NCBI GenBank assembly: GCA_049968255.1
Contig: JBMFRB010000004.1
Coordinates: 192,001-256,000 of the forward strand
Direction of reading: 5' to 3'
Source of the DNA: Candidatus Sumerlaeaceae bacterium
GTDB lineage: Bacteria; Sumerlaeota; Sumerlaeia; Sumerlaeales; Sumerlaeaceae
Length of the DNA stretch: 64,000 bases
Shown here in pieces: positions 1 to 64,000 of the stretch; the first letter of the stretch is position 1; each line of letters starts with the position of its first letter. The notes beneath the pieces are model-generated. The model did not search any database. It saw nothing but the letters and a program-made list of their open reading frames with translations, and had not been told where the DNA came from. The translations under genes and the position numbers were made by a program.

Positions 1-789
1 AGAGATGATGCCAGCGGTGAGAATCAATTTGACGAGGTGCGGACGAACCAGAAGGTAATCTACTCCACCAGCGATCGAGCTCTCCACACTCCCGTTATTC
101 CGCAATTGCGGAAATAACCAACGATCCATTCGCGCTAACTGAACGATGACAGCGAGAAATGAAAGCGCATTGAGCAAAAAGCACATCCCTTCGCCAAACG
201 ACTGATGCGACGGCCACACTCGCTGAAAAAGTGCAATTGCGATACCCGCCAGGCTTGGTCCGATGACCCGAGCAGCATTGAAAGTGAGGGAATTAAGGGC
301 AATGGCATTGTTGAGGTCCTCTTTCGGAACGAGCTGCACAATAAACGCCTGGCGCGTAGGCATGTCAAAAGCCTGCACAATGCCCGCACACGCTGATAAA
401 AGTAAGACGTGCCAAATTTGCACCAATGGCGCGCCATCCTTGCCAGGCAGGAGCGTAAGAGCTGCCAGTGCAAATGCCTGAAACATAAGCAGAATTTGCG
501 TTACAATGACTGTCCGGTGGCGGTCGAATAGGTCCGCCACAAGTCCTCCAACAATGCCCAAGGCGAGAACCGGCACCTGGGAAGCAAAGCCATTGAGCCC
601 GAGCAAAAACGGATCCGAGGTGAGCTTGTAAATCAACCAGCCTTGCGCCGTGCTCTGCATCCATGTGCCGATCAGCGAGATTGCCTGCCCACTGACAAAC
701 AAGCGAAAGTTGCGATGATGAAGTGCCCTTACCGTGTGGAAAAGCGCATCGGTCAATTTCGCTAACACAGCGCGCCAACGTGGGAGCAA
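1..789 (-). CDS. MFS transporter (MFS_3/EntS-like), runs off the left window edge
   Basis: Not in the ORF track. Manual translation gives 'RALHHRNFRLFVSGQAISLIGTWMQSTAQGWLIYKLTSDPFLLGLNGFASQVPVLALGIVGGLVADLFDRHRTVIVTQ', a typical MFS N-terminus with the GxxADxxDR motif. Start is TTG 789 (GAGG upstream) or GTG 768. Confidence 0.85.
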   Translation of the reverse strand, partial: MLPRWRAVLAKLTDALFHTVRALHHRNFRLFVSGQAISLIGTWMQSTAQGWLIYKLTSDPFLLGLNGFASQVPVLALGIVGGLVADLFDRHRTVIVTQILLMFQAFALAALTLLPGKDGAPLVQIWHVLLLSACAGIVQAFDMPTRQAFIVQLVPKEDLNNAIALNSLTFNAARVIGPSLAGIAIALFQRVWPSHQSFGEGMCFLLNALSFLAVIVQLARMDRWLFPQLRNNGSVESSIAGGVDYLLVRPHLVKLILTAGIIS

Positions 790-799
790 AGCCTCTAAA

Positions 800-2167
800 T
801 CACTCAAGTCCATACTCAGCCATTTTTCGGTAGAGCGTCTTTCGTCCCACTCCCAGTTGTCGAGCTGTCTTGGCGCGATTACCGTGATTATAAGCGAGCG
901 CGGCTTGAATCAACAGACGTTTAGCTTCTTCAATCGAGGCCGTCACTGGAACCCTGATGTAGTTCTCTCTGCCTTCCTGCGAATGTATCTCGGGGGGCAG
1001 ATGCTTCAATGTAATCTCCCCACTCGACATGACGAAAGCCCCCTCGAGAACGTTGCGAAGCTGCCGCACATTGCCAGGCCAGTGATAATTCTGAAGTGCC
1101 GTGATCACGGCCGGATGCACTCGCGGCTTTGGTTTGCCGTAAAACCGCGAGAACTCTTCGAGGAAATACTCAATGAGCAGAGGGATGTCCTCTGGGCGTT
1201 CCCGAAGTGGCGGGAGATCAATCTCCACTACTTTCAGCCGATAGTAGAGGTCCTCGCGAAATTTCCCTTCTTTCACAAGCTGGTCGAGGCGCTTATTCGT
1301 TGCCGCAATAATTCGCACGTCTACCTTGATTGTTTGCGAGCCCCCTACGCGCTCAAATTCTCCTTCCTGCAGGACACGGAGGAGTTTCACCTGAAATTCC
1401 GGAGCCGTCTCGCTGATCTCGTCCAGGAACAGAGTTCCACCATCAGCCAGTTCAAAGCGCCCCCGCCGTGTCGCAACGGCACCCGTGAACGCACCCTTCT
1501 CGTGCCCAAACAATTCGCTTTCAAGCAATGTCAGGGGTAGGGCACCGCAGTTCACTTTTATAAAGGGCTTATTGCGCCGAGGGGAGTTCTGGTGGATTGC
1601 GTTAGCGACAAGCTCCTTCCCGGTTCCGCTTTCGCCGTAAATAAGAACACTTGCGCGCGTCGGAGCGACCATTTTAATTTTCTCAAAAACTTCCTGCATG
1701 GCCGCCGATCGGCCGACTATGTTCTCAAATCCAAAGGTGTTTTCAATCCGTTCGCGTAGTTCAACGTTTTCGCGTTCGATCTTCTGCTCGCGCCGCACCC
1801 GGTCTACGCGCAAGATCAGCTCATCGATGTTCACAGGCTTTACAAGGTAATCCACGGCGCCGTCTCTCATTGCTTCCACCGCGTTTTCAATCGAGCCGTG
1901 CCCCGTGAGTATAATCACTGGTATTTCCGGCATCTCGTGCCGGGTTCGCTTCAACAGCTCCATTCCGTCCAGCTCAGGCATGCGTAGGTCGGTGATCACA
2001 AGGTCCACGGGATGTTGACGCAGTAGCTCCAGCGCTTCGAGGCCATTCGCGGCTGTTAGCACCGACACATCCGACGTTTCCAATGCCCAGCGAAGCCCCT
2101 CGCGCGTGTTTTTCTCGTCGTCAACCACGAGAACGGTGAACGCGTTAGCTCTTTTTTTATCCTTCAA
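800..2167 (-). CDS. sigma-54-dependent response regulator (NtrC/AtoC family)
   Basis: Receiver domain (VVDDE, TDLRMP), AAA+ domain (GESGTGKE, GAFTGA, LFLDEI, WPGNVRQL) and C-terminal Fis-type HTH. Confidence 0.95.
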   Translation of the reverse strand: MKDKKRANAFTVLVVDDEKNTREGLRWALETSDVSVLTAANGLEALELLRQHPVDLVITDLRMPELDGMELLKRTRHEMPEIPVIILTGHGSIENAVEAMRDGAVDYLVKPVNIDELILRVDRVRREQKIERENVELRERIENTFGFENIVGRSAAMQEVFEKIKMVAPTRASVLIYGESGTGKELVANAIHQNSPRRNKPFIKVNCGALPLTLLESELFGHEKGAFTGAVATRRGRFELADGGTLFLDEISETAPEFQVKLLRVLQEGEFERVGGSQTIKVDVRIIAATNKRLDQLVKEGKFREDLYYRLKVVEIDLPPLRERPEDIPLLIEYFLEEFSRFYGKPKPRVHPAVITALQNYHWPGNVRQLRNVLEGAFVMSSGEITLKHLPPEIHSQEGRENYIRVPVTASIEEAKRLLIQAALAYNHGNRAKTARQLGVGRKTLYRKMAEYGLE

Positions 2168-2220
2168 TGCTATCCTCTTATTTTGCTATTAAGACAATCT
2201 AAATCTCGTTTCACCGACGC

Positions 2221-4587
2221 TTATTCCCTTCCGAATTCAAACAAGGTGGTGCGGAGTTTCTTGGCGTCTTTCGCCGGCGGCGCACAAGCCTCTGCTGTGC
2301 AGACATATCCCACAGCTTTACCGTCTTTCGAAGGCAGGTAGTCAGTCTTTGCCGCTGCCTCTGGTGCAAGAACCTCCACACATTTACCTACACGGAAAGT
2401 CCCAAGTGCTGTGCGCCACAGTTCAAGCGTGTCTTTTTGTCCGATTGCCCCAACAATGATTGCCTTTGGCGGGCCGAAAGCGACTGTGAGCAAAGACCGG
2501 CCATAAGAAGACAGTTTCTCATCCCACCACTCGCCTTGGCGGTAGACTAACCCTACGCACTCGGTGCTTCGTGCCATGAACTTGTTTTGACCGGTGAGCC
2601 GGTATAACTGAAACCAAACCCGGGCGGCCGTTGCGTTCGGAGAATCAATCAGTGCGTCCTGAACCGGGATAAGTGGTAAGTGCCACAGCTCGGCCGCAGT
2701 ACCCTGCTCGCCATCGTAATAAATAGCTCTGCCACTGGCAGCATATTGAGCGTGGACACGCTCCATCAACTCCTCGGCAGCCTGAATCAGGGCATGATTG
2801 CCACTGATCTCTGCACAGTCCAGCAGTGCCTCAGCCATTGCAACCTGATCCTCCAACAAAACCCATGAGCGGTCCGGAGTTTGACCGCGTCCTAAGTAAT
2901 GCACGATTCCGGTGTTAGTCGTCGCCTGATCCAAAAGCTCGCTCACTGTTTTTATCGCAAAATCGCGCCCCTGCTTGTCCCCTAAATAACGCCAGGCGTC
3001 GGCGTATGCGCAAACCATGGATGCGTTCCACGAAACAACACGCGCTTTATTGACGAGGGGGAAATCGTCGCGTTCATATCGTTTGGCGCGGAGAAATTGC
3101 GTGGCACTTGTGAGCGCTTTCTGTGCCGTTGCCGCTTTGATATTGAGCGCTGTTGCAACCTCAGAGAGCGCCTGGCTACGGCGAAGCATGCGCTTTTCCG
3201 TCCGATTGCCACTGTCAAGCCCGTAGAGCCGTAAAACAACCTCTCGCTCCAATGGTTTATCCAGTGCTTCCATGATCTCCGCCGCCGACCATGTAAAGTA
3301 TGCTTCGGGCGCATGCGGATTGGCGTCCGGCTGCTGGCTAGAATAGAAACCCCCATGCTGATCTTCGAATGTGTCGCGCATGAACGACAAAACATGCTCT
3401 GCTTCCTCCCGATAAGAGCTCTTGCCAGTTGCTGCATAGGCCCAGCAGTAGGCCCGCAACATTATCGCCTGATCAGGAAGGAGCTTACCATCGAGGGCAA
3501 ATCCAGACGCATCTAGTCGGTGGAAATAGCCTCCCAAGATCGGATCCTTGAGGGGGCTTGTCGCTAATGCATCCAGGATCTGCTCAGCCACGGCGAGCGA
3601 TACACTGCTACCGGTGTCGGAATAATGATGAAGAGCGAGCAACACCATCCGCCCCCACGGCGCTGTTTCGCGAAGAGCACCGTCCTTTTTCAAGTCAGCT
3701 CCCGCCCGGTGAATGATCTCCGCCGTACGGCGCGCCGCATCCTCCTTGTTTATTTCAGCGGTCGGAGAAGTTTGCAACAACTGCGCCCGTGCCTCGCTTA
3801 CGAGTTGCTCGAACCTTTTGGCCTGAGCTACAGCTCGATCTTTGCTTGAGCGATAAACCTGCTCCACGGCCTTTAGAAAATCCAACATTCCCGTTGCGCC
3901 GCTGGTTTCAGCACGCGCGGGCAGGTACGACGTTGCTTCGAAAGGCGCCCCGTCGGGTAAGGCGGCGATAACCAGCGAACCGCGAGCTGCGTCGCCACGC
4001 AAAATGGCATGAAACAACTCGTAGCGCTGTGCTACCTCAGGACGTTCGTCGACATCCACCTTCAAGGGCACAAAGTGTGTGTTGAGAAAGTCAGCAACCT
4101 GCGGGTCGTTAAAAGTCTCCTCATCAAGAGCTCGGCTTTCCAATGACCAACTTGCCCCTAGTGCTACAATCACGGGGCGGTCGAGTTGCCGTGCTGCCTC
4201 GAACGCCTCTTTTGCCCAGGGATGCCAATGCACCGGGGCGCTTGTGAGAGAGCGAAGATACGGGCTTGCTTCGTCTGCCAGGCAATTCTCGTCTCTATAT
4301 TGCACGACTGGCGTCGTTATCTTGGAGGCCGGGGATGCCTCTGGTACTGTGGTAAGTGCTTCCTCTGCTGGACTGGTTGTCTGGTCCTTTGCTTCAACAC
4401 CGGTGGTTTGTGGCTCAACTGCTAAAGTGCGCTGCTCGGAGGTGGGACTAGTGCCTTCCGAGGATTTTGCCAATGGTGTCTCAAGAGCCTCGGGAAATTC
4501 TTTTTTTGACTGCTGACATCCCAGTAAGAAGGCGGCTATGACACCGACCACCATGATTCCGCGCAGCAAGCTAAATGCTTTGCTCAT
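2221..4587 (-). CDS. YyaL/DUF255 (SPATA20-like) thioredoxin-fold plus alpha/alpha-barrel protein, predicted lipoprotein
   Basis: Motifs 'EASPYLRS...PVHWHPW', 'KVDVDERPE', 'GGFYSSQ', 'SWNASM', 'LEDQ' and 'YVC...C'. N-terminal lipobox LLGC is followed by a T/S/E/P-rich linker. Confidence 0.85.
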   Translation of the reverse strand: MSKAFSLLRGIMVVGVIAAFLLGCQQSKKEFPEALETPLAKSSEGTSPTSEQRTLAVEPQTTGVEAKDQTTSPAEEALTTVPEASPASKITTPVVQYRDENCLADEASPYLRSLTSAPVHWHPWAKEAFEAARQLDRPVIVALGASWSLESRALDEETFNDPQVADFLNTHFVPLKVDVDERPEVAQRYELFHAILRGDAARGSLVIAALPDGAPFEATSYLPARAETSGATGMLDFLKAVEQVYRSSKDRAVAQAKRFEQLVSEARAQLLQTSPTAEINKEDAARRTAEIIHRAGADLKKDGALRETAPWGRMVLLALHHYSDTGSSVSLAVAEQILDALATSPLKDPILGGYFHRLDASGFALDGKLLPDQAIMLRAYCWAYAATGKSSYREEAEHVLSFMRDTFEDQHGGFYSSQQPDANPHAPEAYFTWSAAEIMEALDKPLEREVVLRLYGLDSGNRTEKRMLRRSQALSEVATALNIKAATAQKALTSATQFLRAKRYERDDFPLVNKARVVSWNASMVCAYADAWRYLGDKQGRDFAIKTVSELLDQATTNTGIVHYLGRGQTPDRSWVLLEDQVAMAEALLDCAEISGNHALIQAAEELMERVHAQYAASGRAIYYDGEQGTAAELWHLPLIPVQDALIDSPNATAARVWFQLYRLTGQNKFMARSTECVGLVYRQGEWWDEKLSSYGRSLLTVAFGPPKAIIVGAIGQKDTLELWRTALGTFRVGKCVEVLAPEAAAKTDYLPSKDGKAVGYVCTAEACAPPAKDAKKLRTTLFEFGRE

Positions 4588-4643
4588 CTCGCGATTCTCC
4601 TACGCAATCCATACGTTTTGGTGCTAGGCAGTTCCCGCCTCCC

Positions 4644-5711
4644 TCAAGAGAGCCCTTGCTGCTGATCCTTTGCGGGTGTAATATTCTCTTCGAGTCTCGC
4701 CCGAAGAAGCGCCGCAGCTTTCTCCGGCAACACAGGATTCACAGAGATCCCTGTTCCGTATTCGAAGCCATTGAGTTCTCGCAGGCGCGGGACAATCTCA
4801 ATGTGCCAATGGTAATAATCGGCGAGGGGCGTCTGGTGAGTATCAAACTGCTTCTCCAGCCGAACGGGACTCGTGTGAATAATAAGATTGTACGGCGAGT
4901 TTCGGAGCTCGATCGCCAATGCACGGGCACTGTGCTGGAGCGCTCGAGCTAACGTCACGATCTTCTCGTCTGGCAAGTCCTGAAACCGGCTTTGGTGCTC
5001 AATCGGTAAAATCCATGTCTCGAAAGGAATTCGCGCTGCAAAAGGTTCCAAAACCAAAAAATCCCCATTTCGAAAAACGATTCTCCCACCGCTCTCTGAT
5101 TCCTGGTTCACAATATCGCAAAAGACGCAACGCTCTTTCATTTGCCAATATTCAGCCGCGCGACCGATCTCTTCCCGTACGGCGCGCGGAATCACCGGCA
5201 ACGCGAAAACCAGCGAATGGGGATGAGCAAGACGTGCACCCGCCCGAATGCCATAATTCCTACACACTTGAATATAGCGAAAGCGCGGATCCTTGAGCAG
5301 GTCGCGCATACGTTCCCGGTACATCCAAATGATGTCACACAACTGTTGTTCATCGAACTCGGAAAACAGCGCATAGTGGTTGGGCGTCTCGACAATGATT
5401 TCGTGAGCCCCGATCCCATTCATCATATCGTAAAGCCCTTCACCCCGTCGCTCCAACTGCCCTTCAATTCTCAGCACAGCATTCTGATCAGGAATTGTGC
5501 GCACACGCCAGCCTGGGCCATTTGGTTTTGAGTCGGAGGGGCGAATTGCTGCGATCTCGGGCGGGGTTTGAAACTCGTGGCCTTCGCAGAAAGGACATGT
5601 CTCCGGTCCCTCACGGTTTTCGTCCTCGCAGGGCGAAATAGAAGAACGAAACTCCTCCTCGGGGTAGATAGTCCAGCCGTAGCTTGTAGGATCCCGTCGC
5701 AGAAGACTCAT
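4644..5711 (-). CDS. galactose-1-phosphate uridylyltransferase-like (GalT, HIT superfamily), divergent
   Basis: Motifs CPFC, 'GIGAHEIIVETPNH', 'HPHS', 'CVFCDI', 'PFETWILP' and 'YHWHIEIVPRL...GFEYGTG...NPVLPE'. Confidence 0.85.
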   Translation of the reverse strand: MSLLRRDPTSYGWTIYPEEEFRSSISPCEDENREGPETCPFCEGHEFQTPPEIAAIRPSDSKPNGPGWRVRTIPDQNAVLRIEGQLERRGEGLYDMMNGIGAHEIIVETPNHYALFSEFDEQQLCDIIWMYRERMRDLLKDPRFRYIQVCRNYGIRAGARLAHPHSLVFALPVIPRAVREEIGRAAEYWQMKERCVFCDIVNQESESGGRIVFRNGDFLVLEPFAARIPFETWILPIEHQSRFQDLPDEKIVTLARALQHSARALAIELRNSPYNLIIHTSPVRLEKQFDTHQTPLADYYHWHIEIVPRLRELNGFEYGTGISVNPVLPEKAAALLRARLEENITPAKDQQQGLS

Positions 5712-5930
5712 CGATCGTCCCTTCCATCCGTTGTCGCGTTGTCATTGCTCTGGCTATTCCACCTGACCATTGCTCTGAGACGGTTTCAACGGTAGAATAA
5801 TCTATCGACCCAGCGGCCGGCATGGGCAAGAGAGATGTTTTCCAGCACAGATTGCCAAACGCAGGGTGATTAACCGGCACGCTTACCTGCTGTTGGCTGG
5901 CTGTGCCCCTTGCCGGATGGGCATAGCCCC

Positions 5931-5961
5931 AAAAAGAAAAGACCCCCGATTTTCGAGGGTC
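5931..5961 (-). terminator. intrinsic terminator
   Basis: The minus strand reads GACCCTCGA-AAA-TCGGGGGTC followed by TTTTCTTTTT. Confidence 0.7.
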
Positions 5962-6062
5962 TAATCTTGAGGTTAGGAGGTTATGGTAAACTGTCCGAGG
6001 ACAGCTGCTGGAACTCTTTTTCAATCTCTCCTGCCGGAGAGTGCTCTGGCCTGCTGCACTGT
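5931..6062 (-). ncRNA. candidate structured small RNA (or structured 3' UTR)
   Basis: Two hairpins (6026-6041 and 5991-6004), a single-stranded UAACCUCCUAACCUC tract, a terminator, and an upstream TATGAT -10-like hexamer. Confidence 0.3.
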
Positions 6063-6102
6063 TTCAGACATCATATCCTCAAAAAAGGTTCCCAACGTTT
6101 TT

Positions 6103-8445
6103 TCATTTTTTTGCATCCACGAGTTTCGACAAGTCCTCTGGCAGTTGCTCTAGCCCATCTTCTGCGAACTCCACGATAGCCTGCCCAAGTTTTACACGTA
6201 TTTTATCGCTCAAGCGGAAGATAGCCCGCAGTTCCGGATGCATGTGCACGAGCTCAAAGTAAGCCTGCGAATAGTTTCTCACGCGCACGACTTCTTTAGC
6301 CTCTACCGTACCTTCCTCCATCCACATATCGCCAACCCGCACGAAGCCACGTCCCGCGATCCACTTCAACGGCACCTCATCGGTCGTGAGACCGCTAGGT
6401 ACGGATTTCGCTTCTTTCATGCTCCGAACCGCCTTCGCTGCGGCTATGGCCGCTTCCCCGCTCTCAGCACGCAGTGCTTTCAGCGGCGCCAGTGCGACGC
6501 CTGCTTGCATACCCATCGCGCGCCGCCCAATTGTCAAGTGCTGTGGCGGTTCAACTAGTGGACGGTCGTGTGCTGAGGCTGAAGGTGCACTCTGTGGGAA
6601 TAACTCAGGTTTGTCTTCCACGACAAGGTACGAAGTGAACGGGGTGACGATACCGTAACGCTTTGCCAGGCTCACGATCTCGTCGCGGATCTCTTTTGAG
6701 TCCGGCTTGTCGCGCAATGCATCCAGCAAATAGCCCACCTTTCTCGTCGCCCACAGCGTTTCGATCGGTTCGTTCCCGCGCGCCTCTTCGGGCAGTGATT
6801 TCTCAAAATCAAATTGCGCAGGCGCTTCTCCAATATTTCCGCGCAACCTGATAAGGACAGGGCCACTCTTTTTGTAGCGTCCGAAAACGGTGAGCTGTTC
6901 TCCGAAAAAAAGATCAGGCAAAACCTTGGGATAGAAGTCAAAGACCTCTCCGCCCTCAAATGTGAGCTCAAGAGAACTCAAGGCCGGTCGGGCAACTTTA
7001 TCGAAAAGCCGCGAGACTGGCAGCTCGAGATCCTCCTCGGGCGCCACATAATCCGCACAGGCACGCGTGCGCTCAGCAATTTGATCAAGCAGGTGCGTGT
7101 TAACGTCGTGGCCCACCCCGAAAGCAAAAATGCGTAACTCTTTTCCTCGCGTGCCTTGCTCAATCCGCTCGAGAATTTTGTCCGTCGCCGTGATGCCAAC
7201 TGTTGGAAGGCCGTCCGTCGCAAAGAGAACAAGCTTGCGGCGCTTGTGACTTGCAGTGGTATCCGGCTCACTTGCCGCGACTTTTATTGCTACATCGAGT
7301 GCATCCGCGATGTTTGTTCCGCCAGCAGCTCGTAAATTCTCGAGCCAGTGCTTGGCGCGGGCAATTTCCTCGCTGGTTGCATGCACGAGTTGGTCGCGGT
7401 AGGTCTCAGTCTCCGTGGCAAATCGGACCAGAGCAAAGCAATCATGCGGATTCAGTTGGCTCAGGCAATAGTTCACAGCGCGCCGTGCTTGGTCAATTTT
7501 GCCACTTTCGCTCATCGAGCCACTTGTATCGAGTACGAAGACGAGATCGAGCGGTACGGATGTTTGCTCTTGGCTTTTCACTGGTGGGCTCAACATCAGG
7601 CAAAAATATCCAGCTTCAGGAGGATGACGCGAAGCCAGAAGGGTCACCGCCACATCTTTTTCCCGATAATCGTACAGGAGGACAAAGTGTTTGCTCCAGT
7701 CTGTCTCGCTCGTCGGGACGATTTTTACTTCGGTAGAGTTTTCTCCAACGTCTCGTGTTTCGATCTTATGCGTGGGGGAGTAAACATTTCCGAGTTTCCG
7801 CGGTGCCTCGATTGAAACCGTGAACTCTACGTCCAGTTGTTTAGCCTTGCCATGTCTCCGGCTTGTGCGACCCCCTTGCATCATTGCTGGATCTGGACCA
7901 CCCATCGGAAAAACATAGCGAAAAATGCCCTGCTGCGCAGACAGTGGTTGGCTGAATTCGATCTCGATGGTCTGTGAGCTGCCTGCCGGCACAGGGAAAA
8001 CCGCTACCCGAAAAAGATTCCACTCGGCCCACTCCAACACGCCAGGATCCTTCATGCGTCGCACGATGTCTTCGTAAATCCTGCGTGCTTTATCTTTTTC
8101 GAGAATTTCTCCACGCTGCGGCTTGCCGTTTACATAAAGCACGAAATCGGTCACGCTTGCTCCTGGGGGCAAAGGAAAGAAAAAATCCACCTCCAAGGGT
8201 CGAGGATTCGGATTGAAAAACTCCTGGTGAACCCGAGTGCGAGCAATGTTTTCACGTATTCGGGTATCAATTACGGCTCGCCCGGGCTCAATCGCCAAAA
8301 CATCCCGCGGCCGGGGAACGAGGAGCCCGAGTCCCCAGCTTGCCTGAGCGTGCAGGCTCGCAAAACCCAAAATCGCGAGCATACTTTTTTGAAACAGACC
8401 AGAGACAAAGGCTCTGGAACTGTTCCCAAACACTTTCCCCTTCAC
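6103..8445 (-). CDS. VIT + vWA domain protein (ITIH-like), probably exported
   Basis: VIT domain ('ARTRVHQEFFNP...FPLP'), vWA MIDAS 'VLDTSGSM', 'AGGTNI', 'TDG', and 'IVTPFTSYLV'. Signal-like N-terminus. Confidence 0.9.
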   Translation of the reverse strand: MKGKVFGNSSRAFVSGLFQKSMLAILGFASLHAQASWGLGLLVPRPRDVLAIEPGRAVIDTRIRENIARTRVHQEFFNPNPRPLEVDFFFPLPPGASVTDFVLYVNGKPQRGEILEKDKARRIYEDIVRRMKDPGVLEWAEWNLFRVAVFPVPAGSSQTIEIEFSQPLSAQQGIFRYVFPMGGPDPAMMQGGRTSRRHGKAKQLDVEFTVSIEAPRKLGNVYSPTHKIETRDVGENSTEVKIVPTSETDWSKHFVLLYDYREKDVAVTLLASRHPPEAGYFCLMLSPPVKSQEQTSVPLDLVFVLDTSGSMSESGKIDQARRAVNYCLSQLNPHDCFALVRFATETETYRDQLVHATSEEIARAKHWLENLRAAGGTNIADALDVAIKVAASEPDTTASHKRRKLVLFATDGLPTVGITATDKILERIEQGTRGKELRIFAFGVGHDVNTHLLDQIAERTRACADYVAPEEDLELPVSRLFDKVARPALSSLELTFEGGEVFDFYPKVLPDLFFGEQLTVFGRYKKSGPVLIRLRGNIGEAPAQFDFEKSLPEEARGNEPIETLWATRKVGYLLDALRDKPDSKEIRDEIVSLAKRYGIVTPFTSYLVVEDKPELFPQSAPSASAHDRPLVEPPQHLTIGRRAMGMQAGVALAPLKALRAESGEAAIAAAKAVRSMKEAKSVPSGLTTDEVPLKWIAGRGFVRVGDMWMEEGTVEAKEVVRVRNYSQAYFELVHMHPELRAIFRLSDKIRVKLGQAIVEFAEDGLEQLPEDLSKLVDAKK

Positions 8446-8543
8446 GGCTGTGCTCCTTTCGCTTGCGCACCCTAATGCTCTTTAGACTCATTGTGGCAGA
8501 AAAGGTTTGCCACCCAAAACTCATAAAACTGAGGGACGGCATC

Positions 8544-9329
8544 ATGAAACTCACAAAAGAAGGCCAGAAACTACCTCCCATCGTTTTGCTCCATGCTTTT
8601 CCTCTCGACGGACGTATGTGGCGCGAGCAAATGGCGTACCTCTCTGCTCACACTCAAGTCTTCGCCCCGAACGTCCGCGGGTTCGGTGGAGCGATTGGCT
8701 GTGCAGAGTACCCCGAATGGTCCGTACGCGCCTTTGCCTGGGACTTATTGCTTTTCCTTGATCGAAACGGCTTGGACAAAGTGATCCTAGGGGGCTGTTC
8801 GATGGGCGGCTATATCGCTTTCGAATTCTGGCGGCAATATCCAGCCCGCGTTGCCGGGATGATTCTCTGCGATACGCGTGCGGAGGCTGACACGGAGGAA
8901 ATTCGCGCCCGGCGCCGTGAGCAGATCGAACGTATTCGTCGCGAAGGACTTGGCTTTCTCGCGAATTTTGTTGAGGGAAACCTTGTCTCGCCCAAAACAC
9001 GTCAGCGAAACCCTGCGCTTGTCCAGGAAATCGTATCATGGACCCTTCAAGCCCATCCGGAAAGCGTGATAGGAATCTTGGAGGCATTGGCGTCACGTCC
9101 GGACTCTACCGAAACGCTCCCCACGATCAATGTCCCCGTGCTATTGCTCTTCGGCGCGGACGATATCGTCACTCCAAAGGATTGCGGCGTTCGCATGCTG
9201 GCGCGTCTGCCGCAAGCCACTATGGAGATTGTCGCCGACGCCGGTCACCTCGCACCTATCGAGTCCCCTGAGCCGGTGAACAAAGCTATCGAGGACTATC
9301 TGGCTTGTTGGGCAGCAAATGCAGGATAA
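8544..9329 (+). CDS. alpha/beta hydrolase
   Basis: 'LLHAFPLD', nucleophile elbow GCSMGG, catalytic Asp (GADD) and His (AGHLAP). ATG 8544 with an upstream GAGGGA is preferred over 8340. Confidence 0.9.
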   Translation: MKLTKEGQKLPPIVLLHAFPLDGRMWREQMAYLSAHTQVFAPNVRGFGGAIGCAEYPEWSVRAFAWDLLLFLDRNGLDKVILGGCSMGGYIAFEFWRQYPARVAGMILCDTRAEADTEEIRARRREQIERIRREGLGFLANFVEGNLVSPKTRQRNPALVQEIVSWTLQAHPESVIGILEALASRPDSTETLPTINVPVLLLFGADDIVTPKDCGVRMLARLPQATMEIVADAGHLAPIESPEPVNKAIEDYLACWAANAG

Positions 9330-9450
9330 AAAAAGAATATTCTGCCGCCGGCTGTTCTGTGTCAAAATTGGGAATTTTCGCATGCGTGACCCGGGGGGCC
9401 TCTGATCCCCGTTACTGTCCGAAATTCGTGCACAAATCATTGATTCGTTG

Positions 9451-9478
9451 TTGACGTCGTGAAAGAACTCTAAATAAT
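9451..9478 (+). promoter_or_regulatory. possible sigma70 promoter of the GH13-malFG operon
   Basis: TTGACG-N16-AATAAT upstream of the 9509/9515 start. Confidence 0.35.
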
Positions 9479-9514
9479 TGGATCGATTCAATAAAATGAC
9501 CGGAGTCTTTGCTA

Positions 9515-12500
9515 ATGAAAACCGCACATTTTAGAAGAGCACTGAGCTTTTTCCTCGCTCATATCTTCGCGCTCTGCGCCATAGTTCAAGCAGCCCCGTC
9601 GTTGCCCCCCTCTATCACCGTCAAGGAAACGTCAGGGGGAAAATACCTTGTCACATTCACGCTCAAATCCCAAGCATCAAGTGTGTATCTGTCGGGATCC
9701 TTTGCCGACTGGCGTCCCGACAAAATTGAAATGACTAAAAAAGGTGAAGCCTTTACCGCGACCGTCGAACTCCCGGAAGGAAAGCATGAATACAAATTTG
9801 TCGAAGACGGCAAAACCTGGCGCCCCGATCCTCTCAACCCAAAAGGTGCGCCCGATAATTTCGGCGGACAAAACAGTGTTCTCGAACTGACAAAGGAAGC
9901 CGTGGCGGCATCACAGCGGGCTGTGGTGGGTGATCCTGACATCTCCAAGGACATCGCGGCGGAGGGAATCCAGGTTTGTCCGTCGGTCAAGGCTGTGCCC
10001 CACGGCGATGGAACCTACGCTGTAACCTTCCGCTTCAAAGCCCAAAATGCCGAAAAAGTATTTCTCGCTGGCTCATTCAACGACTGGTCTGCGGATGCCA
10101 AGCCCATGGCGCGCGAAGGCGATGAGTTCGTGGCAACCCTAGACCTCAAGCCTGGTGAGTACGAATACAAATTTGTTGTGAACGGGAAAGAGTGGCGCGA
10201 GGACCCGCTCAACCAAGAGAGCAAAGAAAATGGTCTCGGCGGCAAAAACAGTGTCATTCGCCTCGGGGAAAAGGGGCAAAAGACACAGCAGACCTCGCCG
10301 AGTAATGAGGAAAAGACTCCACCCACCAACACAAACCCTACGGAGCCCACAACAAGTGCGACAGCTCTTCGCCCTTTTCCCAGTATCGAAATTGTCCCCC
10401 TGGGTAACCATAAAAACCGTGTGATGTTTCGATTCAAGGCGCCCGACGCCGACACAGTCCATCTCGCCGGCTCCTTCAATGGCTGGAATCCCACAACCCT
10501 GAAAATGCAGAAAGAGGGCGACACCTTCGTCATCTCCCAAGTGCTGCTAGATGGGGAGCATCAATATAAATTCGTTATCGATCACAGCCGGTGGCAGGAA
10601 GATCCCCTCAACCCGGTCAAGACCGATGATGGGCAAGGAGGTTATAACAGCGTGCTGCGCTTGGGACACGGAGCCGCTGTTGTCCGCTCTGAAGCAAAAA
10701 TCGGCGACGGAAAGATTGACGGAGATTTCCTCTTCCACGATCCCGAATCGATCGAGTTCTTCAACCCGCTCAGCAAGAACGGCCCCGTCGTCATTCGCGT
10801 GCGAACATTGGCCCACGACGCTGAGAAAGCATGGCTACGTTTTTTAGAAGCGGCAGGGGAAAAGGACGTTCTTCTTCGCTCGGTTTACTCAGATGAGCGA
10901 TTCGAGTATTTCGGTGGTAAGCTCCCGCAAATCGAAAATTACTATTTCCGCTTTAGCGACGGTAAAACGCGTATCGACTATGGCCAAGATGAAGTCAAAA
11001 CACCTCCCGCGAAAGTCACCCCGTTCACGGCCAAAATTGATGAAAGCAAAATCTTCGTCACCCCAGAATGGGCACGTCACGTGGTCTGGTACGAAATTTT
11101 CCCCGAGCGCTTCCGCAATGGCTCAAAAGACAATGACCCCACAGGAACACGTGCGTGGACGCTCGATTGGGAGCACCTCCTCCCGCAGGACGGTGGGAAA
11201 TTCTATCCCAGCGTTTTTTTCCGGCGCTATGGGGGCGACTTACAGGGGGTCATGGAAAAGCTGGACTATTTGAAGTCGCTTGGCGTGGGGGCGATCTGGT
11301 TTAATCCACTTTTCCAGTCAGAGTCACTTCACAAATACGATGCTACCGACTATCGCCACATCGATGACCAGTTCGGATATAAAGGCGAGTACGAGCGAAT
11401 TGTGGCACAAGAGGACCTGCTGGATCCTTCGACGTGGAAATTCAATAAGAGCGATCAACTTTTCCTCGAGCTCATAAAAAAAGCGCATGCCGCAGGCATC
11501 AAAATTATCATCGATGGAGTCTTCAACCACACAGGCACAAAACATCCTGCCTTTCAGGATGTCCTCAAGAACGGCAAAAACTCCCCGTTCAGAGACTGGT
11601 ACAACATCACGAGTTGGGCCCCCCTTGATTGGGAAGGGTGGTATGGGAATAAGGATTTGCCTGTGTTCAAAGAGGATGAACACGGCTATGTTGACCCAGA
11701 AGTGAGAAAGCATATTTTTGCCGTGACGCGGCGCTGGATGGATCCCAATGGCGACGGCGATCCGTCCGATGGAATTGATGGCTGGCGTCTCGACGTCCCC
11801 AATGAGGTGAGCAGCGAATTTTGGCGGGAATGGCGCAAACTCGTAAAATCGATCAATCCCAATGCCCTCATCATGGGAGAAATTTGGGATCCGCCCAAGC
11901 AGTGGCTGCGCGGCGACCAATTTGACTGCGTCATGAATTACCAGTTCGCAAAAGCTCTGCTCCGGTTCTACGCGAACAACGGGACCGCTACGCGCCTGGC
12001 GAACGATATCGCGAAGATGCTTTTCGATGTTCCTGAACAGGCCAACTACGTCATGATGAATCTCCTCAATTCCCACGACACTGACCGACTCGCCTCGATG
12101 CTCTATAACCCCGGCCGCGAATACGATAACGGTAACCGCATCCAAGACCTGAAAGCGGGCGAAACTTACAAGACCGACAAACCTACCACCGATACCTACC
12201 ACAAGATGAAGGCCGTCGTGGGGGTGCAGTTCTGCTACGTCGGTGGACCAATGATCTACTATGGTGACGAAGCCGGCATGTGGGGCCCGGATGATCCTGG
12301 TGATCGTAAGCCGATGATCTGGAAAGATCTCGAACCGTACGAAAAGCCTGAAGAGAACTACTTTATGCAGGACATCTTCTCGCACTATCAGCGGTGCGCA
12401 GCCATCCGCAACTCTTTGCAGGCACTTCATGTCGGCGATTATGAAACGATTCTGGCCGATGACGCGGAAGCGCTCTTTGCTTTCCGCCGCTGGACCAAAG

Positions 12501-12757
12501 ACCAGACGGTCATCGTCGTGACGAATAACTCGAGCAAAGCAAAAACGGCCAAGATCAAGTTGCCAGAAGGAGCTCCTGCGCAATACATCGACGTGCTGAA
12601 CGATCCCCGAGTGAAAGTCATTCCCGCCAAACGCCTTGATGCTTCCGACACTACCCGCATTGATTACACAAAGGCCCAACCGAGAATCAAGGCGAAGGGA
12701 CGAACTCTTGACGTTGCCATAGAGGCCTATACTTCGCGAATCCTTCTAGGACGGTAG
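9515..12757 (+). CDS. secreted GH13 alpha-amylase/neopullulanase-type enzyme with three CBM48 (AMPK-beta-like) modules
   Basis: Signal peptide ending VQA. Three 'VxLxGSFxxW...YKFVxxGxxWxxDPLN' modules. GH13 motifs YEIFPERF, DGVFNH, GWRLDVPNE, GEIW, NSHDTDR and YYGDE. Confidence 0.93.
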   Translation: MKTAHFRRALSFFLAHIFALCAIVQAAPSLPPSITVKETSGGKYLVTFTLKSQASSVYLSGSFADWRPDKIEMTKKGEAFTATVELPEGKHEYKFVEDGKTWRPDPLNPKGAPDNFGGQNSVLELTKEAVAASQRAVVGDPDISKDIAAEGIQVCPSVKAVPHGDGTYAVTFRFKAQNAEKVFLAGSFNDWSADAKPMAREGDEFVATLDLKPGEYEYKFVVNGKEWREDPLNQESKENGLGGKNSVIRLGEKGQKTQQTSPSNEEKTPPTNTNPTEPTTSATALRPFPSIEIVPLGNHKNRVMFRFKAPDADTVHLAGSFNGWNPTTLKMQKEGDTFVISQVLLDGEHQYKFVIDHSRWQEDPLNPVKTDDGQGGYNSVLRLGHGAAVVRSEAKIGDGKIDGDFLFHDPESIEFFNPLSKNGPVVIRVRTLAHDAEKAWLRFLEAAGEKDVLLRSVYSDERFEYFGGKLPQIENYYFRFSDGKTRIDYGQDEVKTPPAKVTPFTAKIDESKIFVTPEWARHVVWYEIFPERFRNGSKDNDPTGTRAWTLDWEHLLPQDGGKFYPSVFFRRYGGDLQGVMEKLDYLKSLGVGAIWFNPLFQSESLHKYDATDYRHIDDQFGYKGEYERIVAQEDLLDPSTWKFNKSDQLFLELIKKAHAAGIKIIIDGVFNHTGTKHPAFQDVLKNGKNSPFRDWYNITSWAPLDWEGWYGNKDLPVFKEDEHGYVDPEVRKHIFAVTRRWMDPNGDGDPSDGIDGWRLDVPNEVSSEFWREWRKLVKSINPNALIMGEIWDPPKQWLRGDQFDCVMNYQFAKALLRFYANNGTATRLANDIAKMLFDVPEQANYVMMNLLNSHDTDRLASMLYNPGREYDNGNRIQDLKAGETYKTDKPTTDTYHKMKAVVGVQFCYVGGPMIYYGDEAGMWGPDDPGDRKPMIWKDLEPYEKPEENYFMQDIFSHYQRCAAIRNSLQALHVGDYETILADDAEALFAFRRWTKDQTVIVVTNNSSKAKTAKIKLPEGAPAQYIDVLNDPRVKVIPAKRLDASDTTRIDYTKAQPRIKAKGRTLDVAIEAYTSRILLGR

Positions 12758-12773
12758 AGAAAGCGCGATTCGC

Positions 12774-14006
12774 ATGGCGCCAGGCGCAGTGAAAAAACTG
12801 TTCCGGGGAACCGTAATCTATCTGTTTATCCTACCGGCATTAGTCCCCATGCTGGCGCTGGTAGGTGTGCCGCTGCTCCAAACGATCTTCTTCAGCTTCA
12901 CGAATCTGAAAGAAAAGAACTTCGACCTCTGGACACTGGGTATCGAGCCGATCGCCGGCTCAACCCAGTGTTCCCGAGGTGTTGCCGTGCGAGTGATTCC
13001 GCGCGGTCCCGCAGCAAAACACGGCGTGCCCGACGGCGCTTGCGCGCTGGCTATCGGCGAGCAAGACGTAAGCAGCACAAGAGTGCTCGAGCGTCTTCTT
13101 GAGAAAGCGAAGCGCGAGTTCGTTAATGGCAAAATTGAGTCGGTTACCCTGACTTACCTTGACCCCCATTCCCCCACGAGCACAACGGTATCACTGCGGT
13201 TCGAGCGCGCTCCCTTCGACTGGCGCGTTGATCCCAACCGCGACAACTCCACTTGGGGACTTGTCGGACTGGCGAATTACAAGCGCGTCCTGATTCCCTC
13301 GAAAGATTCAGACGAAGCGCACACCTTCTATAAAGTTCTGGGAATAACTATCCTGTGGACCGCTATCAACGTCACGTTCCACTATCTCTTCGGCTTCGCC
13401 CTAGCCCTTCTCCTCAATAGAAACGTTCCTGGCACGCGTTTTTACCGCGTCCTTCTCATGTTGCCTTGGGCCGTGCCCGTGTATGTTTCGGCGTTCTCAT
13501 GGCGCTGGCTTTTCAATTCGCAGTATGGCTTCTTCAACGTCATACTTCAAAAACTAGGGCATTCCCCCATCCCTTGGCTTAGCGACACGCTGTGGACGTT
13601 CGTCGCAGTCACCATCACGAACGTTTGGTTAGGCATTCCCTTTATGATGATTAGCTTGTTAGCCGGAATGCAGGCAATCCCCAAAGATCTCTATGAGGCC
13701 GCAGAAATTGACGGGTGTTCGCGCTGGCAAAAGGTTCTCTATGTTACGCTTCCAATGCTTCGGCCAGTGAGTTTGACCATTATTCTGCTAGGGGCCATTT
13801 GGACCTTCAATATGTTTAACGTCATTTGGCTGGTGCAAGGCGGTGGGACAGCCGTAGAAATCCTTGCGACCTACGCCTTCCGCCTTTTCCGCGATTACCA
13901 CGACTACGCCGGTGCCGCAACTTACGGCACACTCATCTTTCTCTTACTGTTGATCTTTAGCTTGTTTTATCTCAAGCTCCTGCATCGAGAGGAGGAGCTT
14001 TACTAA
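12774..14006 (+). CDS. carbohydrate ABC transporter permease (MalF/MalC type) with a PDZ-like periplasmic insertion
   Basis: 'VGLANY', 'LPWAVP', EAA motif 'DLYEAAEIDG...VTLPMLRP'. Confidence 0.9.
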   Translation: MAPGAVKKLFRGTVIYLFILPALVPMLALVGVPLLQTIFFSFTNLKEKNFDLWTLGIEPIAGSTQCSRGVAVRVIPRGPAAKHGVPDGACALAIGEQDVSSTRVLERLLEKAKREFVNGKIESVTLTYLDPHSPTSTTVSLRFERAPFDWRVDPNRDNSTWGLVGLANYKRVLIPSKDSDEAHTFYKVLGITILWTAINVTFHYLFGFALALLLNRNVPGTRFYRVLLMLPWAVPVYVSAFSWRWLFNSQYGFFNVILQKLGHSPIPWLSDTLWTFVAVTITNVWLGIPFMMISLLAGMQAIPKDLYEAAEIDGCSRWQKVLYVTLPMLRPVSLTIILLGAIWTFNMFNVIWLVQGGGTAVEILATYAFRLFRDYHDYAGAATYGTLIFLLLLIFSLFYLKLLHREEELY

Positions 14007-14843
14007 ATGCCTCGTCAGCCGCTCATTAGCACCCACTTTTGGCTCGCCATCGCCAGTGTTATCGCAATTTTCCCAATCATTTGGGTGCTATCGACGTCGC
14101 TAAAGAAGAAAGAGGACGTTTACCAAACCGTCCGTATCGAGGTCATTCCTTCGCAACCGAATTTTGAAAACTATCACGAAGTCCTAACGATGAACCACGG
14201 CATCTTTCTGCGCTGGTTTCGCAATTCTGCTGTTGTGGCGAGCGCGACGGCGCTTTTTGGCGTGCTTTTAGCGGCGAGCGCAGCCTATGCCTTTTCCCGC
14301 TTCAATTTTTTCGGCAGGAAGCCGCTGATTTTCTTCTTTTTGCTCACGCAAATGTTTCCCGGCGTCGTCCTCTTGGTCCCTCTATATTTCATCTTGCAAC
14401 GGCTAGGCCTTCTTGGGTCCTTTCCGGGGCTGATTTTGGCTTATTGCACGGTCAGTCTCCCGTTCGGCGTGTGGATGTTAAAAGGCTATTTCGACACGAT
14501 TCCCAAGTCGCTAGACGAGGCAGGAATTGTGGACGGCCTCAGCATCGTAGGAGTGTTCTGGCGCATTATTCTCCCACTCAGCCTTCCAGGGATTGCGGTG
14601 ACCGCCTTCTTTGCCTTTCTCACAGCATGGAATGAGTATATGTTTGCGCTCGCTTTCATGACCGGTGAAGAAAACTATCTGCTTCCCGTGGGTATGGCGG
14701 CCGCATTTGGCGATCAGTACCAGACGTTCTGGCACCTCATGGCCGCCGGGTCAATCATCACGACAATTCCCGTTCTTGCTGTGTTTGTGCTCGCCCAGCG
14801 TTACCTCATCAGCGGTTTGACGCAGGGCGGCGTCAAACAGTAA
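14007..14843 (+). CDS. carbohydrate ABC transporter permease (MalG type)
   Basis: 'AAYAFSRFNF', 'QMFP', 'KGYFDTIPKSLDEAGIVDG' and 'GLTQGGVK'. Abuts the upstream permease. Confidence 0.93.
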   Translation: MPRQPLISTHFWLAIASVIAIFPIIWVLSTSLKKKEDVYQTVRIEVIPSQPNFENYHEVLTMNHGIFLRWFRNSAVVASATALFGVLLAASAAYAFSRFNFFGRKPLIFFFLLTQMFPGVVLLVPLYFILQRLGLLGSFPGLILAYCTVSLPFGVWMLKGYFDTIPKSLDEAGIVDGLSIVGVFWRIILPLSLPGIAVTAFFAFLTAWNEYMFALAFMTGEENYLLPVGMAAAFGDQYQTFWHLMAAGSIITTIPVLAVFVLAQRYLISGLTQGGVKQ

Positions 14844-16368
14844 CTTCTTTGGGCTGACGGCAAGCAAAAGTGCTCAGCGTGAAAATCACGCTACCTGCCC
14901 ATATAGCGTAGCAGGCCACCCCAAGATTTCTTCGCAGTGCTGTGTTCGTGAGGCCATAGGCTTGAATTGCGAGTTCGAGGCCGAACCACAAAGCCAGTGC
15001 AATGGCCCATCGCATATTAGCAACTGACGTCGCTCGGCGCACGGCAAAAGCCAGCCCGATCAGACGAGAAAAGGTGAATAGCGAAAATAGGACGACGCCC
15101 GGGAGCCCGCCGGCAAAGGCTTGTTCGATCCACTGGTTATGCGGGTGACTCATGCCTTCCACCTGACTTGCGACCGCGGGAAAGAAGCGCCGCGCAGAGG
15201 TTTCAAAAGTCGAATAGCCATATCCCCATCCAAGAAGCGGGCGCTCGGCAATCATCTCCAGGGCTGTGCTTTGGATAGCCATCCGACTTGCAAGCGAAGT
15301 CGGTGCAAAATGACGACCAGTAAGCCACCGGTACGCATCCTTCCAGTGGGCGCGTTGCGATGGGCTAAAGATGGCGAAGGTGGCTCCCGCAATAATCACC
15401 ACAGAGAGAGTGCCCGCAAAGCGTACGCGAGCCCGCGGAGGCGCAGCACACAGGGCCGCCGCCACTCCCACTCCAGCTCCTGCCAAAGCCCCACGGGTTA
15501 CACTGGCGCCGACAATGAGTAACCCTCCCACAGCACTTGCAATGGCCCATGCCGGAGAGCCAAAGCCCCCAACTAGCATCAATGCCGGAAGGAGAAAAGT
15601 TTGGATCATGCCAAAAAAGCCTGTCCGGTTGTGATGCTCGAACGGAAACTGCAGTCGCCAAGTCTGACCGCTGCCCTGAGGCTCGATCCGAATCCATTTC
15701 TGCTCAACCGCAAACGAGGAAGAAAGCATACCAATCCCATAAAGCGCAGTGATGCCAAGCATCACAACGCATGCTATGGCCAAACTTCCCACAATCCCTC
15801 GTACAACTTGCTGACCAAAACCCGATGCTCGGTTTGAGAGGAGAATGACAAGGTAAAAAACACCAGTGTAGGCAACGAGTTCGCGGGCAAACAGCTTGAG
15901 AGAAATCTTTGGGAGAGGCCCTGCGAGCGACACCAGATATTGCCATAGCAAGTAGGCAAGCAACGAACTGAGACAAAGGCGGATTGCCCGATACGCTCTT
16001 TGTGTGATCCCGGATTCTGTTCTGGCGCACAGAATGTTATCGGTCAACCGCGCGCTCTCACGGGCAAGGAGGCCCACACAAAGAATACCCAAAACTGCAA
16101 CAGCGGTGCGCGGACGCGCTTCGCTCGGGGAAGCCGCGATGGCGAGAACACCAAGCAGCGAAGCTCCAAGCACCCCTGCGCCCAATTCGCGGGCAGACCT
16201 GCGAACAGTGCGCGCCCAGGAAATGGCAATTGTTGCCGCAGCAGTGAGGACGCTTACTAAAACGATCCCCAAAAATAGATTCTCTCCGGCCCTGTCCGAC
16301 AAAAACAAAATACTGGCCAACGCCCCCAGGGCGAATCCCAACACTCTATTCACTTTTGCAAATTCCAC
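14833..16368 (-). CDS. O-antigen ligase (Wzy_C) family membrane protein
   Basis: Multiple TM helices, 'TRGA', 'SRMAI...MIAERPLLGWGYG' and 'HPHNQWIE...GLPG'. Confidence 0.85.
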   Translation of the reverse strand: MEFAKVNRVLGFALGALASILFLSDRAGENLFLGIVLVSVLTAAATIAISWARTVRRSARELGAGVLGASLLGVLAIAASPSEARPRTAVAVLGILCVGLLARESARLTDNILCARTESGITQRAYRAIRLCLSSLLAYLLWQYLVSLAGPLPKISLKLFARELVAYTGVFYLVILLSNRASGFGQQVVRGIVGSLAIACVVMLGITALYGIGMLSSSFAVEQKWIRIEPQGSGQTWRLQFPFEHHNRTGFFGMIQTFLLPALMLVGGFGSPAWAIASAVGGLLIVGASVTRGALAGAGVGVAAALCAAPPRARVRFAGTLSVVIIAGATFAIFSPSQRAHWKDAYRWLTGRHFAPTSLASRMAIQSTALEMIAERPLLGWGYGYSTFETSARRFFPAVASQVEGMSHPHNQWIEQAFAGGLPGVVLFSLFTFSRLIGLAFAVRRATSVANMRWAIALALWFGLELAIQAYGLTNTALRRNLGVACYAIWAGSVIFTLSTFACRQPKEVTV

Positions 16369-16642
16369 ATCCCTGCCTGTGTTTGACGTTCTTTGCGTTC
16401 TCGCCTCTTGGTAGAAAGCGGGTACGTTCCCAAAAAAAATGAATCATGCAATTGTTTCTCTTGCAAGCCAGGTTGAGCTCAAGTAGGAAGCACCTGAGTG
16501 GCGAAAAAGGGAGGTGATGCAGCAAGCAAAGCACGCGAGTACATGTTTTGGCGGATGAGTGACAGAGGGTCAGAAAGGTCTCCGAGCTGACTCTCTCCGT
16601 AGCGGGAAGAAAAACACGCTCGAACGAGAAGGAGGGAAAACG

Positions 16643-17761
16643 ATGAAGCGACTCTTCGTGTGCGGCTTTGTCTACCTGGCAGGGGCTGTCGTGATGGCTG
16701 ACACGCCGAATGCTATCGGGTACTGGGTCGCACAGTCCGACATCATTCCTGGGTATCCCACGCAGATGGCTGGTGCCGCTGTCGTCGGCGATTACCTTTA
16801 TATTCTTGGTGGCAATAACCTGGTGGAAGGCGACACGGGTCGCGTTTTTCGCCTAAAGATTGATCCGGCAACCGGTGCGCTCAGCGCTTGCACTGCGATG
16901 ACCACTTTGCCGGCGATGAACAATTTTGTCTACATTGGCGAGCAAGTTGAAGCCACGACTGACAGTATCTACATTTGCGGCGGTGGTTACAATACGACTG
17001 GCCCCAACCGTAACAATGTTACCTCGATTGGTGTGGATTCGAATGGCAACTTTTCCTCGCCGGCTTGGAAGGAAAGCCCTGCATTCCCCGGCGGATATGA
17101 TCCGGAACTTGGCTCGGCTGCGATTGCACAAAACGGCTACATCTACGCTATGGGCGGAGATAGTGAGAGCGGAACCCCGCCGCTTTACGACATTTGCGTT
17201 TATGCCCAAACTCAGGCTGACGGGAATTTGGGAACATTTGCCACGGGAGCGACACTTCCCTCCGCGTGCTACTTCAATGCGAATGCAGCAATTGGCAACA
17301 ACATCATTCTGCACCGCGGACTGACGACCAAGGGTGTGAACACGTCCGTGACGAGCGATATTTACGTCAATACCGTGAACAACGATGGAAGCATGGGTAG
17401 CTGGGTCCAGCAGACATCGGCAAATTTGCCGGCCGGCCGTTACAATCTAGGCCTAGTCGCTGTCGGCGATACCGTGTTCGCCATTGGTGGGCGCGCCTCG
17501 GGCGGGACACCGCAAAACAACGTGTGGCGTGCGCAGATGACGGGCAGCAGCTTGGGAGCATGGCAGACTTCGACAGATGCGCAACTGCCCGACGGAGTTC
17601 GGTACCATGCGGTCGTCTACTCGCCCACAAGCAAAAGCCTGTACGTCGTGAGTATTCGGCGTGCAAGCGACGGTGCTGTCTCGAACGAAGCGTATATATC
17701 TGCGCCGTTGTTCCCCCGCACCGTTTCGGCAGCCGCGCAAGACTGGAGCCTGTACGAGTAA
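16643..17761 (+). CDS. secreted Kelch-like beta-propeller protein with a C-terminal W-x-x-Y tail
   Basis: RBS GGAGG before ATG 16643, signal peptide MKRLFVCGFVYLAGAVVMA, and Kelch-type blades (YLYILGG, IYICGG, YIYAMGG, VFAIGG). Ends SAAAQDWSLYE. Confidence 0.8.
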   Translation: MKRLFVCGFVYLAGAVVMADTPNAIGYWVAQSDIIPGYPTQMAGAAVVGDYLYILGGNNLVEGDTGRVFRLKIDPATGALSACTAMTTLPAMNNFVYIGEQVEATTDSIYICGGGYNTTGPNRNNVTSIGVDSNGNFSSPAWKESPAFPGGYDPELGSAAIAQNGYIYAMGGDSESGTPPLYDICVYAQTQADGNLGTFATGATLPSACYFNANAAIGNNIILHRGLTTKGVNTSVTSDIYVNTVNNDGSMGSWVQQTSANLPAGRYNLGLVAVGDTVFAIGGRASGGTPQNNVWRAQMTGSSLGAWQTSTDAQLPDGVRYHAVVYSPTSKSLYVVSIRRASDGAVSNEAYISAPLFPRTVSAAAQDWSLYE

Positions 17762-17908
17762 AACGCTGGGCGCTACTCTAGCGCGACCTTCTTTTGGCCT
17801 GGATGCAGTCGCTGGCTGCATCCACGCTTTCTTTTCTGAGCACGAGGGGAGGCCAGACGGAAGGTTTTGCTTTGAACTGTCCCTCTCGTCGCGCAATTGT
17901 TCTCCCGC

Positions 17909-18958
17909 ATGATCGACGAAGCGCGCCACAACACAGCCTTTTCGCAGAACACTGCAACGTGGGGGCCATCCCACGGAGCGCTTTTGCGAGTGGAAAATTT
18001 GCGAAAATCTTTTGTGATTGGACACGCGCTCCTGGGGCGGAGAAAGCAATTTCTCCAAGCAGTGCGCGGAGTAACGTTTTCATTAGTTCGCGGAGAGACG
18101 CTTGGTCTTGTCGGAGAGAGTGGCTGCGGCAAAACGACGTTGGCTCGTCTCATTCTTCAACTGATCCGTCCGGATGCCGGAAGTGTGTTTTTAGCCGATT
18201 CGCCAGATCTGACGCTTCTCTCGCAACGCGAACTGCGACCGTTTCGCCGCCGCATGCAGATGATCTTTCAGGATCCTTACAGTTCTCTCAATCCGCGAAT
18301 GACTGTTGGCGCCATTGTTGCAGAACCGCTTATTATTCATGGCTTTTGTTCACGCAGTGAGCGCCACGAGCGGGTGAAGCAACTCCTGGCAGAAGTTGGA
18401 CTCTCGCCCCGAGCAGCTAACCGATTTCCTCACGAATTTAGCGGTGGCCAACGCCAGCGAATCGGGATCGCCCGAGCCCTTGCTGCTGGCCCCGAAATCA
18501 TCGTCGCTGACGAGCCGGTTAGCGCCCTCGATGTTTCCATCCGCTCCCAGATTATCAACCTGCTGCAAGATTTGCAGCACCAGTATCAGCTATCATATTT
18601 ATTTGTCTCCCATGATCTCAGTGTGGTCGCGCACATTAGCCATCGCGTGGCTGTCATGTATCTTGGTGAGTTTGTCGAGGTTGGCCCAAAGGATTCGCTC
18701 TTTTCGCAGCCGCTGCATCCCTACACTCAGGCGCTACTGGCCGCGGTCCCTCGCCCTGATCCGAAGCTGCGCGGCATGAAAATCGTTCTTGCCGGCGATG
18801 TGCCATCACCAGTGGCACCGCCGACCGGATGCAGTTTTCATCCACGATGCCCCCAGTGCTTCGAGCCATGCCGGCGGATACCACCGCGGATGCTTGAGAC
18901 GGCCCCAGGGCATTTTGTTGCATGCCACCTTTGGGATCCATCAATGAAATCAAACTAA
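17909..18958 (+). CDS. oligopeptide/dipeptide ABC transporter ATP-binding protein (OppF/DppF)
   Basis: [39 protein letters not shown] and C-terminal 'GCSFHPRC...VACH'. Confidence 0.95.
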
Positions 18959-18997
18959 TCTCGCACAAGCGCACGAAGAGGTCATAAGCGAAAAATT

Positions 18998-20233
18998 ATG
19001 CGACAATTTATCAAAAGTCGATCCGTGTGGGTGGAAGGAACCCACCTGCGCTACAATGCGGTACTATGCATCGAGAACGGCATCGTTGCCGATATCCTTT
19101 CCGAACACCAGATCAATCTCGATGCTTCTGTAGTCCCGGTGCTGGAAGAAGAGATCCTTCTGCCAGGATTCATCAACTCCCACGCCCACATCGAATACAG
19201 TTTTTGCCGAGGCAAGTTACCGCGTGGCCCTGTGTCCTTTGCACAGTGGATTGAGGCTATCGGTGAGCTAAAACGCAATGCGACGCAAACGGACGTCGTG
19301 GAGGCAGCTCGCGAGGCAATGCGTGAGCTGGCTGCTGGCGGAGCCACGACCGTGATTGATTGCGCTCATCGCCGAGAGATGACAGCGTTGTGGGGCGAAA
19401 GTCGCCTGCGTCATGTGATCTTGTGGGAACTGATTGCCCTCTTTGATGAGCAAGCCGATGCCGTGTGGAAAAATGTCGAGCTCCAGTTGAATGCACCCCG
19501 AGTGCCCCACTGCATTGCCGTCGGCCTCAACCCACATGCTCCCTATAGTGTCGGAGCTCGACTGCGTGAACATCTTCGAGCGCATGCAGCAGCTCACCCT
19601 GACACACCAATCGGCTGGCATCTGGCAGAAACGGACGAGGAGATGCGCTTTTTCCAGACGGGCCTAGGGCCGTTCCGTGATTTTTGCACCAGGCATCAGC
19701 TGCCAACCGCATTTGATGAGATGCCAGCATGCTCACCGACCGCATTCCTCGCCAGGGAAGGCCTCCTCGAATCAGCAGACTTGCTTTTCCATTTCAACCA
19801 CTTTTCCCGAGAAGATGTGAACCTTCTGAGCCGACACCAGACGATTGTCTATTGCCCCACAACCCATCGTTATTTTGCGCGCCCCTCATTTGACTTATAT
19901 ACTCTTCATCGCGCTGGTGTGCCCGTGGCTCTTGGTACGGACAGTCTCGCTACCAGCGACACACTCTCGATGCTCGACACGCTGCGAATGGCCTCAGAAA
20001 ACTTTCCGTCGCTCACCGGTTCTCAGCTCTTGGCGATGGTGACAACGATCCCCGCTCGCTCCACTTTTCTCCGGAGCGTGAAACCGCCGATTGGAACGAT
20101 TGCACGTGGGGCTGCGGCTGATTTCACTGCTCTCGCGACCGACCTCCCGCTCGATTGTGATTTGCGCGAGATCCTTATCCATCCCTCGACGAAAGTAATG
20201 GCCACTTATGTCGGCGGAGTGAAAGTTTACTAA
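18998..20233 (+). CDS. metal-dependent amidohydrolase (possible aminodeoxyfutalosine deaminase)
   Basis: PGFINSHAHIE, PHAPYSV, HLAE and LGTDSLA. Confidence 0.8.
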   Translation: MRQFIKSRSVWVEGTHLRYNAVLCIENGIVADILSEHQINLDASVVPVLEEEILLPGFINSHAHIEYSFCRGKLPRGPVSFAQWIEAIGELKRNATQTDVVEAAREAMRELAAGGATTVIDCAHRREMTALWGESRLRHVILWELIALFDEQADAVWKNVELQLNAPRVPHCIAVGLNPHAPYSVGARLREHLRAHAAAHPDTPIGWHLAETDEEMRFFQTGLGPFRDFCTRHQLPTAFDEMPACSPTAFLAREGLLESADLLFHFNHFSREDVNLLSRHQTIVYCPTTHRYFARPSFDLYTLHRAGVPVALGTDSLATSDTLSMLDTLRMASENFPSLTGSQLLAMVTTIPARSTFLRSVKPPIGTIARGAAADFTALATDLPLDCDLREILIHPSTKVMATYVGGVKVY

Positions 20234-20238
20234 CACAC

Positions 20239-22854
20239 ATGTTGCCGCTTGCGCACTCGCTCATTGCCTTGTTCTTGCTCGCCGGCCTTGTGCTGCTGGT
20301 GGGCTACGCTCTATCTTTGCCGCTTCTGCAAGTGCTGCACTCTGGCTCCAAGAAATTCACCTTAGGCGAAGCTATCAGCCTTTGCGCCGTCACAGGCGTC
20401 GCAGCCGCGACATTCCTTGGCCTTGCTCTCGGGTATGCAGGTTTCTTCAGTTTGCATGTGCTCGGCTTGGGCTTGGGGGGGGTGGCCTCGATGCTCTTAG
20501 CCAAACATAGGGCGGCGATCTGGACTTTACGAGCAGCCTGCGCATCAAAGGGCGAGCTCGCCGCCGCGGCATTAGCTCTGGTGCTTATCGCCTATGCGAC
20601 CGCGCTGCGTTCCCATGAGATCGCAGGAATGAGAGATCAAGGAGTTTACACGGCCACCGGAATACAACTAGCCCGCACCGGAAGTTTTTTCTGGCGAGAC
20701 GCGCTTATTACTAAATACGGCTTCGAACGAGTCGCTCACCTCTTCGAAGATATAGGCGAAATTCTGCAAGGGCGACCACGCTACCTGCGCTTTGCCGGTT
20801 TTTACCTGGATCCGCCGGACTGTGGTCGCGTTGTTCCCCAATTTCTTCATGGCTATGAGGTGTGGATTGCGCTGGCGTATCAGGTCGGCGGCCCTCAAGC
20901 CACGCAATGTGTCAACGGCGTCTTTGCAGCGCTGGGACTTTTCGCGTTTTTTCTTGTAATTCGGCGATTGTACGACACGCGCCTTGCTTTGCTGGGAGCA
21001 ATCTTGTTAGCGACAAGCCTTCCGCAACTCTGGTACGCGCGTTTCCCCAGCAATGAGCCGGTGCTCCAGTTTCTGATTTGGGGAGTGCTTCTTTCCTACA
21101 TCTTGCTGCGAGACGTTGCGCGAACGCACGCCTCAACATGCGACAACCCACTACCGCGCTCGCTAAATTTTCCGTTGTTTTTGCCAATTGCCGCTGCAGC
21201 GACTGTGAAATTTGCCTTCTGGCCTTTGCTTGCGGTGTTTGCCTTCGAATTGGGCGCAGCGTGCCATCAGCAGTGTCGTTGTCTTCGCACCCGCTCTATT
21301 TTGGGATGGCTTCTCGCCATCTCTTTATTTGCCTATCTTCACGCGTTCTTCTTTGCGCGGTTCTACCTGTACGGATCTTGGAACTTTACCATCCGCAAGT
21401 TTGGGATCACGTTTCAGATGTTCCCCGTGATCCTCATAGGTGGCACGATGGCGGCTTTCGTGGCCGGCGCGATAGTCTCTGATTTTGCCCAACCCATAGC
21501 GAAGCTTTGGTCGCGCGTGCGAGGAATTTTCGCGCTTCTTTTTTTTGCGCTCATCGCAATCGTGTATGTCTATCAGTGCTATGTAGGCCACTACCTCCAT
21601 TCGTCGGACGTTTGGAGCGAGCAGACCAACCTCTACGAGTTTGCGCAATACTATGGAATCCTCGGTTTTGCCGTTGCCGTGGCCGGATTTGCTCTTTGGC
21701 TAAAGCGCGGAAATCCCCATGAGACAGCGCGCCTTCTGGTGCTGCTGATTCTCGCCGCCTCTGTGTTTTTGGTGAAGCGCAATCTCGACGCTATTCATCC
21801 CTGGGCGAGTCGTCGATGGCTGCCTGTCCTTGTCCCGTCGATGGCTTTGGCCGCAGCTTTAGCTCTAAACGAATTGTCAACCTTATGTTCCAGAGCATGG
21901 AGGAGGCTTGTCAGTGTCGCTGGAACATGTGCGGTTGTGGCGAGCCAGCTGCTGCAAGGGCCGCTTCTCGTCACGACAGCTAATTATCGGGGAGCAATTC
22001 CACAGGTGGACCAGTGGACGCGCTTCTTGCATGCCGAGGATTTCGTCCTCCTTGAGCCCACAGCGCTCATCGCACAATTTGGCCCATATCTCGCGGCCCG
22101 ATTCGACATTCAAGGCTATGTCCAGAAAAACACACCAGAATTCTGGGAAAAGACGAAAAATGTTGCATTCGGGCAAGGTCAGCCTGCACACCGCACCATC
22201 TATGTCACCGACGAAGACCTTTCTGTCTCATGCGCGAATTTCGCCAGGCTGGTAGGCACCAGTGTCTTGCACTATCCGGTCATTCTCGATAAACTCAGGT
22301 CACTTCCCGAGAGAGCATTGCATATTCACGAAACGGTTCGCTTCTATGAGCTCGACTGGGCGAAAATGCCAGCTGGTTGGTGGACTGGCTGGAAACCGAA
22401 GCTGGAGCCGGGTCCACCAAGTCCACTTCCAGCTGTTTTGCGGATGGGCAGCCAGGCCGAACCCTATCTGGTGCAAGGCTTCTTTGATCCTACGCCTCAG
22501 AACGACGGCACAGCCTACCGCTGGACGAATGGCAACGCGCGCTTGGCTATCGGTCGCCTCATTAAATTCCCTTTGCCGCAGCGGCCGATACGGATTATCA
22601 TTACAGGTCACTCCGGAAGAAAGGATCAGTCCCTCGAGGTACATTGGTACTTGGATCTCGACAAACCCTACCGAGCCAAGAAGCTCGCTGTTACCACAGT
22701 CGGTCGCGATTGGACCGTATGCGCTGTCTCGGTTCCTCCGGAGGATCTTGCGCCCGACTCCACCCTTGAGCTTCAATCGCTCCGGCCTGCGGTTGCCCCT
22801 GAGTTTCCTGCCGGGCGTTTGGGTTTCCGTTTGTTGGAGGTTCGCGTGGAGTAG
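20239..22854 (+). CDS. GT-C fold membrane glycosyltransferase (ArnT/PMT-like)
   Basis: Many TM segments, luminal 'RDQGVY' loop, 'QLWYARFPSNE', and a soluble C-terminal domain ('YRWTNG'). Confidence 0.6.
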   Translation: MLPLAHSLIALFLLAGLVLLVGYALSLPLLQVLHSGSKKFTLGEAISLCAVTGVAAATFLGLALGYAGFFSLHVLGLGLGGVASMLLAKHRAAIWTLRAACASKGELAAAALALVLIAYATALRSHEIAGMRDQGVYTATGIQLARTGSFFWRDALITKYGFERVAHLFEDIGEILQGRPRYLRFAGFYLDPPDCGRVVPQFLHGYEVWIALAYQVGGPQATQCVNGVFAALGLFAFFLVIRRLYDTRLALLGAILLATSLPQLWYARFPSNEPVLQFLIWGVLLSYILLRDVARTHASTCDNPLPRSLNFPLFLPIAAAATVKFAFWPLLAVFAFELGAACHQQCRCLRTRSILGWLLAISLFAYLHAFFFARFYLYGSWNFTIRKFGITFQMFPVILIGGTMAAFVAGAIVSDFAQPIAKLWSRVRGIFALLFFALIAIVYVYQCYVGHYLHSSDVWSEQTNLYEFAQYYGILGFAVAVAGFALWLKRGNPHETARLLVLLILAASVFLVKRNLDAIHPWASRRWLPVLVPSMALAAALALNELSTLCSRAWRRLVSVAGTCAVVASQLLQGPLLVTTANYRGAIPQVDQWTRFLHAEDFVLLEPTALIAQFGPYLAARFDIQGYVQKNTPEFWEKTKNVAFGQGQPAHRTIYVTDEDLSVSCANFARLVGTSVLHYPVILDKLRSLPERALHIHETVRFYELDWAKMPAGWWTGWKPKLEPGPPSPLPAVLRMGSQAEPYLVQGFFDPTPQNDGTAYRWTNGNARLAIGRLIKFPLPQRPIRIIITGHSGRKDQSLEVHWYLDLDKPYRAKKLAVTTVGRDWTVCAVSVPPEDLAPDSTLELQSLRPAVAPEFPAGRLGFRLLEVRVE

Positions 22855-22929
22855 CACTGTCTGGGTGAAAGATTGACAAAGATGTTGCGATTCGCGGACA
22901 AGCAATTTATGAATTTTTGGAGGCCTTCT

Positions 22930-23346
22930 ATGCGCCCTATGTCGATTTGCGCTGTTGTTGCTGCACTAGCATGTGCTGTGTTATCGGGATGCTCTGCGAG
23001 CCCGCGGGAAATTCAGCGTTTAGACCCCGGCGAGGTCCGTCCCGCTCGGCCGCCGCGCAGCGTGGAACTTCTCACAAAGGCTCCAGACCGGCCGTATCGA
23101 GAGATCGCTGTCGTGGACAGCTTTCGAGCGAAGAAACTCGATCCAGAAGTCACAGCTCGCATGATGGAAGATTTGCAAAAGAAGGCTGCAAGGTTTGGTG
23201 CTGATGCCGTCGTCGACGTGCGCCGCTTGGCGGATCGCCACGAAGGCTTTGTGAACAATCCTCGCACGCCGTTTCCCTCTCTGATGCAGGGCCAGTGGAA
23301 AACGTATTTTTTCCGCGGCAGAGCCATACGTTACATAAACCGCTAG
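22930..23346 (+). CDS. small lipoprotein with a YbjQ-like domain
   Basis: Lipobox LSGC, 'PDRPYREIAVV', 'LQKKAARFGADAVV' and 'GRAIRY'. Start is uncertain (22873-22939). Confidence 0.7.
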   Translation: MRPMSICAVVAALACAVLSGCSASPREIQRLDPGEVRPARPPRSVELLTKAPDRPYREIAVVDSFRAKKLDPEVTARMMEDLQKKAARFGADAVVDVRRLADRHEGFVNNPRTPFPSLMQGQWKTYFFRGRAIRYINR

Positions 23347-23362
23347 TCGAGGGATCATACCG

Positions 23363-24466
23363 ATGCAGCCACGTCGCCGAATTGCAATTCTTGCCGAGGG
23401 TGCGTTTTCAATTTTTGGCGCAAAGACCGCTGTCGGCGTGCTGCGTTACTCGCGGCACCAGGTGGTCGCTGTGATTGATTCGACCAAAAGCGGCAAAGTG
23501 GTCGAAGATATTCTTGGTTTTGGCGGTGACATTCCTATTGTAGAATCTGTCGAACAAGCTTTGGCGTTTCGGCCCGAAGTTCTCCTCATTGGCATAGCGC
23601 CTACGGGTGGACAGCTTTTGCCTCAGTTCCGACACGCGCTTCTTGAGGCGATACGCCATGGTCTCGACATCTGGAGCGGCCTCCACTACTTCCTTTCTGA
23701 TGACGAAGAGCTTGCCGCTGAGGCTGCTCGATGCAATGTGCGATTATGGGACGTCCGAAAACCCCGACGTGACCTCGTCGTCGGATCTGGTAAAGCGCTG
23801 ACGACGAAGGCGTATGTGGTTCTCACCGTAGGCACGGACTGCAACGTCGGAAAAATGACCGCTGCGCTCGAACTCCGCAACGCTCTGGCCCAGCGTGGGG
23901 TTCGCGCCGCTTTTGTTGCAACGGGTCAAACAGGTATTCTTATCGAAGGCGAGGGAACACCGCTCGACGCTGTTCCGGGGGACTTTATGTCGGGGGAGGT
24001 GGAGCACCTTGTCCTCCAAAAAGATGCGGAGGGAGCGGAGGTGATTTTGGTCGAAGGGCAAGGAAGTCTTTTGCATCCCGGCTTCGGGCCCGTCACGCTC
24101 GCGCTGATGCTTGGCGCGATGCCTGATGATTTCATTCTCTGCAGTGTGCCAACGCGCCAAACCTACCGACCAAATCATGTGCTCCCCATACCACCCCTCA
24201 AGGAAATCATCCGATTGTATGAGGGTGTCATGGGCGTTGCTTACAAAGCACCGAAAGTGCGTGGCCTTGCGCTCAATACAAGCGAGCTTTCTGATCGCGA
24301 TGCTTTCGATATCATAGAAAGGTACACCCAAGAAATCGGCCTCCCTGTTTGCGATCCCTTTCGCACTGGTGTTCATAACTTAGTCGATGCACTTTTGCCC
24401 TACATGGAAAGCAAACGAACTAGGCCAGTTACCGACGAGCATTCCAATGGTGAAGCTCTCAAATAG
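23363..24466 (+). CDS. DUF1611 family protein (DgcN-like)
   Basis: 'KTAVGVLRY', 'IGIAPTGG', 'SGLH', 'VGTDCNVGKMT', 'ATGQTGI' and 'VEGQGSL'. Confidence 0.9.
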   Translation: MQPRRRIAILAEGAFSIFGAKTAVGVLRYSRHQVVAVIDSTKSGKVVEDILGFGGDIPIVESVEQALAFRPEVLLIGIAPTGGQLLPQFRHALLEAIRHGLDIWSGLHYFLSDDEELAAEAARCNVRLWDVRKPRRDLVVGSGKALTTKAYVVLTVGTDCNVGKMTAALELRNALAQRGVRAAFVATGQTGILIEGEGTPLDAVPGDFMSGEVEHLVLQKDAEGAEVILVEGQGSLLHPGFGPVTLALMLGAMPDDFILCSVPTRQTYRPNHVLPIPPLKEIIRLYEGVMGVAYKAPKVRGLALNTSELSDRDAFDIIERYTQEIGLPVCDPFRTGVHNLVDALLPYMESKRTRPVTDEHSNGEALK

Positions 24467-26309
24467 CGTAAAGCTAAAAGTTCAGGGCGTACTTTCAGTC
24501 AGCAAAACAGTTCCAAGCGGATTGCCTCTTACTGAGGCACTTGCAGCTTGCGGTGTCCTCGTCAATCAGCCCTGTGGCGGGCGCGGCACTTGCGGCAAAT
24601 GTCGCGTCCGTTTTCTATCGCAGCCCCCTCAGCCGACAGCCGAGGAAACAGCTCTACTCGGTAGCGAGGCGCTGGCGCAAGGCTGGCGTCTTTCATGCCG
24701 CCACCAGCTTTGCCACGACGCTGTCGTAGAAAACGTGGCCGACTCCCCGCTCGGGGTATGGAAAGATTTCGGTCCCCCTGAGCCAATTCCCATAGCTGAG
24801 CAGCGCTGGCAAAAAATGCCCATCACGTTGGATAAGCGAGAAAACGATGAACGCGAGAGTGCATCAGTTGAGGAAGTGATCTGGCATGCAGCGACCGGAT
24901 CGTCTGCAAGGATCTTAGAGTTTTCGATGCGTGCTCGCCGCGAGCTTTCTCAACATATCGCGGACAGAACGAAAAATGTTGATCTATTGGTATGCGATGA
25001 GTGTCACGTGGCAAGTGCGAGGTTCCCTGGCTTGTCTTCGCACTACGCTGTGGCATTTGACGTTGGCACCACAACGCTTGCTGCCGCGCTCCTGGATCTT
25101 CGGGACGGGCGCATTGTGAAATCGGTGACTGAGCTGAATCCTCAGGTACGGTTTGGGGGCGACGTTATCTCACGCATTGCCTACAGTGTTGAACACGGAT
25201 GCCTCCCCCTGCGTCAGGTTCTCACTAAGGCCTTGGAGCAGATGACGCTCCAACTGTGCAAGGCAGCTGAGATTTCTCCATCGCAGATAGTGGCTGGGGC
25301 TCTAGTGGGAAATTCTTTTATGCTTCACTCTCTTCTCGGCGTGAATCCTTATTCGCTTGGCCAAGCTCCCTATCGACCTCTGTGGCGTGAGCCCCTTGAG
25401 CTCCTCGGCTCGGAGATTGGCTTGCCTGCGCTAGCGGAAGCGCTGGTTTTTGTGCCACCCCTTCTAGGGAACCATGTCGGCGCGGACGCAGCGGCCGCTA
25501 TTGTGGCCACACAGCTCGACGTGGGAGAAGCGCCGCGGCTGCTGGTAGACCTCGGCACGAATTGCGAGGTCGTCCTATCCGTCAAAGGCTCATTACTTGT
25601 GACGTCCGCTGCTGCAGGGCCCGCATTTGAAGGCGGAAATATCACCCATGGGATGCGTGCCACACGAGGTGCAATAGATCGAGCTGCCCTGACCGCCGCC
25701 GGCGATCTGTGGATTCACACGATAGGGAATTCCCAGCCTCTTGGAATTTGTGGGGCTGGTCTCGTTCATCTGGTGGATTTGTTAGTTTCCCTGGGCGTGA
25801 TTGATCAAACAGGCCGGCTGCTTTGGCGCGAAGAACTGCCTGAGCCGGTTGCGTCCTGGCCACTGGCCGAACGCATTGTCTGTAGCCCCTCAGGCGAACA
25901 AGCTTTTGTTGTCGCTGATCCCCCTCATGGCAAAACGATCACACTTACGGCTTCTGATGTACGCCAATTGCAATTGGTGAAAGGTTCGATTCGGGCAGCG
26001 ATAGAAATTCTCCTCAAGGAAGCGGAGCTCTCTGCGGATCAACTTCAGACCATCTTTGTGACAGGACTTTTGGGATGCCATCTCAAGAAGTCCAGTTTGC
26101 TTCGCCTCGGTCTCTTGCCATTAGTCAAACCTGGCAAGATCGAGCTGCTTGGCAATGCAGCGGCTTTCGGATGCCGTCAGGTTCTCGTAGATAAATCAGC
26201 ATGGAAGCGCGCATGCGCTTTGCCCAGTTCTGCCCGACACGTCGAGCTCGCCGAGCACGCTGACTATGCAGATCGGTTCGCGCAGATGATGGCGTTTTCC
26301 CCCGCCTAA
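24447..26309 (+). CDS. ASKHA-family reductive activator of corrinoid proteins (RACo) with an N-terminal 2Fe-2S ferredoxin domain
   Basis: CGGRGTCGKC...RLSC, DVGTTT, NPQ..FGGDVISR, DLGTNCE, AAGPAFEG, GICG and GNAA. Confidence 0.92.
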   Translation: MVKLSNSVKLKVQGVLSVSKTVPSGLPLTEALAACGVLVNQPCGGRGTCGKCRVRFLSQPPQPTAEETALLGSEALAQGWRLSCRHQLCHDAVVENVADSPLGVWKDFGPPEPIPIAEQRWQKMPITLDKRENDERESASVEEVIWHAATGSSARILEFSMRARRELSQHIADRTKNVDLLVCDECHVASARFPGLSSHYAVAFDVGTTTLAAALLDLRDGRIVKSVTELNPQVRFGGDVISRIAYSVEHGCLPLRQVLTKALEQMTLQLCKAAEISPSQIVAGALVGNSFMLHSLLGVNPYSLGQAPYRPLWREPLELLGSEIGLPALAEALVFVPPLLGNHVGADAAAAIVATQLDVGEAPRLLVDLGTNCEVVLSVKGSLLVTSAAAGPAFEGGNITHGMRATRGAIDRAALTAAGDLWIHTIGNSQPLGICGAGLVHLVDLLVSLGVIDQTGRLLWREELPEPVASWPLAERIVCSPSGEQAFVVADPPHGKTITLTASDVRQLQLVKGSIRAAIEILLKEAELSADQLQTIFVTGLLGCHLKKSSLLRLGLLPLVKPGKIELLGNAAAFGCRQVLVDKSAWKRACALPSSARHVELAEHADYADRFAQMMAFSPA

Positions 26310-26383
26310 TCGCGCGTCAAATTCTCAGGGAAGCGAACCTTGCCCCTTCGCAACATTGAAGCCTGTGTGCTGGATAAAAGAAA

Positions 26384-27430
26384 TTATTGCTTCTCCAACG
26401 CTTGCAGTTGAGCTTTCAGGCTACGCTCTAGTCGATCAAGGGCAGGCATGTTATCAAATTCGTTTTTTAGCGCGATCACTCGCTCCAGAGCTGCCCTGAT
26501 GCCCTCAGCATCATTCTCGGCGAGTTCACGCCGCGTCAGCGCTGACATGCTGCATGCGGCCAGTGTATCTTCCTCGTTGTAGATTGTCCAAGTTTTGCCA
26601 ATGGCGCCGTCCTTCGGTCGCTGGCGTTTCACGAGTTCCACAGCGCGATCAAACGCTTGCAGTGCTTCCTTTTTCTCACCGAGTTCACGCAATAAGTATC
26701 CGCGCATGAGCTCTAGTTGGAAGGCCGTCTTGTTGTGCTGCAATCCATCTTCGACAAACTTCACGGCCTCGCGCAACGCTTTCTCGTTGTGAAGTGTTTT
26801 CAGCCACCAGGCCCCAATCATGTACGCTCGCACATTTTTCGGATCGACGAGCGTGGCAAGCCGATACCACGGCAGCAGCTCCACCCCGCCAATGTGTTGG
26901 TGAGGGAGGCGAGGATCGCGCCACGGTTTCACCTGGCGTTCGAGGTCACCCAAGAAGCCCCGAAAATCGTTTTCCGGCGTGCGAATCAATGTCGCGAGGT
27001 GTTCGTGCCCGTGGTCATGTTCCTCGCCTGCGGTCTTACTGGTTTCGTGTTCCCGCAATGCCGGAGATGACGTTGCCGTGTCGGTTCCATGGCCCGGCTC
27101 AGTGGAGGAACTTTTCATGTGTTCAATGTTTCCCGATGCAGCCAACTCCTCCGCATCAATATGCGGCATATAAGCCACCCCACCATGAAGGTAGCGTTCT
27201 GTTTTGATAAAAAGCATATCACTGAGGTTGGTCCGAAACTCGCCAAGGATTGTGGCTATGGCGCTAGAGTTACGCCGCTGCTGCGCGGCGAAGTCTGAGA
27301 AACGCACCGAATAGGTTTCTTGCGCGGAAATCATTTTCAAAATTGCTGGGACCACAGCAAAGAGCACCGTGGCCGCCCATGTAGCTGCTCTCACGCTTTG
27401 CGCAACGACTGTGTCTTTTCGTTCTGCCAT
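26384..27430 (-). CDS. membrane-anchored TPR-like protein with a His-rich insert
   Basis: N-terminal TM, 'EEHDHGHEH', and TPR-like helices ('RLATLVDP', 'ALQAFDRAVEL'). Last gene of the ABC operon. Confidence 0.7.
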   Translation of the reverse strand: MAERKDTVVAQSVRAATWAATVLFAVVPAILKMISAQETYSVRFSDFAAQQRRNSSAIATILGEFRTNLSDMLFIKTERYLHGGVAYMPHIDAEELAASGNIEHMKSSSTEPGHGTDTATSSPALREHETSKTAGEEHDHGHEHLATLIRTPENDFRGFLGDLERQVKPWRDPRLPHQHIGGVELLPWYRLATLVDPKNVRAYMIGAWWLKTLHNEKALREAVKFVEDGLQHNKTAFQLELMRGYLLRELGEKKEALQAFDRAVELVKRQRPKDGAIGKTWTIYNEEDTLAACSMSALTRRELAENDAEGIRAALERVIALKNEFDNMPALDRLERSLKAQLQALEKQ

Positions 27431-27433
27431 AGT

Positions 27434-28234
27434 TTACAACCCCCTCTTATAGAAACTATAGCACGCCCAGCCGAGGCAAAACGCTGAGACTATGACCGCG
27501 TATCCGAGCCTCAGTGCCACATCAAGTGTTGGTAACGGCGGAATGCCATCTGTGTAGCGATCCACTAAGTTCAAAATTCCAAAATCAGGGATGTAACGTA
27601 CAATCCAATCGATGCATTGGCCCAAGGTCGTTTCGGGGAGGTGCCCTCGCACCGCAGCGCTTATCCGGTGTCCGGCAAGAAGAAGCAAAACAAGGACGAC
27701 AATGTTCACCGACTTAGGCCACCACACGGAAAGGAGAATTCCCATGGCTGCCAGCATTGCCAGCGAAGCCATTTGCAGCATCACAGCCTGGGCGAATGTC
27801 GCTGGGGAAAGTCCAGCCACATAAGGCGCCGGAAGCCAGCACAGCAAAAGAAGGGTAAAGGTCGTAAAAACACCAGCTACCCACGCCGCAAACCACTTTC
27901 CCAAAATGAAGTGATGGCGTGCCACCGGTTTTGCGAGAACTGGATAAATTGTGCGGGCTTCGATTTCATCCGGGAGGGCGCGCACAGCAAAAAGCAAAGC
28001 CATCAAATGGCCGAAAAAGAACGCTAACGAAAGTCCCAGGTTTAGTACGAAAGCTCCTGTTGCAGGATCTTCCACGCCAACGATGCGCACAAGCAAAGCT
28101 CCAACCAAATAAAGCCCCATCAAAAGTAGGAGAGCGTAGAACTCTCGACGGCGCAGAACTTCCAGAAAATGCGCACGCGTTAGGAGCGCGACTGCGCAAT
28201 TCAATGTCACGACACGAGTGCTTGAAGTCGTCAT
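27434..28234 (-). CDS. ABC-2 type exporter permease
   Basis: About 6 TM segments and 'EIEARTIYPVLAKPVAR...GKW'. Confidence 0.85.
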   Translation of the reverse strand: MTTSSTRVVTLNCAVALLTRAHFLEVLRRREFYALLLLMGLYLVGALLVRIVGVEDPATGAFVLNLGLSLAFFFGHLMALLFAVRALPDEIEARTIYPVLAKPVARHHFILGKWFAAWVAGVFTTFTLLLLCWLPAPYVAGLSPATFAQAVMLQMASLAMLAAMGILLSVWWPKSVNIVVLVLLLLAGHRISAAVRGHLPETTLGQCIDWIVRYIPDFGILNLVDRYTDGIPPLPTLDVALRLGYAVIVSAFCLGWACYSFYKRGL

Positions 28235-29007
28235 AGCGGCTTCCTCCGGAAAAAGAGGTAAGCTAAGCCAAAATAGGCAGACGCATAAACGGCCGCGTAG
28301 ACGGTTAGCGCCCCCATGGTCGACAAGGCTAATGGCTTCCAGGTGTCCGAGTGGACAACCTTCTCGCTCAAGTCAAGCAACCGCAGCTGCGGAACGAGGT
28401 ACAGAACTGCTTTCAGTGCTACCTTCACGTTACTGCCGACGTAGTCATATATGTAGGAAATGCTTGTCATGATAATAGAGGCGGCGAAGTAAAGGATGGC
28501 CCCGATGGTGATTGCTGCGTCCAGGTTTAGCCACATGGAGAGCCAGAATGCTAGTGTAGCCAGGATCAGTAGGGCGAGAAGTTGCAAATAAACAAATTGG
28601 AGCAACAGCCCCGGTGAGAGTTTCGAGCCGATGTAGATGGCCCCTGCAATATAAACAGCCAGGAAGAGAGCATAGGAAAAGGTTGCAGCCAACATCACAC
28701 CCAGAAGTTTGCCAGCCATGAACGTGGCGCGTGAAATTGGCTTGGCAAGAAGGGGATAGATCGTGCGCGCTTCGAATTCGCGCGGCAACTGGCGCGCCGC
28801 TAACACGATGGTTGTCAGGGCCGAGGCAGTGCTCATGACCGCCAGCGAAACCTCGCAGTAGAATTTGCTCAAGCCCCGCAAACCGAAGAAATCTATGGAC
28901 ATAACTCCAGCAATGACCAAACACGACACAAGCACAATGGCATAGATCTCCTTGCGCCGTACCGCTTCAACAAGCACACTACGCGCGATCAGCCATACGG
29001 CTCTCAT
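28231..29007 (-). CDS. ABC-2 type exporter permease (paralog)
   Basis: 'EFEARTIYPLLAKPISR...GKLLG'. Overlaps both neighbours by 4 bp (ATGA). Confidence 0.88.
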   Translation of the reverse strand: MRAVWLIARSVLVEAVRRKEIYAIVLVSCLVIAGVMSIDFFGLRGLSKFYCEVSLAVMSTASALTTIVLAARQLPREFEARTIYPLLAKPISRATFMAGKLLGVMLAATFSYALFLAVYIAGAIYIGSKLSPGLLLQFVYLQLLALLILATLAFWLSMWLNLDAAITIGAILYFAASIIMTSISYIYDYVGSNVKVALKAVLYLVPQLRLLDLSEKVVHSDTWKPLALSTMGALTVYAAVYASAYFGLAYLFFRRKPL

Positions 29008-29948
29008 TTTTGATCCTCCTCTTGGCGCACTTCATGGATAAGATTGATAAAAAAATCTTCCAGCGACTGGCTCTTCGAACTTGTGCTCAGAATTTGAGCT
29101 CCCACTGCAACTAGCTCCGTCACCGCACGTGCATAATCCGCCACATCTCGAATCGTTGCGCGGTACGTCTCGCCCATTTTTTCTACGGAATGCTTCCTCA
29201 GCACATCGGGAAATGCTGCCGAATTTGGCATAACGAATGTGATTTCAAACATGTTGAGTGGCTTGAGCAACTCTTGCACGGGCGCCTGGGTCACAATGCG
29301 CCCTTTGTGAATGATGATGACCCGGTCGCAGAGATTTTCAACCTCCGTCAATTCATGCGAACTGAAGAAAATAGTCCGGCCGCGTTCTTTGAGTTTCATG
29401 AGAACCCGGCGCAGATCGTAGCGCCCGACGGGATCCAAACCGCTGGACAACTCATCGAAGATGAGAAGCTCAGGGTCAGCGATAATGGCTTGGGCAATAC
29501 CAAGCCGCTGCTGCATGCCTTTTGAGTAGCTGCGCAGCAAGACTTCTTCTTTCCCTTTGAGGGCAAGTTCCTCGAAAAGCTCCGGAATCCGGCAGCGCAG
29601 TTCTTCTTTCGGGAGCCCATGAAGACCACCATAAAGTTCGAGTAACTCGCGCCCTTTCATAAAAGGATAATAAAGAGCAACCTCTGGTAAGTAGCCAATT
29701 CGCCGGCGGCTCTCGACTGTTCCGGCTTTAGCGCCGAAAATTCGCACGGTGCCAGCGGTCGGAAAGATAAAGCCCATCAACGTCTTTATTGTGGTGGACT
29801 TGCCGGCGCCGTTTGCCCCCACAAAGCCCACGCATTCCCCCGGATAGATCTCAAAGGAAATGCCGTTGACTGCTCGCACTCGCGTAGCGCCTGAACCGTA
29901 ATCCACCACTAAATCTTGAACTTCCACGATCGGCTGCATATTTTCCAT
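29004..29948 (-). CDS. ABC exporter ATP-binding protein
   Basis: GANGAGKST, YSKGMQQR, DELSSGLD and SSH. Confidence 0.95.
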   Translation of the reverse strand: MENMQPIVEVQDLVVDYGSGATRVRAVNGISFEIYPGECVGFVGANGAGKSTTIKTLMGFIFPTAGTVRIFGAKAGTVESRRRIGYLPEVALYYPFMKGRELLELYGGLHGLPKEELRCRIPELFEELALKGKEEVLLRSYSKGMQQRLGIAQAIIADPELLIFDELSSGLDPVGRYDLRRVLMKLKERGRTIFFSSHELTEVENLCDRVIIIHKGRIVTQAPVQELLKPLNMFEITFVMPNSAAFPDVLRKHSVEKMGETYRATIRDVADYARAVTELVAVGAQILSTSSKSQSLEDFFINLIHEVRQEEDQK

Positions 29949-30120
29949 AGGCCGTCCCTCGCTTTGAGTCAGCCGGCCATCTCACGGCCAGCCAAGTCAC
30001 CTCATCCACATCTACTGATTCACAAAATGTCATGCGCAGTGTCTATCAGTTTCCTTTGCAAAACGAATGCCAAAAAGGCCCCATATCGCTGTTGGTCTAA
30101 CTCGTGAGCCGGAGCGAGAC

Positions 30121-31020
30121 ATGATGCGCAAATCGTTTCTTAACGCGGTGGCAGAAGGACAAATCCTGGTTTGTGACGGAGCAGCAGGAACAGAGTTGCA
30201 GCGCCGGGGGCTTCCCTTCGGGCTATGCGGTGACATCTGGAACCTCGACAGTCCCACCGCTGTGGCTGAAGTCCACCGCAGCTATGTAGCCGCGAGAGCC
30301 GATATTCTTCTCACAAACACTTTCAGCACGAACCGTTACCGTTTGGCCCATTTTGGGCTGAGCAATAAAGTTCGCGACATAGCCACCGCCGCCGTGGAAA
30401 TTGCGCGCCGTTCCGCCTGCCCTCAGAATTACATCCTCGGCGACATCGGCCCGCTCGGCGAATTCCTTGAGCCAATTGGAGAAATTACGCGTGCCCAAGC
30501 GGTGTCCGCATTTCAGGAAGTGGCTCAGGTGTTTGCCGACCTTGGGGTGGATGGAATGATCATCGAGACTCTCTCGGCAACGGAAGAAATGGAATGTGCC
30601 GTGGAAGCTGTGCGCAACGTCGCGCCCACCACACCGCTGGTGGCATGCTTTACTTTCGAAAAGACCGCGGCGGGATTGCGCACAATGACTGGCGCCACTC
30701 CGGAGGACTGTGCACGATTGCTCACGGGCCTCCCTGTGGACGTCGTAGGAACGAATTGCGGCGCAAATCTTGACGAAGATTCTTATGTCGAAATTGTGCG
30801 CTGCTTCGCGCAGATCTCAAAACGTCCTGTTCTCGTCGAGCCCAACGCTGGCACGCCGGTGCTGGAAGATGGAAAAATTGTCTACAAAGCTACCCCCGAA
30901 GAGTTGGCCAGTTGGATAAGCCCACTCCTTGCCGCTGGAGCCAAGGTCATCGGCGGATGCTGTGGCACAACCCCCGCCCACATCCGCGCCATTCGCCAAA
31001 CTCTTCAGACTGTGTTGTAA
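30121..31020 (+). CDS. homocysteine S-methyltransferase domain protein (stand-alone MetH N-terminal module)
   Basis: DGAAGTELQ, TNTF, IIET, GTNC, PNAG and GGCCGTTP (Zn ligands). Confidence 0.92.
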   Translation: MMRKSFLNAVAEGQILVCDGAAGTELQRRGLPFGLCGDIWNLDSPTAVAEVHRSYVAARADILLTNTFSTNRYRLAHFGLSNKVRDIATAAVEIARRSACPQNYILGDIGPLGEFLEPIGEITRAQAVSAFQEVAQVFADLGVDGMIIETLSATEEMECAVEAVRNVAPTTPLVACFTFEKTAAGLRTMTGATPEDCARLLTGLPVDVVGTNCGANLDEDSYVEIVRCFAQISKRPVLVEPNAGTPVLEDGKIVYKATPEELASWISPLLAAGAKVIGGCCGTTPAHIRAIRQTLQTVL

Positions 31021-31086
31021 ACCGAAACTGCAGGCAGGAGTCGATGCTTGCTTCCCCTTCGTCGCGTGGTATGACATCCTAAAAGT

Positions 31087-32280
31087 ATGAGCACAACGTG
31101 GCGAATCCCATTATGCGATCTGACCTACGACGAGCTAGAAGAGCGCGCGGTCCTCGATGTTCTGCGATCGAAATGGCTAACGATTGGGCCCCGAACTCTT
31201 GAGTTCGAGGAACGCCTCGCTGCCTATCTCGGGGTGCGCCATGTCATTGCTGTAGCAAATTGCACCGCTGCGCTTGAACTGGCCTACCGGCTAGCGTTTC
31301 ACACTGCACCAAATCACTCTCGCTTTGTGGTGGTGCCGACCATGACCTTTGTGGCCACGGCAAATGCTGTGATTGCTGCTGGCGGGACGCCAATCCTCGT
31401 GGATTCACTGGCTGACGATGATCCTCGAATAGATCCCAAGGGAGTTGAGCAAGCTATCAATGAGCATGGTGGCGCTCACATCTGCGCTATGCATTATGCA
31501 GGTGTTGACGTTGGGACGCAGCACCTTCAGTTGCTCGCAGAACAAGCAGGAGGCTGGCTCATTGAGGATGCTGCCCACGCCATTGGCGGGACCACAGCTG
31601 CGGGCCTAAAGCTTGGAACCAGCGGCCATTTGGGCTGCTTTTCTTTTTTCTCGAACAAGAATCTTGCCACCGGCGAAGGGGGCGCCCTCGTGACAAATGA
31701 TGACGAACTCGCGCGTTTGGCGCGTCTGCTGCGCGGTCATGGTCTCACATCGAGCACTGCTGAGCGCCACTTTGCTCGGGTCGGTGCTTATGACGTCGTC
31801 GAGTTTGGTCACAACTTCCGGTGGACAGAGATCAGCGCTGCCCTTGGTCTTGTTCAACTCGTAAAACTCGACGAGATGAATCAGCGCCGGCGCGAATTGC
31901 TTCGGCGATACGCAGGGAATCTAGAGGGTACGAAGGGAGCGAGAATTCTCTTTGCCGAAGACGCCACACTACCCCACAGCGCGGCCCACCTCTGTGTGGC
32001 GGCCTTTTCCACTTCGACAATTCGCGATCGGGTGCGCGACGTTCTGCACCAACATGGTATTCAGACCTCGCACCATTACCGTCCCGTGCATACGTTTCAA
32101 ATCTATCGGAATCGCGCGGCGAAAAACTCGGGGTTGCGGGTTATGCCCTGTCCAAACGCAGAGAAATTTTCCGACCGAGTGCTAACGCTTCCGCTTTATC
32201 CCAAATTATCCGAAAGCGCTGTTGATGAAATCTGTGACTTGATTCGCTCGACCGTTGCCGCCACAGGGGAGCCCATATGA
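31087..32280 (+). CDS. DegT/DnrJ/EryC1/StrS family PLP-dependent sugar aminotransferase
   Basis: TFVATAN, IEDAAHA, FSFFSNKNLATGEGG and LTLPLYP. Confidence 0.95.
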   Translation: MSTTWRIPLCDLTYDELEERAVLDVLRSKWLTIGPRTLEFEERLAAYLGVRHVIAVANCTAALELAYRLAFHTAPNHSRFVVVPTMTFVATANAVIAAGGTPILVDSLADDDPRIDPKGVEQAINEHGGAHICAMHYAGVDVGTQHLQLLAEQAGGWLIEDAAHAIGGTTAAGLKLGTSGHLGCFSFFSNKNLATGEGGALVTNDDELARLARLLRGHGLTSSTAERHFARVGAYDVVEFGHNFRWTEISAALGLVQLVKLDEMNQRRRELLRRYAGNLEGTKGARILFAEDATLPHSAAHLCVAAFSTSTIRDRVRDVLHQHGIQTSHHYRPVHTFQIYRNRAAKNSGLRVMPCPNAEKFSDRVLTLPLYPKLSESAVDEICDLIRSTVAATGEPI

Positions 32281-32960
32281 CACAGCTCTCAGTCATCATC
32301 CCCGTCTACAACGAGGTCGCCACGTTGGCGACGGTGCTCGATGCCGTGCGGCGCGTGCCTATTGAAAAGGAGATCATTGTGGTTGACGGGAACTCGACCG
32401 ACGGTACCCGCGATGTGCTCGAACGAGAAGCTCAACGAGGAGACATCATTCCCGTTTTTCAATCGCAACGCAACGGTAGGGGAGGGGCGCTGCAAGAAGG
32501 AATCAAGCTCGCCCGCGGAGAGGTCATTGTCTTCCAGGATGCAGACCTTGAGCTAGATCCATCATGTTTCCCCCAACTACTCGCACCCATCGTTGCTGGC
32601 GAGTGCGACGTCGTCTTCGGCTCGCGATTTCTAAGCCAAAAACCGCCTATGACTTTCCTTCAGTTTTGGGGCAACCGACTAGTCAATGCGGTACTGAATT
32701 TGCTCTACGGGACACAGATCACCGATGTCGAAACGTGCTACCAGATGTTTAGACGCGATGTAGTTCGAAACATTCATTTCGATCGCAAGGACATGTCATT
32801 CACCGTCGAGCTCGCTGTAAAAATGATCCGCAACGGCCTGCGAATCAAAGAGGTTCCCGTCACTTATGTGCCGCGATCAAAGGCCGAAGGGAAAAAGCTC
32901 TATTGGGCCGACGGCTTCATTTCGCTTTGGGTACTCTTCCGCTATCGTTTATTTTCATGA
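32277..32960 (+). CDS. GT2 glycosyltransferase (DPM1/polyprenol-phosphate sugar synthase-like)
   Basis: IIPVYNE, STDGT, QDADLE, VFGSRF and TDVETCY. Confidence 0.92.
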   Translation: MTQLSVIIPVYNEVATLATVLDAVRRVPIEKEIIVVDGNSTDGTRDVLEREAQRGDIIPVFQSQRNGRGGALQEGIKLARGEVIVFQDADLELDPSCFPQLLAPIVAGECDVVFGSRFLSQKPPMTFLQFWGNRLVNAVLNLLYGTQITDVETCYQMFRRDVVRNIHFDRKDMSFTVELAVKMIRNGLRIKEVPVTYVPRSKAEGKKLYWADGFISLWVLFRYRLFS

Positions 32961-33033
32961 CGGCTTGCGCAAATTTTCGCCCGCTGCCTCAATACGTTTA
33001 GACGGCAAAAGTTTATCCTGAGGAGGACGAGAC

Positions 33034-33708
33034 ATGGCAAAACGTGTAGCAGTGCTGCTATCTGGGTGTGGAGTGTTTGACGGAAGCGAAATTCATGAAG
33101 CTGTTCTTACCCTTTTGGCCTTGGACAATCATGGCGCGGAAGCTGTGTGCTGTGCGCCAGACATCGACCAGCGAGACGTGATAAATCACGCCACGGGGCA
33201 GCCGATGCCTGAAACGCGTCACGTGCTCGTGGAGGCGGCTCGTATCGCACGGGGCAAGATCGAAAACATCTCAAAAATCACGCCTGCCGTCGTCGATGCA
33301 CTTATCATACCGGGCGGATATGGAGCCGCAAAAAATCTGTGCTCCTACGCAGTGGATGGACCGCGCGCGAAGGTTCACCCAGAGGTGGCACGTGTGATCT
33401 ACGACTTTGTTCAGGCACGCAAACCTATCGCTGCCATTTGCATTGCCCCGGTTGTCGTGGCTGCGGTGTTTCGCGATACCAAAGACATCATCCCCACGCT
33501 CACTATTGGCAATGATCAGAAGACCATCCTCGATCTCAACACCATGGGCGCAGATCACGTAGAATGCTCGGCACGGGAGATCATCGTAGATCGCAAAAAC
33601 AAAATTGTCACCACGCCGGCGTACATGCTCGCTAAAGGCCCTGCTGAGCTCTACGTCGGCATCGAAAAAGCCGTAAAAGAAATCCTCGAACTCTGCGAAG
33701 TCAACTGA
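33034..33708 (+). CDS. elbB: ElbB/ES1 family glyoxalase (DJ-1/PfpI)
   Basis: LSGCGVFDGSEIHE, EAARIARG, PGGYGAAKNL, CIAP and TTPAYM. Confidence 0.93.
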   Translation: MAKRVAVLLSGCGVFDGSEIHEAVLTLLALDNHGAEAVCCAPDIDQRDVINHATGQPMPETRHVLVEAARIARGKIENISKITPAVVDALIIPGGYGAAKNLCSYAVDGPRAKVHPEVARVIYDFVQARKPIAAICIAPVVVAAVFRDTKDIIPTLTIGNDQKTILDLNTMGADHVECSAREIIVDRKNKIVTTPAYMLAKGPAELYVGIEKAVKEILELCEVN

Positions 33709-33716
33709 GCAGCCCG

Positions 33717-34505
33717 ATGACAAAAAAACTTGTGGTTTTTGCAAGCGGCGGTTTCGAGCTAGCTGGCTTTTGGGATATGCCCGAGCGCGACGGCCCATGT
33801 CCGGGCGTGCTCTGTTGCCATGGTTTTACAGGACATCACGTGGAGGCCAGGCGGCTCTACTCTCGTTTGGCCCGGATGCTTGCGGACCGTGGGGTTGCCG
33901 TTTTTCGGTTCGATCATCGCGGCTGTGGTGATTCGAGTGGTGACTTTATTGACTTTACTCCCAAAGGCTTGCTTGAAGATCTGCAAGCAGCCACACGGCA
34001 GTTTATTGCGGAGCCGCGGCTCGACCAGCAACGTCTCGCCGTGGTTGGCTACAGCCTTGGCGGATTGGCTGCATCCTATGTATTGTCGCGAAATCCACAA
34101 CTTTGGCAGACAGCTGTTTTCTGGGCGGGAGTGGCTCGACCGGAAATCATCAGAGATCGCCTTGCTCAATATCCGGCCTTCCAGGGCTACCGAGAGCGAG
34201 GTTACATGGATTACGGCGGTTTTCGGATTAGTGCCGCTTACATTGACGAAATCGGGACGCTCACAGCCCCGGTCGAATGGGCAAAACAGTTCCCTGGCCC
34301 GATTCTATTTTGTCACGGTGAGGACGACGACATCGTCCGGCTCGAACAGTCGCATCTCTTTCTCTCCGCAAGAAGCAATGCCGGCGATCGGCTGAAAGTT
34401 TTTGCTGGGGCGGATCACGGCTTTTCCTCTTGCGATACGCTTGATGATCTGCTGAAAACGACGGTTGGCTGGCTTGCGGAAAAGTTGGGCGTTGCGAATA
34501 GTTGA
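33717..34505 (+). CDS. alpha/beta hydrolase
   Basis: HGFTG, RFDHRGCGDS, GYSLGG, HGEDD and ADHGF. Confidence 0.9.
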   Translation: MTKKLVVFASGGFELAGFWDMPERDGPCPGVLCCHGFTGHHVEARRLYSRLARMLADRGVAVFRFDHRGCGDSSGDFIDFTPKGLLEDLQAATRQFIAEPRLDQQRLAVVGYSLGGLAASYVLSRNPQLWQTAVFWAGVARPEIIRDRLAQYPAFQGYRERGYMDYGGFRISAAYIDEIGTLTAPVEWAKQFPGPILFCHGEDDDIVRLEQSHLFLSARSNAGDRLKVFAGADHGFSSCDTLDDLLKTTVGWLAEKLGVANS

Positions 34506-34514
34506 GGGAGCTTT

Positions 34515-35750
34515 ATGTCTGGGTTAACGCTGCTGCCTGTTCGAAACCACGCCAAGTGGCTTTTCACGCTGACATTGATCCTCACGGGCATCGGCGTGGT
34601 GTTTGTGCTAAGTGCCAGTGCGCCATATGCTGCGCGCGATGAGATGCGCATGTTTACCATTTCTCTGCGGGATGGAAACTTGCCCGAAGGTGCCCCGACC
34701 GTCCACGGGGCCAAATTTTTTGTTCGTCAGCTTATCTGGGCCCTTTTCTCCATCGTCGTGATGTGGAGGATTTCCCTCACCGATTCGCGTTTTCATGCGG
34801 ATCACTCAAAATGGTATCTCCTCGCTGCCATCGTGATGCTGGCGTTAGTCTTTGTGCCACACATTGGAATCCAACGCAACGGTGCGCACCGGTGGATCGG
34901 GTTTGGACCCGTACAGATCCAGCCTTCAGAATTTGCCAAAATTGCTCTGATCCTGCACTGCGCCGTGCAGCTCGCCACTCAGAGAGGTGGTGCTCCTCGA
35001 AAATTTGGCTTTTTCCTCGATTTTCTGCCTCTCCTCGCCGTTCTCGGGGTCCTTGTGGGGCTCATTATCATCGAGCCTGACCTGGGCACATGTATGGTTC
35101 TTGGTATCATTGCATTTTCCATGTGGGCCGTTGGCGGAGTACCCATTCGATATCTCGCATCGATGATACTGCTGGGCGTGGGGTTTGTGGTAGTTGCTGT
35201 GCTGGCCGAGCCCTACCGTATGCGCCGACTTTTCGCGTTTCTCGACCCTGAGCAAGATCCGCTTGGTGCAGGCTATCACCTTCTCAATTCGCTCATCGCT
35301 GTCGGCACTGGGGGCCTGACCGGCCGCGGTATCGGCCAAGGACCATCGAAGTATTTGTTCCTCTCTGAGTGTCACACAGACTTCATCTTTTCTATTATTT
35401 GCGAAGAGGCGGGCTTTGTTGGCGCTTGCATTGTTCTTCTGCTCTTTCTTGCGTTTGTGATCGTGGGATTTGATGTGGCCAAGCGCGTCGAGGAAATCGA
35501 GCAGAAGCTCATTGCCGTGGGTGTGACGGTCATGATTGGTGCCCAGGCTTTCGGCAACATGGCTGTGGCAATCGGCTTGCTGCCCACGAAAGGATTAGCC
35601 TTGCCGTTTATCAGCTATGGAGGAAGCTCACTGCTTGCTAACATGTTTGCAGTGGGAATTCTAATCAGAATCGCAACGGAAATTGAATACGACCACGCCG
35701 AGAGTCAGATCGAGACGGTGGCTTACGGCCCCCGCGTGAGAGCGCTTTAG
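34515..35750 (+). CDS. ftsW: SEDS family peptidoglycan polymerase FtsW
   Basis: GAHRWI, QPSEFAK, EPDLG, HTDFIF, LLPTKGLALPFISYGGSS. Confidence 0.9.
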   Translation: MSGLTLLPVRNHAKWLFTLTLILTGIGVVFVLSASAPYAARDEMRMFTISLRDGNLPEGAPTVHGAKFFVRQLIWALFSIVVMWRISLTDSRFHADHSKWYLLAAIVMLALVFVPHIGIQRNGAHRWIGFGPVQIQPSEFAKIALILHCAVQLATQRGGAPRKFGFFLDFLPLLAVLGVLVGLIIIEPDLGTCMVLGIIAFSMWAVGGVPIRYLASMILLGVGFVVVAVLAEPYRMRRLFAFLDPEQDPLGAGYHLLNSLIAVGTGGLTGRGIGQGPSKYLFLSECHTDFIFSIICEEAGFVGACIVLLLFLAFVIVGFDVAKRVEEIEQKLIAVGVTVMIGAQAFGNMAVAIGLLPTKGLALPFISYGGSSLLANMFAVGILIRIATEIEYDHAESQIETVAYGPRVRAL

Positions 35751-35764
35751 AATTCAAGGAGGAT

Positions 35765-36265
35765 ATGCGAACGATGGCCAGAATCCTCATTTTCTATTAT
35801 TCGCGCACCGGGAACACGGAGAAAATGGCTCAGCTCATTGCTGAGGGAATGCAGCTTGTCCCAGGCGTGAAGGTGGAGCTAGCACGAGTACCAGGCTTGC
35901 AGGCGTCCCTATGGCTAGACTATGATGCTCTGGTGGCGGGCGTGCCGGTCTATTATGGAATGATTCCCGCGGCAATGAAGCAGCTGTTCGACGAGAGTGT
36001 CGAATTCCATGGCCAGCTCAAAGGAAAGCTTGGTGGCGCTTTTGCGTCTTCCGCGAATGTGGGCGGTGGAAACGAGACGGCCATTCTTGATATCATTCAC
36101 GGATGGCTCATTCACGGCATGCTAGTGATGGGCGACTATTCTAATGATCACTACGGTCCCGTCTCCATTGGCGAGCCCGATAAACGGGCTCACGAAGTGT
36201 GCCTGCGATGGGGCCAAACGTTCGCGGAAACCGCAGTGCGGTTATTTGGGCCGCCCACCGAATAG
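35765..36265 (+). CDS. flavodoxin-like / WrbA family protein
   Basis: YYSRTGNTEKMA, GVPVYYG and 'GKLGGAF...GGGNE'. Confidence 0.88.
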   Translation: MRTMARILIFYYSRTGNTEKMAQLIAEGMQLVPGVKVELARVPGLQASLWLDYDALVAGVPVYYGMIPAAMKQLFDESVEFHGQLKGKLGGAFASSANVGGGNETAILDIIHGWLIHGMLVMGDYSNDHYGPVSIGEPDKRAHEVCLRWGQTFAETAVRLFGPPTE

Positions 36266-36289
36266 CGGCTAGAAGTGAGCCTGAACGTC

Positions 36290-36874
36290 TCAGCGTTTTT
36301 CTGGCTCATGCTCTCTTGTCTCTGAATCTATGCCTTTGGCTTTCGGAATATCGGGCGTACTGATCTCCGACCGTCCCATAGGCGCACGAATGCCGTGCAA
36401 GTGGACAAGCTCACCACCACGCGCCGCTGCATTTACGAGAGCTGCACAGCCACCCACGTACAGAAGGAAATAGATGGCCATGAGGGTGACGGTCAGCTTC
36501 TCGCTGGGGCGCGTCTTCATGAATCTTTCGCCGTAACGATCAAGGCCAAGAACGACCGCGTAGAGTAAGGCCAGAATCACGAATAGATTCCTTGCCAGCT
36601 CTCCGGCATCTTCATGCCCTTCAACAAAAACACGAAGCTGCACAGGGACATGGAGAGCCTCAGCAGAGGCCTCGCCAGTGATGGTGGCAACTATGGCACC
36701 CATGGTGCCGAGCACGCAGACTGCGAGGCCGGCCCCCCACGCGGCGCGTCTTGTCCGTTTGAAGGCCATTCCCCATAAAAGAAAATATGGCACAATCAAG
36801 AGCAGGGCTATCGGAAAATGAACGATGGCGGGATGGAGTCCTTCCCAAGGTGGCATGGTCAAAAGTTGAATCAT
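36290..36874 (-). CDS. DUF2231 membrane protein
   Basis: 'LHPAIVHFPIAL', conserved HE, 'GGELVH' and 4 TM segments. Confidence 0.85.
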   Translation of the reverse strand: MIQLLTMPPWEGLHPAIVHFPIALLLIVPYFLLWGMAFKRTRRAAWGAGLAVCVLGTMGAIVATITGEASAEALHVPVQLRVFVEGHEDAGELARNLFVILALLYAVVLGLDRYGERFMKTRPSEKLTVTLMAIYFLLYVGGCAALVNAAARGGELVHLHGIRAPMGRSEISTPDIPKAKGIDSETREHEPEKR

Positions 36875-37028
36875 CTTTTCGCATCCTGTAAGTAAGTCAG
36901 CAATTCCTCTCTCAGCAGCCGAAGCACGTCGTCAAGAATCAAGCGATCCGAAGAAATCCGGTCTTGCGTAACTACTTTTCGCAGGCACGACTGGTGTCCT
37001 TGCGATTTATAAACGATAGTGGGCGACG

Positions 37029-38162
37029 ATGACTTCGGATATCAGTTTCCTGAAAACCGATGAAATGCTTGTGAACATGGGGCCGCAGCACCCATCCACG
37101 CACGGCGTTCTGCGCGTGGTGGTTCGCACGGATGGCGAAGTGGTACGCAAAGCGGTTCCTCACATTGGTTATCTCCACCGGTGTAAGGAGAAATGCGCGG
37201 AGGCGGTGACCTATTCGCAATTCATTCCTTACACTGATCGGATGGACTATCTCGCTTCGATGTCGAACAACTTCGCGTTCTGCTGGGCGGTCGAGAAGCT
37301 CGGCGGTATCGAAGTGCCGGAACGCGCGGAATACATTCGCGTCATCGTGGCCGAACTGCAGCGCATCGCATCCCACCTTGTTGCGTTCGGCACATATGGC
37401 TTGGATTTGGGAGCGGTCACGCCGTTTCTCTACGCGTTTCGCGAGCGCGAAAAAATTTTGGACATCTTTGAACGCATTTCCGGTGCTCGTCTTACCTATT
37501 CCTATGGCCGCATCGGCGGCGTGATGCGGGATTTCGATCAAGTTGCCGTCGATATGACGCATCGGTTCCTGGATGATTTCGAGCGCCGGTGGGAAGAGTA
37601 CAACGCGCTGCTTACAGAAAACGAAATTTTCATCAAGCGCACCGCAAACATCGGCGTCATCCCGAAAGATCTCGCTATTGCTTATGGTCTAAGCGGGCCT
37701 TGTCTGCGGGCAAGCGGGGTTCGCTTCGACATTCGACGTGCTGAGCCTTATTCTGTCTATGATCGCTTCGAGTTTGACATCCCGGTCGGCGAAGGCAAAA
37801 TGGGAGCCGTGGGTGACTGCTGGGACCGCTATTGGGTCCGCATGGCTGAGATGAAAGAAAGTTGTCGGATCATACGTCAAGCTCTCGATGCTCTTCCCGA
37901 GGGACCTGTGAGCAACCCAAAGGTTTTGCGCGTCTTAAAGCCAGCAGCTGGCGAAATTTACTTTCGCGCGGAGAACCCTCGTGGTGAACTTGCCTTCTAC
38001 ATCGTGAGTGTAGGGGAGAAAAAACCTTACCGTTGTCGTGTCCGTGGACCGAGTTTTTGCAACCTTAGTGTGCTAAGCGAGGTGGCCAAAGACTGTCTTA
38101 TTGCCGATGTGGTCGCGATTATCGGTTCGATTGATATTGTGCTCGGCGAGTGCGATCGCTAG
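37029..38162 (+). CDS. nuoD: NADH-quinone oxidoreductase subunit D
   Basis: NMGPQHPSTHGVLR, GYLHR, DRMDY, ELQRIASH, ENPRGE and DIVLGECDR. Confidence 0.95.
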   Translation: MTSDISFLKTDEMLVNMGPQHPSTHGVLRVVVRTDGEVVRKAVPHIGYLHRCKEKCAEAVTYSQFIPYTDRMDYLASMSNNFAFCWAVEKLGGIEVPERAEYIRVIVAELQRIASHLVAFGTYGLDLGAVTPFLYAFREREKILDIFERISGARLTYSYGRIGGVMRDFDQVAVDMTHRFLDDFERRWEEYNALLTENEIFIKRTANIGVIPKDLAIAYGLSGPCLRASGVRFDIRRAEPYSVYDRFEFDIPVGEGKMGAVGDCWDRYWVRMAEMKESCRIIRQALDALPEGPVSNPKVLRVLKPAAGEIYFRAENPRGELAFYIVSVGEKKPYRCRVRGPSFCNLSVLSEVAKDCLIADVVAIIGSIDIVLGECDR

Positions 38163-38164
38163 TT

Positions 38165-39403
38165 CTACCACGGCGGCTGGGTGGTCTCAAACTCATGCAG
38201 CGCCTCCTCAAATACGGCTAGCACACCCTTGACATATTGTTCGACGGAGAAGCGTGCACGGCAATGCTCATAGGCCGCTTGCCCCATGCGCTGCCGCAGC
38301 TGTGGCGCATAGGCCAGCTCCGTGACAGCGGCCACGAAATCTTCCAAATAATACCAGAACACTTTATCGTCGCGAGCCTGCTCATTGCCGATCAAGATCC
38401 CGGTCTCATTTTGAATGATGAGCTCTTGGATACCACCGACGCGGCTTGCAATTGTCGGCACACCTGCAGCGGCAGCTTCGATCACCACCCGACCGAACCC
38501 CTCGTCATTGCTTATCAATACGTGCAAGTCGAGCGCCGCAAAAATGTCGGCAATTCGTTCTTGGAACGACAAAAATTTCACACGGGACGCGACGCCTAAT
38601 TTTTCTGCAAAGCTACGAAGCTCATCGGCATAATGCTGCTGCCCGGGACTCGGATCGCCAACGAAAAGAATATACGCGGAAGGAACCTTCTGAAGAATGA
38701 CGGGCGCCGCCTCGAGCAAAAACATCGGCCGTTTCCGCGGCATCAGCAGCCCAATGCTTCCGATGACAAAGTCATCTCGACCAAAGCCCAGTCGCTGCCG
38801 AGTGCGGTCCCGTCGTTTCCAGGCCTGCTCGAACTCCTCAAAATCAATCCCATTGTAAACCACACGCACTTTTTGCATAAACCACGGTTCGCCACGAAAA
38901 TCCTGCGCGGCCGCATGCGAGACGGCAATGAGACGGCTTGCCTCGCCTAGGAGGTAGTTCTCAGTCATGCGTGGCGTGACGGAGAGCCGATTATGCGTCA
39001 CGATGGGTTGTCTTGGTTTGCCAAATTGGCGCTTTAGCGTGACGTTGCAAAAGAGTTCTTTCCAGAGGGCGGCCTTGGAACTCGCTGCCACCGCATGTGG
39101 ATTTGGATAAATTTCATTGCAATGGATAAGGTCTATGGATTTTTCCACAAGCAGCTGTCGCAAATCTCTAACCCGGCTTGGAATAATCTTCCATGCGTAG
39201 CCTTTGCGCCAAGGAGGAAGCTCGAGCGCAATCCAGGGCAGTTTGCGCCTGTCTAATTCTTCTGTCAGCGGACCTGGGCGCGGAACAAGGACAAGCGGCT
39301 CAAATCGGCTTCCAGCGATTGCCTTCACGAGTGTCAGAAGACTGCGCCGCGCTCCAAGAAGCCGGACGCTTGGGGTGATGTGTAGCACTCGAATGTGTTT
39401 CAT
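38165..39403 (-). CDS. GT4 glycosyltransferase
   Basis: VVYNGID and 'EGFGRVVIEAAAAGVPTIASRVGGIQE'. Confidence 0.92.
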   Translation of the reverse strand: MKHIRVLHITPSVRLLGARRSLLTLVKAIAGSRFEPLVLVPRPGPLTEELDRRKLPWIALELPPWRKGYAWKIIPSRVRDLRQLLVEKSIDLIHCNEIYPNPHAVAASSKAALWKELFCNVTLKRQFGKPRQPIVTHNRLSVTPRMTENYLLGEASRLIAVSHAAAQDFRGEPWFMQKVRVVYNGIDFEEFEQAWKRRDRTRQRLGFGRDDFVIGSIGLLMPRKRPMFLLEAAPVILQKVPSAYILFVGDPSPGQQHYADELRSFAEKLGVASRVKFLSFQERIADIFAALDLHVLISNDEGFGRVVIEAAAAGVPTIASRVGGIQELIIQNETGILIGNEQARDDKVFWYYLEDFVAAVTELAYAPQLRQRMGQAAYEHCRARFSVEQYVKGVLAVFEEALHEFETTQPPW

Positions 39404-39433
39404 TGCTCCGTCTATTCGCCCAACGGGTGGGTC

Positions 39434-40165
39434 TTAGGCAAGCGGGTGTTTAAAAGCTTTGGCATGCTCACGTGGAAAACGCTCCGGCACATCGCCAACA
39501 CGCTCCACCACAAAAAGCACTCGATCTTGGTGATCGCCGCCCAACCGATAGCGCACAGCCTCCCTCAACTCGGCGCCTAATTGTCCGAGCACCTTGGAAG
39601 TGCGCTCCGCTTCGGCGAAAGAAGCTTCCGTCTTAAAAAGAACAAGTCGCCCACCCTTCCTAAGTAGTGCCACACCAATCTCACACAGCGAGGCAAATGC
39701 CCCAACGGCTCGGGCGGTCACGACGTCGAAAGTACCACGATGCTCAGAACGAGCCACCTGTTCAGCGCGCTGCGGGAGGACTTCCACATTCTCAATACAG
39801 CAGTGCGAGACCGCGCGGCGAAGAAATGCCGCTTTCTTGCCAATGGATTCGACGGCATACCATCGGCAGGCGCTCATGGAGACCGCGAGGGGGATAACCG
39901 GAAAGCCGGCTCCCGCTCCTATGTCCGCTGCTTTGTGGCTTCCCGAGAACCAATATAACAATCTCAGCGGAGCCAACGAATCGGCGAAATGTAATTTTGC
40001 GATCGCTTGAGGATCACGAATTGCAGTAAGGTTATGACGCTGATTCTCCTCGATCAGATACGCCATAAACGTGGCTAAAGTTTCAATCCGTGCGTCTTCT
40101 GACACCAGGTCTCGGATCCACGGCTCCGCAAGCAGATAGTTTCGGTATGTGACTGCTGTATCCAT
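39434..40165 (-). CDS. rsmG: 16S rRNA m7G527 methyltransferase
   Basis: NLTAI, HFADS, DIGAGAGFP, KKAAFL, RAE and VTARAV. ATG 40165 is preferred over the 40342 start. Confidence 0.93.
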   Translation of the reverse strand: MDTAVTYRNYLLAEPWIRDLVSEDARIETLATFMAYLIEENQRHNLTAIRDPQAIAKLHFADSLAPLRLLYWFSGSHKAADIGAGAGFPVIPLAVSMSACRWYAVESIGKKAAFLRRAVSHCCIENVEVLPQRAEQVARSEHRGTFDVVTARAVGAFASLCEIGVALLRKGGRLVLFKTEASFAEAERTSKVLGQLGAELREAVRYRLGGDHQDRVLFVVERVGDVPERFPREHAKAFKHPLA

Positions 40166-40334
40166 TGAGTCGCAATGTTGGGCCAGAAGAGACGTATCCA
40201 AATGAACGAACGCAAGTCGGAAAAACGTTCCTATCCTGTTGCCAAAGAATATTGAAATTGAACCCCAGCTGCAGGGCGTAGTTTGATGATCCGCAAAGCA
40301 TGGCGATAGCCCTTTCTGTGTTGGAGAAACGGCG

Positions 40335-43300
40335 GTGAGCACACCTGAATTCGTTCATCTTCACTTGCATAGCGAGTACAGTCTTCTCGACGGCGCTTGC
40401 CGATTTGATTCGCTACCCAAACGTGTTGCGCAGCTGGGAATGAAAGCTGTGGCATGCACGGATCATGGCAATCTGTTCGGCGTGGTGAATTTTTATGATG
40501 CTTGCCTAGCCAATGGGATCAAACCCATCATCGGGGCGGAACTCTATATCACCCCGCGTAGTCGTTTAGAGAAAAGGGTCGAAGGAGAGCGGCGGACATC
40601 TGCCAATCATATCCTTATCCTCGCTGAGAATTCTGAAGGGTACGCAAATCTGTGCAAACTCTCATCTCTTGGCTTCCTCGAAGGGTTTTACGGAAAACCA
40701 CGCATTGATTTTGAGGCCCTCGCCGCCCACGCCAAAGGACTCATTGTCACCACAGCTTGCCTCAAAGGCCTTGTGCCCGAGGCGCTGACCCAGCAAAATC
40801 TCAAGCAGGCTCAAGAGTACCTCGGCACATTTCGCGACATCCTTGGTCCCGATAATTTCTACGTCGAGCTCATGGACCATGGAATTCCCGAGCAGAAAAA
40901 AATTCTGCCGCAGCTTGTCCAATTAGCTAAACGTGAAAAACTCCGCGTGATTGCGACCAATGATTGTCATTATCTGACGCGAGAAGATGCGCGAATGCAC
41001 GATATTCTCCTCTGCGTGCAGACAGGCACAAAGCTGAGCGATCCCAATCGCATGCGCTACGAACCAACCGAATTTTACCTGAAGTCGCCCGAGGAGATGT
41101 ACCAAATCTTTCGCGAGATTCCTGAAGCATGTCGCGAGACCGTTGCGATAGCAGAGCGTTGCAACGTTGAGCTCCAGTTCCAGCAAAAATTGCTACCCAT
41201 ATTCAAAACTCCGGATGGAAGCACACCGGAAGAGTATCTTCGTCGGCTCGCGCTCGAAGGGCTCGAGGCGCGCTATGGCACACCTACAGAGGAGCATTTC
41301 AAGCGTCTCGAGCTTGAGCTCAACACGATATGCCGCATGAACTTAGCCTCGTATTTCCTCGTCGTATGGGATTTCGTTCATTACGCGAAGGTCAACCGCA
41401 TTCCGGTGGGCCCGGGACGCGGTAGCGCCGCGGGCGCTCTCGTCGCTTACTGCCTTGGCATCACCGACATAGATCCGCTTCCGCACAACCTGCTGTTCGA
41501 GCGTTTTCTCAATCCGGAACGTGTTTCGATGCCAGACATAGACATCGATTTCTGCTATGAAAAACGCGGGAAGGTCATCGAATACGTCAAGCGCAAATAC
41601 GGGGAGCGCAACGTTGCACAAATCATTACGTTCGGGACGCTCAAGCCTAAGAACGCAGTGCGTGACGTCGGGCGGGTGCTTGAAGTGCCGCTCGATAAGG
41701 TGGACCGCATTTGCAAGCTCATTCCCGACATGCTGAAGCCCGAAAAGGGAGAAAAGGCAATCGATCGCGCACTGCGCGATAGCCCGGAACTGAAAGCTCT
41801 CTACGATTCGGATCCCGAAGCGCGCCAAATCATTGACTACGCCAGACAGATTGAAGGCATGGCCCGCCACGCCTCCACCCATGCTGCGGGCGTTGTTATC
41901 TGCGACCGCGACCTGACGGACGTGCTTCCACTCTACAGGGTCACGGATAGCAACGACATTGTTACCCAGTTCCCCATGGGAATTGTCGAGCGTCTCGGCC
42001 TCCTAAAAATGGACTTCCTGGGGCTAAAAAACCTTACCATTATCGAGAACGCCCTGAAGAGCATTCACAAAAACTACGGGTTGGAGATTGATTGGCAGAA
42101 AATAGGTCTCGATGACCCTGCGACCTATAAACTTTTGCGTGAAGGCCGCACGCTTGGGGTTTTCCAGCTTGAATCCGAGGGCATGACTAAACTCGTGCGC
42201 GAGCTTGCCCCCACCCGCTTCGAGGACCTCGTGGCGCTCCTGGCCCTTTATCGCCCCGGCCCTCTTGGCACCAACATGCATACGGAATTTGTTGAGTGCA
42301 AGCACGGCCGAAAAGAGGTCGTTTATGACCATCCTTCCCTCGAACCGATCCTGCGCGACACCTACGGCATGATTCTCTATCAAGAGCAAGTGATGCAAAT
42401 TGCGCAGGTGCTAGCAGGCTTTAGCTTGGGTCAAGCCGACCTCATGCGGCGCGCTATGGGTAAAAAGAAAAAGGACGAGATGGCTAAGATCCGCAGCGAT
42501 TTTATCGAAGGAGCTGTCTCACGCGGCGTGGATCGCCAACTTGCCGAGCAAATTTTCGAAAAGATCGAGTACTTCTCTGGTTACGGATTCAACAAATCTC
42601 ACAGCGCCGCTTATGCACTCATTTCTTTTCGGACTGCATATCTAAAGGCGCACTTCCCAGTGGACTACCTCGCCGCGCTGATGACGAACGCCATCGGCGA
42701 CAAAATCGAAGAGATGGAAAAATACTTTTCCGAGGCAAACGAGATCGGCGTTCAAATTCTCCCGCCAGACATTAACGAATCGGATAAATATTTTACCGTT
42801 AGCCACGGAAACATCCGGTTTGGGTTGGCTGCCATCAAAAATGTTGGAGCAGCAGCCGTCGAGGCCATCATCGCCGCGCGAGAAAAAGGTGGCCCATTCC
42901 GCAATTTCGTGGATTTCTGCGAGCGCGTGGATCTCGTTCTCCTCAACGCTCGCATGATGGACTCTCTCATCAAAGTTGGCGCTTTCGATTCGCTCGGTAT
43001 TCGCCGAAGCCAGCTCCTAGAAACTTATCAACATGTTATTGAGCTAGTACAAGAGCGCAAAAAAGAGCGTGAGCTCGGGCAGGGCTCGCTGTTTGACATA
43101 TTCGCCGTCGATAGCTCCGCAGAGGGCAATTCCGCTCTGAGCCTTGAGTCTTGGCAACTCCCCGATATTCCTGAAATCTCTGACCAGCAGAAAATGCAGT
43201 TCGAGAAAGAGCTCCTCGGCTACTACGTGAGCGGCCATCCTATGCAGGCCTACGAAGCGGACGTTGAGGCATTTGCAACGGCAAGTCTTGGCCGAATTAC

Positions 43301-43850
43301 CGAGCGACAGAGAAAAATCGCTTCTTCAGAGGAGCAAGTGGCCGTCGTTGGCCGCGTGGAGAAAGTCACAAGAAAGACTGACCGCCAAGGCCGAAGCATG
43401 GCTTTTGTCGAGCTGACAGACACGTTCTCTTCGCTCGAAGCGATTTTTTTCGCTAGTGTCTATGCCCAGTTTGCCGACCTCCTTGTGCGCGATCAGGTGA
43501 TCTGGCTGAGTGGAAGCCTCGACACGCGCAACGGCCAAGCCAAGCTCCTGGTACGTGACGTAGCCCCGATCGAAATGCTTCGCAAAACCCGCAAGTATGA
43601 CGTGCAAATCCACGCACGATTTGAGAAGAAGTGGCCCGAGCGGGAGTGGCTCAGGGAGTTACTCAAACTCCTTGAGCGGCACAAAGGGCGCAGGCGAGTG
43701 ACGTGTGTGCTCACTCTAGGTACACTCGGCGAACTATCGGCCGAGCTACCCAAAAAATGCGCTGTAGAAGTCAGCGACGATCTTGTGCTGGCACTTCGCA
43801 AGTTCCCCCATGTCACCAAAGTTCGCTATCTTCTGCACGAAAGTGAATAG
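40335..43850 (+). CDS. dnaE: DNA polymerase III subunit alpha
   Basis: HLHLHSEYSLLDG, GPGRGSAAG, PDIDIDF, YGFNKSH and a C-terminal OB fold. Confidence 0.98.
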   Translation: MSTPEFVHLHLHSEYSLLDGACRFDSLPKRVAQLGMKAVACTDHGNLFGVVNFYDACLANGIKPIIGAELYITPRSRLEKRVEGERRTSANHILILAENSEGYANLCKLSSLGFLEGFYGKPRIDFEALAAHAKGLIVTTACLKGLVPEALTQQNLKQAQEYLGTFRDILGPDNFYVELMDHGIPEQKKILPQLVQLAKREKLRVIATNDCHYLTREDARMHDILLCVQTGTKLSDPNRMRYEPTEFYLKSPEEMYQIFREIPEACRETVAIAERCNVELQFQQKLLPIFKTPDGSTPEEYLRRLALEGLEARYGTPTEEHFKRLELELNTICRMNLASYFLVVWDFVHYAKVNRIPVGPGRGSAAGALVAYCLGITDIDPLPHNLLFERFLNPERVSMPDIDIDFCYEKRGKVIEYVKRKYGERNVAQIITFGTLKPKNAVRDVGRVLEVPLDKVDRICKLIPDMLKPEKGEKAIDRALRDSPELKALYDSDPEARQIIDYARQIEGMARHASTHAAGVVICDRDLTDVLPLYRVTDSNDIVTQFPMGIVERLGLLKMDFLGLKNLTIIENALKSIHKNYGLEIDWQKIGLDDPATYKLLREGRTLGVFQLESEGMTKLVRELAPTRFEDLVALLALYRPGPLGTNMHTEFVECKHGRKEVVYDHPSLEPILRDTYGMILYQEQVMQIAQVLAGFSLGQADLMRRAMGKKKKDEMAKIRSDFIEGAVSRGVDRQLAEQIFEKIEYFSGYGFNKSHSAAYALISFRTAYLKAHFPVDYLAALMTNAIGDKIEEMEKYFSEANEIGVQILPPDINESDKYFTVSHGNIRFGLAAIKNVGAAAVEAIIAAREKGGPFRNFVDFCERVDLVLLNARMMDSLIKVGAFDSLGIRRSQLLETYQHVIELVQERKKERELGQGSLFDIFAVDSSAEGNSALSLESWQLPDIPEISDQQKMQFEKELLGYYVSGHPMQAYEADVEAFATASLGRITERQRKIASSEEQVAVVGRVEKVTRKTDRQGRSMAFVELTDTFSSLEAIFFASVYAQFADLLVRDQVIWLSGSLDTRNGQAKLLVRDVAPIEMLRKTRKYDVQIHARFEKKWPEREWLRELLKLLERHKGRRRVTCVLTLGTLGELSAELPKKCAVEVSDDLVLALRKFPHVTKVRYLLHESE

Positions 43851-43858
43851 TCCTTTCC

Positions 43859-45985
43859 ATGAACAAGCCTGAAAGAACAGTGACGCCGTGGCACGATCTC
43901 GACGAAGAAATGTTATTGCGGCGAGGGGCATTCGTCGTCGCTCTGCTGGCGCTCGTTGTGAGATTAGCTTATTATGTCGAGCTCGCCTCGAAACCATATT
44001 TCGGCGTGCCCATCCTCGATAGTCGCTGGTGGTTAGACGAAGCGCAGCGTGTCGTCACATCCGGGTTTGCAGCAGGCAGAGCCTTTTTCCGCCCCCCTCT
44101 CTATACGTTATTTCTTGCCGGGGGAACAGCGCTTCTTGGCCGCGATACGACACTGATCGTCCCCCTTCTTCAATTACTCCTCGGAGTTGGCTTTTGCGTG
44201 GTCCTAGTTTTCCTCGGCACCAGAGTTTGCAATCCGCCCGCCGGCCTTGCAGCAGGGTGTTTAGCCGCACTCTACGCGCCACTTGTTTTCTATGAGGCAG
44301 AGCTCCTCAGTGATTCGCTCGCACTGTTCTGGTTGACGGTTTTTCTTTTTTTCTTTGTCGCTGGGCTCCAGCGTAGCAGGGCATCTCTGTTTTTTTTGGC
44401 CGGAGCATCCGTAGGGCTTGCTGCCCTCACTCGCGCTAATGCATTTCCCATCGGCTTGACATTTCTTGTCGGACTTCTCCTTGGGGGAAGTTGCCAAAGC
44501 CGTCGCGACCTGCGAATGCTAGGGGCCGGAGCGTTTGCAGCACCATTTCTCATTCTGGTCGCGCTCCCAACTTTGCACAATATCCGGATGGGCGATCCTG
44601 TGGTGATATGTGGCCAAGGCGGCATCAATTTTTACCTAGGCAACAATCCCCAAGCCAACGGCGCTAATGTAATTTTTCCCCGGCTTACTGAACAAGGTGC
44701 CCGCTATCGCGACGCGGTCGAGGAGTATGCCGTGCTCGGTTACTACGCGGCACAACACGGTTACGACCAAGCCATGCTTCGTTACGCCGCCGGCGACCGT
44801 CCCCGCTGGAGCGACCTTGACCGTTATTGGTATCACCAAGGACTGGCCTTTTGGGTTCATCAACCAGAAGCGGCCTTCCGGCTCTACGTAAAGAAGCTCG
44901 TCGCCCTTCTGAATAACCGTGAAGTTCGGAACAATCGGGACTTTCATTTCGCTCGCGAACACGAGTCTCTTGTTTTGCGCTTGCTTCCGTTTGGATATGG
45001 TATCGCATTGGCGCTAGGCGTTTGTGGACTTCTCGCACCCAGGGGCATGCACAAGCCAGGTTTCGGCTGGCTCATGCTTTATCTTGCTGCATCGTCTTCG
45101 ACTGTGCTGCTTTACTTCGTTGCGGGCCGTCTTCGCCTCATTGTGTTACCCGCGCTTTTCATTTTTGCAGGTATAGGCGTCGAACGATTGTTTACTGCGC
45201 TCGCGGAACGCCGTTGGCGCGAGGTGACACGATCGCTTGCGATCATCCTCTGTGTCGGTGCAGCTTCGCTTTATCCTTGGCCGCAATTTGATTTTCGGTT
45301 CTCCGACGACCAGCTTTTCGGTAGTGGAATTGCCGCCACAGCGTTTCCGGCGGGAGAGTGGGCCATGCTCGCAAACGCATCCCTGGAAAATGGCCATCCA
45401 GAGGCAGCAATCCGTTATGCAAGTCAGGCCGTGACAGCTGAGCCCGGCTTTGCATTCGGATGGCTGGTGTTGGGCAATGCTGCCTTGGCGTTAGGTGATA
45501 ACCCGATGGCGCTCGACGCATACAAACGGGCACTCAAGCTCGAACCAACGAGTCTGCGTACGCGCAACAATTTTGCTGTGGCACTGGAAAATATGGGAAA
45601 ATATCAGCGTGCCGCAGAAGTCTATCTCGATGTTTTGCGCCAAGACCCCGCTGAACCACGTGCGAACGCAAACTTGTCAGCGTTGCTTTACAGATGCGGC
45701 GACAAGAGTGCTGCGCGCATGTTTGCCCAGATAGCGCTCGACAGTGAGCCAACACTGGCACCCGCGCGCGCTGTTGCAGCTCTGACAGACCCAGTGTCCA
45801 CAACGTCGCCTGCGAGCGTTATCAAGAACCTACCACAGGGATTGCTCGCCGAGCTGACGACACCATTACCGGAGCGGATTGATTTGACCTCTACGCGCCC
45901 GGTCGAGTCAATATTGGCTGAGCTCGAGGGAATGACCTCCGGCGCGCTTACGAGCAAAAAATACAACCACACTATGCAGCGTTGA
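43859..45985 (+). CDS. GT-C (ArnT/PMT-like) membrane glycosyltransferase with C-terminal TPRs
   Basis: 'FFRPPLY', 'GGINFYLGNNPQANG', many TM segments, and TPR motifs (LGNAALALGD..ALDAYKRALKLEP). Confidence 0.8.
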   Translation: MNKPERTVTPWHDLDEEMLLRRGAFVVALLALVVRLAYYVELASKPYFGVPILDSRWWLDEAQRVVTSGFAAGRAFFRPPLYTLFLAGGTALLGRDTTLIVPLLQLLLGVGFCVVLVFLGTRVCNPPAGLAAGCLAALYAPLVFYEAELLSDSLALFWLTVFLFFFVAGLQRSRASLFFLAGASVGLAALTRANAFPIGLTFLVGLLLGGSCQSRRDLRMLGAGAFAAPFLILVALPTLHNIRMGDPVVICGQGGINFYLGNNPQANGANVIFPRLTEQGARYRDAVEEYAVLGYYAAQHGYDQAMLRYAAGDRPRWSDLDRYWYHQGLAFWVHQPEAAFRLYVKKLVALLNNREVRNNRDFHFAREHESLVLRLLPFGYGIALALGVCGLLAPRGMHKPGFGWLMLYLAASSSTVLLYFVAGRLRLIVLPALFIFAGIGVERLFTALAERRWREVTRSLAIILCVGAASLYPWPQFDFRFSDDQLFGSGIAATAFPAGEWAMLANASLENGHPEAAIRYASQAVTAEPGFAFGWLVLGNAALALGDNPMALDAYKRALKLEPTSLRTRNNFAVALENMGKYQRAAEVYLDVLRQDPAEPRANANLSALLYRCGDKSAARMFAQIALDSEPTLAPARAVAALTDPVSTTSPASVIKNLPQGLLAELTTPLPERIDLTSTRPVESILAELEGMTSGALTSKKYNHTMQR

Positions 45986-46056
45986 GAGCTGAATAACTCA
46001 ACGCCAGTCGCGTATATTCGGTGCGGTTTCTTCACGCGCTCGCTGAGGTCAAACTC

Positions 46057-46132
<76 letters not shown>

Positions 46133-46358
46133 CCTCTCTCACCCCGCGGGGAAACCGTATTTCTTTTCGGTCGGCACTTCTCGGGGCGCCCGTGGCTGAG
46201 CTACTTTTCGGAATCCGAGACGAGGCCTGTTTTCTCTCCAAACATTCTGTTGTCCTTCGACCAAACAACGACTTATTAGAAAAAACTGTGTCCTTTCCGG
46301 TGGGGAAAGGACGCAAAATGTTACTCTGGCCTAGATGTTGGCCACCACCCGCTGTGCG

Positions 46359-49139
46359 TTAGTAGCGTCGCCAACCCTCAACACTTGCACCTGGTCCAAT
46401 CGTCACGTCTGCGGAATTTAGAGGTGTCTTGCTCGACACGTTCTGCAAATCAGTGGCGTTGTTGTCCGTGTCGGTGTAAGGGCCAACGTTCCCCCCTGGG
46501 CGTTTTCGAGCGAACGTTACGGTTGAGCTCCCTGCACTTCCTCCGAAAGCGGTTCCTTCATGGAGATTGTTTGGGTTTGTGGCGCCACCCAGGAACGAGA
46601 ATCCATCAATTCTCGATCCACTACCATTAAACACCCCTATCGAGCGGCCCGTGCTGTCACCCATGCCCCCGAACAGCCCGTTCGTATTCGTATCTTGAAG
46701 GTCCGGCGTCTTTCCTTCGCAAGTTCCTCCATAAGCCTGTGAAGAAATGAGGAAATGTCCGTAGCCAGGCACCGTCCCGTTCAAATTGAGCACTTTGTCA
46801 GTGGTGTCTCCACCGGCACGACTGCGGAGCTGCCAGCCACTCAGCGAGACCGGAGCACTGGATTGATTAGCCAAAACGATGAATTCCTTACCTGCGGTTC
46901 CATCGCTGCCGCGGGTTGAAACCATTACAATTTTTATCGTGCCCGAGTTCGGGTTCTGAACTGCGACTGGGGTCGTTCCCTGGGAAGCAAACGTAGGGTC
47001 TACGTCCGCACCGCCGCTAGGTGCATGAACAATGCCGTTTGCGGTCAGGGTAATTTGGAAGTTTGTGGCGTCCGGAGCGCTTGCCGCAAGATCGGCAGCA
47101 ACAACAAAGCGACTTGTGGTCGGTGTAATTCGCCAACTGCCCGCGCCAAAGTAAAAGCCGCCACCACTGATGGTCGTTGAGTCAATGAGCGTGTCGCCCG
47201 GCGTGACCGACTGGCTATTGTCAGCGTCATAATAGAGCTTCACTGCGGAAATCCCGCTGTCAGGACACGTGCCAGATTTTGTGAAGCTCATCGTGTTCAC
47301 GTCCCATTCGTTGGAGTTCGCTGTGAGGGCGACACTGAGCAATGCAACATTTGTGGCGCCGGCTAAAACCGTCGAAGGAGCCACGTTGCCGACTGCAACA
47401 GAAAGTGTATCTCCGTCGGACACCCCGCCTGTCACGGTGGCGCTGTTGCTGGCGAACGTCGAAAACGTCGGATTGATGTCACTCCCACCGGTGGAAGAGC
47501 TGACAAGGCCATTTGAGTTCACAGCGAGGGCAATAGTCCGGCCATTGACAAGTGTGCCACTGAAGGTGGCCACGAGAAGCAAATCAACCTGAGTGTTTGT
47601 AATCCGCAACGGCGATGACAGGGAAAGTGTGGCGCTGCTGCCAGAAAATGTCGCCGACGCCAGAAGCACATCGCCATTGTCCACGATCGCGTTCGCATTG
47701 GCATCGTGGTATAGCTCGGTTGAGATCACGCTGCTGTCGGCCAGCGTCCCACTCTTGCTCACGGAGACGCTTCCGAGATCCCACTCGTTAGAAGCGGCAG
47801 CACACCGTATTCGGATGAACGGGACATCGGTCAGGCCCGGCGTGATAGTCGTCGGCGCAAGATCCGCGAAGGTCACATTCAACGGGTCACCATTTGACAC
47901 CCCTCCCGTCACAGTTGCCGCGTTGCTAGCAAAGGCACTGAAGCTAGGATCGAGATCGTTTCCTCCCGACGTGGCGTGAATGATCGAATTCGCGTCGATC
48001 TGCAGCCGCAATGCCTGGCCACTTGGCGCAGAACTTGACACTGTGGCAACAACGAGAAACGCTGCCGGTGTTGTAGTAACCCGCGACGGCAAGCTGCATG
48101 TCAAAGTTGCTGTTGCGCCGCTGAAAGTCTGTGTCGCTACGAGCGTGTCCGCACTTGTGACAGTTCCACTTTGATCAACGTCACGGTAAAGGCGGACTTG
48201 CGTGATATTTGACGAGGCCAGAGTGCCAATGTTGCGCACTGTCACTGCAGACAAGTCCCATTCATGGGCCGATGCCGTCAGCGTAAACGAAATCACCGGA
48301 TAATTTACGGCTCCAGCACTCACCGTTGCCATGGCCCTGTTTGTAAAACTCACACTGACAGAGTCACCGTTGCTTACCGGAGACCAAATGAGATTGGCAA
48401 ACTCTGGCCGGTCGATGAAGGGGTTTCGATTGTGCTGATAGGTTTGGTAGATTTTATCGTTGCGGGTGCGCTCGGCATCGTCCGGCGGATCCTGAGCGTG
48501 CCACTGGAGCAAGGTCGAAAGGACTCCCATTTGACCATAGTTTGGGGAAACAGTGTCGAGCAATAGGAGATCAGACTCGCCCCCCGTTCCGTCGTACCGC
48601 ACGTCCATGTAGAAAAGCGCGCGGGCCACGTCGCCCTTCTGCGCATCGCGCGGTTCGAACTTGGTAGAAGTCCAGTAATTCCCGTAGCCGGAGCCCGTGT
48701 AGGACGGGTAAACATTGTCGAACACACTGTTGCCCCGGCTGCTATTGAGCGACGCGTCTTCGGCAAACAGGTGATGAAGATCGCTCTTTTTGGGCGAAAC
48801 GTCGGCACCAAGCGATTGCGGCCACAAATGCTCACGGTTCCATGTAGAGCCAAATGATGATTTCGGTACCGACGTTCCCTTGTAATGCAACAGAACATTG
48901 TTCGAGTTGTTCGGATCCTCGTCGAGATCCTTGAGAGCCCCTTCGGTCGCTGTGTAAGAAATCACCGTGTGGTTCTTGATAATGTTATGGAGGGCATTCT
49001 TGAGTGCTGTGCCCGACAATCCTTCCGCACTGTCATAATATCCCGGAGGTGGGCCTGCAATAGCGGCTAAGGCGAAAAAAACTGCGACTGAACATGCACC
49101 TCTGCGGGAATACGAGTGAAGTGATATTCGCGAGCTCAT
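46359..49139 (-). CDS. secreted endonuclease I (Bsn/EndA-like) + 3 x 159-aa repeats + lamin-tail-like domain + W-x-x-Y tail
   Basis: WNREHLWPQS, DLHHLF, NSSRGN, KGDVARALFYMDVRY and NRNPFID. LTD-like 'EFIVLAN...VSLSGWQL'. Ends ASVEGWRRY. ATG 49139 is preferred. Confidence 0.9.
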   Translation of the reverse strand: MSSRISLHSYSRRGACSVAVFFALAAIAGPPPGYYDSAEGLSGTALKNALHNIIKNHTVISYTATEGALKDLDEDPNNSNNVLLHYKGTSVPKSSFGSTWNREHLWPQSLGADVSPKKSDLHHLFAEDASLNSSRGNSVFDNVYPSYTGSGYGNYWTSTKFEPRDAQKGDVARALFYMDVRYDGTGGESDLLLLDTVSPNYGQMGVLSTLLQWHAQDPPDDAERTRNDKIYQTYQHNRNPFIDRPEFANLIWSPVSNGDSVSVSFTNRAMATVSAGAVNYPVISFTLTASAHEWDLSAVTVRNIGTLASSNITQVRLYRDVDQSGTVTSADTLVATQTFSGATATLTCSLPSRVTTTPAAFLVVATVSSSAPSGQALRLQIDANSIIHATSGGNDLDPSFSAFASNAATVTGGVSNGDPLNVTFADLAPTTITPGLTDVPFIRIRCAAASNEWDLGSVSVSKSGTLADSSVISTELYHDANANAIVDNGDVLLASATFSGSSATLSLSSPLRITNTQVDLLLVATFSGTLVNGRTIALAVNSNGLVSSSTGGSDINPTFSTFASNSATVTGGVSDGDTLSVAVGNVAPSTVLAGATNVALLSVALTANSNEWDVNTMSFTKSGTCPDSGISAVKLYYDADNSQSVTPGDTLIDSTTISGGGFYFGAGSWRITPTTSRFVVAADLAASAPDATNFQITLTANGIVHAPSGGADVDPTFASQGTTPVAVQNPNSGTIKIVMVSTRGSDGTAGKEFIVLANQSSAPVSLSGWQLRSRAGGDTTDKVLNLNGTVPGYGHFLISSQAYGGTCEGKTPDLQDTNTNGLFGGMGDSTGRSIGVFNGSGSRIDGFSFLGGATNPNNLHEGTAFGGSAGSSTVTFARKRPGGNVGPYTDTDNNATDLQNVSSKTPLNSADVTIGPGASVEGWRRY
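46940..48368 (-). repeat. three tandem 477-bp (159-aa) coding repeats
   Basis: Repeat starts (GD motif) at 48368, 47891 and 47414. Shared EWD, LYxD and GGxDxxPxF motifs. Confidence 0.9.
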
Positions 49140-49203
49140 GGGATTCCCTTTCCTGAACTTGAAAAAGATACCTACACCACGCAGAGACAAAACGGTTTGC
49201 AAC

Positions 49204-49239
49204 AAAAAAAAAGCGGCTAGCGTAGCCTCGGCCAGCCGC
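49204..49239 (-). terminator. intrinsic terminator between the two nuclease paralogs
   Basis: The minus strand reads GCGGCTGGC-N9-GCTAGCCGC followed by T9. Confidence 0.75.
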
Positions 49240-49265
49240 CGCGGTTTCGCTGATGCCTTCCTGTG

Positions 49266-52061
49266 TCACTCTACGGAGAAAGCGGAAAGGACTGTTGGCA
49301 AATTCATAGCCGAAGACTTTGGTGTTTTGCTTGCCACCACCAGGAGATCCGTAGAATTATTGTCTGTGTCGAAGTAATATAGCGTCCCCGGCACGGTCTT
49401 TCTAGCATACGAGTTTATAGCACTACCGCTATTCCCCGAGAAAGCTGTACCATCCCGGTAATAATTCACGTCATTTGTCGCACCGCCAGCAAACGAAAAT
49501 CCATCGATTTTGTTCGCTGACGCCGCTGTCCCGTCGTAAAGAGCAATCGAACGTCCTGTAGTGTCGGCCATTCCGCCAAATAAACCGTTCGTGTTTGTGT
49601 CCGAAAAGTCAGGCGTAAGCCCCTCGCAAGAACTTCCGTACGGGTTCGATGCGATAAGGAAAAATGATTTTGCGGGAATGGTTCCTGTCAACGTGATAGG
49701 AGAGCCATCGCTTGTTGAACTACCTGCCCGAGTCCTGAGTTGCCAATTGTTGAGCGATACCGGAGAGGCCTCGTGGTTAGCTAGCACGATAAACTCCTGA
49801 GATGCAGTTCCAGCGCTGCTCCGTGTCGATACCATCACAATCTTCACCTTGGGTAAAGTTGGATTGATGACGGCTACAAGGTTACTCGCTTGGTCAGCGA
49901 ATGTGGGATTTGTATCGGTGCCTCCCGAAGGGGAATAAACGATTCCGTTGGCATTGACCTTGATTCCAACCATGCGTCCGCTTGGCGACGATGCGGCGAG
50001 GTCAGCGGCAATGATAAGCCTCACCGGTGCGGGCGTCACACGCACAGCGCCCCCTACCTGAAATGTAGCTGCGCCACTGCTAAGCGTGCGGAAATCAATC
50101 AGGGCTTCCTCACTGTCAATCTGGTCATTTCCGTTTTCATCCACATAAAGTTTCACCGCTGCAACGGCCGAATCATCCGCATTTCCCAACTTCGACACCG
50201 CGATCGTTCCGACATCCCACTCGTTCGCACTGGCTGTGAGCGTGAGTTTCAGGAGTGGAACATTTGTCGCACCAAGCGTTGCTGTCGTGGGTGCAAGGTT
50301 TGTGCTTGATACGCTTAGCGTGTCACCATCGTGAACTCCTCCGGTGACGGTGGCAAGCGCGGTTGAAAAATTCGAGACAGAAGGATTGAAATCGTTGCCA
50401 CCGGTCGGTGAGCTCGTGAAGCTGTTTCCAAGCACCTGAATGCCAATGGTCTGACCGTTGGAAAGTAAACTCGCGGTGTCCAACGTCACCAAAAACTGGG
50501 CGCCTACCGTTGTCACCCGCTGTGGCTGAGTCAAAGAAAAGGTTGCCTGCCCACCGGCGAAGGCACGTGTATCCAACAATGTGTCGCCGGCGTCGGCCAC
50601 ACCGTCCTGATCATTATCGAGATAGAGCCTTACAGCCGTGATTTGATTATCAGGCACGGTTCCTGTTTTGGCCACGCTGAAACCAGCAAGGTCCCATTCG
50701 TTCGAATTCGCGGTCAGATTCACTGAGACAAACGCTACGTTTGAAGCACTTGGCACAATCGTTGCAGGCGCTCTGTCGGTAAAGCTGATATTTACTGTAT
50801 CGCCGTCGCTCACACCGCCGCTCACTACAGCCGCAGTGCTACTGAACGCGGTGAAAGAAGGATCCACATCGTTTCCCCCGGTGCTCGCGTGCATTAGGCT
50901 GTTGGCGTTCACTTGGATCTGCAAGGTCTGGCCTGACGGCGCGGTTGTCGCGATGTCGGCTGTGATGAGGAAGTGGACGGTCTGAGTCGTGACGCGTGAA
51001 GGATAGGCACAGTTTAGGGTTGCATTTGCCGAACTGAACGTTGAAGTGGCTAACAAAATATCGCCAGGCGATACGCTCCCACTATTATCCATATCGCGGA
51101 AAAGTCGAACGGCCTGGATGAAGTTGTCGGCCAATGTCCCAACATTGGACACACCCACCGACTGAATGTCCCACTCACCCGTGTTTGCCGTCAGTTCTAA
51201 AGACAGCAGAGAATAATTCGTGGCGCCAGCAGCCACCGTTGCAGCTGCGCGGTTTGTGTAACTCAAAGACACTGTGTCATTGTCGGTCACCGGCCCCCAG
51301 ATCAAATAAACAAACTCTGGATGATCTACAAAAGGGTTTCGGTTGTGCTGAAACAACGCGTAAATCTGGTCGTTGCGTTGCTGCTCGCGTGCATCTGGAA
51401 GATCAAACCAGTGCCATTGCAGAAGCGTTGGGAGGACCCCCATTTCGTCATAGGCCGGCGCTGTTGTATTCTTAAGGACAAGGTCCGGTTCCCCGCCAGT
51501 TCCATCGTATCGCACGTCCATATACAGGAGTGCCCGTGCAACGTCGCCCTTTTGCGGATCCCGCACCTCGAAGCGTGTACCGGTCCAATAATTGCCGTAG
51601 GCCGAATTTGTCTGGTTCGGGTAAACGTTATCAAACACGCTGTTGCCGCGGCTGCTGTTGAGCACAGCATCCTCCGAAAAAATATGGTGGAGATCTGTGT
51701 TCGGAGGAAGAACATCAGCGCCGAGGGACTGTGGCCAGAGATGCTCGCGGTTCCATGTTGTGCCAAAATTCGCCTTTGGCTCTGAGGTTCCCTTGTAATG
51801 CAGCAAGACGTTATTGGTGTTATTCGGGTCCTCATCCAGGAGTTTGAGGGCTGCCCGCGTGTCCGTCGTGCTGCTGCTCGTGTAAGGCAGCACCGTGTGG
51901 TTCTTGATGATGTTGTGCAATGCTTGGCGCAAAGCATTGCCAGACAGCCCCATGGCGGAGTCATAGTAGCCTGGTGGCGGCGCCGCCAACACATTGGCAA
52001 CAAGGGCCCCGCAAATGATGCCCCAGAGGAGGCGTGGCAGGCGTGGGTTTTGCGTTGTCAT
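49266..52061 (-). CDS. secreted endonuclease I paralog + 3 x 159-aa repeats + lamin-tail-like domain + LPTVLSAFSVE tail
   Basis: Same catalytic motifs (WNREHLWPQS, KGDVARALLYMDVRY, NRNPFVD). Signal peptide ends VLA before PPPGYY. Confidence 0.9.
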   Translation of the reverse strand: MTTQNPRLPRLLWGIICGALVANVLAAPPPGYYDSAMGLSGNALRQALHNIIKNHTVLPYTSSSTTDTRAALKLLDEDPNNTNNVLLHYKGTSEPKANFGTTWNREHLWPQSLGADVLPPNTDLHHIFSEDAVLNSSRGNSVFDNVYPNQTNSAYGNYWTGTRFEVRDPQKGDVARALLYMDVRYDGTGGEPDLVLKNTTAPAYDEMGVLPTLLQWHWFDLPDAREQQRNDQIYALFQHNRNPFVDHPEFVYLIWGPVTDNDTVSLSYTNRAAATVAAGATNYSLLSLELTANTGEWDIQSVGVSNVGTLADNFIQAVRLFRDMDNSGSVSPGDILLATSTFSSANATLNCAYPSRVTTQTVHFLITADIATTAPSGQTLQIQVNANSLMHASTGGNDVDPSFTAFSSTAAVVSGGVSDGDTVNISFTDRAPATIVPSASNVAFVSVNLTANSNEWDLAGFSVAKTGTVPDNQITAVRLYLDNDQDGVADAGDTLLDTRAFAGGQATFSLTQPQRVTTVGAQFLVTLDTASLLSNGQTIGIQVLGNSFTSSPTGGNDFNPSVSNFSTALATVTGGVHDGDTLSVSSTNLAPTTATLGATNVPLLKLTLTASANEWDVGTIAVSKLGNADDSAVAAVKLYVDENGNDQIDSEEALIDFRTLSSGAATFQVGGAVRVTPAPVRLIIAADLAASSPSGRMVGIKVNANGIVYSPSGGTDTNPTFADQASNLVAVINPTLPKVKIVMVSTRSSAGTASQEFIVLANHEASPVSLNNWQLRTRAGSSTSDGSPITLTGTIPAKSFFLIASNPYGSSCEGLTPDFSDTNTNGLFGGMADTTGRSIALYDGTAASANKIDGFSFAGGATNDVNYYRDGTAFSGNSGSAINSYARKTVPGTLYYFDTDNNSTDLLVVASKTPKSSAMNLPTVLSAFSVE
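49851..51281 (-). repeat. three tandem 477-bp (159-aa) coding repeats
   Basis: Repeat starts at 51281, 50804 and 50327. Confidence 0.9.
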
Positions 52062-52153
52062 CTCGGTCACTTCCCTTTGCGAGGATTGAACCACTAAAAC
52101 AGATCAGAATAGCGACAGCCTTATTCCCAATTCAATAGGATTTGTCGCCGCGT

Positions 52154-53332
52154 TCAAATCTGCGCCAGGGCTTGAGCCAGATCATCGATGAGATCTTGCG
52201 AATCCTCAATTCCCACCGATAGGCGAACCAGCTCGTCCAAAATTCCCAAGCGTTTGCGTTCTTCGGGCGGATAATCGTAATAGGAAATGGTCATAGGATG
52301 AGTGACAAGCGCCTCGACACCACCAAAAGAGGGACCGATCTTGAAAAGTCTCAGCGCAGATAAGAACTTCAATGTCCGCTCCAGGTTCGCATTGAGTTCA
52401 AACGTGACCACTCCGCCGCAACCGCGCATGTACTTCAGCGCGAGCCTGTGGTCGTGGTGCGACGGAAGCCCAGGATAATAGACCTTGCGGACGCGTGGAT
52501 GGCGCTCGAGAAATTGCGCCACCAGAAAACCGTTTGTGTTGTGCCGCTCCATGCGTATGGCCAGTGTCTTCAAACCGCGCAGGAGCAGGTAACTCGTCAC
52601 AGGATCCATGACCCCGCCAGTCGTGTTACGGTAGTCGCGGATAAGCTCGATGAGATCCTTGCGACCCAACGCTGCGCCGCCGAGCAAGTCGTTGTGCCCG
52701 CCCAGGTATTTGGTCGCGCTATGCACAACGAGATCTGCTCCTTGCGCGAGCGGTTGCTGGTTCACAGGTGTTGCAAACGTCGCATCTACCACAAGAAGGA
52801 AACCATAGCGCTCCTTGAGCTCGCGTAGGGTGTCCATGTCCGCAATGTTGAGGTAAGGATTCGTCGGCGACTCACTAAGCACGAGTTTGGTTTCGGGGTG
52901 CTCACGCAGGACCTGTTCCATTTCATTGTAGTCGCCCATTTTCACCACACTTGTGCGAATGCCGAAGCGCGGAAGCACCTTTTCACAAAACATCAACGTC
53001 TTCTTGTAGACGTCATCAGTAAGGATGAGGCGATCACCTTCGTGCAGGAGACCAAGAAGCGTGCAGCTCACCGCCGTCATTCCAGAATCGAAAACTTCCG
53101 CGTCTTCCGCCCCTTCGAGCTCACGAAGTTTTTTGATCACCACAGCGGTGGTGGGATTACCGTATCGACCGTACTCAAAACGGTCAACTTTGCCAGTGAC
53201 GTAATCCAGAACCTCTTCCATTGTGGCAAATGTATACGAGGAGGTGAGGACGATAGGCGTCGTGATAGAATCCATGTACTGACGTTCGGGCTCACCTGCA
53301 TGAACCGCTCGTGTCGAAATCCCCAGAGTCAT
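52154..53332 (-). CDS. cystathionine gamma-synthase / trans-sulfuration PLP enzyme (MetB family)
   Basis: YGRYGNPT, ESPTNP, VDATFATP, HSATKYLGGH and RLSVGIED. Confidence 0.92.
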   Translation of the reverse strand: MTLGISTRAVHAGEPERQYMDSITTPIVLTSSYTFATMEEVLDYVTGKVDRFEYGRYGNPTTAVVIKKLRELEGAEDAEVFDSGMTAVSCTLLGLLHEGDRLILTDDVYKKTLMFCEKVLPRFGIRTSVVKMGDYNEMEQVLREHPETKLVLSESPTNPYLNIADMDTLRELKERYGFLLVVDATFATPVNQQPLAQGADLVVHSATKYLGGHNDLLGGAALGRKDLIELIRDYRNTTGGVMDPVTSYLLLRGLKTLAIRMERHNTNGFLVAQFLERHPRVRKVYYPGLPSHHDHRLALKYMRGCGGVVTFELNANLERTLKFLSALRLFKIGPSFGGVEALVTHPMTISYYDYPPEERKRLGILDELVRLSVGIEDSQDLIDDLAQALAQI

Positions 53333-53580
53333 TGAATAAATCTCCAGTTTATTAGTCGAGATTTTCCGCAACCACTCCTAAAATCGCAGGTGCACTAGAT
53401 TCAGCCTCGTTCTTCTCTCCATAAAAACCACTTGCACACTGCGGCTCCATTCAGCGAGGAATTAGGGCGAGAAATGCAAGACAGATCGGCGAGGCCCACG
53501 GACTCTCACCGCGAGGCTTCGCCGAATGAGCGATTTTGGAACGTTTTATTTCAATCTATTCTGTTCGAGGAAAGTGCCAC

Positions 53581-55188
53581 GTGCCTACTAAGCAAAATCC
53601 CATAGGGTACCTCTGTCTGGTTCTCCACGCCCATCTGCCCTTTGTGCGACATCCGGAGTTTGAAGATCCGCTCGAGGAGGACTGGCTCCACGAGGCCATC
53701 ACAGAAACCTATCTGCCCTTGCTCAGCTACATGGAAGATTTCCTTCGCGATGGCATAGATTTTCGCCTCACGATGAGCATCACGCCCCCCCTTGCGGCCA
53801 TGCTGGGCGACAAACTCCTTCAAGATCGCTATATTCGGCATCTAGAAAAGCTCATCGAACTGGCTGAAAAAGAAACTATACGCACGCGATTCCAACCTGA
53901 GTTCAACGCTCTCGCCCACATGTATTTGCGTAAATTTCGCCATTGCTACAGCATGTTTGCTGAAAAGTACCGAGGGAACATTCTCGAAGGCTTCCGCCAG
54001 GTGCAGGAAACGGGTAAGCTGGAAATTATCACATGTGGCGCAACACATGGCTTCCTCCCGCTTCTCAATGTCAACGATGCCGCCGTGCGCGCCCAAGTGA
54101 CTGTCGGCCGACAGGCCTACGAGCATACCTTTGGGCGCTCGCCGCGTGGAATCTGGAACGGAGAATGTGGGTACTATCCAGGCCTCGATGAGCATTTGGC
54201 AGCCAACGGAATCCGCTTCTTCTTTGTGGACGCTCACGGCATTCTCCACGCAAGCAAGCGCCCACGCTATGGCGTCTATGCGCCGCTTTATTGCCCCAGT
54301 GGCGTTGCGGCTTTCGGTCGCGATCCTGAATCGTCTAAATCCGTCTGGAGTGCCGAAGAAGGCTATCCCGGCGATTACAACTATCGCGAGTTCTATCGCG
54401 ACATCGGTTTCGATCTCGACTACGAGTACATCCGCCCCTACATCCATGAGAGTGGGCTACGTATCAATACGGGGATAAAGTACTACCGCATCACAGGCAA
54501 AACTGCCCACAAAGAGCCTTACAACTACGAGCGCGCACTTGAGGTCGCGGCGACTCACGCGGGCAACTTTATGTTCAACCGTCAGAAGCAGGCCGAGTAC
54601 CTTCGTAGCCTCATGGATCGGCCGGCTATTATTGTGTCACCCTACGACGCAGAACTTTTTGGACATTGGTGGTACGAAGGGCCAGATTTTCTCAATTTCC
54701 TCACTCGCAAAATGCATTTCGATCAAGACATGCTGGCCATGATCACACCGAGCGAGTACCTCGAACTTTACCCCAAAAATCAGGTAGCTGTGCCTTCGCT
54801 CTCGAGCTGGGGACACAAAGGCTATTGCGAGGTCTGGCTAGAGGGCAGCAACGATTGGATCTATCGACATCTCCATAAAGCGGCGGACCGCATGGTGGAG
54901 CTCGCTAACCAATATCGACACACCTCTGATCGTCTCATTGAGCGAACACTCAACCAAGCCGCACGGGAACTGTTGCTGGCGCAATCGAGCGATTGGGCGT
55001 TCATCATGAAAACGCGGACAATGGTCGAATATGCGGTGAGACGCACCAAGCAGCACATTTTGGCTTTCACGGACCTCTATGAAATGGTCAAGCGGGGTCA
55101 GATTGACGAGGGCTATCTCAGTGACCTCGAATACCGGAACAATATATTCCCCTTCCTCGACTTCCGAGTCTACGCGACGGAGAAGTGA
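53581..55188 (+). CDS. GH57 1,4-alpha-glucan branching enzyme (DUF1957)
   Basis: LHAHLPFVRHP, ATHGFLPL, WNGEC, PYDAELFGHWWYEG and LLAQSSDWAF. Confidence 0.95.
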   Translation: MPTKQNPIGYLCLVLHAHLPFVRHPEFEDPLEEDWLHEAITETYLPLLSYMEDFLRDGIDFRLTMSITPPLAAMLGDKLLQDRYIRHLEKLIELAEKETIRTRFQPEFNALAHMYLRKFRHCYSMFAEKYRGNILEGFRQVQETGKLEIITCGATHGFLPLLNVNDAAVRAQVTVGRQAYEHTFGRSPRGIWNGECGYYPGLDEHLAANGIRFFFVDAHGILHASKRPRYGVYAPLYCPSGVAAFGRDPESSKSVWSAEEGYPGDYNYREFYRDIGFDLDYEYIRPYIHESGLRINTGIKYYRITGKTAHKEPYNYERALEVAATHAGNFMFNRQKQAEYLRSLMDRPAIIVSPYDAELFGHWWYEGPDFLNFLTRKMHFDQDMLAMITPSEYLELYPKNQVAVPSLSSWGHKGYCEVWLEGSNDWIYRHLHKAADRMVELANQYRHTSDRLIERTLNQAARELLLAQSSDWAFIMKTRTMVEYAVRRTKQHILAFTDLYEMVKRGQIDEGYLSDLEYRNNIFPFLDFRVYATEK

Positions 55189-55256
55189 TTCCCCCGCAGG
55201 ATTTCGGGATTTCGCTCATGCGTGGCCAGTCTGGAACTCGTGTCCTAGACTGGCCA

Positions 55257-55940
55257 CTATTCTTGTTTGGTCCCTGATAGCGCACGGATCCGAAGGATGT
55301 CGAGCACCTGCATAAGAGGATTCATCCTCTTTTTTGCGAGTTCCGGATTTTGCGCAATCGCCAGTTTTTCATCCACCTCCGCAAAGGGATCTGCGTAGTT
55401 CAATTTTGCGGCTGTGGCAACGAATTCTTCCGGCGACATATTTAGAAGTTCTGCGAGACGGCTGTTAGCTTCGCTTAAAGCCTCGAACTGAATCTTCATG
55501 TCATCGGTGATATTCTTTTGTTCAGATAACTTGCTAACCGAAGCAGCAAGATCAAGCACCTCGATATAGAGGCTCTTATGCTCTGGCAGGGATTTGTGTG
55601 CTTCGATTTCATCGGCGATCACCTGTCGCGCACGTTTTGTCACTTTTCGATGTGCACTGATAAGGTCATCAATGGTTTGCGGAGTCATTGTTCGCCAAAT
55701 CCATAGACCAGCAACAATTCCCCCTGCAATGATGACGAAGATGACGACAAGGAATAGCACGCGGCCTCCAGAACCTGTCGTCTGCTGTTCAATAGTTGAC
55801 GCTGGCGGACGTGCATAAGTTTCTCCCGCATATTCGCGTTCTCGCACCTTGCTGAACACAGCTCCGCAATAGTCGCAAATCTCTTCATTTTGCGAGAGCT
55901 CTCCGCATTTTGGGCACCGCCAGCCACTGTAATCTTCCAT
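55257..55940 (-). CDS. hypothetical zinc-ribbon / single-TM protein
   Basis: CPKC-x8-CDYC, one TM segment, a helical C-terminal domain, and a GGAG RBS. Confidence 0.75.
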   Translation of the reverse strand: MEDYSGWRCPKCGELSQNEEICDYCGAVFSKVREREYAGETYARPPASTIEQQTTGSGGRVLFLVVIFVIIAGGIVAGLWIWRTMTPQTIDDLISAHRKVTKRARQVIADEIEAHKSLPEHKSLYIEVLDLAASVSKLSEQKNITDDMKIQFEALSEANSRLAELLNMSPEEFVATAAKLNYADPFAEVDEKLAIAQNPELAKKRMNPLMQVLDILRIRALSGTKQE

Positions 55941-56024
55941 TGCAAATTCTCCGTCTTTTCACTCAGTAGGGTCTAGAGCGAGCGTACCGCGCGTCAGTTT
56001 ATCTGATCTGTTTGATGCCGCTGT

Positions 56025-57344
56025 CTAGAGTTCGATAAAACGGTCCCAAATTACCTGCGCCAGACGTTGTGCTTTATCAAGCTCTTCGTAAAGGCGCTCA
56101 TCCACGAGTTTGTGGTTCCTCACAAGCCATTGTCCCGCCACCATTGTGGAATGCACGAATCCCGGGGCAAAACAGAAAAACCAGTGGCCGGCAAGATTTT
56201 CCGAAGTCAGCGGCGTTGCGGCGGGATAATCGAGTAAAACCAGATCTGCTGGCGTCCCAGGTCGTAGCAGTCCCAAGGGGATATCAAGGAGCTCGCTGGC
56301 AAGTTGAGCCGCTCCACCTAGCCAGCGTAGCGGCGCATCGAACGGCAATCGCGCACCCACATCACGCATCTTGAAAAAGGCTGTTTTCGATTCGCTGAAC
56401 ATGTCGGCGTCAATGCCATCAGTGCCTAACGCGAGACGGCCTCGCGACAGTTCCTCGATACGCGCATATCCCACACCGTTGTTCATGTTTGAGCGAGGAT
56501 TGTGTGCAATCCAACAACCTAAATCGTATGCTAGACGGATTTCGTCAGCGGTGAGATGTGTGCAATGAGCCAACACTGTGCCAGGGCGCAAAATTCCTGC
56601 TTGAGCCAAACGCCCAATCACCCGTTGCCCGCACCGCTGCAGCGCGTCCTGGTTGTCGGATTCTGCCTCCGCGCAATGGATATGAATGCCCACAGCGTAA
56701 TGATCCGCAAGTTCTGCCAGCTTGTGCAGTGCGTCGTCGCCTAAAGTGAAAGAAGCGTGGGCCCCCACAAGTCCGGCGTACCAATTCTGGATTCGGCCGT
56801 TAGCAAGAAAATCCGCGTTTTCATCCAGTCCGTCCCGCGATCCCCTCAAACCATTGCGATCGGTCACTTCGTAGCAAAGTACGCCACGCAGTCCCACACG
56901 TTCGAGAGCACGACGCACCAGTCCCAAAGATCCCCGGATGCACGACGGTGAGGCATGGTGATCAATCAGCGTTCCTGCGCCACACAGCGCGCCACGCACC
57001 GCTCCCACGAGGGCACTGTAATAGATACCCTCTTCGTCAAGAGCCCGATCGAGCTTCCACCAAATTTCCTCGAGAATCTCCACAAAGTTGGTCGGGGTTT
57101 TGCGCGGAGCAGGTAGACCCGTGGCCAGACTTGAATAGAGATGGGTATGCCCCACAACCAGAGCTGGCATGGCAAGAAGTCCTGAACAATCCACGCACTC
57201 CCCGCTACCAACGATCCCACTGGGCACGGGTGCCTTCTCGAAGACATTCACAATGCTATCGCCCTCAACGAGAATCGAGCACCGTGGCACGACTCGCGGG
57301 GGACAGTACTCAACAAGCGTCACATTTTCTAGAAGCGTGGCCAT
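56025..57344 (-). CDS. SsnA-like amidohydrolase
   Basis: HTHLYSSLA, WWKLDRAL, DHHAS, CYEVTDRNG, GAHASFT, HNPRSNMNN and GTDG. Confidence 0.85.
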   Translation of the reverse strand: MATLLENVTLVEYCPPRVVPRCSILVEGDSIVNVFEKAPVPSGIVGSGECVDCSGLLAMPALVVGHTHLYSSLATGLPAPRKTPTNFVEILEEIWWKLDRALDEEGIYYSALVGAVRGALCGAGTLIDHHASPSCIRGSLGLVRRALERVGLRGVLCYEVTDRNGLRGSRDGLDENADFLANGRIQNWYAGLVGAHASFTLGDDALHKLAELADHYAVGIHIHCAEAESDNQDALQRCGQRVIGRLAQAGILRPGTVLAHCTHLTADEIRLAYDLGCWIAHNPRSNMNNGVGYARIEELSRGRLALGTDGIDADMFSESKTAFFKMRDVGARLPFDAPLRWLGGAAQLASELLDIPLGLLRPGTPADLVLLDYPAATPLTSENLAGHWFFCFAPGFVHSTMVAGQWLVRNHKLVDERLYEELDKAQRLAQVIWDRFIEL

Positions 57345-57539
57345 TGCTTCAGTTCCTTTTTCAAAACCATTGGTTCTTAGAGACCGCGGTGCCATTGCGC
57401 GCGATCATGTTGTTTCGAAATCACAATGCTTTCGCAATAGCTCTTGGGATTGCTAGAAGAATGCGACAAAAGAGTGCACACTTCGTTCTGAATCGTCTGC
57501 GCGATCAGGATTATCTGAAAACAAAAGGTTGGTGAAAAC

Positions 57540-58682
57540 GTGAGCACGCAATCTATTCTTATGGGCGAGATTCCTCGTTGGTTACTCACTCGAGCAGAGT
57601 TTGCTGGAATCCCAGAGGTTGCGGAAAAGGTGGCAGCTGGCGAGCGGCTTAGTTTCGAGGACGGAGTGCGCCTCTTCGAGTGTCCTGATCTTCCGCTATT
57701 GGGTTTTCTTGCAGAAATTGTTCGCCGCAAAAAAGTAGGCAACTACGCATTTTTTAATCGCAACCTGCGGATCGACTACACGAACATCTGCAACAAGAAG
57801 TGCCTCTTTTGCGCATTCGACCGCTTGCCCGGTGAACCCGGGGGCTATGTCCTTGACCCTCAAGAAATTCACGCCAAAGTTGTTGAGCATCTCGCAACAG
57901 GCATCACCGAGGTGCATATGGTCGGGGGAATTAATCCAAAGCTCCCGTTTCAGTATTACCTCGACGCACTGTGTGCAATTAAGGCTGCAAATCCGCAAAT
58001 CCACGTGAAAGCTTTTACAGCTGTCGAAATCGCCCAGATTATCAGAATCTCCAAGCTTTCACCTGAAGAAACGCTCCAGGCTCTGCGCGAAGCAGGCCTC
58101 GATTCATGCCCCGGTGGTGGGGCGGAAGTGCTCAGTGATCGCGTTCATGACGAACTTTATCCGATTAAAATCGGGCCCAAGCAATGGCTCGATATTCAGC
58201 GCCTTATTCACAAATCGGGACTGCGTTCCACAGCAACCATGCTCTACGGTCATATTGAAACACGCCAAGAGCGAGTGGAGCATATGGTTCTGCTGCGCGA
58301 GCTGCAGGACGAAACTGGCGGCTTTCTCGCATTCGTCCCTCTTGCCTTCCATCCGGGAAATACAGAGCTATCTTACTTGCCAGGACCGACAGGAGCTGAG
58401 GACCTACGTACCATTGCCGTCTCGCGTCTCATGCTCGACAATTTTGACCATATCAAAGCATACTGGGTCATGCTCACCCCCAAAGTTGCCCAAACGAGCC
58501 TAGCTTTTGGCGCTGATGATCTCGACGGTACAGTCATCAACGAAACCATTGTTCACGAAGCCGGAGCCAAAACACCACTTGGCCTCACTGTGGAAGAGCT
58601 GGTACGTCTTATCCGCGAGGCTGGCCGCGTCCCTGCCGAACGCGATTCTCTCTATCGGGTCATTCACACATGGCATAACTGA
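57540..58682 (+). CDS. mqnE: aminofutalosine synthase (radical SAM)
   Basis: TNICNKKCLFC, HVKAFTAVEI, PGGGAE, ATMLYGH, HIKAYW and DLDGTV..E.IVHEAG. Confidence 0.88.
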   Translation: MSTQSILMGEIPRWLLTRAEFAGIPEVAEKVAAGERLSFEDGVRLFECPDLPLLGFLAEIVRRKKVGNYAFFNRNLRIDYTNICNKKCLFCAFDRLPGEPGGYVLDPQEIHAKVVEHLATGITEVHMVGGINPKLPFQYYLDALCAIKAANPQIHVKAFTAVEIAQIIRISKLSPEETLQALREAGLDSCPGGGAEVLSDRVHDELYPIKIGPKQWLDIQRLIHKSGLRSTATMLYGHIETRQERVEHMVLLRELQDETGGFLAFVPLAFHPGNTELSYLPGPTGAEDLRTIAVSRLMLDNFDHIKAYWVMLTPKVAQTSLAFGADDLDGTVINETIVHEAGAKTPLGLTVEELVRLIREAGRVPAERDSLYRVIHTWHN

Positions 58683-58844
58683 TTGCTTTGCGATGGGGTA
58701 GGCCACATGAGCTCGAGGGCAATGCCAACGCGACAGTTTTTCCTGGCTCCTTGCTCGCACGAGTGAATGCTGAGATGGAACTGTCTCTATCCTTTCAATG
58801 TCTAAGTCAGAAACCGATGTTTTTGGGAAGGAGCATAGGAGGAA

Positions 58845-59768
58845 GTGACAGCCGCTGTTACTTTATTAGTATTTGTTGCTGTGCTTGTTTTTGGCATACG
58901 TCGCCAGTGGTCTCGCACGATGAACGTCTGTCAGTCGCATGAAGAAGCGAAGTACACGTTCTGGTGCGATTCACAGGGCTGTCTCCGGTTAGTTACCTTC
59001 GCAACGGACCTCCTCTCTATTCCAGCAGCTCGTTCCCTTGCTGCCCGTCTTTCGCCGATTCATATGTTCTCGCTTGGAACAGTCCTTGGAGCTGGCACCA
59101 TCCTTCGCCTCGGTCAATTGATCTTGCCCCAAAGCATGCTTGACCTGCCGACTTGGGCACTCGTGTGGGTAGCCTTTTTGGCCACCGTTTGGTTGGGGGT
59201 GTTTGTCGCGGAGCGTTGCTTCGTGACGTCTCGTTTTGCCGAAAGCTCCCTCGGGGAAGAAGCTTCTCGAGAAGCATTCGACGGAGTGTTGCTCGCAGGA
59301 GTCCTTTACCATCTTAGCACGCGCCATAGGCTCTTGTTGCTTACTTTTGCTGCCATGGGGCTTCCCGCGCCGTGGCACGTGACCCTATTGTTCCTGCTTG
59401 GGATTGCTGCAATCTACGCGTATTTCTCCCGCGGTGCAGCACGGCATATTCTTTTCACCGCAATCCCCAGTGAACTGGAACGTCCATTTTTGCCCATAAA
59501 AGACCAAATGCGTGATGGAGTGTGGGTCGCGCCGGCAGGCCTTCTTCTCGTCCTCGGTGCAGCAACGCTCCTGTTCTTCAATGACGTTAGCTCCTTTACC
59601 GTAGCGGCACTGTGCACCATTGGCTGCGGACTCGTCGTGGCAAGCGAAAGGCTCTCGCGAATCTACTCCCATCATGTGTCTCTGGCGCAATTTCGCCAGC
59701 GCCTGAACCACCGTGGACGCGGAAAAAGTATTTTCCAGTTAGCAGAAGAAAATCCCCACTCTTGCTGA
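58845..59768 (+). CDS. hypothetical polytopic membrane protein
   Basis: GTG start with AGGAGG RBS and several hydrophobic segments. No recognised motif. Confidence 0.6.
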   Translation: MTAAVTLLVFVAVLVFGIRRQWSRTMNVCQSHEEAKYTFWCDSQGCLRLVTFATDLLSIPAARSLAARLSPIHMFSLGTVLGAGTILRLGQLILPQSMLDLPTWALVWVAFLATVWLGVFVAERCFVTSRFAESSLGEEASREAFDGVLLAGVLYHLSTRHRLLLLTFAAMGLPAPWHVTLLFLLGIAAIYAYFSRGAARHILFTAIPSELERPFLPIKDQMRDGVWVAPAGLLLVLGAATLLFFNDVSSFTVAALCTIGCGLVVASERLSRIYSHHVSLAQFRQRLNHRGRGKSIFQLAEENPHSC

Positions 59769-59870
59769 CGGGGATTCTCTTGCGTCCTCACTCATAGCCT
59801 CCACAATACGGGTTTGTTGTTTTCGAGTAAACCCGAGCGGCAGCCCATACGTGGGAGGAAGCCCTCGGGG

Positions 59871-61385
59871 ATGTCCGACAAAATCGACGAAGTGCTGACC
59901 GCGACTGCAATCATGCCACGAACACAGCGCGAAAATCGAACACCACCAGCCGGCGTTGGCGTGCTGCCAACGACAGAACTTCCATCAAGCCCGGAAGCGG
60001 AACAGGCGATCTTGGGAGCTATGGTACTCGATGCGGAAGCTATTGACACGGCAGTTCACGATCTGCGGCCTGAACACTTTTTTCTCGAAGCCCACGCGAC
60101 GCTCTTTGCCGTGATCGCCGATCTGCACCAAAAACAGCTTCCCGTCGATATAACAAACCTCGTTGCTGAGCTCAAACTTCGCCGACTCTTGGATAAGGTC
60201 GGTGGCCCCGACTACGTTGCTTCCCTTCCCGCACAAGTTTTTTCTGTCGCTAGCATTGATCATTACATTGCGCAAGTGCGTGAGACGTACGAGAAGCGCG
60301 AACTGCTGCGGCTCGCGGAGCAGATCCGTCATCACGTATTCGAAAGCCATCGTGACGTCCCAGGCGTGATCGAACTTGTTGAACGCCAATTATTCGAGCT
60401 GTCGCTCAAACGCGAGGCACGAGAGTTTCTGTCCACTTCCGATCTCATGCCCGCTGTTCTCGAAGAGCTGGAAAAGCGCCGAACAGAAGCACACAGTCCG
60501 CGTGGGGTGATTACGGGGTTTCCCGATCTCGACGCGATGACCGGAGGGTTACAGCCTAGTGACCTCATCATTCTTGCGGCTCGGCCCTCCGTCGGAAAAA
60601 CAGCACTAGCGATGAACATTGCGCTCAATGTGGGAGCTGGTCGAACAAAGGCAATGCGTGCAAACTTAGGTTTGGCTCGCCCCGTAGGGATCTTTTCGTT
60701 GGAAATGAGCGCTCAGCAGATCACCCAGCGCCTTTTGGCTACCCTGAGCCGGATTTCTCTGAAACTTTTGCGACACCATCGGCTTACCGATCGCCAAAAG
60801 GCCGAGGTGGAAAAGGCTTCTCAATCCCTTGCCGAAGCTCCCATTTTCATCGACGACACACCTTATCTCACTATCGTCGAGCTTCGCTCGAAAGCCCGAC
60901 GCCTGAAAGGTCGCGTGCCAGAACTTGCTCTCATCGTTGTGGATTATTTGCAACTGATGCATGTCGGCGGTCGTGTCGAGAATCGCCAGCAGGAAGTGGC
61001 GGAGATCACGCGCTCGCTCAAAGCCTTGGCGCGTGAGCTCGATGTGCCCGTGCTGGCTTTGAGTCAGCTTAGTCGGCAAGTCGAACAGCGCAAGGGTCGC
61101 AAGGCTCGCCCCATGCTTAGCGATCTGCGCGAAAGCGGAGCAATCGAACAAGATGCCGATATTGTCATGTTCATCCATCGCGACAGAAATGAGCAGAGCG
61201 AGCGTTATGAAGACGAAGATGGGAAAAAGAATCTTGCGCCGGTGCCCACCGAACTCATTATTGCTAAGCACCGCAACGGACCGATTGGAACCGTCGAATT
61301 ACTCTTTTTCCCTCACCTGACCATGTTTGCGAGCCCTTACCGGGGAACTGACGAACATGATGACGAAAAAGACCTCGGTTACTAG
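59871..61385 (+). CDS. dnaB: replicative DNA helicase
   Basis: AARPSVGKT, FSLEM, VDYLQL, LSQLSR, DLRESGAIEQDAD and KHRNGP. Confidence 0.97.
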   Translation: MSDKIDEVLTATAIMPRTQRENRTPPAGVGVLPTTELPSSPEAEQAILGAMVLDAEAIDTAVHDLRPEHFFLEAHATLFAVIADLHQKQLPVDITNLVAELKLRRLLDKVGGPDYVASLPAQVFSVASIDHYIAQVRETYEKRELLRLAEQIRHHVFESHRDVPGVIELVERQLFELSLKREAREFLSTSDLMPAVLEELEKRRTEAHSPRGVITGFPDLDAMTGGLQPSDLIILAARPSVGKTALAMNIALNVGAGRTKAMRANLGLARPVGIFSLEMSAQQITQRLLATLSRISLKLLRHHRLTDRQKAEVEKASQSLAEAPIFIDDTPYLTIVELRSKARRLKGRVPELALIVVDYLQLMHVGGRVENRQQEVAEITRSLKALARELDVPVLALSQLSRQVEQRKGRKARPMLSDLRESGAIEQDADIVMFIHRDRNEQSERYEDEDGKKNLAPVPTELIIAKHRNGPIGTVELLFFPHLTMFASPYRGTDEHDDEKDLGY

Positions 61386-61443
61386 GTCGCGATGATCCAT
61401 CGAACACAAGTTTTCCATACATTCTGCGCCGTCGGAGGGAGCC

Positions 61444-61656
61444 ATGAAACGTCAATTCATTGCGCGAATCGTTGTGCTGGAACGCCACGCGGACGGCTCT
61501 GCGCGCCAATTTACCGTCACGCGCACGATCGATGAAGATGTCACTGTCCGAGAACTCTTTGACTGGCGCCAAAAGCGCGTCCACGATCCCGTCAATGGTG
61601 AATTTGCGAGCAAAGAAATTATCCTCACGCCGGATGATAAAGACGAACCATGGTGA
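61444..61656 (+). CDS. hypothetical small protein (70 aa)
   Basis: Strong GGAGGGAG RBS, fills the gap between dnaB and the tRNA, and has a globular-looking composition. Confidence 0.65.
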   Translation: MKRQFIARIVVLERHADGSARQFTVTRTIDEDVTVRELFDWRQKRVHDPVNGEFASKEIILTPDDKDEPW

Positions 61657-61665
61657 ATTAAAAAG

Positions 61666-61738
61666 CGCGCCCGGAGAGATTCGAACTCCCGACCCGCTGA
61701 TCCGAAGTCAGCAGCTCTATCCACTGAGCTACGGGCGC
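61666..61738 (-). tRNA. tRNA-Arg (UCG)
   Basis: GCGCCCG acceptor stem, D loop AGTGGATA, anticodon arm GCTGA-CTTCGGA-TCAGC and GTTCGAA T loop. CCA is not encoded. Confidence 0.95.
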
Positions 61739-61821
61739 GCAACTGTGCAACTTCGGCTGTCAACCGTCTAGAAATACTTGCAACGTCAGCACTGCATTCG
61801 CTTCGGAGTCGCAAGCTTTGC

Positions 61822-64000
61822 TCACGACGAACGTGCCTCTTGAGCTTTTTCACCAAGCGCCAGATCTAGCACTTCTTGCACGTGTTTCACTGGGTGAAAC
61901 TGCAATTTTTCGCGAATCTCCGGCGGCAGCTCGTCCAAATCGTTCATGTTACGCTCAGGCAAGATGATCTCTTGGATCTTTGCTCTCGCAGCTGCCAGGA
62001 CTTTTTCCTTTATTCCACCCACGGGCAACACGTTGCCCTTCAGCGTTATCTCACCCGTCATCGCAAGGTAGTCTTTAACAAGGCGATTTGTTAGCAGCGA
62101 AGCAAGTGCGGTGCAGATAGTGATGCCCGCCGAAGGCCCATCCTTGGGTACAGCGCCAGCCGGCACGTGAATATGAATATCACGCTGGGAAAAAAGTTCG
62201 TCGGGTATTTGCCAACGCGTCGCATTTGCTCGCAAATAAGTGAGTGCTGCCTGAGCGCTCTCGCGCATAACCTCGCCAAGTTGACCAGTAAGAGTGAAGC
62301 GTCCACTTCCTGGCGTCAAGCTAGCTTCAATAAAAAGAATTTCCCCACCCGTCGGCGTCCAGGCCAACCCAACAGCCACTCCAGGCAGACCCATCCGTTG
62401 AGCGGTCTCGCTATAGTACCGAGGTGGCCCCAGCAGCGACGAAAGATTTCGCGGCGTGACCCGCATTCGAAAATCTGGGGTTTCGGCCACGCGGCGAGCT
62501 ACCTTGCGGCACACGGCTGCAATCTCGCGCTCAAGGTTTCTGAGCCCTGCTTCTCGAGTGTAATCGTCGATAATTCTGATCACTGCCGAGTCCGTGATCC
62601 GGCACTGCTCGGGGCGCAGACCGTTATTTTCGATTTGTTTGGGGATGATGTAACGCTTGGCGATTTGCAGTTTTTCGCCGAGCGAATAACCTGGCAATTC
62701 GATTACTTCCATACGATCGCGCAAGGGGCCGGGCACGGGATCTATGTGATTAGCGGTCGTGATGAACATCACGTTCGAAAGGTCGAACGGAATGTCGAGA
62801 TAGTTATCGACAAACGAGTTATTTTGCTCGGGGTCCAGCACCTCGAGCAGCGCTGCGGCCGGGTCGCCGCGGTAATCGCTGCCGAGCTTGTCAATTTCGT
62901 CGAGCATCAGAACAGGATTGTTTGCCCCCGCACTCTTGATTGCTTTGATAATTCGTCCCGGCATGGCACCGATATAGGTGCGTCGGTGGCCGCGAATCTC
63001 CGCTTCATCGCGCATCCCCCCCAATGCAATGCGCACGAACTTTCTGCCTACCGCACGTGCGATAGAGCGACCGAGCGATGTTTTGCCGACTCCCGGAGGA
63101 CCAACAAAACACAGGATCGGCCCTTTCATGTCATTCTTGAGTTTGCGAACGCTCAGATACTCCAGGATTCGCTCCTTGATCTTGTCCAGATCGTAGTGAT
63201 CTTCATCCAGTATGCGCTTAGCTCGTTTGATGTCGAGCGTGTCCTCGGTACTCTCAAGCCATGGCAATTCCAGAATCCAATCGAGGTAGGTTCGAGTCAC
63301 GGTATATTCCGGACTTGCTGGTTGCATGAGTCGCAGGCGGTTTAGCTCCTTCTCAGCAACCTCGCGTGCATGCTGCGGAAGAGCTTTCTGTTTCACGCGC
63401 TCTTGAAGTTCCTCGATCTCGCGCGAAGTTGTTTCATCCTCCCCAAGTTCCTTGCGGATTGCTTTGAGTTGTTCGCGCAAGTAATACTCCCGCTGGGTTT
63501 TGTCGAGCTCACTCTTGACCTGGCTACGAATTTTGGTGCCTAGCTCGAGAACCTGCATTTCCCGCGTGAGCAGATAGTGCACTTTTCTAATGCGTTCACG
63601 AACGCTCGTGAGGCTCAGCACTTCGATGAGCTCCGGAATTTTCAGGGGCAGATTGGTTGCAACCAAATCGGCAAGCCTGCCCGGATCTGTGAGATTCATC
63701 ACCGCGGTGGCCAATTCTTCGGGCATGGCCGAAAGCTGGACCGCTTTGCCTAGAAGAGCCTGTATGCTGCGCACCAGCGCCTGGGTTTCTATGTCATCGG
63801 TCGGCTCTTCTCGGAGTTCCTCCACCCTTGCCTTGAGATATGGAGTCGTCGCGAGAGGCTCGACTATCCGAATGCGAGCGATCCCATGGAGGAGGACGCG
63901 CACGATCCCGTCTGGCGTGCGCACCATTTTTACAATCTTCGCTGCTGTTCCTACGTGGTAAATGTTGTCGAAGTTATTCGCGTCAGGGGCGTCGATTTTT
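61822..64000 (-). CDS. lon: ATP-dependent Lon protease (N-terminus beyond the window)
   Basis: GPPGVGKTS, GHRRTYIGA, PKDGPSAG and PVGGIKEK. Confidence 0.97.
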   Translation of the reverse strand, partial: KIDAPDANNFDNIYHVGTAAKIVKMVRTPDGIVRVLLHGIARIRIVEPLATTPYLKARVEELREEPTDDIETQALVRSIQALLGKAVQLSAMPEELATAVMNLTDPGRLADLVATNLPLKIPELIEVLSLTSVRERIRKVHYLLTREMQVLELGTKIRSQVKSELDKTQREYYLREQLKAIRKELGEDETTSREIEELQERVKQKALPQHAREVAEKELNRLRLMQPASPEYTVTRTYLDWILELPWLESTEDTLDIKRAKRILDEDHYDLDKIKERILEYLSVRKLKNDMKGPILCFVGPPGVGKTSLGRSIARAVGRKFVRIALGGMRDEAEIRGHRRTYIGAMPGRIIKAIKSAGANNPVLMLDEIDKLGSDYRGDPAAALLEVLDPEQNNSFVDNYLDIPFDLSNVMFITTANHIDPVPGPLRDRMEVIELPGYSLGEKLQIAKRYIIPKQIENNGLRPEQCRITDSAVIRIIDDYTREAGLRNLEREIAAVCRKVARRVAETPDFRMRVTPRNLSSLLGPPRYYSETAQRMGLPGVAVGLAWTPTGGEILFIEASLTPGSGRFTLTGQLGEVMRESAQAALTYLRANATRWQIPDELFSQRDIHIHVPAGAVPKDGPSAGITICTALASLLTNRLVKDYLAMTGEITLKGNVLPVGGIKEKVLAAARAKIQEIILPERNMNDLDELPPEIREKLQFHPVKHVQEVLDLALGEKAQEARSS

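Follow-up and report, generated by a model that had tools for sequence, protein, structure and literature searches.

The 64,000-nucleotide stretch of a Candidatus Sumerlaeaceae genome analysed here (the window) raises the question of why two unrelated, apparently exported proteins should end in much the same short peptide. A sequence-only reading had noticed this peptide in a Kelch-like protein and a nuclease, each said to have an N-terminal signal peptide, and had proposed a lineage-specific secretion or surface-anchoring signal. The two tails lie where that reading placed them, at the ends of ORFs 16559..17761 (+) and 46359..49205 (-), and both proteins have signal-peptide-like N-termini, called heuristically at internal starts. 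The features concerned are the following.

16643..17761, + strand: Kelch beta-propeller gene, predicted exported cargo with a class-1 tail (Pfam Kelch_6, Kelch_1 and KLHDC2-type repeats)
16643..16705 (end approximate), + strand: N-terminal signal peptide of the Kelch protein, MKRLFVCGFVYLAGAVVMAD..., a heuristic call at internal start 28
17720..17758, + strand: linker and class-1 tail of the Kelch protein, TVSAAAQDWSLYE, with W at 17744-17746 and the stop codon at 17759-17761
46359..49205, - strand: gene for an Endonuclease I and Lamin-tail-domain protein, predicted exported cargo with a class-1 tail (Pfam Endonuclease_1, 1.6e-40)
46362..46397, - strand: linker and class-1 tail of the nuclease, GPGASVEGWRRY, divergent, with G at -1 and R at +1 and +2
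49266..52094, - strand: gene for a nuclease paralogue of 942 aa, adjoining the nuclease gene (BLAST cluster g1275/g1276; C-terminus ...NLPTVLSAFSVE)
49269..49301, - strand: class-2 tail of the nuclease paralogue, LPTVLSAFSVE, found by the class-2 regex

The longest Kelch ORF begins at 16559, the likely true start being 16643 (MKRLF...), and the 372-aa form is identical to database gene calls. Positions 17720-17761 make up 13 codons and the stop codon of this gene. An AlphaFold2 model (mean pLDDT 88) has a helix of low pLDDT at residues 2-16, and the N-terminal region stays hydrophobic in 13 homologues with full N-termini. The propeller is modelled confidently, and pLDDT drops below 50 for residues 363-372, which form the tail. 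All 15 of 15 homologues (44-83% identity) retain this tail with its tryptophan invariant, and the linker has indels. The class-1 tail is modelled as a disordered stretch behind a variable linker. The nuclease probably starts at 49139 (MSSRISLHSY...), the signal-peptide heuristic being positive at internal start 22; its LTD match, at 31 bits, is under the 34.3-bit cut-off.

A home-made, crude gene call of the whole 3.1-Mb source genome gave 2417 ORFs. Twenty-seven proteins share the ending P-x-x-[SA]-[GA]-V-x-[DE]-W-x-L-[YF](E/D/Q)-COOH, referred to here as class 1. The consensus put forward at the outset, 'A-x-x-x-x-W-x-x-Y', does not capture the conserved part, which consists of V(-3), D/E(-1), W(0), L(+2) and Y/F(+3). 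The residues just ahead of this core are small ([SA]-[GA]), and before it lies a linker rich in P, S, T and N. After Y/F come 0-2 mostly acidic residues. Class-1 tails stop exactly at Y/F or 1-2 residues beyond, and this variable end point makes them a poor fit to receptors requiring a fixed terminal carboxylate.

The excess of such endings is large. The regex suggested as a check by the sequence-only reading, W..Y.{0,2}$, matched 22 of the 2417 ORFs, against 2.9 expected from composition and a mean of 3.0 (maximum 8) on artificially truncated ends used as a control. A narrower pattern, [DE]W.[LVIM]Y.{0,2}$, matched 16 C-termini in the same ORFs against a control mean of 0.125; [DE]W.[LVIM]Y occurs 24 times proteome-wide, and 16 of these fall inside the last 8 residues. 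PSSM scores are bimodal: 27 proteins score at least 18 bits (the nuclease, at 18.7, is third lowest among them), two lie at 13.4 and 10.8, and the remaining proteome is at or below 3.4; the top score among 18,292 control ends was 13.8, with a matrix trained on the 27 proteins themselves. Tail codons at matched positions differ synonymously, and all three stop codons are used. On such sequence grounds the tail is taken to be selected at the protein level. Neither a membrane helix nor a basic cluster is present in the 27 class-1 tails, in line with what had been claimed: hydropathy over 15 residues peaks at 1.42 within the last 40 residues, and the final 12 have a K+R average of 0.37 and a net charge of -1.6.

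A second, related ending, class 2 (LP-x-x-L-[SA]-x-[WF]-x-[LIV]-E-COOH), is found on four proteins in the genome, one of them in the window. Its regex, P.{2,3}L.{2}[WFY].[LIVM]E$, matched 4 C-termini, where control positions averaged 0.05. The belief that the window holds only two instances is therefore correct for class 1 but not for the wider set, since the neighbouring paralogue of the nuclease ends in class 2. Class 2 may specify a different fate from class 1. The two classes together make up 31 tail proteins in the source genome. About 1% of genes, in this genome roughly 30, bear the tag.

The carriers are indeed a varied company. After trimming of the last 15 residues the 31 proteins form 24 BLAST clusters, and paralogues account for 4 clusters of 2-3 proteins. 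Among the enzymes are a GH18 chitinase, a GH57 protein with CBM53, an alpha-amylase with LTD, two subtilases, an M1 peptidase, a polysaccharide deacetylase and Endonuclease_1, whilst the other carrier domains include Kelch, FG-GAP, fn3, CBM9/11 and choice_anch_X (3.3e-29 in tail protein L015). Signal peptides were called in 22 of the 27 class-1 carriers against 934 of 2390 other proteins, by a home-made and permissive heuristic under which 39% of the background is positive; the enrichment among exported proteins that had been anticipated is seen at this level. Three further class-1 carriers are positive by eye at downstream starts, and one FG-GAP carrier (C6:67798-71580) has no signal peptide at any start examined. 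Subtilase orthologues retain the tail down to about 40% identity.

The proposal that the signal is lineage-specific also holds, in that the tail occurs in Sumerlaeota and one second phylum, which is probably Hinthialibacterota. A strict DNA pattern gave 296 matches against 18 for the control in 75 Sumerlaeota genomes, 50 of which were positive, in agreement with the mention of similar tails in this phylum by the sequence-only reading. In 35 genomes of the second phylum there were 452 matches against 13, with 34 genomes positive; the excess over the reversed pattern is 16-fold in Sumerlaeota and 35-fold in the second phylum. A scan of 185,579 species genomes returned 46 loci, 19 of them ending ORFs of at least 150 aa: 10 in Sumerlaeota, 8 from 7 second-phylum genomes and 1 lone match in another taxon. 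Matches in any other named phylum look like chance.

The strict pattern undercounts, and variant tails occur; one form in the second phylum is [FY]-M-L-Y. Within Sumerlaeota, subtilase homologues end in ARAWELYR/W in family f4 and in EFADYE/LLPYE in family f8, and the 296 genes read in genome G009 of family f7 include the tails GRWRLYDE and SRWRLYR, W-R-L-Y with R at -1 being the local form in that family. The 282 genes read in genome G069 of family f16 yielded no tail, a result which is only suggestive. To our knowledge, both tail-bearing phyla are represented solely by metagenome genomes. A literature search found no paper describing the tail, and the words 'C-terminal', 'sorting' and 'secreted' do not appear in the accessible text of the Hinthialibacterota paper PMC9324843.

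Among the comparisons, the one that speaks most strongly for a sorting role concerns a single family of carriers, L002. Its cargo domain of about 230 aa ends ...DELRVxTSWxDVT and is followed by one of three C-terminal signals. Among the 51 Sumerlaeota-type members, 31 have class-1 tails and 13 have class 2-like tails. The same domain is followed directly by PEP-CTERM in 3 relatives (P0064-P0066) and by a T9SS C-terminal domain in 4 others; across 54 representatives of the wider family, of up to 460 aa, PF18962 closes 20 and a short tail at least 13. No match to the family was obtained in 5 genomes without the strict pattern. The tail thus sits where relatives carry known surface-sorting signals, and is for this reason most likely an address label for exported proteins. 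As in the Haft-type comparative definition of a C-terminal sorting signal, it lies at the very end of the protein, occurs on many unrelated signal-peptide carriers, is restricted in range and interchanges with other signals.

The tail resembles several known systems and differs from each in other features. PEP-CTERM, which requires the membrane enzyme exosortase, likewise marks the C-termini of many unrelated signal-peptide proteins per genome, in certain lineages only. Tail genes also lie close to loci of exopolysaccharide type, whose proteins score, below cut-off, against the XrtA-system families PrsR, stp2 glycosyltransferase and FemAB-like protein. PEP-CTERM is, however, tripartite, with a motif, a membrane helix and an Arg cluster, according to the accessible text of 10.1101/2023.06.07.544157, whereas the tail has no helix or basic cluster, PF07589 and TIGR02595 find nothing in 29 carriers, and no exosortase was found in the source genome. 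LPXTG/sortase, GlyGly-CTERM, PGF-CTERM and MYXO-CTERM are also many-to-one tags on exported proteins, recognised by the same comparative logic. The same accessible text gives these a membrane helix and a basic tail, together with a peptidase that is either intramembrane or anchored in the membrane, and describes the curated short prokaryotic sorting tags as all tripartite and cut by membrane peptidases (10.1101/2023.06.07.544157). The tail lacks both helix and basic tail, and no sortase was found in the source genome. The early judgement that the tail is neither LPxTG nor PEP-CTERM stands, no model of either matching in the 29 carriers.

The T9SS C-terminal domain comes closer in some respects, having no membrane helix and being recognised in a diderm once Sec has exported the protein, and its cargo is of the same kinds: glycosidases, proteases, nucleases and adhesin-like modules. 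It is the sole large class of sorting signal without a helix, and it is folded. The Pfam model of this domain (PF18962/TIGR04183) has 75 positions, whereas the tail consists of about 10 disordered residues and is thus far shorter, as had been pointed out. PF18962, TIGR04183 and CHU_C are not found in the 29 carriers, nor is SprA in three genomes. Overall, Pfam and NCBIfam sorting models gave 0 matches in the 29 carriers, and no already characterised sorting signal was found that would account for the tail.

The WxL domain of Firmicutes (PF13731) shares a C-terminal W-x-L motif on surface proteins. This domain spans about 150-200 residues, contains two motifs and attaches to the peptidoglycan of monoderms. 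It gave no Pfam match in 27 carriers (E<=0.001) or in the 2 of the window (E<=0.01), and the regions upstream of the tail are unrelated among carriers (24 clusters). The beta-signal of outer-membrane proteins, in which alternating hydrophobic residues and a terminal aromatic one close a beta-barrel, is a poor match too: in the tail the hydrophobic positions -3, 0, +2 and +3 do not alternate, and the carriers are soluble enzyme or binding domains. The best-fitting mechanistic model is, by analogy, eukaryotic. PTS1 (-SKL) is read by the TPR domain of PEX5, the plant ctVSD by the PA domain of VSR, and KDEL is a signal of similar kind; like the tail, these consist of a few residues at or near a free C-terminus and can be moved between unrelated cargo. 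A soluble receptor domain reads them as linear peptides, as one might read the tail, albeit in other compartments and organisms and with no homology. Finally, the cargo repertoire matches that of T2SS substrates. A T2SS cargo with a C-terminal tag and a role for the GspC PDZ domain are described for Vibrio VesB and EpsC in the accessible text of PMC12889589 and PMC12369372, whilst T2SS signals are held to be structural, not linear, in that of PMC7949064.

The cell is diderm. The source genome has a single Omp85, encodes three secretins and contains a T2SS operon that is complete; gspD is flanked by genes for a 184-aa protein, on its upstream side, and for a 239-aa protein. Searches of this genome gave 0 matches for sortase (PF04203; 3 controls positive) and for exosortase (PF09721; control positive), and SprA_N of the T9SS translocon gave 0 in it and in genomes G066 and G094, the two Bacteroidota controls scoring 3.6e-123 (G113) and 1.9e-176 (G114). 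Exosortase within Sumerlaeota is present in 7/7 genomes of family f8 and 2/12 of family f1, and in none of the other genomes scored.

Presence/absence profiling, of the kind suggested as a way to a co-occurring transporter or peptidase, did not deliver one. A GspK-like protein is present in 72/75 Sumerlaeota and 35/35 second-phylum genomes. For a TPR-secretin of 1576 aa, the N-terminal 1000 aa are found in 69/75 Sumerlaeota genomes, including families without strict tails, and its conserved middle is found in 35/35 second-phylum genomes, weakly in G085, the sole one without a tail match. The T2SS and the large secretin, being in nearly all genomes examined, do not discriminate and were set aside as tail-specific partners. 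The Sumerlaeota genomes without a GspK match (G002, G004 and G042) are also without strict tails; this co-absence was given no weight because they are 72-87% complete.

The neighbourhoods of the tail genes are equally uninformative as to a dedicated enzyme, none being found among 302 genes within ±6 in the source genome. Recurrent neighbours belong to common families (GAF histidine kinases, sigma-54 regulators, GT4, hexapeptide transferases and ABC ATPases), and no gene family adjoins tail genes recurrently above chance. GspG-like pseudopilins, which adjoin tail genes in both phyla, were considered as a partner and rejected, their proximity being no greater than chance: for the 29 prepilin-motif proteins of the source genome, 1 case within one gene of a tail gene was observed against 1.06 expected (p=0.67). 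Neither the neighbourhoods nor the distribution of secretin and T2SS parts revealed a receptor, peptidase or transporter co-occurring specifically with the tail.

Together, these observations are best read as pointing to a lineage-specific, short, linear C-terminal protein-sorting tag, an interpretation that we consider reasonably probable. Sec would export the cargo over the inner membrane by means of the ordinary N-terminal signal peptides evident in the sequences, and the cargo would fold in the diderm periplasm. Its final ~10 residues, V-x-[DE]-W-x-L-[YF](E), would then project freely from a linker that is rich in Pro, Ser, Thr and Asn and varies in length, as supported by the structure model and the linker indels. 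It is attractive to suppose that this exposed peptide is recognised by a receptor belonging to a pathway of outer-membrane export or surface attachment, and that the cargo, mostly enzymes for polymers unable to enter the cell, is thereby delivered outside or fixed to the surface. With no membrane helix the tag cannot work like sortase or exosortase signals, which are cut by membrane-embedded enzymes in the inner membrane; with no folded domain it cannot work like the T9SS C-terminal domain. Of the machines that export proteins over the outer membrane, the T2SS alone was found complete in nearly all tail-bearing genomes examined, accompanied by the unusually large secretin, and a secretin-based route is the leading, if doubtful, candidate for the machinery. 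More ambitiously, and tentatively, the tail might be the first short, linear, transferable bacterial export tag read in the periplasm, a bacterial equivalent of PTS1 or KDEL, directing folded cargo to a secretin-based or T2SS-like channel or to a new outer-membrane translocation or anchoring machine common to both phyla, with two classes for two fates, for example release versus surface retention.

Much of the same evidence could be accommodated if the peptide served surface retention instead. A general route, such as a T2SS reading folded features, would perform the export and the aromatic and acidic tail would hold the protein non-covalently to lipopolysaccharide, exopolysaccharide or an outer-membrane protein, rather as WxL domains hold to Firmicute peptidoglycan. 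The PEP-CTERM and T9SS domains that replace the tail in homologues are described as leading to surface attachment, for instance where the accessible text of 10.1101/2023.06.07.544157 treats the sorting-signal rule; many carriers, among them Kelch, FG-GAP, CBM9/11 and small LamG-like proteins, consist of binding modules and are not enzymes, and W, L and Y/F are residues that prefer membrane interfaces. A tail gene also closes a locus of exopolysaccharide type. Nevertheless, the binding energy from three or four hydrophobic residues alone would be small, the strict conservation of V(-3) and D/E(-1) suggests a specific protein receptor, and no surface polymer or anchor protein is linked to the tail; we consider this account unlikely. 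It is very unlikely that the tail is addressed to a periplasmic protease or chaperone, in quality control, pro-peptide removal or stress sensing, on the model of DegS reading the C-termini of outer-membrane proteins or of Tsp/Ctp-type PDZ proteases and SurA-type chaperones reading C-terminal tails. The small [SA]-[GA] residues directly ahead of the core would suit it, and two paralogous tail genes flank a gene for a SurA-like parvulin (C2:114336-115952) whilst an FKBP gene adjoins another tail gene; however, such adjacency is seen at single loci only in the source genome, and this explanation accounts neither for a tail standing in the PEP-CTERM or T9SS position of homologues nor for a carrier set typical of extracellular hydrolases.

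That the tail is a degenerate or minimal form of something familiar, be it a T9SS domain, PEP-CTERM, LPXTG, a WxL domain or an outer-membrane beta-signal, seems highly improbable, given that models of known signals match 0/29 carriers, that helix, basic cluster, SprA, sortase and exosortase are all missing from the tails or the source genome, and that soluble enzymes carry a peptide whose hydrophobic residues lack the alternation of a beta-signal. The likeness of class 2 (LPVxLSx[WF]x[LIV]E) to LPVELADFS, the start of the region preceding the T9SS domain in Bacteroidota-type homologues, and the exosortase in all seven genomes of family f8 are the observations in its favour. The idea that the tail has no function, being a product of chance, composition or gene calling or the common end of one paralogous family, is hardly credible and can be regarded as refuted: some carriers are paralogous (the 4 clusters of 2-3), but the tail is on 24 unrelated clusters, exceeds controls more than 100-fold and the reversed pattern 16-fold and 35-fold in two phyla, and varies synonymously in its codons.

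If the tail is a sorting tag, its ~10 disordered residues must be read differently from tripartite tags and from the T9SS domain, and a new receptor or enzyme is therefore to be expected. Should the route prove to be the T2SS, whose way of recognising substrates is still called elusive, the tail would give this machine a linear secretion signal, and the question could be put directly to the test with peptides. So small a tag could also become an export handle for engineered proteins, given a host or a reconstituted pathway. For the organisms themselves, it would provide a one-line rule by which to predict, in two uncultured phyla of polymer degraders, the proteins found outside the cell and on its surface.

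Two genes in the window end in the tail that the sequence-only reading had recognised on a Kelch-like protein and a nuclease, and a neighbour of the second carries a related end. The first type (class 1) comprises some ten C-terminal residues closing on W-x-L-[YF] plus zero to two residues; the second (class 2) reads LP-x-x-L-[SA]-x-[WF]-x-[LIV]-E.

16559..17761, + strand: Kelch beta-propeller protein, C-terminal end ...TVSAAAQDWSLYE
46359..49205, - strand: Endonuclease_1 and Lamin-tail-domain protein, C-terminal end ...GPGASVEGWRRY
49266..52094, - strand: paralogue adjoining the nuclease gene, class-2 end ...NLPTVLSAFSVE, tail at 49269-49301
46057-46132, + strand: tRNA-Phe (GAA) gene, in the gap that follows the nuclease gene on its 3' side

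The first two proteins are unrelated, as had been claimed, and the N-terminal signal peptides ascribed to them were recovered as segments resembling signal peptides that begin at internal start codons (MKRLFVCGFVYLAGAVVMAD in the Kelch protein, MSSRISLHSYSRRGACSVAVFFALAAIAG in the nuclease). ORFs 46021..46362 (+) and 46068..46316 (-) were rejected as genes, both overlapping the tRNA.

A crude gene call on the whole genome (G000; 3.12 Mb in 31 contigs) gave 2417 ORFs occupying 90% of the DNA. Since C-termini are fixed by stop codons alone, counts made there are unaffected by start-site errors. The motif W..Y.{0,2}$, put forward earlier as a check, is found at 22 ORF ends, compared with 2.9 expected from composition and a mean of 3.0 (maximum 8) on ends truncated by 10-205 residues; the excess is thus genuine. 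The narrower [DE]W.[LVIM]Y.{0,2}$ occurs at 16 C-termini against a control mean of 0.125, and 16 of the 24 proteome-wide occurrences of [DE]W.[LVIM]Y lie within the last 8 residues. Inclusion of W..F ends raises the number to 27 proteins, whose consensus is P-x-x-[SA]-[GA]-V-x-[DE]-W-x-L-[YF] plus zero to two residues, mostly E, D or Q. Scores from a position-specific matrix trained on these same 27 are bimodal, with the 27 at 18 bits or more, two proteins at 13.4 and 10.8, and the others at 3.4 or less. At the DNA level, V-x-[DE]-W-x-[LF]-[YF]-stop has 12 matches versus none for the reversed control, and the search disclosed one extra carrier, located at the end of a contig. Since the matches differ from one another in their codons and in the stop codon used, it is the protein that is under selection.

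Deprived of their last 15 residues, the 31 carriers are sorted by BLAST into 24 clusters that are unrelated to one another. Pfam and NCBIfam assignments include glycan enzymes (a GH18 chitinase, GH57 with CBM53/25, and an alpha-amylase with LTD), peptidases (two subtilases, one with a P-domain and one with Golvesin_C, an M1 peptidase with Golvesin_C and an NF038122-type metalloprotease), a polysaccharide deacetylase with Golvesin_C, and Endonuclease_1 with LTD. Kelch, FG-GAP, fn3 and CBM9/CBM11 modules also occur, as do an LIC_13355-like protein and one with three copies of a 'choice-of-anchor X' domain; 10 of the 29 carriers scanned matched no Pfam family at the chosen thresholds. The tail itself is covered by no model in Pfam or NCBIfam (release 20), and known C-terminal sorting domains match none of the 29, in agreement with the proposal that it corresponds to no characterised signal. 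Signal peptides were called, by a permissive heuristic, on 22 of 27 carriers versus 934 of 2390 other ORFs (Fisher p = 1e-5), bearing out the anticipated enrichment among exported proteins. Among the five negatives, three show an obvious signal peptide when read from a downstream start and one is cut by a contig end; the fifth, an FG-GAP protein, stays negative at every start examined. Golvesin_C (PF25275) closes the folded part, ahead of the tail, of four enzymes that otherwise differ, namely the deacetylase (C5:8529-9734, in contig coordinates of this genome), a subtilase (C5:103538-106210), the M1 peptidase (C5:196466-199318) and an FAD oxidoreductase (C1:118386-120944). The domain may serve this secretome generally, either to bind carbohydrate or as a spacer.

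The tail was said to have neither a transmembrane helix nor a basic cluster, and neither was found: 15-residue hydropathy over the last 40 residues does not exceed 1.42, and the last 12 residues have a mean K+R of 0.37 and a net charge of -1.6. Proline makes up 12.5% of the 13 residues upstream of the core against 5.4% in the proteome, with N, T and S enriched too. Among 15 Kelch homologues (44-83% identity) the tail is kept in all 15 and its tryptophan is invariant, and the linker from the propeller end varies in length through indels of 0-9 residues, one of them a PTPTPTPTP insert. In an AlphaFold2 model based on the homologue alignment the propeller is predicted with confidence (mean pLDDT 88), and the pLDDT of tail residues 363-372 is below 50. 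From the missing helix and basic cluster, the linker indels and the low pLDDT, the tail is predicted to hang free as a linear peptide at the end of a flexible linker, outside any fold.

The most telling comparison comes from L002, a small tail protein of 266 aa without a Pfam family. A first protein search gave 51 relatives including itself, 31 with a class-1 tail and 13 with a class-2-like one. In the seven most remote relatives the domain closes alike, on ...DELR[VI]G[TS]SWADVT; three of these run on directly into PEP-CTERM (VPEP, helix, RRR) and four into a type IX secretion (T9SS) C-terminal domain (three PF18962, one look-alike). An exhaustive search with the domain only (residues 1-250) returned 1549 representatives at E<=0.001; C-termini were classed for the 54 of at most 460 aa among the best 150. 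Of these 54, 20 end in PF18962, nine and four have class-1 and class-2 tails by regular expression, about ten more have near-variants and one has a PEP-CTERM-like end. Proteins of 250-290 aa consist of domain and tail, those of 324-447 aa of domain and T9SS domain. In these homologues PEP-CTERM and the T9SS domain are positionally equivalent to the tail, which by this comparison stands to them in the 'choice of anchor' relation used for recognising sorting signals; this is the main reason for reading it as one.

Class-2 ends number four in this genome against 0.05 expected, the others being at C1:130926-131975, C4:115114-115815 and C8:83538-84548, and they frequently replace class 1 in paralogues and database relatives of class-1 carriers. 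Two weak variants (...VSSWELE and ...AVDWQLLE) are also present. Class 2 resembles LPVELADFS, the opening stretch of the segment that, in homologues of Bacteroidota type, separates the shared domain from the T9SS domain; it may be a remnant of that strand or a signal in its own right.

Homologues bearing the names Candidatus Sumerlaeaceae and Sumerlaea chitinivorans put the genome in Sumerlaeota. Across the 75 genomes of this phylum the strict DNA pattern has 296 matches versus 18 for the reversed control, with at least one in 50 genomes; all 13 genomes of the organism's own family have 7-19 each. Where a family shows few matches or none, the strictness of the pattern is partly responsible: in family f4 the subtilase homologues end in ARAWELYR/W and in f8 in EFADYE or LLPYE, and two tails of the type [GS]RWRLY(DE/R) are present in 400 kb of an f7 genome. 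No tails were seen in 400 kb (282 genes) of an f16 genome, which is only suggestive. Exosortase is general in f8 alone (7/7 genomes), occurring in 2/12 of f1 and in none of the other genomes scored. A wide scan with the stricter G-V-x-D-W-x-L-Y-TAA, one genome per species over 185,579 species, found 46 loci, 19 of them at the end of an ORF of at least 150 aa: ten in Sumerlaeota, eight in seven genomes of a second phylum and one, alone, in a Caldicoprobacterales genome. Matches in all remaining named taxa are due to chance, since they lie in ORFs below 60 aa. The seven genomes have 9-28 strict matches each versus 0-2 for the control pattern, and three genomes of other phyla, taken as negative controls, have 1, 2 and 1. 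In the 35 GTDB genomes of the second phylum, these seven included, 34 have matches (452 in total versus 13 for the control). It is probably Hinthialibacterota (OLB16), because close homologues of one cargo protein are named Candidatus Hinthialibacter. Tails in this phylum have the form (G)-T-[PA]-V-x-[DE]-W-x-L-[YF], or V-x-[DE]-[FY]-M-L-Y in one cargo family.

The organism is diderm, with one Omp85 and three secretins. The secretin loci are PilMNOQ; a type II secretion (T2SS) operon (GspE, F, H-like, I, J, K, L-like, M, a 184-aa gene, a 960-aa GspD and a 239-aa gene); and C2:13000-28300 (L096:990-16296), where a 1576-aa secretin carrying TPR repeats at its N-terminus is encoded together with an FHA protein, a T2SSE ATPase and an Amuc_1101-type PilM-like protein. 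The N-terminal 1000 aa of this secretin match in 69/75 Sumerlaeota genomes and residue 601 to the end in 35/35 of the second phylum. Neither sortase nor exosortase was found in the genome, controls being positive, and SprA_N was not found there, in a single-contig relative or in one Hinthialibacterota genome (two Bacteroidota controls, 1e-123 and 1e-176). The search for co-occurring transporters did turn up a GspK-like protein and the large secretin; both are present in nearly all genomes of the two phyla, so that a secretin-based route survives without gaining specific support and a tail-specific partner did not emerge. Neighbourhood analysis in both phyla likewise gave no dedicated partner, the sole recurrent neighbours, GspG-like pseudopilins, being rejected as their proximity to tail genes is chance.

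Prepilin-type N-terminal motifs occur in 29 proteins of the 3.1-Mb genome, mostly paralogues of a GspG-like major pseudopilin (…FTLIELLIVVAIIAILAAIAVPNFLEAQ…; for example C4:188980-189651, C5:256499-257131, C6:75502-76194 and C9:121539-122222), a family also present in the second phylum. An exopolysaccharide-type locus at C2:29504-36508 (L030:2504-9508) encodes a GAF histidine kinase, sigma-54 response regulator, GT4 transferase, FemAB-like protein and hexapeptide acetyltransferase; four of its proteins match the XrtA/PEP-CTERM-system families PrsK, PrsR, stp2 and pepcterm_femAB, all below cut-off. It has no exosortase, and its last gene is tail-bearing. Two paralogous genes that bear the tail flank a SurA-like parvulin PPIase gene (538 aa) on the same strand (C2:112933-117153; L031:9933-14153), and an FKBP gene adjoins another tail gene (C3:67855-69955).

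Sec-type signal peptides on the carriers, the diderm envelope and a strongly conserved, helix-free, acidic and aromatic end exposed on a flexible linker are supported by sequence or model, and the tail is probably a sorting or anchoring tag. A receptor belonging to an export or attachment pathway would recognise the peptide, either in the periplasm or at the outer membrane, and the cargo would finally lie outside the cell or on its surface. Should the tail be such a tag, a T2SS or secretin route would be the leading candidate, but one of low probability. Pure surface retention following general export seems rather unlikely, and a recognition tag for a protease or chaperone very improbable. The proposal of a lineage-specific secretion or anchoring signal is supported by the tail's concentration in two phyla and its exchange with known signals; the sorting role is what we infer from sequence.

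A description of the tail was not found in searches of the open literature. Passages of a 2023 preprint by Haft (10.1101/2023.06.07.544157) describe the small C-terminal sorting signals it treats as all tripartite, and the terms 'C-terminal', 'sorting' and 'secreted' are absent from the searched text of PMC9324843, which names Hinthialibacterota. The best functional analogy, rather than the sortase family of membrane peptidases, is a short C-terminal address tag recognised by a soluble receptor domain. PTS1 is such a tag, read by the soluble receptor domain of PEX5. We class the tail, as a candidate, among the prokaryotic C-terminal sorting signals, with an architecture that would require a different, new reader.
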